The notes under the pieces: generated by a model
What the model saw: the letters and a program-made list of their open reading frames with translations, nothing else
What the model was told of the DNA's origin: nothing
Databases searched by the model: none
In this document: piece by piece, positions 1-32,000 of the stretch
Layout: every line of letters starts with the position of its first letter
Position numbering within the stretch: the first letter of the stretch is position 1
Origin: an uncultured delta proteobacterium
GTDB taxonomy: Bacteria; Desulfobacterota; RBG-13-43-22
DNA: 32,000 bases
Direction: 5' to 3'
Assembly: GCA_963743305.1 (NCBI GenBank)
Contig: CAVUPH010000042.1
Span: 1 to 32,000, forward strand
Translations under genes and position numbers: made by a program

Positions 1-470
1 GATTCTGGAGCGGGGATTTGACCGCCAGCGGAAATATGAGCACCCTGCTTCGCTGGCCCAGCCGGTTCGGGCCGTAGGGCCATCTTTGACGCTGCCGTTG
101 TTCCAGGGCGGACAGCTTAGCGCCAACCTTGGCCAGCCAGGCACCTCCTACGAGGAAACCGTCGCCCGTTATCGCCAGACCGTGTTGACCGCTTTTGCGG
201 ATGTCGAAAACAACCTGGCAGCCGAGCATCTCCTGGCCCGCCAAATGAGGAGGTAATGGCTTCATGAGAGTCCGCGCGCGGCAACTGGAGATCGCCGACA
301 ATCGGTACGGCGCTGGCCTGGTGACTTACCTGGAAGTGGCGACGGCCGGAACACCACGCTCGGAATCGACGCTCCGGCATGCGCCTCCGCCGGCAGCAAC
401 TGGCGGCGGCGGTCGCTTTAATCAAAGCACACTGGAGGCGGCTGGCAGGTGACGGATACCGGTGGTAGAG
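1..470 (+). pseudogene. 3' part of a NodT/TolC-family outer-membrane efflux factor, broken by frameshifts
   Basis: Conserved C-terminal OMF motifs lie in three different + frames. AVGPSLTLPLFQGGQLSANLG..YEETVARYRQTVLTAFADVENNLAAEHLLARQ runs to a stop near 255. QLEIADNRYGAGLVTYLEVATA is in ORF 264..452. QQLAAAVALIKA is in another frame. Confidence 0.55.
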
Positions 471-504
471 AACCTGAGCCTTAATAAGAAGTTGTAAAAT
501 TAAC

Positions 505-546
505 TTGACAAGGATTTAATTAGCAGTTATTTTATATAACTATATA
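505..546 (+). promoter_or_regulatory. Candidate sigma70-type promoter plus AT-rich near-palindrome upstream of the czc-like operon
   Basis: TTGACA (505-510), a 17-nt spacer, then TATTTT (528-533). TATATAACTATATA (533-546) follows immediately, and AGTTAT/ATAACT inverted repeats flank it. Confidence 0.3.
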
Positions 547-584
547 GGAATTAACGAGCCGATAGCCGATTGGAATTTTAATCT

Positions 585-917
585 GTGAAAAGTCAAGTTT
601 TAAGAAAGCTTATTTCGACCGTTTTATTGAGCGTTTTTCTGGTGTTGCCCGTTGCTGACGGGCTGGCCCATGGGGACTGCGGAATCGAAGGTCTCCCTTT
701 TTTGCCAGGAGCCCGGAGGGAACTTTTTTTCGTATCTTATCGATTTCAACCAAACCTATTTATAATGATTGTTGCCCATTGGAAAAAAATGGAGCACGCC
801 ACCCATGCGCGTGTCTGTTTATTACATGCCCATGCCCTTGTGAATCATGGTGGCCCGCAAGTTAACCTTTCTTCAACCTCCTTTGAAAATCCTATCATCT
901 CTTCGCTACCGGTTTGA
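585..917 (+). CDS. Hypothetical small protein with signal-peptide-like N-terminus and a His-rich patch. It may be a decayed periplasmic metal-binding accessory gene.
   Basis: GTG-start ORF in the track. The N-terminus KSQVLRKLISTVLLSVFLVLPVADGLAHG looks like a signal peptide. HATHARVCLLHAHALVNHG is His-rich. There is no clear SD and no family recognised. Confidence 0.2.
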   Translation: MKSQVLRKLISTVLLSVFLVLPVADGLAHGDCGIEGLPFLPGARRELFFVSYRFQPNLFIMIVAHWKKMEHATHARVCLLHAHALVNHGGPQVNLSSTSFENPIISSLPV

Positions 918-1130
918 ACCCGTTTTTATCATCTACGAACCTCCTAAGGTTGTAGTCTTTTCCTCGAAAAACACCTCTCAGAACTGGTTAAAAATTAATA
1001 GAGGGATTCCGTCCTCCCCGGCAAGAAATTATTCCCTGAATCAAGTTCAGGACTAATGCGCAATTTCCTGGAGAGAAGGGGCGTGCTTCCCTTTATCGCG
1101 CTCTATCTATTTTATGCAGGAGGAAGGATC

Positions 1131-2341
1131 ATGCTTTATCTGATCACGGCGTTTGTCTTACTCCTTTCCGGCCCTGTCTTCGCTTTCACGATGGAAGAGG
1201 CGGTGGCGACCGGGCTGAAGAACAACCCGGAGATGCAGGCCTTCAGGTTCGAGGAGGAGGCGGCCAAGGGGGAGATGCAGAAGGCGAAGCTGCCCCCGTT
1301 CTCGAACCCCGTCGTTGAAGGCGGCCTGTCGCGAAGGCCGGCCGCCGGGTGAACCCGGAGGCACATTCAGGAACAACCAGATCAGCCTATCCCAACGCGT
1401 CGAGGTGGCGGGTCAACGAGGCTTGCGTATCGATGCGGCCACGAGCAACCTGGAGCGGACGCGGCTCGAGATTCGCGGACCTCGAGCCGGACTGAGGGCC
1501 GACATCAGGGACCTCTTTGCGCAGGCGCTCTTTCTGCGCGAGAGGGAGAGGCTCGCCAGGGAGTACATCCAACTCCAGGAGGAGCTTTCCGATCTCGTCT
1601 CGGTGAAGTATGAGGCGGGGGACGTCGCCGCACTCGAGGTAAACCTGAGCCAGGTCGAGCTGGCCCGGGCCAGGAGGGACCGGATGGCCGCTTCGACGGA
1701 CTACAGAAAAGCTCTTCTTTCGCTCGTGACGCTTTTCGGCCTGGCCTCTGGTGCCGCTCTGACCGTCGAGGGCGAGCTGGTGGCAGGACTTCCTCCGTTG
1801 CCGGAAAGGGAGACGCTCCTGGCCCGAGTACCCGCGCGACCCGACGTAAGGCGGCCGAGGCCGAGACAAGGAGGTCAGCGGCGGCGCAAGACTTGTCAGG
1901 AGGGAGGTGATCCCGAACGTGACTGGAGTGTCTTTCAAGGAAGGGAGGAGCAGCGGGACGAGACGGGGTGCGCTCTGGTTTAGATCCCTCTCTTTGACCG
2001 GAAACAGGGCGAGCGTATGGAGGCCAAGGCGAAGGCTTTCCCAGGCGCGCATCCGGAGGCCGGTGTGACTAGGACCGCCCAGAGGGAGATTGAGGGGTCG
2101 ATGCGGCAGCCGCTTCATCCTTCAGGGAACTCGATCTTTTGAGAGAGGCAATCTTAGGCGCACCACGGAAAACCTCGATCTCCTCCAACTCGCTTTCCGG
2201 GAAGGCAAGATAAGCTTCTACGACGTCCGCATCGCCCAGCGGGAGACCATCGAGACGCGCAACTCGTACTTGCATGCGCTGCTTGCCGCGCAACGCGCGT
2301 ATAATGCCCTTGAAAGGGCGATCGGAGGTGAACTGAGATGA
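1131..2341 (+). pseudogene. czcC: CzcC-like outer-membrane factor of an HME-RND system, frameshifted
   Basis: SD AGGAGGAAGG sits before the ATG at 1131. A signal peptide is followed by OMF-like sequence spread over ORFs 1056..1352, 1315..1983 and 2090..2341 in different frames (e.g. EEAVATGLKNNPEMQA; LSDLVSVKYEAGDVAALEVNLSQVELARARRD; FREGKISFYDVRIAQRETIETRNSYLHALLAAQRAYNALERAIGGEL). Confidence 0.65.
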
Positions 2342-2360
2342 AGGGCTACGGGCTTAGAGG

Positions 2361-3574
2361 ATGAATATCGTGCGATGTTCTGCGTCGTGCTCTTGCCGGC
2401 GCTGTGCTCGCGGGCGGATGTTCGAAGAAGGAGAAACGGAGGAACGGGGGTTGCCGGGCGCGCGGAAGGCGGAGCCCGAAAAGAAGGAGGCGCCACCGGA
2501 AGGCCGAGTCAAGCCACACCGGAGGGCGTAAAGGCTGCCGGCATAGAGGTGCAGACCGTCGTCGCCACGACACCTTCGGTGCTGATTTCGGCAACGGCGG
2601 TGCTGGAGATGAACGGGGACTGGGGTCTCCCGGGTCAATCCGCGGGTGACGGGACGGCTGTCAAGGTCAATGCTTCGCTCGGGGATAGGGTGGGTTTCGG
2701 CCAGACGCTCGCCCAGATCGATTCCGTGGAAGTGGACCAGGCGTGGTCCGACTACCTGAAGGCGAGGGCCAGGCTCGATCTCGCGCCGCGGAGAGCGTCA
2801 GGCGTGAAGAGACCCTCTTTCAGAAGAAGGTGTCGCCCGAGAAGGATCTGCTTAAGGCGCGCCAGGAGCTCGGGGAGGCCGAGGCCGACATGCTGCTCGC
2901 CAGCGAGAAGTTCCGGCTGCTGGGTGTCGACGTGGGCCAGGTCGAATCAAATACGAACGGAACGAAGCACAACCATCCGCTCATCCCCGTCCAGGCCCCC
3001 CTGTCAGGGGTTGTTGTCGGAAAGACTCGTGACCCAGGGGGAGATGGTCGGCCCGGAGAAGACACTCTTCACGGTTGCCGATCTCTCGACGCTCTGGCTC
3101 ATGATCGATATCTACGAGCGGGACATCGGCAGGGTCAAAACCGGCATGCAGACAAAACTTCGATTGCCACCTATCCGGGAAAGGAATTCAGGGGACGCAT
3201 CTCGTACGTCGGCGACGTTATGTATGAGAAGTCACGGACGGTGAAGGCGCGGGTGACTATCGACAACAGGGACGGTCTGCTGAAGCCGGGAATGTTTGCA
3301 GCGGCTTCGATAGACTCCTGTCAAGAGCCCAGGCCGAGAAAAAGTGATCGCCGTCCCCGAAGAGGCAGTCTTTCTCGACGGTTCGGATAGGTACGTCTTT
3401 ATCCGCGAAGGGGATGGCAGGTTCGTTGCGAGAGAGTCTCCGTCGGCCCTGCATCGGGCGGCAAGATCGAAATCAAGGAGGGGCTTAAAGGAGGGAGACG
3501 CGGTGGTCACCAAGGGGGTCTTTACGCTCAAATCGGAACTCAAGAAAGAAACCCTCCACGCTGACGAGCACTGA
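2361..3574 (+). pseudogene. czcB: CzcB-like membrane-fusion (periplasmic adaptor) protein, multiply frameshifted
   Basis: A lipobox-like AVLAGGCSKKEK sits in one frame. AGIEVQTVVATTPSVLISATAVLEMN, VKVNASLGDRVGFGQTLAQIDSVEVDQAWSDYLKA, EETLFQKKVSPEKDLLKARQELGEAEADMLLASEKFRLLGV, LVTQGEMVGPEKTLFTVADLSTLWLMIDIYERDIGRVKTG, YPGKEFRGRISYVGDVMYEKSRTVKARVTIDNRDGLLKPGMF and VIAVPEEAVFLDGSDRYVFI alternate between frames. Confidence 0.7.
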
Positions 3575-3585
3575 GGAGCAGAGCC

Positions 3586-6500
3586 ATGTTGGAAAAAATC
3601 ATCGCCTTGGTGCTCAGACAGAAAGGGACGGTCCTGGTTTTCTCGTTGCTCCTCGTGGCCTTTGGAGTCTATTCCTATATCAAGCTTCCCATCGACGCCT
3701 TCCCCGATGTCACCAACATCCAGGTGGAAGTCGTCAGCCACGCCAACGGACTTTCCGCACTGGAGATCGAGCGTTCGGTGACCTATCCCATCGAAATGTC
3801 CATGCGCGGGCTTCCGAAGAGTCAAACAGATGCGCTCTGTCACCAAGTTCGGCCTTTCCCTGGTGACCATTGTCTTTGAAGACAGTGTCGATATTTACTT
3901 TGCCCGACAGCTTGTCTTTGAGAGACTGGCCGAAGCGAGGGAGAATGTCCCCAAAGGCGTCGAAGTCGCCATGGGACCCATTGCGACCGCCATGGGGGAG
4001 ATATACCAGTTCACGCTCGACGGCAAGATGCCCGATGATCCCCAGAAGAAAATCGAGTATTTGACGAACTTGAGAACGATTCAGGAATGGATCATCAACC
4101 CGCTGCTGAAAAGCGTTCCGGGAGTGAACGAAATAAATTCCTTCGGCGGGTATTTCAAGCAGTATCAGGTGATCGTTTCTCCCGACAGGCTCTTGAAACA
4201 TAACCTTTCCGTCGACCAGGTATACACGGCGATCGAAAAGAATAATCAGAATGCCGGCGGGAATGTGACTCGAAAAATACTCCGATCAGTATATCGTCCG
4301 GGGCGTCGGACTCATCAAGAATACGGCCGACATGGAGAACATCGTTCTCAAATCCTCCGGCGGCACGCCGACTTATCTGAAAGACGTTGCCGAAATACGG
4401 ATCGGGGAAGCCGTCCGGCAAGGCGCCGCCATGATCAACGGCAAGGACGAGGCGGTCGGCGGCATTGTCATGATGCTTCGGGGAGAGAACAGCCGCGAAG
4501 TGGTCGAACGGGTCAAGGAGAAGGTCAAAGAAATAAACGAGAACAACATTCTCGCCAAAGGGAATCAAGATACTACCCTATTACGATCGGTCCGATATCG
4601 TGAATGCCAGTGTCGCCACAGTCACCAAGGCGCTGGCTCGAAGGCGCCTTTCTCGTATTGATCGTTCTTTATCTTCTGCTGAGAAGCTTCAGGGCCTCCT
4701 TCGTCGTATTGATTGCCCTTCCGCTTTCTTTGCTGTCCACCTTCATCGTCATGAAGATAGTTGGATTAAGCGCCAATCTGATGTCTCTCGGCGGATTGGC
4801 GATTTCGATCGGCATGATCATAGACGCGACCATCATTCAGGTGGAAAACGTCCAGAGGCATCTCAGCGAAGACGCGGCATCGGAGCGCAAAAGCTACTAC
4901 CGTGCTCAAGGCGGTCCTCGAGGTAAGAAAGCCGAGCATCCTCGGCGAGTTGATCATCGCCATCACCTTTATTCCCATTCTGGCCCTGGAAGGGATTGAA
5001 GGGAAGATGTTCGGGCCCCTGGCCATGACGGTCGCCATCGCCCTTCTCTCGTCCCTGGTTCTTTCGATCTTCGTCATTCCGGTCTTGTGCGCCCTGATCC
5101 TGAAGCCGCAACCGGAAAAAGAGAGCGTCATCATGAGGCCTGTAAAGAAACTCTATCTGCCGGTGCTCAAGTACACCATGAAGAAGAGAAAACCGGTCTT
5201 GGCCACGGCCGGTGTCTTTCTTATCCTGTCCCTGGTCATTATTCCACGGCTGGGAACGGAATTCATACCGATCATGGATGAAGGGGCTTTTGATATGGAT
5301 GTATCTCTTCTGCCCGGCGTTTCACTGGATAAAGCCATGGAGATAAACAAACTCATAGGTGAAAAGCTAAAAACGTTCCCGGAATTGCAAACGGTGGTTT
5401 CCCGAACGGGACAAACCGGGGTGGCCCTGGACACGCGGGGTGTGGATAAGACCGGCTACGTCGGGGTGTTGAAGCCGAGAAAGGAATGGAAAAGCGATCT
5501 GAACCGGGAGGAATTGACCGGCAAGATGAGAGAGGCCTATAGAGGCCATACCGGGAATAGGATTTGGTTTCAGCCAGCCCATCCAATGCAGAATCGATGA
5601 ACTGGTGGCCGGAACGCGGGCCCAGCTTATTCTGAGACTTTTTGGCGAGGACATGGAGATATTGAAGATCGAAGGCGGACGAAATAGCGCGGGTCCTCTC
5701 CAAAATCGAAGGCGCAACCGATTTGCTTACGGAAAAGGTGACCGGGCAGTCGTATCTCACCATCGAGATAGACCGACCGAAAATCGCCCGCTACGGATTG
5801 AATATCAGCGATATCCAAAACCTGGTTGAAATCGCTATTGCCGGCAAATCGGCATCCAGGTTCTATGAGGAGAACAGGAGCTTCGATATTACCGTCCGCC
5901 TGCCGGAGGAAAACAGGAACTCGGTGGAGACCATCGGCAATATTCTGGTGCCGACGGCGGGCGGTTCGAATGTTCCCCTCAGTCAGCTGGCGAAGATCTC
6001 TCTCTCGGAAGGACCGGCACAGATAAGCAGGGAGGACGGCCTACGGAGAATCGGCATCGAGATGAACATAGACGGAAGAGACATCGGGGGTTTTGTCGCA
6101 GGAAGCAAAACAAAAGATAGCGGAAAAGGTGAAACTGCCTTCCGGATACTACCTCACCTGGGGAGGACAGTTTGAAAACCAGCAGCGGGCCATGGCCAAG
6201 ATGATGATCATCGGACCGGTGGCAATCGGACTGATTCTGCTTCTCCTCTTTGCCACCTTCCGATCGATAAAACCGGCCCTGCTGGTAATCCTCAATCTGC
6301 CCTTTGCCTTGATCGGCGGCGTGTTCTCGCTGTGGATTTCCGGTCTATACCTGTCGGTTCCGGCTTCGGTCGGGTTTATCGTGCTCTTCGGGGTCGCGGT
6401 GTTGAACGGGGTGGTTCTGGTGTCCCGCATCTCCCAATTGCGCGAGGAAGAGGGGTTGGAGTTGACGGAGGCGATTCTCAAAGGCAGCGCAAGACCGATT

Positions 6501-6702
6501 GCGTCCGGTGCTGATGACGGCCTCTATCGCCATTTTCAGTCTGATCCCCATGCTTTACGCCGGTGGAGCAGGTTCTGAAATCCAGAAACCGCTGGCCACT
6601 GTGGTGGTGGGGGGATTGGTGACCTCCACGCTTCTGACGCTCTTGCTCATCCCTTCCATGTACGGCTGGTTCGAGAAAAAACAACCTGAGGCTGAAATGT
6701 AA
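3586..6702 (+). pseudogene. czcA: CzcA-like heavy-metal-efflux RND inner-membrane pump, at least 8 frame changes
   Basis: The N-terminus MLEKIIALVLRQKGTVLVFSLLLVAFGVYSYIKLPIDAFPDVTNIQVEV is typical of the CzcA/HME-RND family. A continuous RND-like sequence can be followed through ORFs 3586, 3830, 4332, 4604, 4902, 5605, 5723, 6093 and 6499, with frame order 1,2,3,2,3,1,2,3,1. It ends VVGGLVTSTLLTLLLIPSMYGWFEKK. Confidence 0.8.
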
Positions 6703-6741
6703 CAGTTCGATGGACCACTGGGCTGGCGCCGGTGTCTTGTT

Positions 6742-6870
6742 TTGGCGGCGGACAAGCCCGGCATTGGGATTTTGTCGCATCTGGCCGGTGTTATTCTGGG
6801 CGGATTGTTGAGTCCCCCCGTGCTCAATAGGATCGTTCTCCCGGCGCTCTTGTTCAATAGGAAAAAGGAG
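6742..6870 (+). pseudogene. Relic C-terminal fragment of a second RND pump
   Basis: Directly after the czcA stop, ORF 6742..6924 reads GVILGGLLSPPVLNRIVLPALLFNRKKE. This mimics the last TM helix and tail of RND pumps; compare czcA's own VVGGLVTSTLLTLLLIPSMYGWFEKK. Confidence 0.35.
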
Positions 6871-6880
6871 GATTCGAAAA

Positions 6881-7475
6881 ATGAAAAAATTATTATGTTA
6901 TTTGCTCCTGTTGGTTTTCGTTAGTGCCGCTTTGGGATGCGGCCTGACGGCCCGAGAGATAAAAATCAAATCACAAAGTGAAAGAACGGATATTTTCAGG
7001 GAGGTGAGCGAGGAAGGCCCTGCGCCTAAAGGTTTAGTCGATTTGATCATCAAGGCCTCCGTTAAAACCCATGTGGAAGGGTATTACTTCTTCGAACCGG
7101 AAAAAACCTTCCATGGCCAACCGGACTATCCGTTCTTAGTCAATATAGACGGCCAAGCGGTTATTTGGAGAGCAGAGCGGAGGAAAGAGACCACCCCGGT
7201 GTATGACGACCAAGGGAGGAGGGATCTCGAAGGGGGAGAGGGCATGTCGCTATATCCTGAATAAAAGGCTCAGGCTTTCTCCCGGGCCGCACCATGTAAT
7301 TTTTGGTCTCCCCGGAGAAGAGTTTTTGAGGGAAGTTAACCTGACCCTAATCGGAGATGAGGTGCAGGTAATAGAATTTAAACCGGTCTACCGAGCCAAG
7401 AGAGGGGATGCTGGACGCAGTTTTCTAAACGGGGTCAATGGAGGAAAGATTTTTTTTAACGGGAATCTTTTGTAA
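6881..7475 (+). pseudogene. Lipoprotein of unknown function with one frameshift near 7240
   Basis: SD AAGGAGG precedes the ATG at 6881. The signal peptide has lipobox AALGC. ORF 6881..7264 continues sensibly in ORF 7203..7475 (YILNKRLRLSPGPHHVIFGLPGEEF...). Confidence 0.5.
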
Positions 7476-7479
7476 TCGA

Positions 7480-7906
7480 GTATTTATATGTCCTGGTGGA
7501 GCTAAATCTATGGTGAGGTCGCTTAGCCTTTCTCTCGCCAGGAGGGAAGTTGTTGTCTCGATCCTGGGCCAAAAATGCGGTCTGCTCGGGATCTTTTATG
7601 CCGAAATCATTGGCGGTATCGCCCTATTTTTGCCACCCGCCGTTTTCCCCTTTGGTGGATATCTCCACGACTATGGGGTCTTCATTGAGGTGCTCGATAT
7701 TATTGTGGCCGTATAGGGAGTGCCGATCTCCTGCTCCGGCAGGTGACAGGGGGGATAATGGACCAGGTGGCCCGGCACGGGACGGAAGTCCGTGGCGAGA
7801 GCACCCTGGAGTTTAAGGTGACCCAGGTATTCCCCCAGATCATAGGTGTGCTCGGCGACCTGGATTCTTTTTCAGCGGTTTTTTCAGGGTCGATCTTTTC
7901 CACCAA
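7480..7906 (-). pseudogene. Relic of a CCG-domain (HdrB/GlcF/LldE-like) Fe-S oxidoreductase
   Basis: Minus-strand translation gives IQVAEHTYDLGEYLGHLKLQGALATDFRPVPGHLVHYPPCHLPEQEIGTPY, resembling the v.YHdPCHL motif of CCG domains. The remainder falls into other frames with stops. Confidence 0.35.
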
Positions 7907-7910
7907 ACCT

Positions 7911-8150
7911 TCACCCTTTCAAGTTGTTTGCCGCTTGATCTTTGAGGTAGGTCCGGTACTCCCGCAAGAGGGCATAGGCGTATTCGCGGCGGACCCGGTC
8001 CGACGAAGGGATATAGTTCTTTTGGGCTTCCAAGCGGTCGAGTATCTCTTCGGCCGTCGCCTCATTTGCCGGCCGACCTTGCGCGTAAAGGTCGGCCATG
8101 ATCTCGACCAACCCATTAACCCGGACCTGGGTATCATCGGGAAATTTCAA
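7911..8150 (-). CDS. Conserved-looking hypothetical protein (79 aa, TTG start)
   Basis: Track ORF; sequence MKFPDDTQVRVNGLVEIMADLYAQGRPANEATAEEILDRLEAQKNYIPSSDRVRREY... No ATG start, so it may be a fragment. Family not recognised with certainty. Confidence 0.4.
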   Translation of the reverse strand: MKFPDDTQVRVNGLVEIMADLYAQGRPANEATAEEILDRLEAQKNYIPSSDRVRREYAYALLREYRTYLKDQAANNLKG

Positions 8151-8295
8151 TATTCGCTGACTAACTGTCGGCTTTTCGGGCTCGCCTCAGGTGACTCAAC
8201 CGATCACTTCAATCGGGACCATATTCCATCTCCTGTATTGTTTCTTTTTCGACCCAGGCCGGTTGGGAGGGTTTGCTCCTTCCCGGAAAAGCGAA

Positions 8296-8703
8296 CTAAT
8301 GAATCCAGATAATCTTGACCTCTTTTTCCACTTGTTTGAATTCCATATCCCCGGTAACCAACTCTGCCTTATAGTGTTTTGCTGTGGCCGCGGCATAACA
8401 ATCGGCATAGGACATCTTTTTACAGGATTTGAATTCGGCGGCCTGCCGGGTCAGGTCCAAATCCGCCTGAACAATTTGGATCGGCAGGGTTGAAATCAGA
8501 TGAGTTACCTCATCTAACCGTTTTCGCCCTGCCTCTCGCAGGGTAATATAATAGACCTCTCCCCAATTCACGGTGGAAAGGAAAAGATTTGCTTTGGAAT
8601 CTCGGGCATCTTGTATCATTTCAATCACTTTTTCCTTGCCCTGCTCCCCTTCCAGATAAGCAATAAGACTATAAGAGTCTAAGACTCTACTGATCAAACT
8701 CAC
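8296..8703 (-). CDS. vapC: PIN-domain toxin VapC
   Basis: 135 aa with the acidic PIN residues (VLDS near the N-terminus, WGE, SYADC, TGD). It overlaps the upstream antitoxin gene by 4 nt (ATGA). Confidence 0.85.
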   Translation of the reverse strand: MSLISRVLDSYSLIAYLEGEQGKEKVIEMIQDARDSKANLFLSTVNWGEVYYITLREAGRKRLDEVTHLISTLPIQIVQADLDLTRQAAEFKSCKKMSYADCYAAATAKHYKAELVTGDMEFKQVEKEVKIIWIH

Positions 8704-8930
8704 AGCATCTTCTCCTTATCTTTCTCTTCTTTTAAGGCCTTAAGCAATCTTCCCTGAGTGCCCGTGATGCCGGACATGGCTCGAATATATTCATCGGTAA
8801 TCGGTTTGATAATAAGTTCTCCCTTGCGTTCAAAAAGGGAAAGACGGGTACCCTTCTTAATATTGAATTTTCTCCTATATTTAGCCGGAATCACCACTTG
8901 ACCTTTTGAGGTCACGATTACGTTATCCAT
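8700..8930 (-). CDS. vapB: AbrB/SpoVT/MazE-fold antitoxin VapB
   Basis: 76 aa. SKGQVVIPAKYRRKFNIKKGTRL is a looped-hinge-helix (SpoVT-AbrB) DNA-binding motif. It is translationally coupled to vapC. Confidence 0.85.
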   Translation of the reverse strand: MDNVIVTSKGQVVIPAKYRRKFNIKKGTRLSLFERKGELIIKPITDEYIRAMSGITGTQGRLLKALKEEKDKEKML

Positions 8931-8932
8931 AG

Positions 8933-8943
8933 CCCCCCCCCCC
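8933..8943 (-). repeat. Homopolymer G11 (C11 on the + strand), 2 nt upstream of the vapB ATG
   Basis: Counted directly: 8 C at 8933-8940 plus 3 C at 8941-8943. The tract occupies the SD position. Confidence 0.9.
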
Positions 8944-8997
8944 TTGATTGACTTACAAAATAAAAAAGTACCCCATTATAAAAAGTAAGTCAATCAA
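8944..8997 (-). promoter_or_regulatory. Perfect 13-bp inverted repeat (probable VapB operator or promoter region)
   Basis: TTGATTGACTTAC (8944-8956) and GTAAGTCAATCAA (8985-8997) are separated by 28 AT-rich nt that contain TATAAT on the minus strand. Confidence 0.45.
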
Positions 8998-9142
8998 TTT
9001 TTAACCCCTAAACCTGAGTTCGTTTGGAATTATTTGCCACAGACCCACGCGGACAAAGACGGAAATTTTTTAAGCCGAGTCTCGCGGCACGCGGGACTTA
9101 AACCCGTCATCGCCGGTGCGAAAAAAATCCCAATATTCATTT

Positions 9143-10055
9143 CTAACAAGGCTTTCTGGCCTCAATATAGGCTGAAACGACATAATCAGCCGCATTTTTA
9201 CTTTTTTCCGGCTCCCACTCCCGGATTATTTCCTGGCTTTTGTCGTGAGGGATGACCCTGATTTCCCTGAAACCGGCCTTCCGCAGCATATCTTCGGTAT
9301 CTTGAATCGTGGCTGCACCCCCGATGCAAGCGCTGAGCAGGGCCAGATTGTTTTTGATGTCCTCCGGCAGGGGAGCTGTCGCCACGACGTCGGAGATGGC
9401 CAGCCTCCCTCCCGGCTTCAGTACCCTGAAGGCATCACGATACACCGCTCGTTTTATCCGGCGATAGGTTGATCACGCAATTCGACATGATAATGTCGGC
9501 CGTGTTATCGCCGACCGGCAGGTGTTCGATCTCCCCCAGGCGGAATTCGACGTTCGTGTGCTTGAATTTTTTCGGCATTTTTTCTCGCCTTGCTGATCAT
9601 GTCCGGCGTCATGTCCACACCGATGATGTGTCCCGTTTCCCCTACTTCCTTTGCGGCCAGGAAGCAGTCGAAACCACCGCCGCAGCCCAGATCGACCACC
9701 GTCTCTCCGGGTTTAAGGGAGGCCAGCGCCACCGGGTTCCCGCAACCCAGCATCATGTTCGCCCCGTCGGGAGCGCTGTCTAAATCCTTCTGGGAATAGC
9801 CAAGGTTCCCCATGTAAGCGGCCATTTTTTCAACGGAAAAATCCACCGCGCCGCAGCAGGATGCCTCTTGCCCGGAAGCGGCATCGGTAGCCCCGCAGCA
9901 TGACACCAGAGGGAAGAGCGTTCCTTTGAATATCGCTTGTCGAACAACACGACGCGGCAGATCCAGGTTTCGGGTGTGTCGTTCCCTGCCTTGGCGATGC
10001 TGCCGTAGCGGTCACGTACGGTTGCCCTTATTTTTTCTTTTTCCATCGTTTCCAT
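9143..10055 (-). pseudogene. arsM: Arsenite S-adenosylmethionine methyltransferase (ArsM-like), several frameshifts
   Basis: Four minus ORFs in three reading frames hold consecutive ArsM segments. 9780..10055: [17 protein letters not shown]. 9830..10015: SCCSTSD. 9505..9906: [85 protein letters not shown]. 9143..9445: AFRVLKPGGRLAISDVV...IGGAATIQD. Confidence 0.75.
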
Positions 10056-10069
10056 TGATTAATCTCCTT

Positions 10070-10360
10070 TCAATTAAAAAAATTCTTTAAGGCCGCTACG
10101 GCCTCGGGATCGATAAAATATTCGATTTTTTGCCCGTTCCGCTTCATTCTGATCAAGCCGGCCTGACGCAATTCCTTGATATGATGAGATAATGTGGAAG
10201 GAACGATCCCGAGGTCCTGGCCGAGGTCTCCCACACATGTGCAAACGTCCGGACCGGAATTCGATTTTTCCGGAATGCTCCACACGGTTCCAGGAGAGCA
10301 ACACGAAATTAGTCGCAGGAAAATCCTCAACCGGTTCGGGTTGGAAAGGGCTTTGAACAT
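10070..10360 (-). CDS. arsR: ArsR/SmtB-family metalloregulator
   Basis: 96 aa. FKALSNPNRLRIFLRL..CTCVGDL...STLSHHIKELRQAGLI is the wHTH core with a Cys-containing metalloid site. It is divergent from arsC. Confidence 0.85.
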   Translation of the reverse strand: MFKALSNPNRLRIFLRLISCCSPGTVWSIPEKSNSGPDVCTCVGDLGQDLGIVPSTLSHHIKELRQAGLIRMKRNGQKIEYFIDPEAVAALKNFFN

Positions 10361-10388
10361 TCCGGCAAAACGCTCAATATTTTCATAT

Positions 10389-10434
10389 ATTCGACATATT
10401 TCGAATAATAATATTTTCTTGAAAATATTTCAAG
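10389..10434. promoter_or_regulatory. Two AT-rich palindromes in the arsR/arsC divergent region (candidate ArsR operators)
   Basis: ATTCGA-N6-TCGAAT (10389-10406) and CTTGAAA-ATA-TTTCAAG (10418-10434) lie 30-75 nt upstream of the arsR ATG. Confidence 0.3.
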
Positions 10435-10613
10435 GGAAAAAAGTAAATCGCGATTGGAGCTCTCCGCTGAAGCCTGACCTTGGGCCAGGGGGAATCGATA
10501 TCCCTTACCAAGCCGGCGGGCGGGGACGCCCGCCCTACGTTTTTCAAGAATTTTTTAGAAATTATTTGCTACAATAACTGGCGCTACCAAATTTTTCGGG
10601 TTGGGAGGAGAAA

Positions 10614-11042
10614 ATGGGAATACCGAAAATACTTTTTCTGTGCACCGGCAATTCCTGCCGCAGTCAAATGGCCGAAGGCTGGACCAAGGGCCTCAAAGGC
10701 GATCAACTGGAGGCTTATTCCGCCGGGATCCAACCGAAGGGCGTGGACCCCCGGGCGGTCAAGGTCATGGACGAGGCCGGCATTGATATTTCCGGGCAGA
10801 AGTCCAAGGACATCGACTCCCTGGGCAACCTGGAATTTGAATACGTGGTCACCCTCTGCGACAACGCCCGGGAGTCCTGCCCCTTCTTCCCGGCCAAGAC
10901 GAAGCGGGTCCACATGGGATTTGAGGACCCGCCCCTTTTGGCCGACGGCGCCGCGTCAGAAGAGGAGGCCCTGGTCCCTTACCGGCGGGTGCGGGATGAA
11001 ATCAGGGCTTTTGTCGAATCGCTTCCGGAAGGCCTCGGTTGA
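10614..11042 (+). CDS. arsC: Arsenate reductase, LMW-PTPase/thioredoxin-coupled type
   Basis: 142 aa. It carries the CTGNSCRS P-loop plus the downstream Cys pair in TLCDNARESCP. SD GGGAGGAG is upstream. Confidence 0.9.
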   Translation: MGIPKILFLCTGNSCRSQMAEGWTKGLKGDQLEAYSAGIQPKGVDPRAVKVMDEAGIDISGQKSKDIDSLGNLEFEYVVTLCDNARESCPFFPAKTKRVHMGFEDPPLLADGAASEEEALVPYRRVRDEIRAFVESLPEGLG

Positions 11043-11190
11043 ATGGAATCTATCAGATATGCGGGATTCTACTTATTACCCTACCATCACCCAGAAGCCA
11101 CCCGCGAAGCATGAAAATTTAGGATTAGTTAAATATCAAGGGCACCCATAAATGTTGTGGCAGAAAATCCTAAATGAGGAGGAACGTAAA

Positions 11191-11322
11191 ATGCCGTCAG
11201 GAAAGGAAGTCAGACCGGAAAAGTGGGGCGAAGTCTTGGAACTGTACGACGACGGGAATTATTCGGCTATCTGGAGTTCATATGACGCTTTGAAGACCCA
11301 GAAGCGCCCCGAGTTCGATTAA
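11191..11322 (+). CDS. Possible small ORF (43 aa), unknown function
   Basis: Not in the track (under 60 aa). SD GAGGAGG sits 8 nt before the ATG. Peptide: MPSGKEVRPEKWGEVLELYDDGNYSAIWSSYDALKTQKRPEFD. It overlaps the 3' end of the decayed flavoprotein gene on the other strand. Confidence 0.25.
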   Translation: MPSGKEVRPEKWGEVLELYDDGNYSAIWSSYDALKTQKRPEFD

Positions 11323-11678
11323 CCGCGCGCCCAGGTTCCTGGCCGATTCGATAGCCTCCGGGTCATCCGCTATTTCTCCCACCGCAAAAGCCCGGCCATG
11401 GACCCCTCGGTTGGCCGGTATCATCTCGTGTTCAGGAAAAAGGCCTGAATCGCCGTTATCGCGCTTTCCGCGCCATCTCTCCGGCCCACCACGACGGCGC
11501 CGCCAATCCTATTTCTCAGTTGCCCTTTGATGCACCAGGTGCGATCCATAAATATCTTGAGCTGCCCGGATACATTATTGATGAGGAAATCTCCTCCGGT
11601 TACGGATAAGGTTTCTTTCAGCAGGTAATCGGTGTTGCTGTTTTTCCTTGGGCTTCCGGAAATATACAAGACCTTCAT
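11278..11678 (-). pseudogene. NADPH-dependent FMN reductase / iron-sulfur flavoprotein-like gene with an internal deletion and a frameshift
   Basis: MKVLYISGSPRKNSNTDYLLKETL is the flavodoxin-like N-terminus. It jumps directly to NVSGQLKIFMDRT..LRNRIGGAVVVG, so roughly 50 residues including the usual Cys region are missing. The C-terminus MIPANRGVHGRAFAVGEIADDPEAIESARNLGARLIELG is in another frame. Confidence 0.6.
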
Positions 11679-11709
11679 ACAAGATGCTCTTTCTTAAGCC
11701 TTGGCTATC

Positions 11710-12021
11710 TTAGACAGGGTTATTGGGTCGGTTGACTTCGTCCACTACCCGGCGGACGTCAGCCAGGCATCAGCGACCTTTCGGGTTTTTTGCGGCACAG
11801 TCACACCCACCGGCTTTCTTTGCGGCGGAGATCTTTTCCAGAATCAGGGAACGGCCATTCTTGATGAAATCCTGTTCGATATCCCGCCTGGTATGACCGA
11901 AACAGTAACAAACAAGATCGGTGGTCTGTTTTTCCTCGGGAATCCGGTCATCGGGACGACCCCAAGCGACCGGTATCGGTGCTGTCGGCACAATTAGATT
12001 AATTTCTTTCGCTTTTTTCAT
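11710..12021 (-). CDS. CopZ-N-terminal/BFD-like [2Fe-2S]-binding protein, probable selenoprotein (UGA at 11770-11772 read as Sec)
   Basis: Track ORF 11770..12021 ends ...VCYCFGHTRRDI...GGCDCAAKNPKGR at TGA. The same frame continues C-L-A-D-V-R-R-V-V-D-E-V-N-R-P-N-N-P-V to TAA at 11710-11712. A hairpin (CGUCC/GGACG plus UGAC/GUCA, loop GCCGGGUAGU) starts 8 nt after the UGA. Confidence 0.7.
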
Positions 12022-12052
12022 AAGGTCGCCGAGTGACGGGAGAGCAGGATTC

Positions 12053-13208
12053 TTACTTTTTGGCCTCTCGAACCACTCCTCTGGCTATCCCTACTAAAAG
12101 CAGGAGGAAAAGTCCATATAACCCATAAAAGGAGGCATACCCAACGGAGGAAATTATTCTCCCTCCGATGGCCGTGCCTACGCCGCCGCCGCCCATGAAG
12201 CCGAAAGCCACCAAGGACATGGCGGTACCCCGGGCCATCTTGGCGAATTCCGTCGCGATGGTGATCAGACTGGAATGGGCCAGCATGAATCCAATACCCA
12301 ATAGGGCGATGGCTATGACCAACAGCACGGGTTGTGTAGTGACCGAGAATAGAAGACCATCGGCGATTACGGCCGAGAGAAGGCCAAGACTCAAGGTATT
12401 CAGCCGGCCGATTCGTTGCGCGATTTTTCCCACCAAGCGACCGGTAATCACCGCCCCGGCCCCGAAGGCGGTCAGGATCAAGCCGATAACAAAATAATTA
12501 TAGCTGAAGAGGTATTCGGTATAGGCCCCCAGAGTAGGAAAAAGAGCCGATGATCAGGATACCTTCGAGGAGAACGACGATATAAACCCAAAGACTCCGC
12601 ACATTACGCAGCAAGTCAACATAGGGCTTGAAAAAGCGACTGTTCGGGTTTTTCTTGGAGTGGGCCTGACTACCGACGAGGATCAACAGCAGGGTGGAAA
12701 TAACGGAAAGGGCGGCATAAGTGAAAAAGACCCCCCGCCAACTGACGAAATAGGCAATGGAGCCCCCCACCGCCATGCTCAATCCTTGCCCCAAAAAAGC
12801 GATTCCCATAAAGGTGCCGATGGCCTGCTGACGCCGCTCCATCGGAATCACATCCCCGATCAAGGCCAGTGAAATGGGCATGACCGAGGCCGCAAAAACG
12901 CCGGTGACGGCCCGGTACAGGGCCAGGTCAAAAAGGCCGAGGCCAAGCCCGCACAAGGCCGTGCCGACGGTGAAGAAGATCATGGAGAAGGTGATCACCG
13001 GTCGTTTTCCATAGCGGTCGGCCAGTGGTCCAAAGACCAACTGGAAGAGGCCGAAAGGGATCATATAGGCGCTGATCAACAGTCCGGCCCGAACCGGAGA
13101 AACCTGTAAGGACTTGGCAATAGCCGGGAGGATAGGGGACACCACCCAGTTGTCGGCCATGACCACAAAACCGGCCAGGCCCAGATATTAAAATAAGGCG
13201 ATTTTCAT
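12053..13208 (-). pseudogene. MFS transporter with an early nonsense codon and one frameshift
   Basis: The ATG at 13208 gives MKIALF, then TAA, then YLGLAGFVVMADNWVVSPILPAIA (TM1). ORF 12498..13166 and ORF 12053..12481 join if one nt is corrected at the C5/G5 run near 12527-12533 (..FSYSG / YTEYLFSYNYFVIGLILTAFGAG). Confidence 0.65.
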
Positions 13209-14192
13209 TCATTTCTTTTCCTTTTCCAATGGCTGTTTTTGGAGTGGTAACGGACCCTCCTGTGCGCATAGGTTGCACAAAAGATCCATGGGGGCATAGC
13301 CTTCCGTCTCAAACTGCAAAATGGGGTGATCGACTTTAAATCGGCGGTAGAGCAGCTCCCGGACCCGGGCGGCTATTTCATCCACCTTACTCAGTGGCTG
13401 GTCGGGTACAATGATATGGGCCGCCAAAGCGATACTTCCTGAGGAAGGGTTCCAGACATGGAGATGGTGCATGCCCTTAATACCTTCTAATGCCTCCACC
13501 TCCTGTTGTATGGATTGGAGATTCATGCCCGGAGGGGCGGCATTCATTAATATGAGCAGGGCCTCTTTAATAATTCCCCAGCCGCTATAAAGGATCAAGG
13601 CGACGATAGCCCAGGAAATCAGAGGATCGAGCCAGTACCAGGGACGGAAGATCCAAATTACGCCTAAAAGTGCCACGCCGATGGAAGTCAGGGCATCGAC
13701 GAGCATATGCAGGAAGGCCCCCCGCAGATTCAGATTTTCTTTCGCTCCGGAGTGCAATAGTAAGGTGGACAGGCCGTTGGCCGCAAAAGCGGCCAGGGCC
13801 ACCCAGATGACGATCGTTCCTTGAATAGGGACAGGATTTTTCAGGCGGCCCCAACCGGCTGCGGCGATATAAAAGGCGGCCCCGAAGAGGAGGGCCACAT
13901 TGAAGACGGCGGCCATCACCTCCACCCGCCGATAGCCGAAGGTTTGGTTCAGGCTGGGTCCTCGACCGCCGATCTTCAGGGCGGCATAACTGATCATCAA
14001 GGAGGTCAGGTCGCTCAGGTTATGCAGGGCATCGCTGATTAAGGCCATGCTGCCCGCTATGATCCCGGCATAGATCTCGATCAAGGGAATGATCAGATTC
14101 AGGATCATGGTCAGGATCAAACGCCGGCCCCAGGGGATTTCCGCTTGATTATGATTATGAGACCCTATTTCCAAGGCCGAGCCCTCCATCAC
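13209..14192 (-). CDS. Cation diffusion facilitator (CzcD/ZitB-like) metal exporter
   Basis: 327 aa with six TM helices. SDALHNLSDL and HMLVDALTS are CDF signatures, and a C-terminal cytoplasmic domain is present. It overlaps the ccdA stop by 4 nt. Confidence 0.9.
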   Translation of the reverse strand: MMEGSALEIGSHNHNQAEIPWGRRLILTMILNLIIPLIEIYAGIIAGSMALISDALHNLSDLTSLMISYAALKIGGRGPSLNQTFGYRRVEVMAAVFNVALLFGAAFYIAAAGWGRLKNPVPIQGTIVIWVALAAFAANGLSTLLLHSGAKENLNLRGAFLHMLVDALTSIGVALLGVIWIFRPWYWLDPLISWAIVALILYSGWGIIKEALLILMNAAPPGMNLQSIQQEVEALEGIKGMHHLHVWNPSSGSIALAAHIIVPDQPLSKVDEIAARVRELLYRRFKVDHPILQFETEGYAPMDLLCNLCAQEGPLPLQKQPLEKEKK

Positions 14193-14896
14193 GAAAAAAA
14201 GAAGGGGTTAATGATAAAATAAATTCCCAGCATTCCGATAAGGACCCCGGCCAGGCGGCGGAACCATTGGCTGCCGGTCTGCCAGGACCGGTTTTCAACC
14301 ACTTTGCGGACGGCGGCGGTGGAACTCCCGGCAATGACGATGGGCAGGCAATGGCCGACGGCGAACAGCAGGATCAGCAGCAGGCCGAAGGACACTTCCT
14401 TCTGCACGGAGATAATGGCCAATATCGGGGCGATAAAACCAAAAGTGCAGGAACCGGAAAGCACCCCGTAGGCCAATCCCAGGATCAGTGCCCCGAAGAG
14501 ACCTTTCAACTTAAGGCGGTATAACAGACTGCCGGACATGGAAAACTTTTCCACTCCCAGCATGCCCAGGGCCACCCAGATCAGGATCACTCCCACCAGG
14601 ATCTGCCAATAGTTGCCGATATCGCCCAGTATCCGGCCGAGCAGCACGGAGATGACTCCAATCAGGGCAATGGTAATAAAAAGTCCGGTGGTGAAGATTA
14701 TGGAATAATAGCCCGCCTGCCGGGGCTGGAGGACCCGCTCCTGTCCTCCCACATAAGCCACGATCAAAGGGATGGAAGCCAGGTGGCAGGGGCTGAAGAG
14801 GACGCTGACCATACCCCAGAGAAAAGATCCCCAAAAGGCGATAGCCGTTCCCCCGGCCAGCCATTCGTTGATGGTCAGGAAAATTTGCTCCATCAT
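14189..14896 (-). CDS. ccdA: CcdA/DsbD-family thiol-disulfide electron transporter (transmembrane)
   Basis: 235 aa, polytopic, with the two conserved Cys in FSPCHLASIP and SGSCTFGF. Confidence 0.85.
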   Translation of the reverse strand: MMEQIFLTINEWLAGGTAIAFWGSFLWGMVSVLFSPCHLASIPLIVAYVGGQERVLQPRQAGYYSIIFTTGLFITIALIGVISVLLGRILGDIGNYWQILVGVILIWVALGMLGVEKFSMSGSLLYRLKLKGLFGALILGLAYGVLSGSCTFGFIAPILAIISVQKEVSFGLLLILLFAVGHCLPIVIAGSSTAAVRKVVENRSWQTGSQWFRRLAGVLIGMLGIYFIINPFFFS

Positions 14897-14899
14897 CGG

Positions 14900-15286
14900 T
14901 TAATTGACCCCTAATTTTTTGAGAACGGCGACGATATCTTTTTCGCTCATGAAGCCTTCGTGGCGATAGACCTCTTTGCCTTTTTTATCGTAAAAAATCT
15001 GGGTGGGGATCACCCGGATCTTGAAGGGCTCGGCCCCGTCCGGATTTTTCCAGACATCGACAAACACAACGGCCGCCTTGCCCTGATAGACTTTTTCCAG
15101 TTTTTCCAGAATGGGCGCCATCATCTTACAGGGAATGCAGGAGCCGGCGCCCAGGTCCACCAGTGTGACCATTCCTTTGACCGGGATTTCCGGGGAAGGC
15201 CCGGCCCAGGAAGGTCCCACTCCCAGTATAACCAAAAATCCGATCAGGAGCACAACCCCAAGTTTTTGATAAGGCAGATTATTCAT
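14900..15286 (-). CDS. Membrane-anchored/periplasmic thioredoxin-fold protein (CIPC)
   Basis: 128 aa. An N-terminal hydrophobic anchor is followed by VDLGAGSCIPCKMMAPILEKL and a thioredoxin fold. Confidence 0.85.
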   Translation of the reverse strand: MNNLPYQKLGVVLLIGFLVILGVGPSWAGPSPEIPVKGMVTLVDLGAGSCIPCKMMAPILEKLEKVYQGKAAVVFVDVWKNPDGAEPFKIRVIPTQIFYDKKGKEVYRHEGFMSEKDIVAVLKKLGVN

Positions 15287-15321
15287 CTGTAATTTTCCTT
15301 CCTTTCAAATCATTCCGGCCA

Positions 15322-16242
15322 TCAATTGGTGAGACCCAATTGGGCAAGTTTTTTTTCGATTTCCACCTCGGGGAAAAAGCCGGAATGGCGGAAAACTTCG
15401 GTTCCGGTTTTATCAAAAAAGACCTGCACCGGGACGAACCGGATTCCAAACCGGGTGGCCAAGAACTGTTCTTCTTGAACATGAACGAAAAACACATTTA
15501 ATTTTCCCTGGTATTTCTTTTTCAGTTTGTCCAATATGGGGGTCATCAGATCACAAGGGCCGCAGCCGGTGGAGCCAAAATCCACCAGGCTCGGTTTCCC
15601 GGACAGGCGCAATTTGTCCACCGGATGGTCCCGGGCCAGAAGGGCCTGTTTTTTAATCCAGGACTCGTCCACATAAATCGAGCTTCGCCGGGACAAGGTC
15701 TGGATGTAGCTTTCCATCGCTTTTTTCTGTTCCTGCTGGAGAAGGACCATCCTCAATATGCCCCTGACCTCTTCCAGGGGCGCTCCACCGAAAGAGGACT
15801 TATTTTCCTCATAGGAGCGGATCAGGTCTTCCTCGGACACCTGGATGTTTTTCACCTTTTCTCCGAGAAAGTCGCGAATCATCTGAGTTTCGTCTTTGGT
15901 CTTTTTATGCCCGGCGGCCCGGGCTTCTTGAAGCACAAGAGCATTGGAAGCCAAGTTTTCCAGAAGAAAAACTTCGTTTTTCTTGAGTTGCGCCTGGAGG
16001 GGGGCGGGTGCCTTGTTAATGGTTTGCGCCAATTCGGCCGCTTTGATGGTCACTTTATCGACGGTCAGGAGCGTTCCCGGGGGCAATTTGGCCAGGTAGG
16101 CCGTTTTTAAAATACCGTCAGCCAATCCGGGATAGGTCGCCTCAACGGTTTTGTGATCCTGGGCCAGGGCATTTTGGAAGAACCCGAGAGTTAAAAACAG
16201 GAACGTCGTAAAGACCGCAGGGCCTATTCTCGGGAAGGGCAT
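15322..16242 (-). CDS. Exported fusion protein: SurA-N/PpiD-like chaperone region plus C-terminal thioredoxin domain (CGPC)
   Basis: 306 aa. A signal peptide ends ALAQ. A helical region of about 190 aa resembles SurA N-terminal-type chaperone domains. Then VDFGSTGCGPCDLMTPILDKL begins a thioredoxin domain clearly paralogous to ORF 14900..15286. Confidence 0.75.
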   Translation of the reverse strand: MPFPRIGPAVFTTFLFLTLGFFQNALAQDHKTVEATYPGLADGILKTAYLAKLPPGTLLTVDKVTIKAAELAQTINKAPAPLQAQLKKNEVFLLENLASNALVLQEARAAGHKKTKDETQMIRDFLGEKVKNIQVSEEDLIRSYEENKSSFGGAPLEEVRGILRMVLLQQEQKKAMESYIQTLSRRSSIYVDESWIKKQALLARDHPVDKLRLSGKPSLVDFGSTGCGPCDLMTPILDKLKKKYQGKLNVFFVHVQEEQFLATRFGIRFVPVQVFFDKTGTEVFRHSGFFPEVEIEKKLAQLGLTN

Positions 16243-16330
16243 CTTTTTTCCACCTTTCTGATTTTGTATTTCCGATTTATGGAAGCACCGGCCAGGGTTA
16301 TCCGGACTGGTGCCTTTGATCTGTCACGTT

Positions 16331-16537
16331 CTAGCCACAGCAGGACGAACGGGAGGCGTCTGCCAGTGCCAGGGGGAGAATGATCTCCTGGACCTGAGAT
16401 CGGGGCCAGGGTCAGGTCGGGGCGACGCTGGCCCCGGTCGCTTTGGCGGCCTGATTGGACAACTCGGCCACATTCGAGCCACCCAAATGGGCCGGGATCA
16501 TGATATTCTCGGAAGGGGCGCAGCAGTTTTCAACCAT
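16331..16537 (-). CDS. Unannotated small ORF: 41 codons, in-frame UGA (16412-16414), 26 more codons. Candidate novel small selenoprotein with terminal Cys pairs.
   Basis: SD GGAGGAG (16545-16551) lies 7 nt before the ATG at 16537 and 20 nt after the thioredoxin stop. Peptide: MVENCCAPSENIMIPAHLGGSNVAELSNQAAKATGASVAPT-UGA-PWPRSQVQEIILPLALADASRSSCCG, stop TAG 16331-16333. The hairpin GAUCUC-AGGUCCAG-GAGAUC (16401-16382) starts 11 nt after the UGA. Confidence 0.4.
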
Positions 16538-16556
16538 AACGGCTCTCCTCCAAAAT

Positions 16557-16790
16557 CTATGGTTTAATCCACTTCAAAACTTCTTCTTTTTTCGGGATTT
16601 TTCCCATGGATCTAACCTGCCCATCCACCACCACGGCGGGCGTCCCAAAAACCCCGTAGCCGGCTATCTCCTTAATATCGGTCACTTTTTCAATTTCGGC
16701 CTGAACCCCGCTAGCGGCTACGGTTTCTCTAACTATCTTTTCCGTCTGCTGGCACCTCGGACAACCCGGCCCCAAAACCTTGATTTTCAC
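16557..16790 (-). CDS. Small thioredoxin-family protein (redox-active disulfide protein 2 type, CPRC)
   Basis: VKIKVLGPGCPRCQQTEKIV...GVFGTPAVVVDGQV. The likely GTG start at 16790 is preceded by AAGGAGG; the track ORF extends to 16817. Confidence 0.85.
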   Translation of the reverse strand: MKIKVLGPGCPRCQQTEKIVRETVAASGVQAEIEKVTDIKEIAGYGVFGTPAVVVDGQVRSMGKIPKKEEVLKWIKP

Positions 16791-16903
16791 GGAATAACCT
16801 CCTTGGAGAATGACCACACCGCATGCTTTCTGATGGGGCCATTCGCGAATAAAAATTATATAATAACTATATGCCTATCAAGTTATAATTTCAACAAAAA
16901 AAT

Positions 16904-17230
16904 TTATAAATGGGAAAGGATTTCCCGCTGCTCCCGGGCTTGATTTTTGAGCATCAGAGAAACTCCATTGATCAGACCCAGGACTTCTTTGTTTTTAATC
17001 CAATAGAACACCCGCAGGCCTTCTTTTCTGGAGTCCAGGATCCCGGATTGCTTAAGGATGGTCAGGTGTTTGGAGACATTCGCCTGTTCCTGGTCGATAG
17101 CCGGGAAAATTTCACAGACGCAGCGTTCGCCGTTTTTCAATAAATCCAGGATCTGCAGCCGGGTAGGCTGTCCCAGGGCTTTGAGAAAAACCGCCTGGTT
17201 TTCATAGACTTTCTGTTGAATATTTTCCAT
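16904..17230 (-). CDS. arsR: ArsR/SmtB-family regulator with CVC metalloid-site motif
   Basis: 108 aa: FLKALGQPTRLQILDLLKNGERCVCEIF...VSKHLTILKQSGIL. Confidence 0.85.
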   Translation of the reverse strand: MENIQQKVYENQAVFLKALGQPTRLQILDLLKNGERCVCEIFPAIDQEQANVSKHLTILKQSGILDSRKEGLRVFYWIKNKEVLGLINGVSLMLKNQAREQREILSHL

Positions 17231-17241
17231 AATTATATGGT

Positions 17242-17270
17242 TATATATATTATAATCGGACCCAAGTCAA
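17242..17270 (-). promoter_or_regulatory. Candidate promoter of the ArsR-thioredoxin operon, overlapping an AT-rich operator-like motif
   Basis: On the minus strand: TTGACT (17270-17265), 17 nt, TATATA (17247-17242), only about 11 nt before the ATG. No SD is visible, so the mRNA may be near-leaderless. Confidence 0.25.
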
Positions 17271-17287
17271 TAGAAAAATGACAGGAA

Positions 17288-17319
17288 ATAAAAAAGGGGT
17301 GTGAAACCACCCCTTTTTA
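17288..17319 (-). terminator. Rho-independent terminator after the rhodanese gene
   Basis: Minus strand reads AAAAAGGGGTG-GTTTCA-CACCCCTTTTTTATTT. The GC stem is followed by a T-run, and A/T runs on both sides could allow bidirectional function. Confidence 0.7.
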
Positions 17320-17341
17320 GTAAATTAGAAGTAGGGACAGG

Positions 17342-17917
17342 TTATTCCTGGGGGATGCACTCCTTATAGTAGGATTTGTAATCCACGAATTCCCGGTCGT
17401 GGATCGGCCCTTTTTCCTTGAAGGGGTGGCCGTATTCCTCCACCTTGAAACGGCCCATGAAGCGATTCACCAAAGGATGCCCCAGTTTCATCCATTCCAC
17501 GACGCCGCCTTTGGCCCAATACACGTTCTTGTAGCCATACTTATACATCAGGGCCGTGAAGTAAGCGGAACGGTGAGCGGTTCGGCAAAAGATCCAATAT
17601 TCGGCGTTGGCATCGGGAAAGCGTTTGGGCAGGGTGTAGACATGGGACAGGGTCACCAGGTTGGTACCCTCGATATGCCCGGCATCGAACTCCGGATGGG
17701 TGCGGGCATCGATTAATATGGCCTTGCTCTTCCCGGCCTGGACCTCCAGCCAGACCTTGTTCAGGTCGGCCATTGTTTTAATTTTATCTTTGGGAATGGC
17801 CTTTTCCAGATCGGCCTTAAAGGCTTCTTCACCCTTGGTTACATCCTGGGCAGGGGAAAGGCCCGTAAAAGCAAAAAAGACAAACAAGAGACTCAGTACG
17901 CTAATTATTTTTTTCAT
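17342..17917 (-). CDS. Exported single-domain rhodanese (sulfurtransferase)
   Basis: 191 aa with a signal peptide ending SPAQD. The rhodanese fold carries the active-site loop CRTAHRS. Confidence 0.85.
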   Translation of the reverse strand: MKKIISVLSLLFVFFAFTGLSPAQDVTKGEEAFKADLEKAIPKDKIKTMADLNKVWLEVQAGKSKAILIDARTHPEFDAGHIEGTNLVTLSHVYTLPKRFPDANAEYWIFCRTAHRSAYFTALMYKYGYKNVYWAKGGVVEWMKLGHPLVNRFMGRFKVEEYGHPFKEKGPIHDREFVDYKSYYKECIPQE

Positions 17918-18027
17918 CCATATCCCTCCTGAAAATTAATTCATCCATTTAGAAAATTACCCAATTGCCGCCAATTTTTCAAAACAAAACAATACCACCT
18001 CCCTCCAGAGAGAATTTTAAGTTTATC

Positions 18028-18648
18028 TTAACATCCTTCATCTTTTAAAATCTTAAATCCACCCGGGGCCGGGGCGGGGGCTGGGGTCACCGGTGCCGCC
18101 GGCGCCGACGGGGCGGTTACCGCCGGTTTTTTGGGCTCCGCCGGTTTTTTGATTCCGGGGGCCGGGTAAGGCTTTTCTTTGGCGCCCGGTTTTTTTACCT
18201 CCGGGGCCGGATACGGCTTTCCCTTCCCGGCGGGGGGAATGGCTTTCCCCTTGAGCATTTTATCGAACAGAGTCGCCCCGTCAACGGCCGGGGCTTTAGG
18301 GGACGCCAGTTCTTGGGTCGCTTCCACTGGGGGGGCGCTGGAGAGGACAATTTTCCCATGATTCTTGTACTGCTCCCCTACCGTGTAAAAAAGGCTCAAG
18401 TCATAATATGACCAGGCTTTTTGGGAAGTAGGATCGGCCTGTACGGCTTTCCGAAAAAAATCCTTGGCCTCACTATATTTGGACCGGCTGAAGGATTCCT
18501 GCCCTTTGCGCAGCATTAAAGCGCAACGTTCCGGATCCACCTGAAGCGTTTGGCCGGTTCCGGAAGTCTGGGCATAAGCCCATTCCAAGCCCCACCCCAT
18601 GAGCAGGATGATCGCCAACCCCAGTACGAATAATTTCTTTTCAGCCAT
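18028..18648 (-). CDS. Exported/anchored protein with a TPR-like region and a Pro/Lys/Ala-rich repetitive tail ending in Cys
   Basis: The likely start MAEKKLFVLGLAIILLMGW at 18648 has SD GGGAGG. The tail repeats KPYPAPEVKKPGAKE / KPYPAPGIKKPAEPKKP, and the last residues are KILKDEGC. Confidence 0.6.
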   Translation of the reverse strand: MAEKKLFVLGLAIILLMGWGLEWAYAQTSGTGQTLQVDPERCALMLRKGQESFSRSKYSEAKDFFRKAVQADPTSQKAWSYYDLSLFYTVGEQYKNHGKIVLSSAPPVEATQELASPKAPAVDGATLFDKMLKGKAIPPAGKGKPYPAPEVKKPGAKEKPYPAPGIKKPAEPKKPAVTAPSAPAAPVTPAPAPAPGGFKILKDEGC

Positions 18649-18680
18649 AAAACGCACCTCCCTACGAATTTTTCCCGGCA

Positions 18681-18854
18681 TTACCACCAGCTAATAACCT
18701 TATCATTGGAAAAAATCAATTCAACCAGTCGGTCGTAATCTACCGGCCCGGGGTAGAGGGGAAACCGAACGGCCTCCTGCCCTTCCGAGAGGATGGCGGT
18801 CAGTTTTTCCACATCCGGTGTGGGTTCGGACCGGAAAATGTGTAATACTTTCAT
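18681..18854 (-). CDS. Unannotated 57-aa ORF in the DsrE/TusA cluster
   Basis: Not in the track (under 60 aa). Peptide: MKVLHIFRSEPTPDVEKLTAILSEGQEAVRFPLYPGPVDYDRLVELIFSNDKVISWW. It is packed 23 nt after the upstream gene, and its composition resembles a DsrH/DsrE-fold fragment. Confidence 0.5.
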   Translation of the reverse strand: MKVLHIFRSEPTPDVEKLTAILSEGQEAVRFPLYPGPVDYDRLVELIFSNDKVISWW

Positions 18855-18877
18855 AAGAATCCTTTTCGTTAAATTCG

Positions 18878-19162
18878 TTAAAAGGGAATAATGAAGTCCA
18901 TCTCTTTTAGTCTCTCCCCCAGTTCCCCGATGGTGATGGGCTTAAAACCAAATTTTTCCACATTGGCCGGGATATTGGAATAGTATTCTCCTTCCATGTC
19001 AATAAACCAGTCCAGGTTCTCCTGGTAGGCCTCGGTCATCTCCACTTCGTGATCCAGGACCACCATGGTGACGAAATTATTTTCAATGACCAGACCCAGG
19101 CTGGAGCGCATCCCTTCCCACAGCTCATCTTTGGTTCGCACCAGAAAGGCTACTTTTTTCAT
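18878..19162 (-). CDS. DsrE/DsrF/DsrH-family small protein
   Basis: 94 aa (MKKVAFLVRTKDELWEGMRSSLGL...). Size, fold-like pattern and position next to a DsrE-like gene support the call. Confidence 0.55.
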   Translation of the reverse strand: MKKVAFLVRTKDELWEGMRSSLGLVIENNFVTMVVLDHEVEMTEAYQENLDWFIDMEGEYYSNIPANVEKFGFKPITIGELGERLKEMDFIIPF

Positions 19163-19172
19163 AGTTTCTCCT

Positions 19173-19481
19173 TCACATCACCAGGTAACGGTCGCAGTCT
19201 TCGATCATTTCACCATGTCGGGCTTGAGTGGCGAAACCGGTTTCATCCATACCGGGAACAGTTTTACCCTTGAGCCCCTGGGCTTCAAACCCCACATTGC
19301 AGACCGCGTATTTGGCGTGGCCGACCAATTCCTGAAATTCCGGTTCCTGGGTCAACAGAACTCCTTTGTGCGAGAAAAAGAGAGTCACCTCTTTCCCGGC
19401 CCGTTCGGCCGCTTTGGTGATCTCAATTACGTGGCGAAGATGCCGGTCGGAGTTTACAAAAATTCCTAATTTTTCAGCCAT
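19173..19481 (-). CDS. DsrE-like sulfur-relay protein
   Basis: 102 aa (MAEKLGIFVNSDRHLRHVIEITKAA...YAVCNVGFEAQG) with a conserved Cys. It is adjacent to tusA. Confidence 0.65.
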   Translation of the reverse strand: MAEKLGIFVNSDRHLRHVIEITKAAERAGKEVTLFFSHKGVLLTQEPEFQELVGHAKYAVCNVGFEAQGLKGKTVPGMDETGFATQARHGEMIEDCDRYLVM

Positions 19482-19496
19482 TTCTTTATCCTTTAA

Positions 19497-19733
19497 TTAC
19501 TTCTTCTTAACATAAAAACGGACAAATCCTTCGTCCTGCTTTTCTCCCAGAAACTCGTTACCGGTCCGTTTGGTCCAACTGGGGAGATCATTCCGGGTTC
19601 CCGGGTCGGTGCTGAGGATTTCCAGGACCTGCCCGGATTTTAAATTGTCCATGGTCTTTTTGGTCTTCAGGACCGGCATGGGACAGCTCAGCCCCCGGGC
19701 GTCCAAAGTTTCATCGGCCTTCACTTCTTCCAT
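19497..19733 (-). CDS. tusA: TusA-family sulfur carrier
   Basis: 78 aa with the LDARGLSCPMPVLKTKK (CPxP) motif. Confidence 0.9.
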   Translation of the reverse strand: MEEVKADETLDARGLSCPMPVLKTKKTMDNLKSGQVLEILSTDPGTRNDLPSWTKRTGNEFLGEKQDEGFVRFYVKKK

Positions 19734-19822
19734 AAAATTACCTCCTTAGGCTATTCCATTTGGTCTGTCTGGTTTATTTAAAGGATTTATTGGGTCTTAA
19801 CGCTTTGCGCCAGCCCTTTTTT

Positions 19823-21010
19823 CTATAATCCAACTGTGAATTTATTGGTTTCTTCGTTCCAGGTAACTAAAAGATACCACAATAAAAGGATCCCTGCAAT
19901 AAAGAGCAGGCTTCCGCCCCAGCCGAAAACGTCCGGCAGGAATATGGCTCGGCCCAGTTTCTGCCGCCAACCGGTACTCCGTAAAAATGCGGTGCTTAAG
20001 GAATTAAAAGTGGCAAAGGTCAGCAGGGCGGCCCATAATTTGAGCTGGCCTTCGCCCACCCGCCAAAGGGTCCCGCTTCCGCACCCGCCGGCAATCACCA
20101 TGCCTATGCCAAATATCAGCCCTCCGAAGAGGGAACCTCCCCAAAAAGCCGGGATGACATAGGTGCTTTCCGCACGAACGCCAGTCCATTTGAGTACGGC
20201 TACGCCTAAGGAACCCAGGATGATGCTCAAGGCGATGGCCTTGGCGATCCCGGCTTCCCCGGTCATGAAGGGATCCCGAAAAGCCCGGACAAAGCAGAAG
20301 CGGCACCGTTGCAGGATGATGCCGAAGGCCGCCCCGAAAAGGAGCAGGCCGCCGATTTCCGTGTAGGCCCGACCGGCATACCCATAAGCCCAGAGGATCA
20401 ACCCCAGGAGTACCAGCACCCCCAGATAGGGCTGAACGGACTTCCAGTCAAAGCTTTTTTTCCCTGGTTTGGCCGGGGGGACAAAGCCGGCTTTGGACGG
20501 GAATTTTTCCAGTTCCCAGAGCAGGTACTTGAGCCCGATAAAGGCACCGATCATCAGGCCGATCAGCATGGGGAACGCGCTAGCCGAAAGGTTGATCAGG
20601 GGGGTGTAGAAGGCTCCCACGTTGCAGCCGATGGCCAAGGCCGAGCCGACCCCCATCAGGGTTCCACCCGCCAGTCCTTTGATCATTTCCAGAGGCGGGG
20701 CCCAGCGAAAGGCAAATTCCTTGGCCATCAGAGCCGATCCGAAGGTGCCCAGGAGGAAGCCGATATCCATCACGGACCCGGAAAACAAGATAGGGTTCTC
20801 CGGCCGCGCAGGATAGAGGCCGAGCCCGTAAAAAAGCCAGTCGGCCCAATTTCTAATCCCGCCCACGATACCCCAGGGACGGGACCAGGCCACGATCAAA
20901 ATACTGAACAACCCCAGGAGCAGGCCCCCGGTGAGGGCCGGCCACTGGGCGTAGAAAACGGCGGCATATCCCTCTTTGAACTTATTTTTTAAAACGTTTT
21001 CTTCGGCCAT
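19823..21010 (-). CDS. YeeE/YedE-family membrane protein (thiosulfate/sulfur- or selenium-compound transporter family)
   Basis: About 395 aa, polytopic, with an internal duplication bearing GCNVG and GGCGSG Cys-loops. The likely ATG at 21010 follows GAGGAAGGAAG; the track starts at a TTG at 21025. Confidence 0.85.
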   Translation of the reverse strand: MAEENVLKNKFKEGYAAVFYAQWPALTGGLLLGLFSILIVAWSRPWGIVGGIRNWADWLFYGLGLYPARPENPILFSGSVMDIGFLLGTFGSALMAKEFAFRWAPPLEMIKGLAGGTLMGVGSALAIGCNVGAFYTPLINLSASAFPMLIGLMIGAFIGLKYLLWELEKFPSKAGFVPPAKPGKKSFDWKSVQPYLGVLVLLGLILWAYGYAGRAYTEIGGLLLFGAAFGIILQRCRFCFVRAFRDPFMTGEAGIAKAIALSIILGSLGVAVLKWTGVRAESTYVIPAFWGGSLFGGLIFGIGMVIAGGCGSGTLWRVGEGQLKLWAALLTFATFNSLSTAFLRSTGWRQKLGRAIFLPDVFGWGGSLLFIAGILLLWYLLVTWNEETNKFTVGL

Positions 21011-21226
21011 GGCTTCCTTCCTCAATTAACTCAGTGATTCATCATGGATTTTCGGATTTTGGCCTTAAATTTTAAAATTATAATGCTCAAAGCCGCCATT
21101 GTCAAATTTTCAAATCTGGTTTACAAGCCTCTCTTTTTTTAGTAAGACGAGACCACTCCCTAATAAAACCTCCGGATTTGCGAGGGCGCTTTGGGGCACG
21201 GAAATAAAGTGTGACCAAAATTCGTC

Positions 21227-21510
21227 ATTCCGGACGCAATCCGGAATCCAGCCTCGGATAAGCTCGGGAAGTCCTGGATACCGGATCAAGTCCGGTAAGA
21301 CTACCCAAAAAAAGGCCTTAAAAAGCGATGTTCGATTTTATTTTCGTACTAAACCCCCATGCCCGGGGCGGGCATCCCGAAGCATGAAAATCCCCCCTCG
21401 CCCCCCTTTGCCAAAGGGGGGAGTTAAAGTCCCCCTTTAACAAAGGGGGATTTAGAGGGATTTCAAAAGGGCTGGGATAACCACCGAATCTTCTATTTTC
21501 GTATTAAACC
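21227..21510. repeat. Cluster of REP-like hairpins bracketed by a 17-nt direct repeat
   Basis: Five hairpins: ATTCCGGA-CGCAA-TCCGGAAT (21227-21247), TACCGGA-TCAAG-TCCGGTA (21279-21297), ATGCCCG-GGG-CGGGCAT (21359-21375), CCCCCCTTTG-C-CAAAGGGGGG (21401-21421) and TCCCCCTTT-AAC-AAAGGGGGA (21430-21450). The direct repeat is TATTTTCGTA(C/T)TAAACC at 21339-21355 and 21494-21510. Confidence 0.7.
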
Positions 21511-21549
21511 TAAATATAAAGGCTTATCACCCCAGTGATCAGACCATAA

Positions 21550-23670
21550 ATGATGACCGGAAAAACGAATATCTACCAGAAAAATCTCAATGCCGCACAA
21601 CTGGAAGCCGTCCAAGCCCCCGACGGGCCGAGCTTGATTATTGCCGGCGCCGGCAGCGGAAAAACTCGGACCCTGGTTTATCGCGTAGCCTGGTTGGTTG
21701 AGCAGGGGATCGATCCAGGACGGATCCTGCTGCTGACCTTTACCCGCAAGGCGGCCCAGGAGATGCTTAACCGGGTGGAGACGATGTTGGGCATCTCCTG
21801 CCGGGAAATTTCCGGGGGGACTTTCCATTCCCTGGGCTACCGCATTCTGCGCCGGCAGGGGGGCCTGATCGGGTTGTCCGGCCATCCCACGGTCATGGAC
21901 CGTTCCGACGCAGTGGAAATCATGGGGCGGCTGATCAAGGCCCAAGGTCTGGACCAGCACTCCGAGGCCCCGGGACGCAAGGACCTGGTGGAACTGGTTA
22001 GCCGGATCAACAACCGGGCCCTGGATTTTGAACAAGGGGTTCGGGTGTTTGCCCCTCAATGGGAAAACCTGATCCCCCGGCTCACTCTTTTACGGCAGGC
22101 CTTCGAAGATTACAAAAGACAGCATTTCCTCCTGGACTACGACGACTTACTGCTTTACACCCTGAAGCTGTTTGGCGACCACCCGGAAGTGGCTCGAAAT
22201 CTTTCCGAACACTATCAGTATGTGATGGTGGATGAATACCAGGATACCAATCTGCTGCAGGCCCAAATGGTCCGCGCGCTGATTCAGGCCCACGGGAATC
22301 TTATGGTCGTGGGGGATGATTCCCAATCCATCTATGGCTTTAGGGGCGCCCGGGTCAAGAACATCCTCGAGTTCCCCAAGAGCTTTCCCCAGGCCCGGGT
22401 TATCAAGCTGGAAGAAAACTACCGCAGTTCCCAGGCCATTCTGACTTTAGCCAATACCGTGATCAGTTTCGCCGCTCAGCGGCACAGTAAATGCCTACGG
22501 GCACATAACCCGGCCGGGGACCTCCCTCGGTGCATCGAGTTGCCCCACGAGGAAGGACAATCCCAGTTCATCGTCAGCCAATTGAAGGCTTTGCAAAAAC
22601 AAGGCCTTCCCTGGTCGGAAACGGCTGTCCTCTTTCGGGCCGGTCATCATTCTTTCAATCTGGAAATCCATCTGCAGAAAAGCGGAATTCCTTTCGTCAA
22701 GTACGGCGGCCGCAAGTTGACCGAGGGCGCCCATATCAAGGACCTGCTGGCCTACCTCAAGGTATCCCAAAATCCTCAGGAGGCCTTGTCCTGGGAGCGG
22801 ATTCTACGACACTTGGAGGGGCTGGGACCCAAAAGGGCAGGACAGATCGTGAGTGGATTATTGGAGATCGAGGAATGGGACTCCCGAATCCGGTTTCTCA
22901 GGGAGTACCCGCGGCCCCAACCCCAGCTCGGCCGACTGGGGGAGATGCTGAATCTCTTGAGCCAGGAACCCCTTTCTCCGTCTGCCGCGCTGGAAATAAT
23001 CTGGGAGTATTACCAGCCTCTGCTTCCCCGGCTTTTTGAAGATCCGGAATACAGGAAAAAGGATATTGAGGAGTTGCTGCGGGTCAGCAATGTCTATACC
23101 GAGGTGGACGAATTCTTAGGAGATCTGTTGCTGGAAACCCCTGACCGGGGTGCTGATTCAGGGCAGGAACGGCTGGTGCTCTCCACGGTCCATTCGGCCA
23201 AGGGGCTGGAATGGCAGGCAGTTTTCGTCATCTGGCTGACGGAAGGACGTTTTCCTTCCACGCATGCTCGTGAAAGTCAGGAGGAATTGGAGGAGGAACG
23301 TCGTTTGCTCTATGTGGCCATCACCCGGGCCAAGGAAAAACTTTTCCTGACCTATCCCTTGCAAGGCTCTGAAAGAGGGGGAGGCTGGCAGCACAATGAA
23401 GCCTCTCGGTTTATCGCCCTGCTGCCCGAGGAGATCCTGCGCCGTCAAACCCCGCTGCGGGAAAACGTCCCGCGAGTTTTTCAGGCCGAACCCCCTCGCC
23501 GTAAGGTCCGGGAAGACGGCGGCTACCCGGTGGGGCTCAAAGTATACCATCCACTTTTCGGGTCCGGTATCGTCGAAGAATCCCCCCAGGACCGGAAGAT
23601 TCGGGTCAAATTCCGGAGCTACGGCATCAAGGTGCTGCACTTGGATTTTGCCCGTCTGGAAAAGGCATAA
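21550..23670 (+). CDS. UvrD/PcrA/Rep-family ATP-dependent DNA helicase
   Basis: 706 aa. LNAAQLEAVQAPDGPSLIIAGAGSGKT is the Walker A region, and VDEYQDTN, VGDDSQSIYGFRGA, TVHSAKGLEW and YVAITRAK are superfamily-1 helicase motifs. Confidence 0.92.
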   Translation: MMTGKTNIYQKNLNAAQLEAVQAPDGPSLIIAGAGSGKTRTLVYRVAWLVEQGIDPGRILLLTFTRKAAQEMLNRVETMLGISCREISGGTFHSLGYRILRRQGGLIGLSGHPTVMDRSDAVEIMGRLIKAQGLDQHSEAPGRKDLVELVSRINNRALDFEQGVRVFAPQWENLIPRLTLLRQAFEDYKRQHFLLDYDDLLLYTLKLFGDHPEVARNLSEHYQYVMVDEYQDTNLLQAQMVRALIQAHGNLMVVGDDSQSIYGFRGARVKNILEFPKSFPQARVIKLEENYRSSQAILTLANTVISFAAQRHSKCLRAHNPAGDLPRCIELPHEEGQSQFIVSQLKALQKQGLPWSETAVLFRAGHHSFNLEIHLQKSGIPFVKYGGRKLTEGAHIKDLLAYLKVSQNPQEALSWERILRHLEGLGPKRAGQIVSGLLEIEEWDSRIRFLREYPRPQPQLGRLGEMLNLLSQEPLSPSAALEIIWEYYQPLLPRLFEDPEYRKKDIEELLRVSNVYTEVDEFLGDLLLETPDRGADSGQERLVLSTVHSAKGLEWQAVFVIWLTEGRFPSTHARESQEELEEERRLLYVAITRAKEKLFLTYPLQGSERGGGWQHNEASRFIALLPEEILRRQTPLRENVPRVFQAEPPRRKVREDGGYPVGLKVYHPLFGSGIVEESPQDRKIRVKFRSYGIKVLHLDFARLEKA

Positions 23671-23673
23671 TCT

Positions 23674-25044
23674 ATGGATAAGCAGTTTGAACCTCTGTCC
23701 CGGGATTCGGTCTACGATCAGGCCTTATCGTATCTGTACGGTCTGCAGAAGTTCGGCATGAAATTCGGTCTTTCCAAGACCGAGAACCTCCTTCAGGCTT
23801 TTGGCCGTCCCCAGGACCAATTGAAGCTGATCCATATCGCCGGCACGAACGGTAAGGGTTCGGTGGCAGCTATGGCGGCCTCCATCTTTTCACAGGCCGG
23901 TTATCGGGTGGGGCTTTATACTTCCCCCCATCTCGTGGATTTTCGCGAGCGTTTTCAGATCAATGGACGCCTGATCCCCCCCGGGGTGACCCTGGACTTG
24001 GTCCGGGAGGTGAAGGAACGGACGAATGCGGAAGAACCGCCCACTTTTTTCGAGATGGTGACGGCCATGGCCCTCATTTATTTCGCCCGGGAAAAGGTGG
24101 ACCTGGCGTTCATCGAGGTTGGATTGGGGGGGCGTTTGGACGCTACCAATATCATCCGGCCTCGAGTGACGGTTATCACCACGCTGGGTCTGGAGCATCA
24201 GGAATATCTGGGGAACACCTTGAGGCGGATTGCCTGGGAAAAGGGGGGGATCATCAAACCCGGTATCCCCCTGGTATCCGGGGTAACCCAGCCGGTAGCC
24301 CGGGAAGTCATCGGGCAAATCTGCCGGGAGCAGGGATCCCCCCTGTTTTTAGCCGGCCGGGATTTCCAGACCCGAAAAATCAAGGGCACCCAATTCAATT
24401 ACACCGGTTTTGGAAAGGTTTATAAGGGCCTGCGAAATAAACTGCTTGGACCCCACCAGATTAGAAACGCCGGGCTGGCCTTAAGCCTGGTCAACCTCTG
24501 GCCTCTGGAGGGTAAAACTCTTTCCGAGGATCATATCCGGGAGGGCTTGCTCCGGGTTAATTGGCCGGGCCGGATGGAAGTCTGGGCTGAAAAACCTCGG
24601 ATTGTATTGGACGGCGCCCACAACCCGGCGGCCATGAAGGTGCTGGCCGAGACCCTGCCCAAGGCCCTGCCCTATCGACGACTGTTGCTGGTGATCGGGA
24701 TCATGCAAGACAAAGACATCCCGGCCATCTTGGCGCCTATCGTCCCTTTGGCGGATCGGGTCTTTCTAACCCGGGCGGAATACCTTCGGTCGGCGGAGCC
24801 GGAAAAACTGCTCTCTTTCATAGACCGGGACCGAAGCAAATGCCGCTTGTTTTCTGCCCTCTCCCTGGCGATTGACCGGGCGGTCAGCGAAGCGGCGGAG
24901 AACGACCTGATCTGTATCACCGGCTCGCTGTTCGTGGTCGGCGAGGCCCGGGCCTACCTGGAGAAAAGATACAAAATTTCAAACGGCGCCGCCCCCCCAT
25001 CGGAATTAACTCCGCAGTGCATTCCAAAAGGTAAGGTGTTATAA
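23674..25044 (+). CDS. folC: Folylpolyglutamate synthase / dihydrofolate synthase
   Basis: 456 aa. HIAGTNGKGS is the P-loop, followed by TSPHLVDFRERF and the Mur-ligase fold. Confidence 0.9.
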   Translation: MDKQFEPLSRDSVYDQALSYLYGLQKFGMKFGLSKTENLLQAFGRPQDQLKLIHIAGTNGKGSVAAMAASIFSQAGYRVGLYTSPHLVDFRERFQINGRLIPPGVTLDLVREVKERTNAEEPPTFFEMVTAMALIYFAREKVDLAFIEVGLGGRLDATNIIRPRVTVITTLGLEHQEYLGNTLRRIAWEKGGIIKPGIPLVSGVTQPVAREVIGQICREQGSPLFLAGRDFQTRKIKGTQFNYTGFGKVYKGLRNKLLGPHQIRNAGLALSLVNLWPLEGKTLSEDHIREGLLRVNWPGRMEVWAEKPRIVLDGAHNPAAMKVLAETLPKALPYRRLLLVIGIMQDKDIPAILAPIVPLADRVFLTRAEYLRSAEPEKLLSFIDRDRSKCRLFSALSLAIDRAVSEAAENDLICITGSLFVVGEARAYLEKRYKISNGAAPPSELTPQCIPKGKVL

Positions 25045-25080
25045 AAATTTATTAATTTAGGTTGTAGTTATTATCAATTT

Positions 25081-27441
25081 ATGTTAAAAAAAGCGAAAAA
25101 AAATGGAAAGGGTTTGATCAAGCCCATGGGGGCAAATTCGCTACCATCCTGCCGGCAGTTTTTTGCCTGTCTATTCTGGTTTTTCCTATTAGGGGTCCCC
25201 TGGGCGGCCGCCCAGGAAACCCTTTTTTCCGCTGGTTCCCCATCCGAAAAAGTCCCCTGGGATATTGAGGCGCGGGAATTAAATTACGACCATGATACGA
25301 ATATATATACGGCTATCGGGGAAGTGGTCATTAAGAAAGGGGATCGGGTATTAAAGAGTGACTATGCCCGGTTAGACCGAAATACCATGATCGCCGAAGC
25401 CCGGGGAAACGTGGTCTACACGGCCGGGGGGGATGAACTGCGGGGCGATCACCTAACGATCGACTTACAAAAGCAGACCGGCGAGGTGGAAAAAGGACGC
25501 TTGTTCCTGAAGAAAAATAACTATCACGTCACCGGGACCCGGATCTGGAAAACCGGCGAATCCACCTATCGGATCCTGGAGGGCACCGTCACCTCCTGTG
25601 ATGGGGATGATCCCCCCTGGATGATCACCGCCAAAGACTTTGACGTAACCGTGGAAGGGTACGGCAAGTTATATCAGGCCTCCCTCCGGGCCCGCGACAT
25701 CCCCGTCCTGTACACGCCCTATCTGATCTTTCCGGTCAAAACCAAACGACAAAGCGGCCTGTTGTTTCCGGAACCCGGATATTCCCAGCGGGACGGCCTG
25801 ACGCTCAACGCGCCCTTCTACTGGGCCATAGCGGATAACCTGGACGCCACCTTTTACCAGTATTTCATGAGCAATCGGGGCTACATGCAGGGGGCGGAAT
25901 TTCGCTATGTCACCGATCCAAACTCCAAAGGGGCGTTCATGGCGGACTATCTCCCTAAGGACCTGCTGGGCGAGGAGGAATTCAAGGCGAAGCGAAACAG
26001 TGAAGCCTACAACGAACGATACTGGTTCCGAGGCAAGGCCAACCAGGATCTGCCGAAAGGGTATGTACTTAAAGTGGACCTGGACTTGCTCAGCGACCGG
26101 GACTACCTCAGAGAATTCCGAGGAGCGGGCAACGGGCTGGACCGCAATCGACCTTATTTTTTGAGTGAGTTCGGCCGGGATTTCGATGACGAGACGGTCT
26201 TGGATCGCCGGAACACGGCTATCGTCACCCGCAGCCTGGGGAATTATAATTTTACCGGCGGGTTTCAATATTTCCAGGAGTTGGACAATAGCGATGATGC
26301 TTTGAACCAGCTCCCCTATTTCCGTTATGACAGCACAAAATACGAACTCGGGAAAAATTTCTTTTTCCAGTTGAATTCCGATTACAATCATTACTGGCGG
26401 AAAAGCCTGGATCGGGGCCAGTTCATGGAAATTAATCCGATTCTTTCCTACCCCTATAAATTTCTTAACGTTCTCAACACGGAAACCTCTGTCGGGGCCA
26501 ACCAGGCCTTTTTCCAGGTGGAGAATAAAACCGGTACCGGGGTAGCGGATTGGGGCGCCCGAACCGTGCCGAGTTTAAAGCTGGATTTGTCTACGGATAT
26601 CCAGCGCGTTTTTGATGTCTCCGATAAAACGCTCCGGAAAATCAAACACAGCATCCGCCCGCAGGTGGTTTATGATTTTACTCCGGACATAACGAATAAC
26701 AATACCGCCGATTCTTTGCCGACTTTTGTCTCCCCACTGATTAAAACCAATACCATTACCTATTATCTGAATAACACGCTGACCGCCAAAAACTTTATCG
26801 GGAAAGGGAAAGAAGGGGAAGATCTTCATTCTTACCTGGATTTTGTCTATTTTAAAATTTACCAGACCTATGACATCAATGAGGCCACTCGGGACGAAAA
26901 AACCCCAAGAATTTTAGGAATTACGACCACCGGAACCACCGGAACCGCTCCTGTCACCGGAATCACCGGGACCACCGGAATCGTACCAGTCACCGGAATC
27001 GGTGGAACCACCGGAACTACCGGAACCACCAGTTCCCGGAGACCTTTTTCCAATGTGACGGGGGAGCTGGAATTCATCCCCAGTCCGTATATCCGGTTTC
27101 GCTCTTATGCCGGCTGGTCGCCTTACGACAACCGGTTCGATACCCAGACCCATACGCTCAGCCTGAACACTCTAGGGGGGAGCTGGGCCTCTGTGGATTA
27201 TCAAACCATCAACGGGGACCAGTACAGGCAGATTAACACTTCGTTGCTTTGGAAGATCAATCCCACCTGGACAGCCGATTTCCTGAATAGATTCTCCATC
27301 GATCAAAATAAGAACTATGAGACCAACTTGGGGCTGGCTTACGCCCATCAATGCTGGGGAATTAAAGCCACTTACACGGATAGCTATGGCGATAAACGAT
27401 TCCTCCTTTCCCTTAATTTAAAAGGTCTGGGCGAATTTTAG
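25081..27441 (+). CDS. lptD: LPS-assembly outer-membrane protein LptD (OstA family)
   Basis: 786 aa. A signal peptide and an OstA N-terminal beta-jellyroll (ARGNVVYTAGGDELRGDHLTIDL) precede the large C-terminal barrel. The true start could be the internal Met at 25126. Confidence 0.88.
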   Translation: MLKKAKKNGKGLIKPMGANSLPSCRQFFACLFWFFLLGVPWAAAQETLFSAGSPSEKVPWDIEARELNYDHDTNIYTAIGEVVIKKGDRVLKSDYARLDRNTMIAEARGNVVYTAGGDELRGDHLTIDLQKQTGEVEKGRLFLKKNNYHVTGTRIWKTGESTYRILEGTVTSCDGDDPPWMITAKDFDVTVEGYGKLYQASLRARDIPVLYTPYLIFPVKTKRQSGLLFPEPGYSQRDGLTLNAPFYWAIADNLDATFYQYFMSNRGYMQGAEFRYVTDPNSKGAFMADYLPKDLLGEEEFKAKRNSEAYNERYWFRGKANQDLPKGYVLKVDLDLLSDRDYLREFRGAGNGLDRNRPYFLSEFGRDFDDETVLDRRNTAIVTRSLGNYNFTGGFQYFQELDNSDDALNQLPYFRYDSTKYELGKNFFFQLNSDYNHYWRKSLDRGQFMEINPILSYPYKFLNVLNTETSVGANQAFFQVENKTGTGVADWGARTVPSLKLDLSTDIQRVFDVSDKTLRKIKHSIRPQVVYDFTPDITNNNTADSLPTFVSPLIKTNTITYYLNNTLTAKNFIGKGKEGEDLHSYLDFVYFKIYQTYDINEATRDEKTPRILGITTTGTTGTAPVTGITGTTGIVPVTGIGGTTGTTGTTSSRRPFSNVTGELEFIPSPYIRFRSYAGWSPYDNRFDTQTHTLSLNTLGGSWASVDYQTINGDQYRQINTSLLWKINPTWTADFLNRFSIDQNKNYETNLGLAYAHQCWGIKATYTDSYGDKRFLLSLNLKGLGEF
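26923..27030 (+). repeat. Thr/Gly-rich 36-codon low-complexity insertion inside lptD (ACC/GGA microrepeat with an imperfect 36-nt tandem duplication)
   Basis: The segment encodes TTTGTTGTAPVTGITGTTGIVPVTGIGGTTGTTGTT. Units 26947-26982 and 26983-27018 match at 27 of 36 nt by hand alignment. Confidence 0.85.
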
Positions 27442-27462
27442 CCCCCTCCCCCCTAAAAAATA

Positions 27463-27491
27463 TTGACAACTTAAATTAATTGGGGTAAATT
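27463..27491 (+). promoter_or_regulatory. Candidate sigma70 promoter for rplM-rpsI
   Basis: TTGACA (27463-27468), a 17-nt spacer, TAAATT (27486-27491), about 30 nt before the rplM ATG. Confidence 0.4.
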
Positions 27492-27523
27492 ATCTTTTTT
27501 TAACTTTATAGGGGTAGGGTACG

Positions 27524-27952
27524 ATGAAAACATTTCGACCTAAAGCAGGTGAATTTGAGCGGAAATGGTATCTGGTCGATGCCAAAGACCTGGTTCTGGG
27601 TCGGTTGGCCTCGGAAATTGCCAGTCGTCTGAGGGGTAAAATGAATCCCCGTTTTGTCCCTTATGCCGACATGGGCGATTTTGTAATCGTAGTCAATGCC
27701 GAGCAGATCAAACTGACGGGCAGAAAAATAGACCAAAAGATATATTACCATCATTCGGGATTTATCGGCGGACTGAAATCCATTACCGCGAAAAAATTGA
27801 TGGAAAAACGACCCGAAGATTTGATTCGTCAGGCGGTTCGAGGCATGTTGCCGAAGAACAGCTTGGGCCGGAAAATTAATAAGAAATTAAAGGTTTATGT
27901 GGGCCCGGAACATCCTCATCAAGCCCAGCAACCCATCACCTTAACGCTGTAG
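27524..27952 (+). CDS. rplM: 50S ribosomal protein L13
   Basis: 142 aa: [26 protein letters not shown]...[10 protein letters not shown]. Confidence 0.97.
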
Positions 27953-27966
27953 AGGTTAACTGAATT

Positions 27967-28359
27967 ATGGCCGAAAAGGAATACTACGCCACAGGAAAAA
28001 GAAAATGCGCTATCGCCCGGACCTGGCTGCGGCCGGGAACCGGTCAGATCGTGATTAATGACCGGCCGGTGGATAATTACTTCAGCCGGGAAACCGCCAA
28101 GATGGTGGTCCTCCAACCTTTGGAATTGACCGATACGGTCGGAAAATTTGATATTTTGGTCAACGTGCAGGGCGGGGGATTGACCGGCCAGGCCGGGGCC
28201 GTTAAACATGGAATCAGTAAGGCTCTGCTGGTCTTTGATCCTAATTTACGGGCCGTATTAAAAAAGGCGGGGTTCTTAACCCGTGATTCCAGGATCAAGG
28301 AACGGAAAAAATACGGTCAGAAAGGGGCCAGGGCCCGTTTTCAATATTCGAAGCGTTAA
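27967..28359 (+). CDS. rpsI: 30S ribosomal protein S9
   Basis: 130 aa: [16 protein letters not shown]...[19 protein letters not shown]...[27 protein letters not shown]. Confidence 0.97.
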
Positions 28360-28387
28360 TAGGTAACATAAAAAAAATTAAAATTCG

Positions 28388-28423
28388 AAAGGGAAGGCCC
28401 GAGAGGGTACTTCCCTTTTTTTT
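28388..28423 (+). terminator. Rho-independent terminator after rpsI
   Basis: AAAGGGAAG-(13 nt loop)-CTTCCCTTT followed by a T-run extending to 28423. Confidence 0.7.
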
Positions 28424-28433
28424 GGAGGGGATC

Positions 28434-29486
28434 ATGGCAGAATCAAAAACAAAGGCAGTTATAGTAGGAGGATCGGGGTATACCGGTCTGGAGCTCTTGC
28501 GTCTATTGCTTCGGCATCCCCGGGTGGAGGTGGTCGGCGTGACCTCCCGGACCCACCAAGGCCAGAAGGTCCAGCAGGTTTTCCCCTCCTTGGGCTATAC
28601 GGATCTGCTTTTCAGCGACCCGGCGTCCAAGGAGAGCACCCGGGAGGCGCAAGTCGTTTTTACCGCCGTGCCCCATAAAGAGGCCATGGAGATCATCGCC
28701 CGAATCTTCCCGGATCAAAGGCTTAAAATTATCGATCTGAGCGCGGATTTTCGGTTTCAGGACCCGGAAATCTATCAGGCCTGGTACGGTCCCCATCAGG
28801 CGCCCGACCTGCTGAAACAAGCGGTTTACGGGCTGCCCGAGATCCACACCCCGGCCATTCGGCAGGCCCGACTGATCGGGAATCCCGGCTGCTATCCCAC
28901 CAGTATTATTTTAGGACTGGCCCCCCTGCTGAAGGAAAAGGTGATTGAACCTCAGGGGCTGGTGGCGGATTCTAAATCCGGCGTCAGCGGTGCCGGACGG
29001 TCGGTTCATTTAGGGAGCTTGTACTGCGAGGTGGATGAAGGCTTCAAGGCCTATAAAGTGGGTGGCCAGCACCGCCATACCCCTGAAATTGAACAGGAAT
29101 TAAGCCGGTTGGCTGAACAGTCGCTGACTATCACCTTCACTCCCCACCTGGTGCCCATGTCCCGGGGGATACTATCCACTCTTTACGCCTATCCTCAAAA
29201 GGAAACGACCTGGGAGGACCTCAAGGATCTTTATAGCGACTTTTACCGGGAAGCCCCTTTCGTCCGCTTGCTGGAGAAAGGGGAACTCCCTAATACCCTC
29301 AGGGTCCGGGGTTCCAACTACTGCGAAATCGGATGGCGTCTGGATCCCAGGACGGGGCGGGTGATCGTCCTCTCGGCCATCGATAATTTGGTCAAGGGGG
29401 CCTCCGGGCAGGCTATCCAAAATATGAATATCCTCCTGGGCTGGGACCAGACCCTGGGCTTGACCCAACTGCCGCTTTATCCGTAA
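28434..29486 (+). CDS. argC: N-acetyl-gamma-glutamyl-phosphate reductase
   Basis: VIVGGSGYTGLELLRLL is the NAD site and GNPGCYPTS holds the active-site Cys. The ATG at 28434 follows GGAGGGG; the track ORF starts at a TTG at 28422. Confidence 0.93.
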   Translation: MAESKTKAVIVGGSGYTGLELLRLLLRHPRVEVVGVTSRTHQGQKVQQVFPSLGYTDLLFSDPASKESTREAQVVFTAVPHKEAMEIIARIFPDQRLKIIDLSADFRFQDPEIYQAWYGPHQAPDLLKQAVYGLPEIHTPAIRQARLIGNPGCYPTSIILGLAPLLKEKVIEPQGLVADSKSGVSGAGRSVHLGSLYCEVDEGFKAYKVGGQHRHTPEIEQELSRLAEQSLTITFTPHLVPMSRGILSTLYAYPQKETTWEDLKDLYSDFYREAPFVRLLEKGELPNTLRVRGSNYCEIGWRLDPRTGRVIVLSAIDNLVKGASGQAIQNMNILLGWDQTLGLTQLPLYP

Positions 29487-29489
29487 TAA

Positions 29490-29621
29490 CGTTGATTTGG
29501 TTTATATGGTTTATTTCGTTATCTGGTTTAGCAAGAGAAGACCGTTGCCACCTATTAACCACTTCCGATATTAACCAAACCAACGTAATCAACGAAACAA
29601 ACCAAACAAACCAAATAAACG
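29490..29621. repeat. 132-bp AT-rich element with 31-nt imperfect inverted-repeat arms built from GGTTT/AAACC periodic repeats
   Basis: The left arm CGTTGATTTGGTTTATATGGTTTATTTCGTT (29490-29520) pairs at 27 of 31 positions with AACGAAACAAACCAAACAAACCAAATAAACG (29591-29621). The right arm ends 3 nt before the truA ATG. Confidence 0.7.
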
Positions 29622-29624
29622 AAG

Positions 29625-30368
29625 ATGACTTCCCGTACTATCCGCCTGCTCATCGCTTATGACGGTACCGATTTCCAGGGCTGGCAGCGCCAGCCCCAGG
29701 CCCCCACGATTCAGGGAACTCTGGAAGCCGTATTGCAAAAAATTACCCGGGAGCCAATCGCCTTGACGGGGGCCGGCCGAACGGACGCCGGAGTTCACGC
29801 TTGGGGTCAGGTGGCCCATTTTAAAACGCCGGCGGCCCTGACTCCGGAAAAATGGCAAAGCGCCCTTAACGCCCTTCTGCCTCCGGATATCCGCATTCGA
29901 TCGGTTCAGGAAACGCTGCCCGACTTTCATGCCCGATATGACAGCCGCCTGAAGACCTATGATTATTATCTCTTGAATGGAGGCTGGCCGGCGCCTTTTT
30001 ATCGGCGTTACAGTTGGTGGATCGGTCAACCGCTGGATTTTGGGCTGATGAGCCAGGGGCTTTTGGAGCTCAAAGGGGAGCATGATTTTTCAGCCTACCA
30101 GACTGCCGGGAGTGACGTGAAGCAGACGGTCAAGACCCTGTTTCAGGCCGATTTGATTCGTTTACGCCGGGGAGGGGTCCGTTTGCGATTCCAGGGCGAC
30201 GGGTTTCTCCGGCACATGGTCCGTAATCTGGTCGGGGCTTTGGTTCGTCTGGGGTTGAAAAAGATCACCCTGGGGCAGTGGCAGGATATTTTGGCTTCTC
30301 GGGACCGGTCCCAGGCCGGAGCCATGGCCCCGGCCCAGGGGCTGTTTCTACGAAAAGTGATCTATTGA
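29625..30368 (+). CDS. truA: tRNA pseudouridine(38-40) synthase TruA
   Basis: 247 aa: IRLLIAYDGTDFQGWQRQ...GAGRTDAGVHAWGQV (catalytic Asp motif). Confidence 0.93.
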   Translation: MTSRTIRLLIAYDGTDFQGWQRQPQAPTIQGTLEAVLQKITREPIALTGAGRTDAGVHAWGQVAHFKTPAALTPEKWQSALNALLPPDIRIRSVQETLPDFHARYDSRLKTYDYYLLNGGWPAPFYRRYSWWIGQPLDFGLMSQGLLELKGEHDFSAYQTAGSDVKQTVKTLFQADLIRLRRGGVRLRFQGDGFLRHMVRNLVGALVRLGLKKITLGQWQDILASRDRSQAGAMAPAQGLFLRKVIY

Positions 30369-30369
30369 T

Positions 30370-30688
30370 GGTGGTTCGCCCTTTTGGGTGGGTACCCCCT
30401 AGATCCGGTATGGCCGTGGGGTCTCGGCGAAAGGGTTTTCCAAAGGTACTCCGGACTTCGAACCCGGGCCTAAATTACTAACTTTATTTAAAGCAGGCCC
30501 ATACTCCGAGTATTTTGATGTCTCCCCGGCCGGCCCTGCCTTCTGGAAAATTTGATAGTAAGAGGGCCGGGTTAGAACTTAAAAAGCAATATGGAAAACC
30601 CTTTCGCCGAGACCCCACGGCCAGGGAGGCCCGATTTCAGGTCAATCTACCCTATATTGCAGCCACCCACCCAAAAGGGCGAAGCGTC
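30370..30688. mobile_element. 319-bp non-coding MITE-like element with nested perfect inverted repeats, flanked by an 8-bp direct repeat CTATTGAT
   Basis: Direct repeats lie at 30362-30369 and 30689-30696. The outer IR is 19 bp perfect (30375-30393 / 30665-30683). The inner IR is 32 bp perfect (30411-30442 / 30592-30623). No credible ORF lies inside. Confidence 0.7.
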
Positions 30689-30695
30689 CTATTGA

Positions 30696-30848
30696 TTAGG
30701 CTTTATTGGTTTGGACTGTTTCTTCCACAGTCCGGTAAATGCCCCGGAAGGCTTCATCGAAGCTGCTGATGGCCAGCCGCCCGATTTCAATGTATTTAAT
30801 GACGATTTCCTTGGTCACTTTCAGGATCAATTCCTCTTCCGGTTTCAT
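30696..30848 (-). CDS. Unannotated 50-aa ORF convergent with truA
   Basis: SD GGAGG lies 9 nt before the ATG at 30848. Peptide: MKPEEELILKVTKEIVIKYIEIGRLAISSFDEAFRGIYRTVEETVQTNKA. Under 60 aa, hence absent from the track. Confidence 0.5.
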   Translation of the reverse strand: MKPEEELILKVTKEIVIKYIEIGRLAISSFDEAFRGIYRTVEETVQTNKA

Positions 30849-30879
30849 AGTCCAAAACCTCCGCAGAAGGTAATAAGCT

Positions 30880-30908
30880 AGCCAAAAATATTTGAAATAT
30901 TTTTGGCT
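30880..30908. promoter_or_regulatory. Perfect 29-bp palindrome (14-1-14) upstream of the 50-aa ORF
   Basis: AGCCAAAAATATTT-G-AAATATTTTTGGCT, 32 nt upstream of the ATG at 30848, in the divergent region shared with mutL. Confidence 0.5.
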
Positions 30909-30962
30909 GTAATAAAATCCATTTTAATAGACAAATTCTCAGAACAATGGATGTAAGAAGCT

Positions 30963-31017
30963 AAAGGCCTCTACTTCAGGAAGAAGGCGTTTTCAGGAAG
31001 CAGAGGCCTTTTATTTT
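30963..31017 (+). terminator. Orphan terminator-like hairpin in the mutL upstream region
   Basis: AAAGGCCTCT (30963-30972) pairs with AGAGGCCTTT (31002-31011) and is followed by TATTTT. The 29-nt loop holds the direct repeat TTCAGGAAG twice. No + strand gene lies upstream. Confidence 0.3.
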
Positions 31018-31179
31018 AAGAAGAACCTTGGCAGCCCTCCTTGAATTAAGGATACCGCATAAAAGCCATAAAAAGCAAGGTTGAAGTCAGGGTCGAAATT
31101 GATGAACCGGGGGATTTCCTTTGGTTGCGGGCAAAGGTTTATGCTATAAAAAGGGCCGGCATCTTTCCCGAATGATCCT

Positions 31180-32000
31180 ATGGAAAACAGAATTAAAATA
31201 CTCTCCGAAATGCTGATCAACCAGATCGCCGCCGGTGAAGTGGTGGAGCGGCCGGCTTCGGTGGTGAAGGAACTGTTGGAAAACGCGGTAGACGCCGGGG
31301 CCACCGAAATCCGGGTGGAAATTCAACAAGCCGGGACCTCCCAAATCCTGGTGACGGATAACGGCCAGGGGATGACGCTGGAAGATCTTTCTCTGTCCGT
31401 CGAACGGCACGCCACCAGCAAAATTAAAGGGCTCAACGACCTCTACGGTTTGAAGACCATGGGTTTTCGGGGCGAGGCCTTGCCCAGCATCGCCGCTGTC
31501 AGCCGGCTGTCCATCCGTTCCATCCCCCGGGGCGCCGGCAGCGGCCAGCGCCTCGAGATCTGGGGTGGTGAGAAGAAAGGGCTGGTGGAGATCGCCGGGA
31601 TCTCCGGGACTACCGTGGAGGTAAACGATTTATTCTACCATACCCCGGCGCGCCTGGCCTTTCTAAAGAGCCCTCGGGCCGAATGGAGCCGGATTCAATC
31701 GGCCTTTGAGCGGGTGGCCCTGGGGTTCCCGGAGATCCAGATGAGCTTGCACCATAACGGAAAAAAGGTCATTCATCTGCTGCCGACGAAACAGCGTGTC
31801 TTTCGACTGGAAGAACTCTGGGGAAAAGAGCGGACTTCGGGATTGATCGGAGTGGAAGGGGAGGAATATAATGTCCGGGTTCAAGGATTTGTTTCTCCGC
31901 CCCAGGTTCACCTCAATACCGGCCGCTATGTAGCCTTGATCGTCAACCGCCGCTGGGTTCGGAGCCCTTTAATTTATCCTCTGATTTTGAATTCTTATAA
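31180..32000 (+). CDS. mutL: DNA mismatch repair protein MutL (N-terminal part, runs off the window)
   Basis: Open frame from the ATG at 31180 to the window end. IKILSEMLINQIAAGEVVERPASVVKELLENAVDAGATEI...VTDNGQGM...GFRGEALPSI are the GHKL ATPase motifs. Confidence 0.93.
   Translation, partial: MENRIKILSEMLINQIAAGEVVERPASVVKELLENAVDAGATEIRVEIQQAGTSQILVTDNGQGMTLEDLSLSVERHATSKIKGLNDLYGLKTMGFRGEALPSIAAVSRLSIRSIPRGAGSGQRLEIWGGEKKGLVEIAGISGTTVEVNDLFYHTPARLAFLKSPRAEWSRIQSAFERVALGFPEIQMSLHHNGKKVIHLLPTKQRVFRLEELWGKERTSGLIGVEGEEYNVRVQGFVSPPQVHLNTGRYVALIVNRRWVRSPLIYPLILNSY

Follow-up and report, generated by a model that had tools for sequence, protein, structure and literature searches.

This locus raises the question of whether a small iron-sulfur protein gene ends where the gene caller ends it, or whether the TGA at that point is read as selenocysteine (Sec) and the gene runs on. 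The window, by which we mean the whole 32,000-nucleotide stretch of contig CAVUPH010000042.1 from an uncultured delta proteobacterium, carries on its minus strand an ORF that opens with the ATG at 12021-12019, reads MKKAKEINLIVPTAPIPVAWGRPDDRIPEEKQTTDLVCYCFGHTRRDIEQDFIKNGRSLILEKISAAKKAGGCDCAAKNPKGR, and then meets a TGA at 11772-11770; the caller's ORF has 83 residues, the last of which, ...CDCAAKNPKGR, stand directly before that TGA. Past it, the same frame continues with a TGC (Cys) and 18 further sense codons (LADVRRVVDEVNRPNNPV) to a TAA at 11712-11710, for a total of 103 codons; this continuation had been noted in an earlier reading of the stretch made from the letters alone (the sequence-only reading), and both the nucleotide sequence and its translation confirm it. 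We consider it highly probable that the locus (11710..12021, minus strand; 103 codons plus TAA) encodes a 103-residue selenoprotein with a [2Fe-2S] domain like that at the N terminus of CopZ (CopZ-N/BFD-like), in which a SECIS element recodes the UGA, and that this protein has a role in metal(loid) handling. The 83-residue ORF call is very probably too short, the real gene having 103 codons with the UGA at 11770..11772 (minus strand) read as Sec84 in the motif G82-R83-U84-C85, which is the GxUC motif catalogued for such proteins. No Shine-Dalgarno sequence was evident upstream of the ATG at 12021 on inspection of the sequence.

A database search with the read-through product as query returned 99 homologues, and nearly all of their called ORFs stop exactly at ...NPKGR. 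Such uniformity among gene calls speaks for one alternative, namely that the UGA is a true stop, that the 83-residue protein ending in NPKGR is functional, and that the hairpin following the UGA regulates transcription or translation or acts as a terminator. Nine of the 99 homologue ORFs carry a "W" followed by CL[AP]DVR[QR]VVD; because one sequence, P0009, can be translated only with TGA read as Trp, the W residues in these nine ORFs are TGA codons. P0010 is a genuine Cys-Cys form (TGT TGT in locus L025), and P0019 has Ser-Cys at the column pair. About 90 of the 99 database homologues are thus cut at ...NPKGR or misread with Trp. Calls cut at this point are missing the Sec residue, a structural helix, and an invariant Cys that is a likely cluster ligand, and expression or modelling from the truncated database entries would be work on a nonfunctional fragment.

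We obtained 152 loci by scanning GTDB genomes and JGI metagenomes, and in the 131 that could be read with the motif anchor CYCF...CxC...NP..x-C, the UGA column holds TGA in 26 and TGC or TGT in 105, the following residue always being Cys. The sequence-only reading had stated that Cys-only relatives carry Cys-Cys exactly here and had proposed to look for Cys in the UGA column of a homologue alignment; both the 105 loci and an alignment of 47 sequences (A2) place it there. The TGA loci belong to delta-proteobacterial or Desulfobacterota-type MAGs (e.g., Desulfurivibrio, Desulfonatronovibrio, and Desulfatiglandales), with the addition of two Actinomycetota MAGs, and TGA is present in every strong match among the family-level relatives of the source genome; the motif is G-x-U-C in 24 other delta-type loci and G-G-U-C in the two from Actinomycetota. 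The Cys loci, which belong to Planctomycetota, Acidobacteriota, Deinococcus, Bacteriovoracaceae, Verrucomicrobiota, Chloroflexota, and other taxa, have the sequence NP[KQ]G[ST]-C-CLG[DN]V. Across these phyla the tail after the column (CLADVRxVV or CCLG[DN]V) is kept in frame despite very different nucleotides. Frame-independent conservation of the downstream segment, which the sequence-only reading had named as a sign against recoding, is therefore not what we found; the tail is conserved as protein. The 19-codon tail, maintained as amino acids in about 100 Cys-type genes of other phyla among others, argues against a true stop, as does the loss from a truncated product of the invariant C85 and of a confidently predicted helix.

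Two groups of sequences show changes of state at this column. L025 (301-579), which lies inside the Sec clade, has Cys-Cys (TGT TGT) and yet retains a full 8-bp SECIS-type hairpin with an AGGU loop, which is consistent with a recent conversion from Sec to Cys. The two Actinomycetota MAGs (L072:3001-3207 and L090:3001-3201) have this domain in a Sec version, NPGGG-U-CTAQV, which probably represents a Cys/Sec switch independent of the delta-proteobacterial clade.

Recoding in bacteria would call for a SECIS element close behind the UGA, and a core hairpin of this type folds at 11739..11758 (minus strand), within the codons for V-R-R-V-V-D. Its 7-bp stem, CGUCCGC/GUGGACG, pairs 11758-11752 with 11745-11739 around a 6-nt loop, CGGGUA (11751-11746), and begins 11 nt past the UGA. 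An optional lower stem of 5 bp, UGGCU/AGUCA (11765-11761 with 11737-11733), enlarges the structure to an extended stem-loop at 11733..11765 (minus strand) in the window sequence only; distant homologues keep the upper hairpin alone. The stem-loop that the sequence-only reading had placed after the UGA is thus present, but in a slightly different register, the one that homologues conserve: its CGUCC/GGACG stem extends by a G-U and a C-G pair, which reduces the loop from 10 to 6 nt. In the window, the MFE over the 60 nt that follow the UGA is −16.6 kcal/mol, and the hairpin by itself is unremarkable against shuffled sequences (z = −1.2, 61-nt fragment), a result that on its own would suit a true stop and that leaves the significance of the hairpin to the comparative data. 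An 8-bp stem right after the UGA (UGCCUGGC/GCCGGGUA), which appears in the 61-nt single-sequence fold, was rejected; unlike the hairpin at +14 to +33, it is not kept by homologues.

The comparative data are consistent in several respects. In 60-nt folds of 24 distinct Sec-type sequences, a recurrent element, GUCCGCC-AGGU-GGUGGAC, covers the codons for V-R-Q-V-V-D and lies 11–13 nt after the UGA. By our own definition (at least 5 bp, usually 7–8, with GU in the loop and at the conserved position), the hairpin occurs in 22 of 26 Sec-type genes versus 5 of 91 Cys-type genes (Fisher p = 3e-15), with L025, the Cys-Cys form of the Sec clade, among the five. When the sequences of a 22-member alignment are compared, 89.8% of the paired cells can pair, versus 33–69% with the 3′ partners slid, and double-sided changes are found at two pairs, including a C-G to U-A change in L031 and L032 that replaces Asp by Ser or Asn and keeps the pair; the closeness of the sequences keeps covariation modest. 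Conserved amino acids are encoded within the hairpin, and synonymous sites of the Sec-type genes are informative here: their normalized entropy is 0.82 over the 34 codons upstream of the UGA versus 0.28 over hairpin codons +5 to +10 (Mann-Whitney p = 6e-4), with Arg+6 written CGC in 21 of 21 genes, Val+5 GTC in 21 of 22, and Val+9 GTG in 20 of 22. The hairpin is under RNA-level constraint beyond that of the amino acids. In its distribution, its pairing, and its frozen synonymous sites it behaves as the SECIS-like element for which the sequence-only reading took it. The Actinomycetota Sec genes have a different tail, CTAQVRGVAAEA, and L072 forms a hairpin of its own (CCGCGG-GGUCG-CCGCGG) at the same distance; in its close relative L090 no hairpin fitting our definition was found. 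The geometry and the GGU loop presumably resemble those of the minimal SECIS of E. coli fdhF. The family consensus, GUCCGCC-AGGU-GGUGGAC at 12 nt after the UGA, could be used for re-annotating the family.

A hairpin that tracks the TGA state of the gene is difficult to reconcile with a terminator or regulatory element behind a true stop, and a terminator-like site was looked for and none was found. Taken with the in-frame tail, these observations lead us to regard termination at the UGA as very improbable. We propose instead that the UGA at 11770-11772 is recoded to Sec by the standard bacterial route: the hairpin 11 nt downstream, with its GU-containing apical loop and its position inside the VRRVVD codons, would, we infer, recruit SelB together with Sec-tRNA(Sec, UCA). 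The comparative signature itself is observed directly.

Whether the organism can perform this recoding was addressed in the source genome (43 contigs, 4.9 Mb, ∼90% complete, 5.7% contamination), in which the sequence-only reading had proposed a search for selABCD. Most of the machinery is there: a full-length SelB (363 bits), a tRNA-Sec with anticodon UCA (75 bits), and a SelD with its own in-frame UGA (...TRAAG-U-ASKLGPG...). An insertion of 1 nt near ...HEAG(c)ALLVGGH... splits the SelD gene (L010:1440-1960, minus strand, equivalent to G000 C26:∼76321-76841) into two frames, and a search of the ∼90%-complete assembly with TIGR00474 and PF03841 found no SelA. Because SelA is present in 3 of 3 same-genus and 12 of 12 same-family genomes, its absence is most likely due to an assembly gap; nevertheless, with SelA not found and SelD broken by one nucleotide, the Sec pathway of this particular strain is, as assembled, incomplete. 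The SelA genes of two same-genus relatives (G001 and G003) are also split, and such split SelD and SelA genes may be either assembly indel errors or real decay.

The same genome contains a further set of genes that touches on the decoding of UGA. A 92-nt tRNA (L016:1498-1589, minus strand) reaches 50.8 bits with the Rfam model for tRNA-Sec (gathering score 47) and has the Cys anticodon GCA; directly downstream of it lies a second SelB-like gene (L002:674-2736, minus strand), split into ORFs of 465 and 213 aa, and an HdrD/CCG-like Fe-S gene adjoins the pair, which corresponds to G000 C14:98746-100810. This arrangement matches the selC* tRNA-Cys/selB* arrangement published for Syntrophobacterales and Desulfobacterales, in which all of the selC*-carrying genomes have complete Sec systems (PMC5389517).

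Read-through of the UGA could alternatively insert Cys or Trp instead of Sec, whether by a selC*/selB* tRNA-Cys, by near-cognate suppression, or under an alternative genetic code. The tRNA-Sec-shaped tRNA-Cys directly upstream of the second SelB-like gene, the failure to find SelA in the assembly, and the translation of the homologous TGA as Trp in some public gene calls would all be in keeping with such an explanation. However, the anticodon GCA reads UGC and UGU, not UGA, and we rejected Cys insertion by the selC*/selB* pair on this ground; the genome has a canonical tRNA-Sec(UCA), SelB, and Sec-type SelD, all close relatives have SelA, and the published selC* genomes have Sec systems that are complete. 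Reading of TGA as Trp under code 4 or 25 was rejected as well, because neighboring genes, namely the adjacent CDF and CcdA genes, end at TGA as an ordinary stop. We therefore give read-through as Cys or Trp little credence and retain Sec as the residue inserted.

The residue following Sec84 bears on what the extra 20 positions contribute to the protein. In alignment A2, C38, Y39, C40, F41, C75, P80, and C85 are invariant, column 84 holds U or C with one Ser, and C73 (11803-11805, minus strand), a neighbor of C75, is not conserved. The only match of solved structure is 2HU9, part of A. fulgidus CopZ (E = 0.009 with the single sequence; E = 7.6e-6 with the A2 profile), in which Cys75, Cys77, Cys109, Cys118, and Cys119 align with C38, C40, C75, U84, and C85, respectively. 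We take the cluster ligands of 2HU9 to be Cys75, Cys77, Cys109, and Cys119. By this alignment the four [2Fe-2S] ligands of the window protein are likely to be the two Cys of the invariant CYC motif (C38-Y39-C40; 11902..11910, minus strand), C75 (11797..11799, minus strand), and, as the fourth, C85 (11767..11769, minus strand), directly after Sec84. The sequence-only reading had taken the U-C pair for a Sec-for-Cys substitution at a metal or cluster ligand. The substitution itself stands, given 26 TGA versus 105 Cys loci, whereas the placing of Sec at a cluster ligand is not established: since the four other Cys are invariant and column 84 varies between U and C with one Ser, Sec84 is more likely a fifth conserved thiol/selenol beside the cluster than one of its four ligands.

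AlphaFold2 run on A2 predicts residues 35–98 as a confident core (pLDDT ∼90–96) that includes a helix at residues 86–97, wholly after the UGA, and gives low confidence to the N-terminal ∼34–35 residues. A Foldseek search of the model against the PDB returned no significant match, 2HU9 included; because the model is of a 60-residue cluster-binding domain built without its cofactor, we took this result as uninformative and relied on the profile-sequence match. On that match we regard the protein as a homologue of the [2Fe-2S] portion of the N-terminal domain of A. fulgidus CopZ. Its profile match to Pfam PF04324 (Fer2_BFD) narrowly misses the gathering score (22.1 bits against 26; profile positions 1-49 of 50), which is consistent with distant relatedness, and the match to NifU (TIGR02000) is weak (19.3 bits). 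Fer2_BFD and the central domain of NifU share with it the CxC...C...C pattern of [2Fe-2S] binding. The last two ligands of Bfd have CxxC spacing, unlike the C-x8-(U/C)C spacing of the window protein, and to our knowledge there are no Sec forms of Bfd itself.

The family to which the gene belongs has been described before. Two reviews (PMC9312934, 2022; PMC13188914, 2026) list a "(2Fe-2S)-binding protein (CopZ family) form 1" under cd10141, with the motif GxUC, one Sec only, and WP_245779778.1 as example sequence, citing Zhang & Gladyshev 2008; they list separately a "form 2", the Csac_0668 family, with the motif CU. The terms "CopZ", "2Fe-2S", and "BFD" are absent from the main texts of the primary papers that the reviews cite (PMC2398784 and PMC5029168), so the attribution to the 2008 GOS paper rests on the tables of the reviews. 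By its motif, G-R-U-C, we assign the window gene to form 1, with which it shares the exact motif G82-R83-U84-C85, the type of domain, the single Sec, a delta-proteobacterial MAG lineage, and a metal/metalloid context. Nothing essential differs; the window copy is stand-alone and has a 35-residue N-terminal leader of low predicted confidence. The family and its Sec form being already catalogued, the present result is a correction of annotation rather than a discovery, and it adds one more member to a predicted selenoprotein family tied to metal/metalloid resistance operons. In the literature searched, we found no report of experimental Sec insertion or of an Fe-S cluster for any form 1 member.

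The sequence-only reading had also pointed to an NCBI family of 2Fe-2S (seleno)proteins of this type. Such a family exists (NF045877, CopZ_Nterm_CU, "Csac_0668 family 2Fe-2S cluster-binding (seleno)protein"), but the window gene is not a member, scoring 23 bits versus a cut-off of 190 over positions 99-158 of 161. The two have in common a homologous C-terminal CxC...C...(C/U)(C/U) segment and a Sec/Cys alternation; they differ in that the N-terminal ∼100 residues of NF045877 (form 2) are absent from the window protein and that Sec is the second of the pair (CU) in that family and the first (UC) here. A second model, NF047645 (CopZ_Nterm_CC), is matched at 55.4 bits (E = 7e-15; positions 80-137 of 138) and likewise below its cut-off, which is 100. 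With both cut-offs missed and the N-terminal ∼80–100 residues absent, the gene should not be filed under either. As for the A. fulgidus CopZ N-terminal domain (2HU9; Sazinsky et al. 2007, J Biol Chem 282:25950), which combines Zn and [2Fe-2S] sites and is fused to an HMA copper chaperone, the likeness lies in the five aligned Cys columns and in the association with HMA; the A. fulgidus protein, however, contains Cys at all of these columns and bears an additional Zn subdomain at its N terminus, which the window protein does not have, and its HMA domain is C-terminal, whereas that of the bacterial fused relatives is N-terminal.

The surroundings of the gene have a metal-resistance character and are visibly eroding. 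On the minus strand it stands in an operon that is headed by ArsR and continues with genes for thioredoxins, a SurA-like/Trx fusion, CcdA, a CDF exporter, an MFS transporter, the selenoprotein, and a flavoprotein, with ArsC and ArsR lying beyond. Three genes in the window are split over two or more frames, those for the MFS transporter (12053-13166, minus strand), ArsM (9143-9906, minus strand), and an RND pump (3830-6578, plus strand), and the FMN-reductase-like flavoprotein gene (11370-11678, minus strand) has an internal deletion. A deletion in the flavoprotein gene, of varying extent, is common to L098, L099, L100, and L113, so this decay, at least, is real rather than an artefact of sequencing. 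The close relatives share the operon but differ in what has been deleted. Gene order in L100 matches that of the window; the CDF and MFS genes are gone from L098 and L099, and in them the last ∼35 codons of the CDF gene (...DLLCSLCGQEGPVALQKQP...; L098:2235-2339 and L099:357-461, corresponding to window positions 13209-13320, minus strand) remain directly upstream of the BFD gene and run into its start, which explains the odd N terminus of P0004. In L050 and L188 the BFD gene is itself reduced to a 5′-truncated remnant after CcdA. By comparison of these loci we regard the operon as a deletion hot spot.

Such erosion could mean that the gene is itself a decaying pseudogene in a degrading metal-resistance island and that the TGA is a nonsense mutation. 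The frame-split MFS, ArsM, and RND neighbors, the internally deleted flavoprotein gene, the remnants in L050 and L188, and a paralogue on contig C22 of the source genome with several frame breaks would all fit this explanation. However, the window copy has an intact frame across all 103 codons, and its dN/dS is 0.13–0.45 (against the close relatives L026 and L098–L102 and the more distant L032 and L112). A TGA at the identical column in 26 loci of diverged lineages, together with the conserved SECIS, is also difficult to ascribe to chance nonsense mutation, and we judge it most unlikely that the gene is a pseudogene. A selenoprotein gene still under selection thus remains our reading of the locus.

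The relatives of the gene show a recurrent association with HMA domains. In roughly half of the database homologues the domain is fused to an HMA domain, and many homologues begin immediately behind the HMA motif. One metagenomic HMA-BFD fusion (L023:1211-1726, plus strand) is intact and has three in-frame TGA codons, two at the Cys positions of the metal-binding CxxC of HMA (GMT-U-MG-U) and one at the GR-U-C site, giving a protein with three Sec; a fourth TGA is likely the real stop, and rhodanese and DoxX/MauE genes lie upstream. In L104, L107, and L108, a separate signal-peptide MerP-like HMA gene of ∼110 codons with the motif GM[VA]-U-xx-U stands directly upstream of the BFD gene, ending one codon before the Sec-type BFD start. 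HMA(UxxU) and BFD(U) are thus associated repeatedly, in fused form as well as in neighboring genes. No in-frame HMA domain precedes the window gene, the MFS gene occupying that place. The N-terminal leader of its product (...PTAPIPVAWGRPDDR...) resembles the HMA-BFD linker of P0017 and P0024, and this likeness suggests that the window protein descended from an HMA-fused form.

As to function, the protein would most likely act as a redox-active accessory in metal(loid) handling, its cluster passing electrons to, or sensing, a soft metal or metalloid that is bound or reduced at the selenolate. CopZ of A. fulgidus reportedly reduces Cu(II) to Cu(I), and the proposed role draws on this by analogy. 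One could go further and envision that the Sec84 selenol is bonded to the [2Fe-2S] cluster or lies at bonding distance from it, as an exchangeable fifth ligand or in a Se-bridged site, and that the ancestor was a three-Sec metallochaperone of the form HMA(UxxU)-linker-BFD(GxUC); we consider this extension unlikely, if worth stating. Were it true, the three-Sec metallochaperone would use its cluster to reduce a soft metal or metalloid held between selenolates. It would then serve as a natural Fe-S/selenolate redox module in the handling of Cu, Hg, or As, with the stand-alone window copy as the minimal electron-transfer half of the ancestral protein. We know of no Fe-S/selenolate redox module that has been characterized biochemically.

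The source genome also has a second, HMA-fused paralogue, that on contig C22 (L181:1397-1939, minus strand, equivalent to G000 C22:∼9534-10076). It has at least three frame changes within ∼540 nt and may be either a pseudogene or a locally poor piece of assembly; the adjacent 491-aa RND gene is intact. Across its frame changes, the paralogue reads MENDKFKTIRLTVVGMT-U-MS-U-VPKV..., followed by ...CYCFGYT...NPKGR-U-CLADVRRV.

Follow-up and report, generated by a model that had tools for sequence, protein, structure and literature searches.

A deletion remnant of a DGC-family gene in an ArsR-thioredoxin operon, with a probable ancestral selenocysteine codon and a constrained Cys-Cys tail

Proteins of the PF08859 (DGC, putative zinc-binding) family are encoded in ArsR-ArsP-ArsE(Trx_3)-DGC operons, for example as DND132_2314 of Pseudodesulfovibrio mercurii ND132 (bioRxiv 10.1101/2022.10.17.512643), and the mini-ORF described here (16331–16537 of the window, by which we mean the whole 32-kb stretch of DNA analysed) occupies the same position, after a Trx_3/ArsE gene and under an ArsR-family regulator. 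Its 41-codon stub and its tail align to the N- and C-termini of PF08859 members, with both the CC that is invariant at the N-terminus and the closing CC[G/S] among the aligned positions, but the window copy, unlike these systems, lacks the whole DGC core. A second group of described systems, comprising SaoC (a Cys-Cys-COOH selenoprotein), MbdU, SaoL, HgcA/HgcB and a putative mercuric transport protein (PMC13188914 Table 1), shares with this locus the setting of selenocysteine (Sec) and Cys among thiol-rich metal(loid) genes, together with a terminal vicinal Cys pair and a presumed role of Se as a soft-metal ligand. Unlike in the SaoC group, the Sec of the DGC proteins would lie 20–30 residues from the CC pair and in no CU, CxxU or UxxC motif (the caveat of the first-pass annotation that Sec would stand in no CxxU/UxxC context therefore holds), and the predicted fold is a DGC (flavodoxin-like alpha/beta) domain; the NCBIfam models (SaoC NF040734 and other (seleno)protein models) gave no match to the intact or Cys-type relatives at E up to 0.1. 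The third comparison is with form 1 of the CopZ-family selenoproteins (motif GxUC; PMC13188914 Table 1), which have in common with the mini-ORF the same neighbourhood, a conserved in-frame TGA and a short C-terminal extension past Sec; the DGC family is unrelated to them, and the CopZ type is already catalogued whereas the DGC type is not, no PF08859 entry being present among the 119 prokaryotic selenoprotein families and subfamilies of the 2026 review table (PMC13188914).

All coordinates of the mini-ORF given below refer to the minus strand of the window, and every detail that the first-pass annotation had described for 16331–16537 was borne out. A Shine-Dalgarno sequence, GGAGGAG (16551–16545), which belonged to the former DGC gene and is also seen in the alignment of the related loci L001 and L002, is followed by a 7-nt spacer and an ATG at 16537, which starts 20 nt past the last base of the thioredoxin stop (TAG, 16559–16557). 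The first ORF runs for 41 codons (16537–16415), reads MVENCCAPSENIMIPAHLGGSNVAELSNQAAKATGASVAPT and ends at TGA (16414–16412). The same frame then stays open for 26 further codons (16411–16334), reading PWPRSQVQEIILPLALADASRSSCCG, a tail that includes the peptide SQVQEIILPLALADASR and corresponds by homology to the CCG end of DGC proteins, up to a TAG (16333–16331) that has a TAG or TAA counterpart at the equivalent place in all relatives. Alignment further revealed in this tail an in-frame 6-nt tandem duplication, CTGGCA-CTGGCA (16372–16361), that adds the residues LA. An internal start for the tail was ruled out, as no in-frame ATG, GTG or TTG occurs past the UGA, and an antisense ORF on the plus strand (16310–16567) was dismissed for its poor conservation between the window and L001. 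Searches with the products were largely silent: the 68-aa read-through product had no Pfam match even at E up to 10, no NCBIfam family matched the window ORF at E up to 10, and the protein search with the 68-aa sequence that had been proposed earlier returned as its sole match an identical 41-aa entry.

The cluster is headed by an ArsR-family regulator (16904–17230, minus strand; Pfam HTH_5, 4.1e-14), and the gene immediately upstream of the mini-ORF is an 86-aa ORF for a thioredoxin-like protein of the Trx_3 / MTH895-ArsE family (16557–16817, minus strand; PF13192, 3.4e-29; TIGR00412, 1.1e-28), which lies directly upstream of the DGC gene in all relatives and occupies this position in at least 10 loci. 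Downstream lies a gene for a 306-aa protein with a C-terminal thioredoxin domain (15322–16242, minus strand; Pfam Thioredoxin, 1.8e-11), syntenic in the relatives, and ArsP, present in the operons of some relatives, is absent from the window copy. A second UGA-containing gene, 4.5 kb away, exists as first described (12021–11710, minus strand); it has the motif G-R-U-C and belongs by type to the CopZ-family (2Fe-2S)-binding selenoproteins, which are a catalogued family. Its TGA is conserved in L003 and L001, and the NCBIfam models CopZ_Nterm_CC (7.4e-15) and CopZ_Nterm_CU (seleno)protein (6.1e-5) each matched it with a score under the model's cutoff. A global reassignment of UGA was ruled out, since TGA serves as an ordinary stop in 6 of 18 confident window genes, and neither a tRNA nor selA, selB, selC or selD was found within the 32-kb window. 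The window assembly also contains many frameshifted genes.

The peptide had initially been taken as an unrecognised new small protein; instead, it consists of the N-terminal 31 and the C-terminal ~37 residues of a PF08859 DGC protein, with a 261-nt deletion between them. In a tblastn comparison with the intact DGC protein of L002, the mini-ORF was the only match within the window, with residues 1–31 aligned at E = 1.5e-8 and residues ~115–153 at E = 1e-12. Stub residues 1–31 correspond to the DGC N-terminus (MxxxCC...CSGGSNVGQLSNQAA, degraded to AHLGGSNVAELSNQAA in the window), and residues 32–41 are the last 10 residues ahead of the putative Sec codon in the intact gene. The intact loci L002, L003 and L004 each carry two copies of an 8-nt repeat, CAGGCCGC, exactly 261 nt (87 codons) apart, and both the window and L001 have a single copy, which marks the deletion junction (16453–16446; ...AATCAGGCCGCCAAAGCGACC... 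across it); the alignment shows the same deletion in both when they are set against L002, whose DGC gene is intact with 128 codons. What is absent between the two repeats is the entire DGC core, D-G-C motif included. The window ORF thus does not reach the gathering score of the PF08859 Pfam model and has neither the core cysteines nor the DGC motif of that family, which was found in all intact relatives (P0004–P0176); its descent from PF08859 is established by homology of the remaining parts and by synteny, and the mini-ORF is an in-frame deletion derivative of a PF08859 gene. The opening Cys pair that had caught attention earlier is indeed the family's invariant N-terminal CC, but L001, the other deletion allele, has GY in its place. 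Slippage or recombination between the two CAGGCCGC repeats removed exactly 87 codons and with them the whole core. The Shine-Dalgarno sequence, the ATG and the 31 N-terminal codons are thereby joined, with the frame kept, to the 10 codons that precede the UGA, and behind these come the UGA itself, the hairpin region and the tail. A sequencing artefact was ruled out as the source of the deletion by the presence of the same junction in the independent assembly L001, and independent recurrent deletions were rejected given that the window and L001 share derived tail states and a KATG change. Judged by the flanking genes, the window and L001 are each slightly nearer to L002 than to one another, so recombination may complicate the history of the locus, and the flanking-gene distances still leave some room for it. 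Taken as one claim, that the mini-ORF is the deletion remnant of a DGC gene and that its UGA was ancestrally a Sec codon appears probable, and we hold it with good confidence.

The tail of the window was aligned with the tails of L002–L004, L038 and L090–L096 and with the C-termini of full-length DGC proteins. TGA occupies the same codon in all 12 distinct sequences, whose DGC cores are down to 63% identical (10 intact members compared), and 11 of the 12 continue into a conserved in-frame tail, U-x-W...Q-E-x-I-L-P...CC[G/S], that is intact to the CC[G/S], with no indel within 45 nt after the TGA across the 12 sequences. W, Q-E and L residues past the UGA are invariant in this U-type clade, and the mean raw pN/pS of the first 14 tail codons is 0.42. 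Public annotations cut the DGC proteins of the clade off at 128–130 residues, and in 9 of the 9 truncated ‘128/130-aa’ protein clusters that could be checked in DNA, the protein ends at a TGA that is followed by an in-frame tail. That 12 distinct sequences share both the TGA column and the frame that follows it is a comparative signal in excess of chance. The U-x-W...QExILP segment with its in-frame UGA is an extra of the window's parent clade and is missing from most family members. In two full-length homologues, P0036 (...ATA-C-SWPPNLMQEVILPF...SCCV) and P0125, a Cys is aligned to the UGA and is followed by SWPP..QEVILP; both come from a single JGI sample, 3300075153, and their Cys is read from the protein sequences. 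The downstream frame in relatives and the Cys of P0036 and P0125 are what the first-pass annotation had suggested looking for in homologues. A profile-free search with P0125 against 1.84 billion representatives listed ~1,000 from the family, none of which aligned through the tail, and so brought no further examples of the Cys or Sec type. A sister clade truncated by TAA, although shallower (at least 84% identity), has decaying tails, with the Cys-pair end kept in only 6 of 15 and lost in 9 of 15. Because of the shared TGA column, the conserved tail and the Cys-type homologues, set against the decaying tails of TAA clades, sequence comparison indicates that the intact DGC gene of this clade is most likely a selenoprotein gene. 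As proposed at the outset, Sec is very probably what the UGA encodes, or encoded until recently, since both the TGA column and the frame of the tail are conserved over a deep clade. The CopZ-like gene, a second gene in this lineage with a conserved TGA and of a catalogued selenoprotein family, supports the same reading.

The E. coli fdhF-type SECIS is a minimal hairpin that begins about 11 nt after the UGA and has G and U in its apical loop. Hairpin A of the window, GAUCUC-AGGUCCAG-GAGAUC (16401–16382), a perfect 6-bp candidate SECIS in the window clade, likewise begins at the 11th nt after the UGA and places the loop GGU at +21 to +23 from the U, and the CopZ-like gene of the same window has a hairpin of equal geometry behind its UGA. 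The fdhF-like geometry originally described is thus present; unlike in fdhF, however, hairpin A is without covariation or stability support, an overlapping hairpin B, GG..AGGA-N5-UCCU..CC (16394–16374; RNAalifold family consensus), is better conserved in the wider family, and SelB binding is putative. When covariance was assessed over the 12 sequences, as had been advised, 76% of cells were paired for hairpin A and 81% for hairpin B, with no significant covariation in either and neither covariation nor stability above controls; MFE z-scores of the 48 nt after the UGA ranged from -1.4 to +1.5 in six family members. The four core pairs of hairpin B were paired in 98% of cells (47/48), with one compensatory G-C to A-U change in L003, and the closing-end pair of hairpin A is A-U in the window, G-U in L002–L004 and G-C in L001. 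The two hairpins overlap and are therefore mutually exclusive, and the favoured one differs by clade: local stability favours A in the window clade and L091 (-5.7 to -8.3 kcal/mol) and B in L038, L090 and L093–L096. The window's own MFE structure leaves hairpin A unused and shifts hairpin B into another register, with a G-less UCAU loop. A perfect 6-bp hairpin is not exceptional on its own, with about 4% expected by chance in such a search space by our own estimate. Every member has at least one stable hairpin 13–40 nt after the UGA with a G among the first two loop bases. Rfam searches of the whole window at gathering thresholds and of 16100–16700 at E up to 10 returned only chance-level miRNA/lncRNA matches and no SECIS family. 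The hairpin region is, by its sequence, only suggestive of a SECIS.

The state of the window copy itself is a separate matter. Between the window and L001, the stub has diverged at about the neutral rate (dN 0.245, dS 0.128), the flanking genes show dS of 0.21–0.29 and dN of 0.02–0.05, and the tail shows dN of 0.04 and dS of 0.56. Counted by hand, the 24 aligned tail codons contain 8 synonymous and 2 non-synonymous changes (binomial P ~0.002), a test that comprises one sequence pair and 10 substitutions. The stub drifts neutrally and the tail is still under purifying selection. In the window stub, conserved sites have changed from CSGG to HLGG and from KATC to KATG, with Cys lost to His and Gly, and the invariant residues were lost separately in the two alleles (C17H, S18L, G24A and Q25E in the window; C5G, C6Y and others in L001). 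A neutral stub joined to a constrained tail therefore points either to a young pseudogene or to a still-translated 68-aa selenopeptide, and the chances of a 68-aa product made by Sec read-through and of a young pseudogene are about even. Under the former, which we put forward tentatively, the deleted ORF, descended from an uncatalogued clade of probable DGC selenoproteins, would still yield a selenopeptide of 68 residues by read-through of the UGA. Its unconstrained 41-residue leader would carry the conserved Sec...Cys-Cys arm, and this arm, without the DGC core, could bind or shuttle As(III) or a different soft metal(loid) with a minimal set of three ligands (one Se, two S). Under the latter, a serious possibility that falls somewhat short of probable, the ancestral DGC gene encoded a selenoprotein, but the window ORF is non-functional, being untranslated past the UGA or yielding a product without function, and the likeness of the tails reflects chance, recent recombination or too little time. 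The loss of the whole DGC core, the neutral rate of the stub, the independent loss of family-invariant stub residues, the G-less register of hairpin B in the window MFE and the operon copy without ArsP are all in keeping with a pseudogene, but the 8:2 ratio of synonymous to non-synonymous changes in the tail between the deletion alleles, opposite to that of the stub, speaks against it, as do the sole tail indel being in frame and the retention of the Shine-Dalgarno sequence, ATG, open frame, TGA and final stop in both alleles.

A further reading, which we consider unlikely, holds that Sec is not involved at all and that the clade-wide TGA is an ordinary stop that arose from TGY (Cys) by nonsense mutation, leaving a slowly decaying relic downstream. 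In other DGC clades (L044–L046, L019, L026, L061 and L066), TAA or TAG, at a position aligned with a Gln of full-length relatives, is followed by recognisable in-frame CCG tails, so that simple nonsense mutation is enough, in the DGC family, to produce a stop with an in-frame tail behind it; the non-significant SECIS covariation and stability, the lack of an Rfam match, and the loss of one Cys of the terminal pair in L003 and L004 would also fit. However, the U-type clade is deeper (63%) and yet has 11 of 12 tails intact and gapless over 45 nt, compared with the 9 of 15 lost in the TAA clade (at least 84%), and the invariant W, Q-E and L past the UGA, a pN/pS below 1 and the 8:2 ratio between the window and L001 are not what a decaying relic would leave. 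Least probable is a non-coding regulatory element after the UGA (for instance a 5' leader or an attenuator acting on the thioredoxin-domain gene downstream), for, although the segment sits between two genes and could form alternative mutually exclusive hairpins, its substitutions fall mainly at synonymous positions of a single frame, it shares homology with the C-terminus that full-length DGC proteins translate, it has no Rfam match and no terminator-like site, and the sole promoter-like match (16533–16505) falls inside the stub upstream of the UGA.

With selenocysteine as the preferred reading of the ancestral UGA, the intact gene may work as follows. It stands behind ArsR, sometimes an ArsP permease, and the Trx_3/ArsE thioredoxin, and translation from its Shine-Dalgarno sequence and ATG would yield a Cys-rich DGC core of ~115 residues and reach the UGA ~128–130 codons in. 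A hairpin 13–40 nt past the UGA could then recruit SelB with Sec-tRNA, Sec would be inserted, and translation would go on for 24–35 codons to the C-terminal CC[G/S]. AlphaFold models P0125 with a core of pLDDT above 90 and with an N-terminal arm and residues 128–153 below 50–55, so the Sec tail is predicted to be disordered; when this model was searched against PDB folds, only generic flavodoxin-like ones came up, none of them below E = 0.01. The tail might thus form a flexible arm with one selenol and two thiols that, together with the N-terminal CC arm and the core cysteines, binds As(III), methyl-As(III) or a similar soft metal(loid) or passes it on.

For the DGC family, the existence of TAA and TAG versions means that a stop plus a conserved in-frame tail is insufficient alone to call Sec. 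If the Sec reading is true, the PF08859 DGC proteins of ArsR/ArsP/ArsE-type operons would be an added family of the prokaryotic selenoproteome, one without an NCBIfam model, and would join the metal(loid)-handling selenoproteins, which have been recognised as a group only recently. What the DGC domain does would then also be easier to approach, since a flexible tail that bears a selenol suggests the transfer of soft metal(loid)s. The window copy is in this respect a natural dissection, in which the core has been deleted and the Sec tail is apparently still under selection.

The first-pass annotation had described an unrecognised peptide, possibly a new small selenoprotein (16331-16537). The ORF lies on the minus strand, and its elements were all re-read at the same positions: a Shine-Dalgarno sequence GGAGGAG (16551-16545) 7 nt upstream of an ATG at 16537, which starts 20 nt past the end of the TAG that closes the Trx_3 thioredoxin gene; 41 codons (MVENCC...VAPT, hereafter the stub) ending at TGA 16414-16412; a tail of 26 codons in the same frame (PWPRSQVQEIILPLALADASRSSCCG) to TAG 16333-16331; and a perfect 6-bp hairpin, GAUCUC-AGGUCCAG-GAGAUC (hairpin A, 16401-16382). 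The 68-aa product had no Pfam or NCBIfam match, and a protein search with it returned only an identical 41-aa entry. Its identity was resolved by synteny, as the downstream 306-aa gene led to two related MAG loci: L001, with a 41-codon ORF as in the window, and L002, with a full DGC-domain gene (PF08859) at the equivalent position, MAEDCC...CSGGSNVGQLSNQAA...DGC...KQAAKATCASDAPA-TGA. In L002 and two further intact loci, L003 and L004, CAGGCCGC is present twice, at a spacing of exactly 261 nt; a single copy (window 16453-16446) is left in the window and in L001, and the intervening 87 codons are missing there. By tblastn with an intact DGC protein, the mini-ORF was the only matching place in the window, with two matches, one to residues 1-31 (E = 1.5e-8) and one to the C-terminal part including the tail (E = 1e-12). 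Judged from sequence, the repeat pair and the two-part match identify the mini-ORF as a DGC gene that has lost its core through an in-frame deletion between direct repeats; the supposed new peptide thus joins N- and C-terminal remnants of a PF08859 gene, and the CC with which it opens is invariant at the N-terminus of the family. The L002 protein has homologues in the thousands, all with PF08859 and named 'putative zinc-binding' or 'uncharacterized metal-binding protein', whose genes follow a Trx_3 gene in ArsR/ArsP/CDF/thioredoxin/DsbD clusters, an operon type already described for P. mercurii ND132 (bioRxiv 10.1101/2022.10.17.512643). At ~5450 in L002, a 1-nt gap after MAEDCC, probably an indel error, shifts the frame between the N-terminal CC and the remaining DGC gene. 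L001 carries a 49-nt insertion (5642-5690) after the thioredoxin stop and upstream of the mini-ORF Shine-Dalgarno sequence, starting with a repeat of TAGATTTT.

Annotated intact DGC genes likewise stop at this TGA, and the sequence beyond it is conserved in frame. All '128/130-aa' protein clusters checked at the DNA level (P0008, P0009, P0124, which is the cluster of L038, P0126, P0127, P0130, P0131, P0133 and P0138) had TGA followed by U-x-W-[PST]-x-x-x-[VILM]-Q-E-x-[IL]-L-[PS]...CC[G/S]-stop, the sole exception being L094, with a 1-nt shift in an A-run, owing to an assembly error or a genuine frameshift. There (~1920-1960) the tail frame is lost (TTAAAAAGG) and the CCG end (ASGTSCCG) goes on in the +1 frame. 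Together with the window, L001 and L002, these clusters comprise 12 distinct sequences sharing the TGA (tail intact in 11), with no gaps over 45 nt past the TGA, while DGC-core identity goes down to 63% (median 74%, 10 intact members compared). W, Q, E and L are invariant in the first 14 tail codons (pN/pS 0.42), and many full-length family members of 139-143 aa have a translated C-terminus (...ILP...SSCCG) to which the tail is homologous. Cys at the UGA column, which the first-pass annotation had suggested looking for, does occur in uninterrupted homologous protein sequences, P0036 (...ATA-C-SWPPNLMQEVILPF...SCCV) and P0125 (...SSA-C-SWPPSLVQEVILPI...PCCG); these are the only two, ~68% identical to each other and from one metagenome (JGI sample 3300075153), and their Cys may be an annotation peculiarity of that sample.

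Other DGC clades provide an internal control, as they carry an in-frame TAA (L044-L046, L019, L026, L040) or TAG (L061, L066, L072) between the DGC core and an in-frame tail that can still be recognised (...SCCG or ...CGCRQT), at a position where Gln stands in full-length relatives. Core identity in the largest of these clades is 84% or more, but just 6/15 tails keep a Cys pair at the end, so truncation by nonsense mutation visibly leads to decay in this family; close relatives (L024, L025, L033, L047 and L074) already have a broken tail, and these clades probably reflect repeated loss, by nonsense mutation, of a tail that is dispensable. The TGA clade, which is much older, shows no such decay, the L094 frame shift aside. 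Another length class of 127 aa (P0013, P0019, P0023, P0057 and similar) ends uniformly in ...SEGKS, and its relative P0059 (166 aa) extends further as ...SEGKVLNLVRESGPGG....

TGA is the normal stop in 6 of 18 confident window genes. A second UGA-containing gene noticed earlier is indeed present (12021-11710, minus strand; ...KNPKGR-U-CLADVRRVVDEVNRPNNPV, motif G-R-U-C), and L003 (5932-6240) and a partial copy in L001 (8031-8138) share its TGA. Its matches to the NCBIfam CopZ N-terminal CC/CU (seleno)protein models fall below the model cutoffs, and its sequence fits the '(2Fe-2S)-binding protein (CopZ family) form 1, GxUC' listed in a 2026 review (PMC13188914). Taken together, tail conservation, the Cys homologues, the TAA/TAG control, normal TGA stops and the CopZ-type gene make Sec very probably the best reading of UGA in intact DGC genes.

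A SECIS after this UGA is plausible. The geometry of hairpin A (stem from +13, GGU-containing loop from +19) matches that of the hairpin past the UGA of the CopZ-type gene (7 bp, loop CGGGUA, starting 14 nt from the U), and one of its pairs is A-U in the window, G-U in L002-L004 and G-C in L001. An overlapping, mutually exclusive alternative, hairpin B (GG..AGGA-N5-UCCU..CC; 16394-16374), is the RNAalifold consensus, with one compensatory change, in L003; A is the more stable in the window clade and L091, and B in L038, L090 and L093-96. Covariation did not exceed shuffle controls for either hairpin (score reached in 95/500 shuffles for both), both overlap conserved codons, stability was unremarkable (z-scores -1.4 to +1.5 in six family members), the window MFE structure lacks hairpin A, and an Rfam search gave no match.

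Comparison of the two deletion alleles, window and L001, gave dN 0.245 and dS 0.128 for the stub, a rate close to neutral, versus dN 0.02-0.05 and dS 0.21-0.29 for the flanking ArsR, Trx_3 and DsbD_TM genes; family-invariant stub residues were lost independently in each allele, and DGC function is gone in the window copy. The tail after the UGA gave dN 0.04 and dS 0.56, with 8 synonymous and 2 non-synonymous changes in a hand count over all 24 aligned codons of the two alleles (binomial p ~0.002), its sole indel being an in-frame 6-nt tandem duplication; by this pattern the Sec tail of the window copy appears to be still translated and selected. With as little to go on as a single pair of sequences and ten substitutions, we give a still functional selenopeptide slightly less than an even chance, and a young pseudogene, to which the neutral stub points, nearly the same. 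Derived states common to both alleles (P after U, E to D, A to S, KATC to KATG) indicate one deletion event; by flanking-gene distances, L002 is marginally closer to each than they are to each other, and recombination may have occurred in their history.

Many window genes are frameshifted, including an ArsM-like methyltransferase with at least 3 frameshifts (9143-10055, minus), an AcrB-type transporter in pieces (3830-5600, plus), an MFS transporter in two ORFs (12053-13166, minus) and an FMN reductase (11278-11678, minus). The pattern suggests indel errors of long reads or widespread pseudogenisation, so frame calls that depend on one base need care in the window; the relatives come from 'MFD' MAG assemblies. 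Sec forms of PF04143 are known, and the window's YeeE/YedE-type sulphur transporter of this family (19823-21025, minus), adjoined by a small conserved, putatively DsrE-like ORF (18878-19162) and a rhodanese gene (17342-17917), has Cys throughout (GCNVG, GGCGSG) and no in-frame TGA.

In the AlphaFold model of P0125 the alpha/beta core is confident (pLDDT >90 across most of residues 12-125), the N-terminal CC arm has low confidence and the tail (128-153) is disordered, and comparison with the PDB gave no informative neighbour. Within an ArsR-controlled cluster that also holds ArsP and ArsE families, several thioredoxins, DsbD_TM and a CDF transporter, the Sec/CC tail, as a flexible arm of one selenol and a vicinal thiol pair, may best be explained as an arm that would bind or hand over a soft metal(loid), much as the vicinal cysteines of ArsD or the C-terminal CC of MerA do in principle. 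Public annotations terminate TGA-clade DGC proteins at the UGA, no NCBIfam model matches these proteins, literature searches on PF08859, DGC domain with selenoprotein, and COG4273 found nothing relevant, and PF08859/DGC is absent from the 119 prokaryotic selenoprotein families/subfamilies compiled in 2026 (PMC13188914). The DGC TGA clade thus looks like an uncatalogued selenoprotein subfamily with an ordinary Sec mechanism, of which the window carries a deletion derivative.

Follow-up and report, generated by a model that had tools for sequence, protein, structure and literature searches.

The 319-bp insert that separates truA from a small convergent gene is very probably one copy of a MITE family, that is, a non-autonomous element which produces an 8-bp target site duplication (TSD) and would be moved by a transposase acting in trans. 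The family is previously undescribed and recently active; it is ordinary in kind, with an unusual nesting of hairpins and with hairpin interiors that flip in place. The original prediction of a non-autonomous transposable element was made at this single site, from the letters of the window (the whole stretch of 32,000 nucleotides analysed here). We infer transposition from comparative genomics: the element is multi-copy, the target duplications are family-wide, the corresponding sites are empty in congeners, and insertions are lineage-specific. Together, these observations strongly support a mobile non-autonomous element, in line with the prediction.

The truA locus and the nested architecture of the insert

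The window belongs to a genome assembly, designated G000, of 4.9 Mb in 43 contigs, which is 90% complete and has a G+C content of 54.6%. The features of the locus are listed below by their position in the window; strand is given for the two genes, and all other features are unstranded.

29625-30368, forward strand: truA (tRNA pseudouridine synthase), matching Pfam PF01416 PseudoU_synth_1 (E=4e-41); intact despite the insertion
30362-30369: left copy of the TSD, CTATTGAT, which includes the truA stop codon TGA
30370-30688: whole element, 319 bp, with ends set by the family alignment
30370-30374: terminal pentamer GGTGG, the complement of the family right tip CAACC/CCACC; the tips are reversed relative to the interior
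30375-30393: left arm of the outer inverted repeat, TTCGCCCTTTTGGGTGGGT, 19 bp perfect; the terminal inverted repeat of the family
30394-30410: short asymmetric spacer of 17 nt between outer and inner repeats; it adjoins the GACGC tip in canonical copies and the other tip in the window
30411-30442: left arm of the inner inverted repeat, 32 nt perfect; it holds a 4-nt hypervariable, always paired patch (GTGG here)
30443-30591: 149-nt core that contains conserved blocks as well as small hairpins; found in flipped orientation between the inner arms in ~12% of copies
30501-30513: small hairpin ATACTC-C-GAGTAT in the core
30530-37 and 30563-70: small hairpin CCGGCCCT/AGGGCCGG in the core
30592-30623: right arm of the inner inverted repeat, 32 nt perfect
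30624-30664: long asymmetric spacer of 41 nt between inner and outer repeats
30665-30683: right arm of the outer inverted repeat, 19 bp perfect
30684-30688: terminal pentamer GCGTC, the complement of the family left tip GACGC
30689-30696: right copy of the TSD, CTATTGAT; the complement of the TAA stop of the 50-amino-acid ORF begins at its final T
30696-30848, reverse strand: 50-amino-acid ORF, conserved, with no assigned function; convergent with truA and intact

Much of this layout had been described beforehand. The two copies of the octamer, the truA TGA inside the first copy, the last base of the second copy at the start of the complement of the small ORF's stop codon, the perfect 19-bp outer and 32-bp inner inverted repeats and the small hairpins were all found where the original prediction had placed them. 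Additionally, the family alignment gives exactly the same element ends as those proposed from the window.

Both stop codons are preserved by the duplication of the octamer, so neither truA nor the small gene is damaged. The C-terminus of the truA product (...KVIY*) is identical in the window and at the empty sites of congeners described below. No Pfam match was found for the 50-amino-acid ORF. Its protein differs at 2-3 of 50 residues in three congeners, and the scarcity of residue changes despite a nucleotide identity of 84-97% indicates a real gene, which the insertion left intact. The insertion at this locus is probably neutral; a read-through transcript across it would carry the long hairpin along.

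The insert is a nested palindrome, in which the outer 19-bp arms enclose the inner 32-bp arms and these enclose a core that is itself partly palindromic. The element has no gene of its own, and the only ORFs that overlap its 319 bp are short and unconserved. RNA folding had been suggested as a check on the prediction. For a stretch of 335 nt, the predicted fold is much more stable than that of shuffled versions, whichever strand is taken (z = -8.8 and -9.8), with predicted folding energies of -160 and -173.5 kcal/mol for the two strands.

Copies, target duplications and empty sites

The number of copies had also been named as a check. A BLAST search of G000 returned 107 loci, present on most contigs, about 45 of them near full length (302-335 bp) and about 60 shorter. 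When the full copies were aligned together with their flanks, similarity ended exactly at the element boundaries. The family consensus opens with 5'-GACGC TTCGCCCTTTTGGGTGGGTA and closes with CCACCCACCCAAAAGGGCGAA CAACC-3'. The terminal inverted repeats (TIRs) therefore span ~24 nt, made up of the GACGC/GGTTG tips and TTCGCCCTTTTGGGTGGGT, with 19 nt of the arm perfect. These terminal arms are conserved in all 42 of the 42 aligned copies.

The 8-bp target duplication, which had been proposed from one site, proved to be a property of the whole family. Among 52 TIR-bounded copies, the flanking octamers were identical at 8/8 positions in 17 and at 7/8 positions in another 10, so that 27/52 reached at least 7/8, compared with an identity of no more than 4/8 for control octamers taken one step farther outward. 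The targets, taken as the octamer plus two bases on each side (12 bp), have an A/T content of 81-100%, against a genome-wide G+C content of 54.6%, and they are A-rich in one half and T-rich in the other.

Short forms of the element, 47-140 nt in length, retain the outer arms, and a variable part of the hairpin interior is missing from them. The varied breakpoints of these forms look like palindrome deletions. An identical 103-nt deletion form was found at two different sites, at one of them with a perfect duplication. Since deletion forms that retain only the outer arms occur at different sites, the outer ends seem sufficient for movement. We also considered a nested-MITE origin, in which an inner module had inserted into a 100-nt outer element. 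This origin is not favoured: no duplication was found beside the inner arms, and the short forms break at many different points inside the hairpin, as deletions would.

A further check on the prediction was the existence of an empty site, and the truA locus is empty in two congeners. In the closest congener, G002 (truA 97% identical), the locus is occupied by an element with the same tips and the TSD CTATTGAT/CTATTAAT. In G001 (90%) and G003 (87%), the gap between truA and the small ORF measures only 22 and 5 nt, respectively, and a single octamer-like TTATTGAC is found where the window has two octamers. Because the locus is empty in G001 and G003, the insertion postdates the split from those two congeners.

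For 25 insertions of G000, the two flanks were joined with one octamer and searched in G002. At least 14 of these sites gave a continuous match (~300 nt, 81-96% identity) and are empty in G002; three were split by about 320 bp and are occupied. The flanks of G000 and G002 are ~95% identical. Since most insertions are absent from G002, the family was active recently, after the split of G000 and G002. The scenario that had been set against the original prediction, of a single-copy element in synteny everywhere and with no empty site, is excluded by the copy number together with the empty sites.

The element is present in all three other members of the genus examined, with 30-60 matches each, and two further genera of that taxonomic family give weaker matches. 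In another genus, the G007 copy shows 73% identity, a perfect 8-bp TSD and compensated arms. Searches of 14 genomes from a fourth genus, and of 20 other families in the phylum, did not find the element. Its distribution is limited to a single family-level lineage of uncultured deltaproteobacteria.

Inversions and concerted changes in the stems

Segments between the arms invert in place in this family, and the copy in the window represents an inverted variant. In canonical copies, the 17-nt spacer adjoins the GACGC tip and the 41-nt spacer adjoins the CAACC tip; the window copy has its tips swapped (GGTGG ... GCGTC). Compared with its canonical ortholog in G002, the window copy is identical at 203/319 positions as it stands and at 295/319 positions once the interior of the outer arms is re-inverted. 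Because re-inversion restores identity, the interior must have flipped in place in the G000 lineage. Orientation was also scored in 56 full copies from four genomes. Of these, 44 are canonical, 6 have the core flipped, 3 have the interior flipped and 1 carries both flips; the remaining 2 could not be scored. About 12% of copies carry the core in flipped orientation between the 32-bp inner arms.

We analyzed stem pairing in an alignment of 42 canonical copies (A1), in which 98.4% of the stem cells are paired. Two-sided changes occupy 67 cells, compared with 14.9±4.6 in shuffles, and 0/500 shuffles scored as high; slid controls gave 3-9 two-sided cells. Within the inner stem, columns 54/294 contain CG in 19 copies, UA in 18 and AU in 5, and columns 55/293 contain CG in 21, GC in 15 and UA in 6, with no broken pair in either. 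The 4-nt patch of the inner arm exists in at least nine forms, every one of them perfectly complementary. Single-sided mismatches comprise 18 G·U and 13 A·C, which reveals no strand asymmetry. Additionally, one pair of orthologs, L004 in G000 and L037 in G002, differs at 9 positions, and 2 of these are both sides of a single stem pair (C:G to T:A); the chance of such a paired change was estimated at ~0.01. By itself, the covariation would be accepted as proof that an RNA helix is conserved.

One reading of these data is that the repeats form a multi-copy family of native structured RNA genes, and that the stem covariation reflects selection on the RNA fold. The covariation in the 32-bp stem is strong, the core blocks are conserved across three genera, and the folding z-scores are about -9, all of which would suit such a family. 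We nevertheless regard it as very unlikely. The 8-bp target duplications and the empty sites denote insertion, perfect 32-bp duplexes are atypical of functional bacterial RNAs, and the mismatches lack the bias between G·U and A·C by which a transcribed strand would be recognised. Moreover, the core occurs in both orientations with respect to the arms and tips, which a directional RNA gene would not tolerate. Neither an Rfam match nor a promoter or terminator consensus speaks for an RNA gene: with Rfam 15, the whole window gave no match at gathering score and the region gave no family match at E≤10 (the best E-value in the region, 0.25, belongs to a match outside the element), and no promoter or terminator consensus was found, with no stem followed by a T-run on either strand. 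A tRNA or tmRNA was also considered on account of a T-arm-like CCGGA-CTTCGAA-TCCGG in the core, and rejected; ARAGORN finds none and the hairpin is not conserved in the G007 copy. The flips, in turn, could mark an inverton, with the inner or outer repeats serving as sites of a dedicated invertase and the element acting as a phase-variable switch. Both nested segments do occur in both orientations, one flip separates orthologous copies, and the conserved arm around its variable 4-bp patch is loosely like a recombinase site with a spacer. Such a switch is highly improbable: flipped states are in the minority (10/56) and look fixed per locus, the inside of the element contains no promoter consensus, and a regulon of ~45 copies scattered over arbitrary contexts would be a poor one. 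In addition, template switching or arm recombination explains flips and homogenisation without a dedicated enzyme (PMC8604942).

The hairpins could also be recognition structures for an HUH/Y1 enzyme that moves the palindromic element as single-stranded DNA, as in the REP/RAYT or IS200/IS605 PATE types. The hairpin-rich architecture would fit such an enzyme, as would a variable patch that keeps pairing rather than sequence. IS200/IS605-type systems insert without target duplication, beside specific tetra- or pentanucleotides. The copies described here are flanked by 8-bp duplications of varied A/T-rich octamers, which contradicts insertion of that kind, and short forms without the inner hairpin are still found at separate sites, making this mode of movement extremely improbable. 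A different proposal accepts the MITE and adds local exaptation, with stems that putatively act on the transcripts of truA and the 50-amino-acid ORF by blocking transcription from both sides, stabilising 3' ends or offering a target to RNase III. The element lies exactly between two convergent stop codons, its predicted fold is very stable on both strands, the insertion has been kept in two species (G000 and G002), and effects on transcripts are known for MITEs located in 3' UTRs (PMC10969869). Against these points, neither strand offers a stem with a T-run, G001 and G003 keep the same gene pair without the element, and the interior has been inverted with no visible consequence. We therefore hold exaptation to be rather doubtful, and a hairpin that ends or stabilises the convergent transcripts is possible as a predicted role only.

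The lack of a G·U/A·C bias, the presence of the core in both orientations, the lack of an RNA signal and the concerted change in place argue for a DNA-level cause. Thus, the covariation points to homogenisation of the arms at the level of DNA, not to selection on an RNA. The inversions and the concerted changes may be two outcomes of one such process, for which arm-to-arm recombination and replication template switching are the candidates. Polymerase template switching between inverted repeats is reported to lead to both arm homogenisation and spacer inversion (PMC8604942; PMC7202029 for E. coli). Reciprocal arm recombination with heteroduplex repair would give the same outcomes, and the present data fit either process. 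Work on template-switch mutagenesis at quasipalindromes, and on small inversions that lie between inverted repeats (PMC8604942, PMC7202029, PMC5941160), reports the same combination that we find between orthologous copies, namely arm homogenisation by two-sided changes together with spacer inversion. Those accounts deal mostly with short repeats in genes or promoters, whereas here the changes occur at two nested levels in a mobile element with a 50-copy family. The nested flipping palindrome and its concerted arm changes are noteworthy, yet they are explained by known DNA mechanisms.

The parent element, the conserved interior and their significance

Movement of the element would be carried out by a DDE transposase, supplied in trans, that makes staggered cuts 8 bp apart. 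According to the original prediction, the parent could not be named, and this still holds, as no transposase with matching ends was found in G000, in G002, among the IS elements of congeners or among the metagenome stretches listed. No pair of TIRs at IS-size spacing was detected in G000 (with up to 4 mismatches) or in G002 (with up to 2 mismatches); inverted TIR pairs in G000 have a spacing of only 37-325 bp or of more than 8 kb. A Pfam search of five genomes for ISL3, IS1595 and IS256 transposases yielded congener genes with non-matching ends, and the G000 assembly (90% complete) contains no intact transposase of the three families, with 0 matches to PF01610. A TIR scan of metagenomes matched 108 stretches, and no parent was present among the stretches listed. 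Among the unpaired metagenome TIRs that were examined, every one with room for a gene is a truncated remnant next to ordinary host genes, which encode a histidine kinase, a sigma-54 regulator, dapF/dapB, a NifU-like protein and a cytochrome as judged from translations read by eye. The metagenome entries L116, L172 and L188 represent one locus in three samples. Plasmid and phage collections gave no match to the element.

The family seems to have been active recently, yet the G000 assembly, at 90% completeness, shows no candidate transposase.

An ISL3-like enzyme is the best guess for the transposase, though unproven and a lead only. In ISfinder descriptions, the ISL3 family makes 8-bp duplications at A/T-rich targets and has inverted repeats that start with GG. 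Similarly, the MITE family has an 8-bp duplication and an A/T-rich target that runs roughly from A to T, and one of its ends starts GGTTGTTCG, resembling the GGTTCTTTCG with which the ISL3 copy in G002 begins (the MITE end reads GGTTGTTCGC). In contrast, the ends diverge beyond ~10 nt: the G002 ISL3 end, GGTTCTTTCGTGAAAAAG..., and the MITE end, GGTTGTTCGCCCTTTTGG..., are alike over only about 10 nt. The other MITE tip is GACGC, and the G000 assembly is without an ISL3 transposase. IS1595, IS256, IS66 and IS6 also make 8-bp duplications. Because the duplication length is shared with these other IS families, the ISL3 assignment serves as a lead only.

MITEs are defined as elements of less than 500 bp with TIRs, flanking direct repeats, A/T-rich intergenic targets and size variants (PMC10969869). 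The present element corresponds to that description in size, TIRs, direct repeats, A/T-rich targets, copy number and size variants; a cognate IS is the feature for which no match was found in G000, G002 or the metagenome stretches listed. Prokaryotic MITEs such as Chunjie of Geobacter uraniireducens and QMITE1/2 of Coxiella burnetii (PMC10969869) are likewise non-coding and shorter than 500 bp, with TIRs and direct repeats. The same source describes for them A/T-rich, mostly intergenic targets, tens of copies, truncated variants and a stable predicted stem-loop, all of which are shared here. The present family differs from them in its three-level nested palindrome, its perfect 32-bp internal repeat and its inverted interiors, and also in that no cognate IS and no similarity to plasmid or phage records or to Rfam was found. 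Compared with the Correia and ERIC repeats, its duplication is 8 bp and the sequences are unrelated. Correia (NEMIS) repeats of Neisseria and ERIC repeats of enterobacteria are abundant, gene-adjacent, palindromic and MITE-like, and when transcribed they form long hairpins, which RNase III can process; the target duplication of Correia is TA, and none is clear for ERIC.

Blocks of the core, and the inner arms outside the 4-nt patch, are conserved even in the G007 copy at 73% identity. This is far more conservation than a MITE interior needs, and a simple parasite model fails to explain it. The conservation of arms and core suggests that the propagating lineages are under some constraint. Judging from sequence comparison, the folded interior, comprising the 32-bp hairpin and the 149-nt core, could be a functional module rather than inert cargo, a reading which we consider unlikely. 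It is suggested by core blocks that persist across three genera, by arms that are fixed except for the paired 4-bp patch with its at least nine forms, and by full-length copies that vastly outnumber the outer-arm-only forms also able to move. A functional interior might be a cruciform or hairpin recognised by the transposase or a host factor, a stem that bears specificity, or a structured RNA that is transcribed and that the transposon has spread. If the interior were functional, the family would be moved by a type of transposase not yet linked to such substrates.

For RNA discovery that relies on covariation, these repeats are a caution, and annotators are warned against calling an RNA from covariation alone. 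They offer a clean natural example of arm complementarity maintained by concerted change, together with inversion of the spacer in place, at two nested levels. The family also accounts for about 100 hairpin-rich intergenic repeats in these genomes, and its insertion polymorphisms provide markers between closely related MAGs. The host belongs to an uncultured deltaproteobacterial lineage of sediment or soil, in which this MITE family is newly documented.

A 50-aa ORF and its neighbouring repeats

The 50-aa ORF that converges on truA encodes an unannotated small protein. Strong purifying selection acts on this ORF across the genus, and no Pfam family was found for its product. The ORF and two further segments of the window are as follows.

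30696-30848, minus strand: 50-aa ORF, peptide MKPEEELILKVTKEIVIKYIEIGRLAISSFDEAFRGIYRTVEETVQTNKA
30878-30967: member of a second repeat family, a short way upstream of the 50-aa ORF
29487-29624: argC-truA spacer

The second family is short (∼87-90 nt), unrelated to the MITE, and carries the internal palindrome AAAAATATTTGAAATATTTTT. By BLAST, we obtained 74 matches in the window's own genome (G000) and many in its congeners G001-G003. In G002 and G003 the orthologous position lacks the upstream segment, which therefore resembles a further small insertion of a mobile kind. The argC-truA spacer is built of GGTTT/AAACC units. Since its only matches elsewhere in the genome are short and partial, extending over 30-50 nt, the spacer does not form a dispersed family of the MITE kind.

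Variation among MITE copies and their flanks

In the alignment of 42 canonical MITE copies (A1, columns 240-270), a subset displays an extra G+C-rich mini-hairpin of 12-18 nt, GGCCCGCC-TTAG-GCGGGC, immediately before the right inner arm.

MITE copies with the mini-hairpin
L102:3613-3942
L086:7012-7343
L103:5312-5642
L017:1496-1820

Two further copies, L019 and L020, contain a 9-nt duplication within the left arm. The G000 copies at C3:7716-8035 and C16:41280-41599 are near-identical and both of their flanks are identical as well, probably reflecting a duplicated region or redundant contigs of this metagenome-assembled genome, for which contamination is 5.7%.

A third repeat family of ∼150 nt, detected solely through its position flanking one MITE copy (C2:59627-59942), occupies the right flank of that copy at G000 C2:59943-60100; at least 20 copies with 79-88% identity are found in G002.

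Possible extension of gene calls into MITE copies

On the metagenome contig of locus L194, the inward stretch has an ORF at +969 whose first part is translated from a MITE copy (peptide ...GKPFRRDPASIPDRGGTHPKGRNVK...) and whose remainder, judged by eye, resembles dapB. With repeats of the MITE type, gene callers may extend genes into the repeat.
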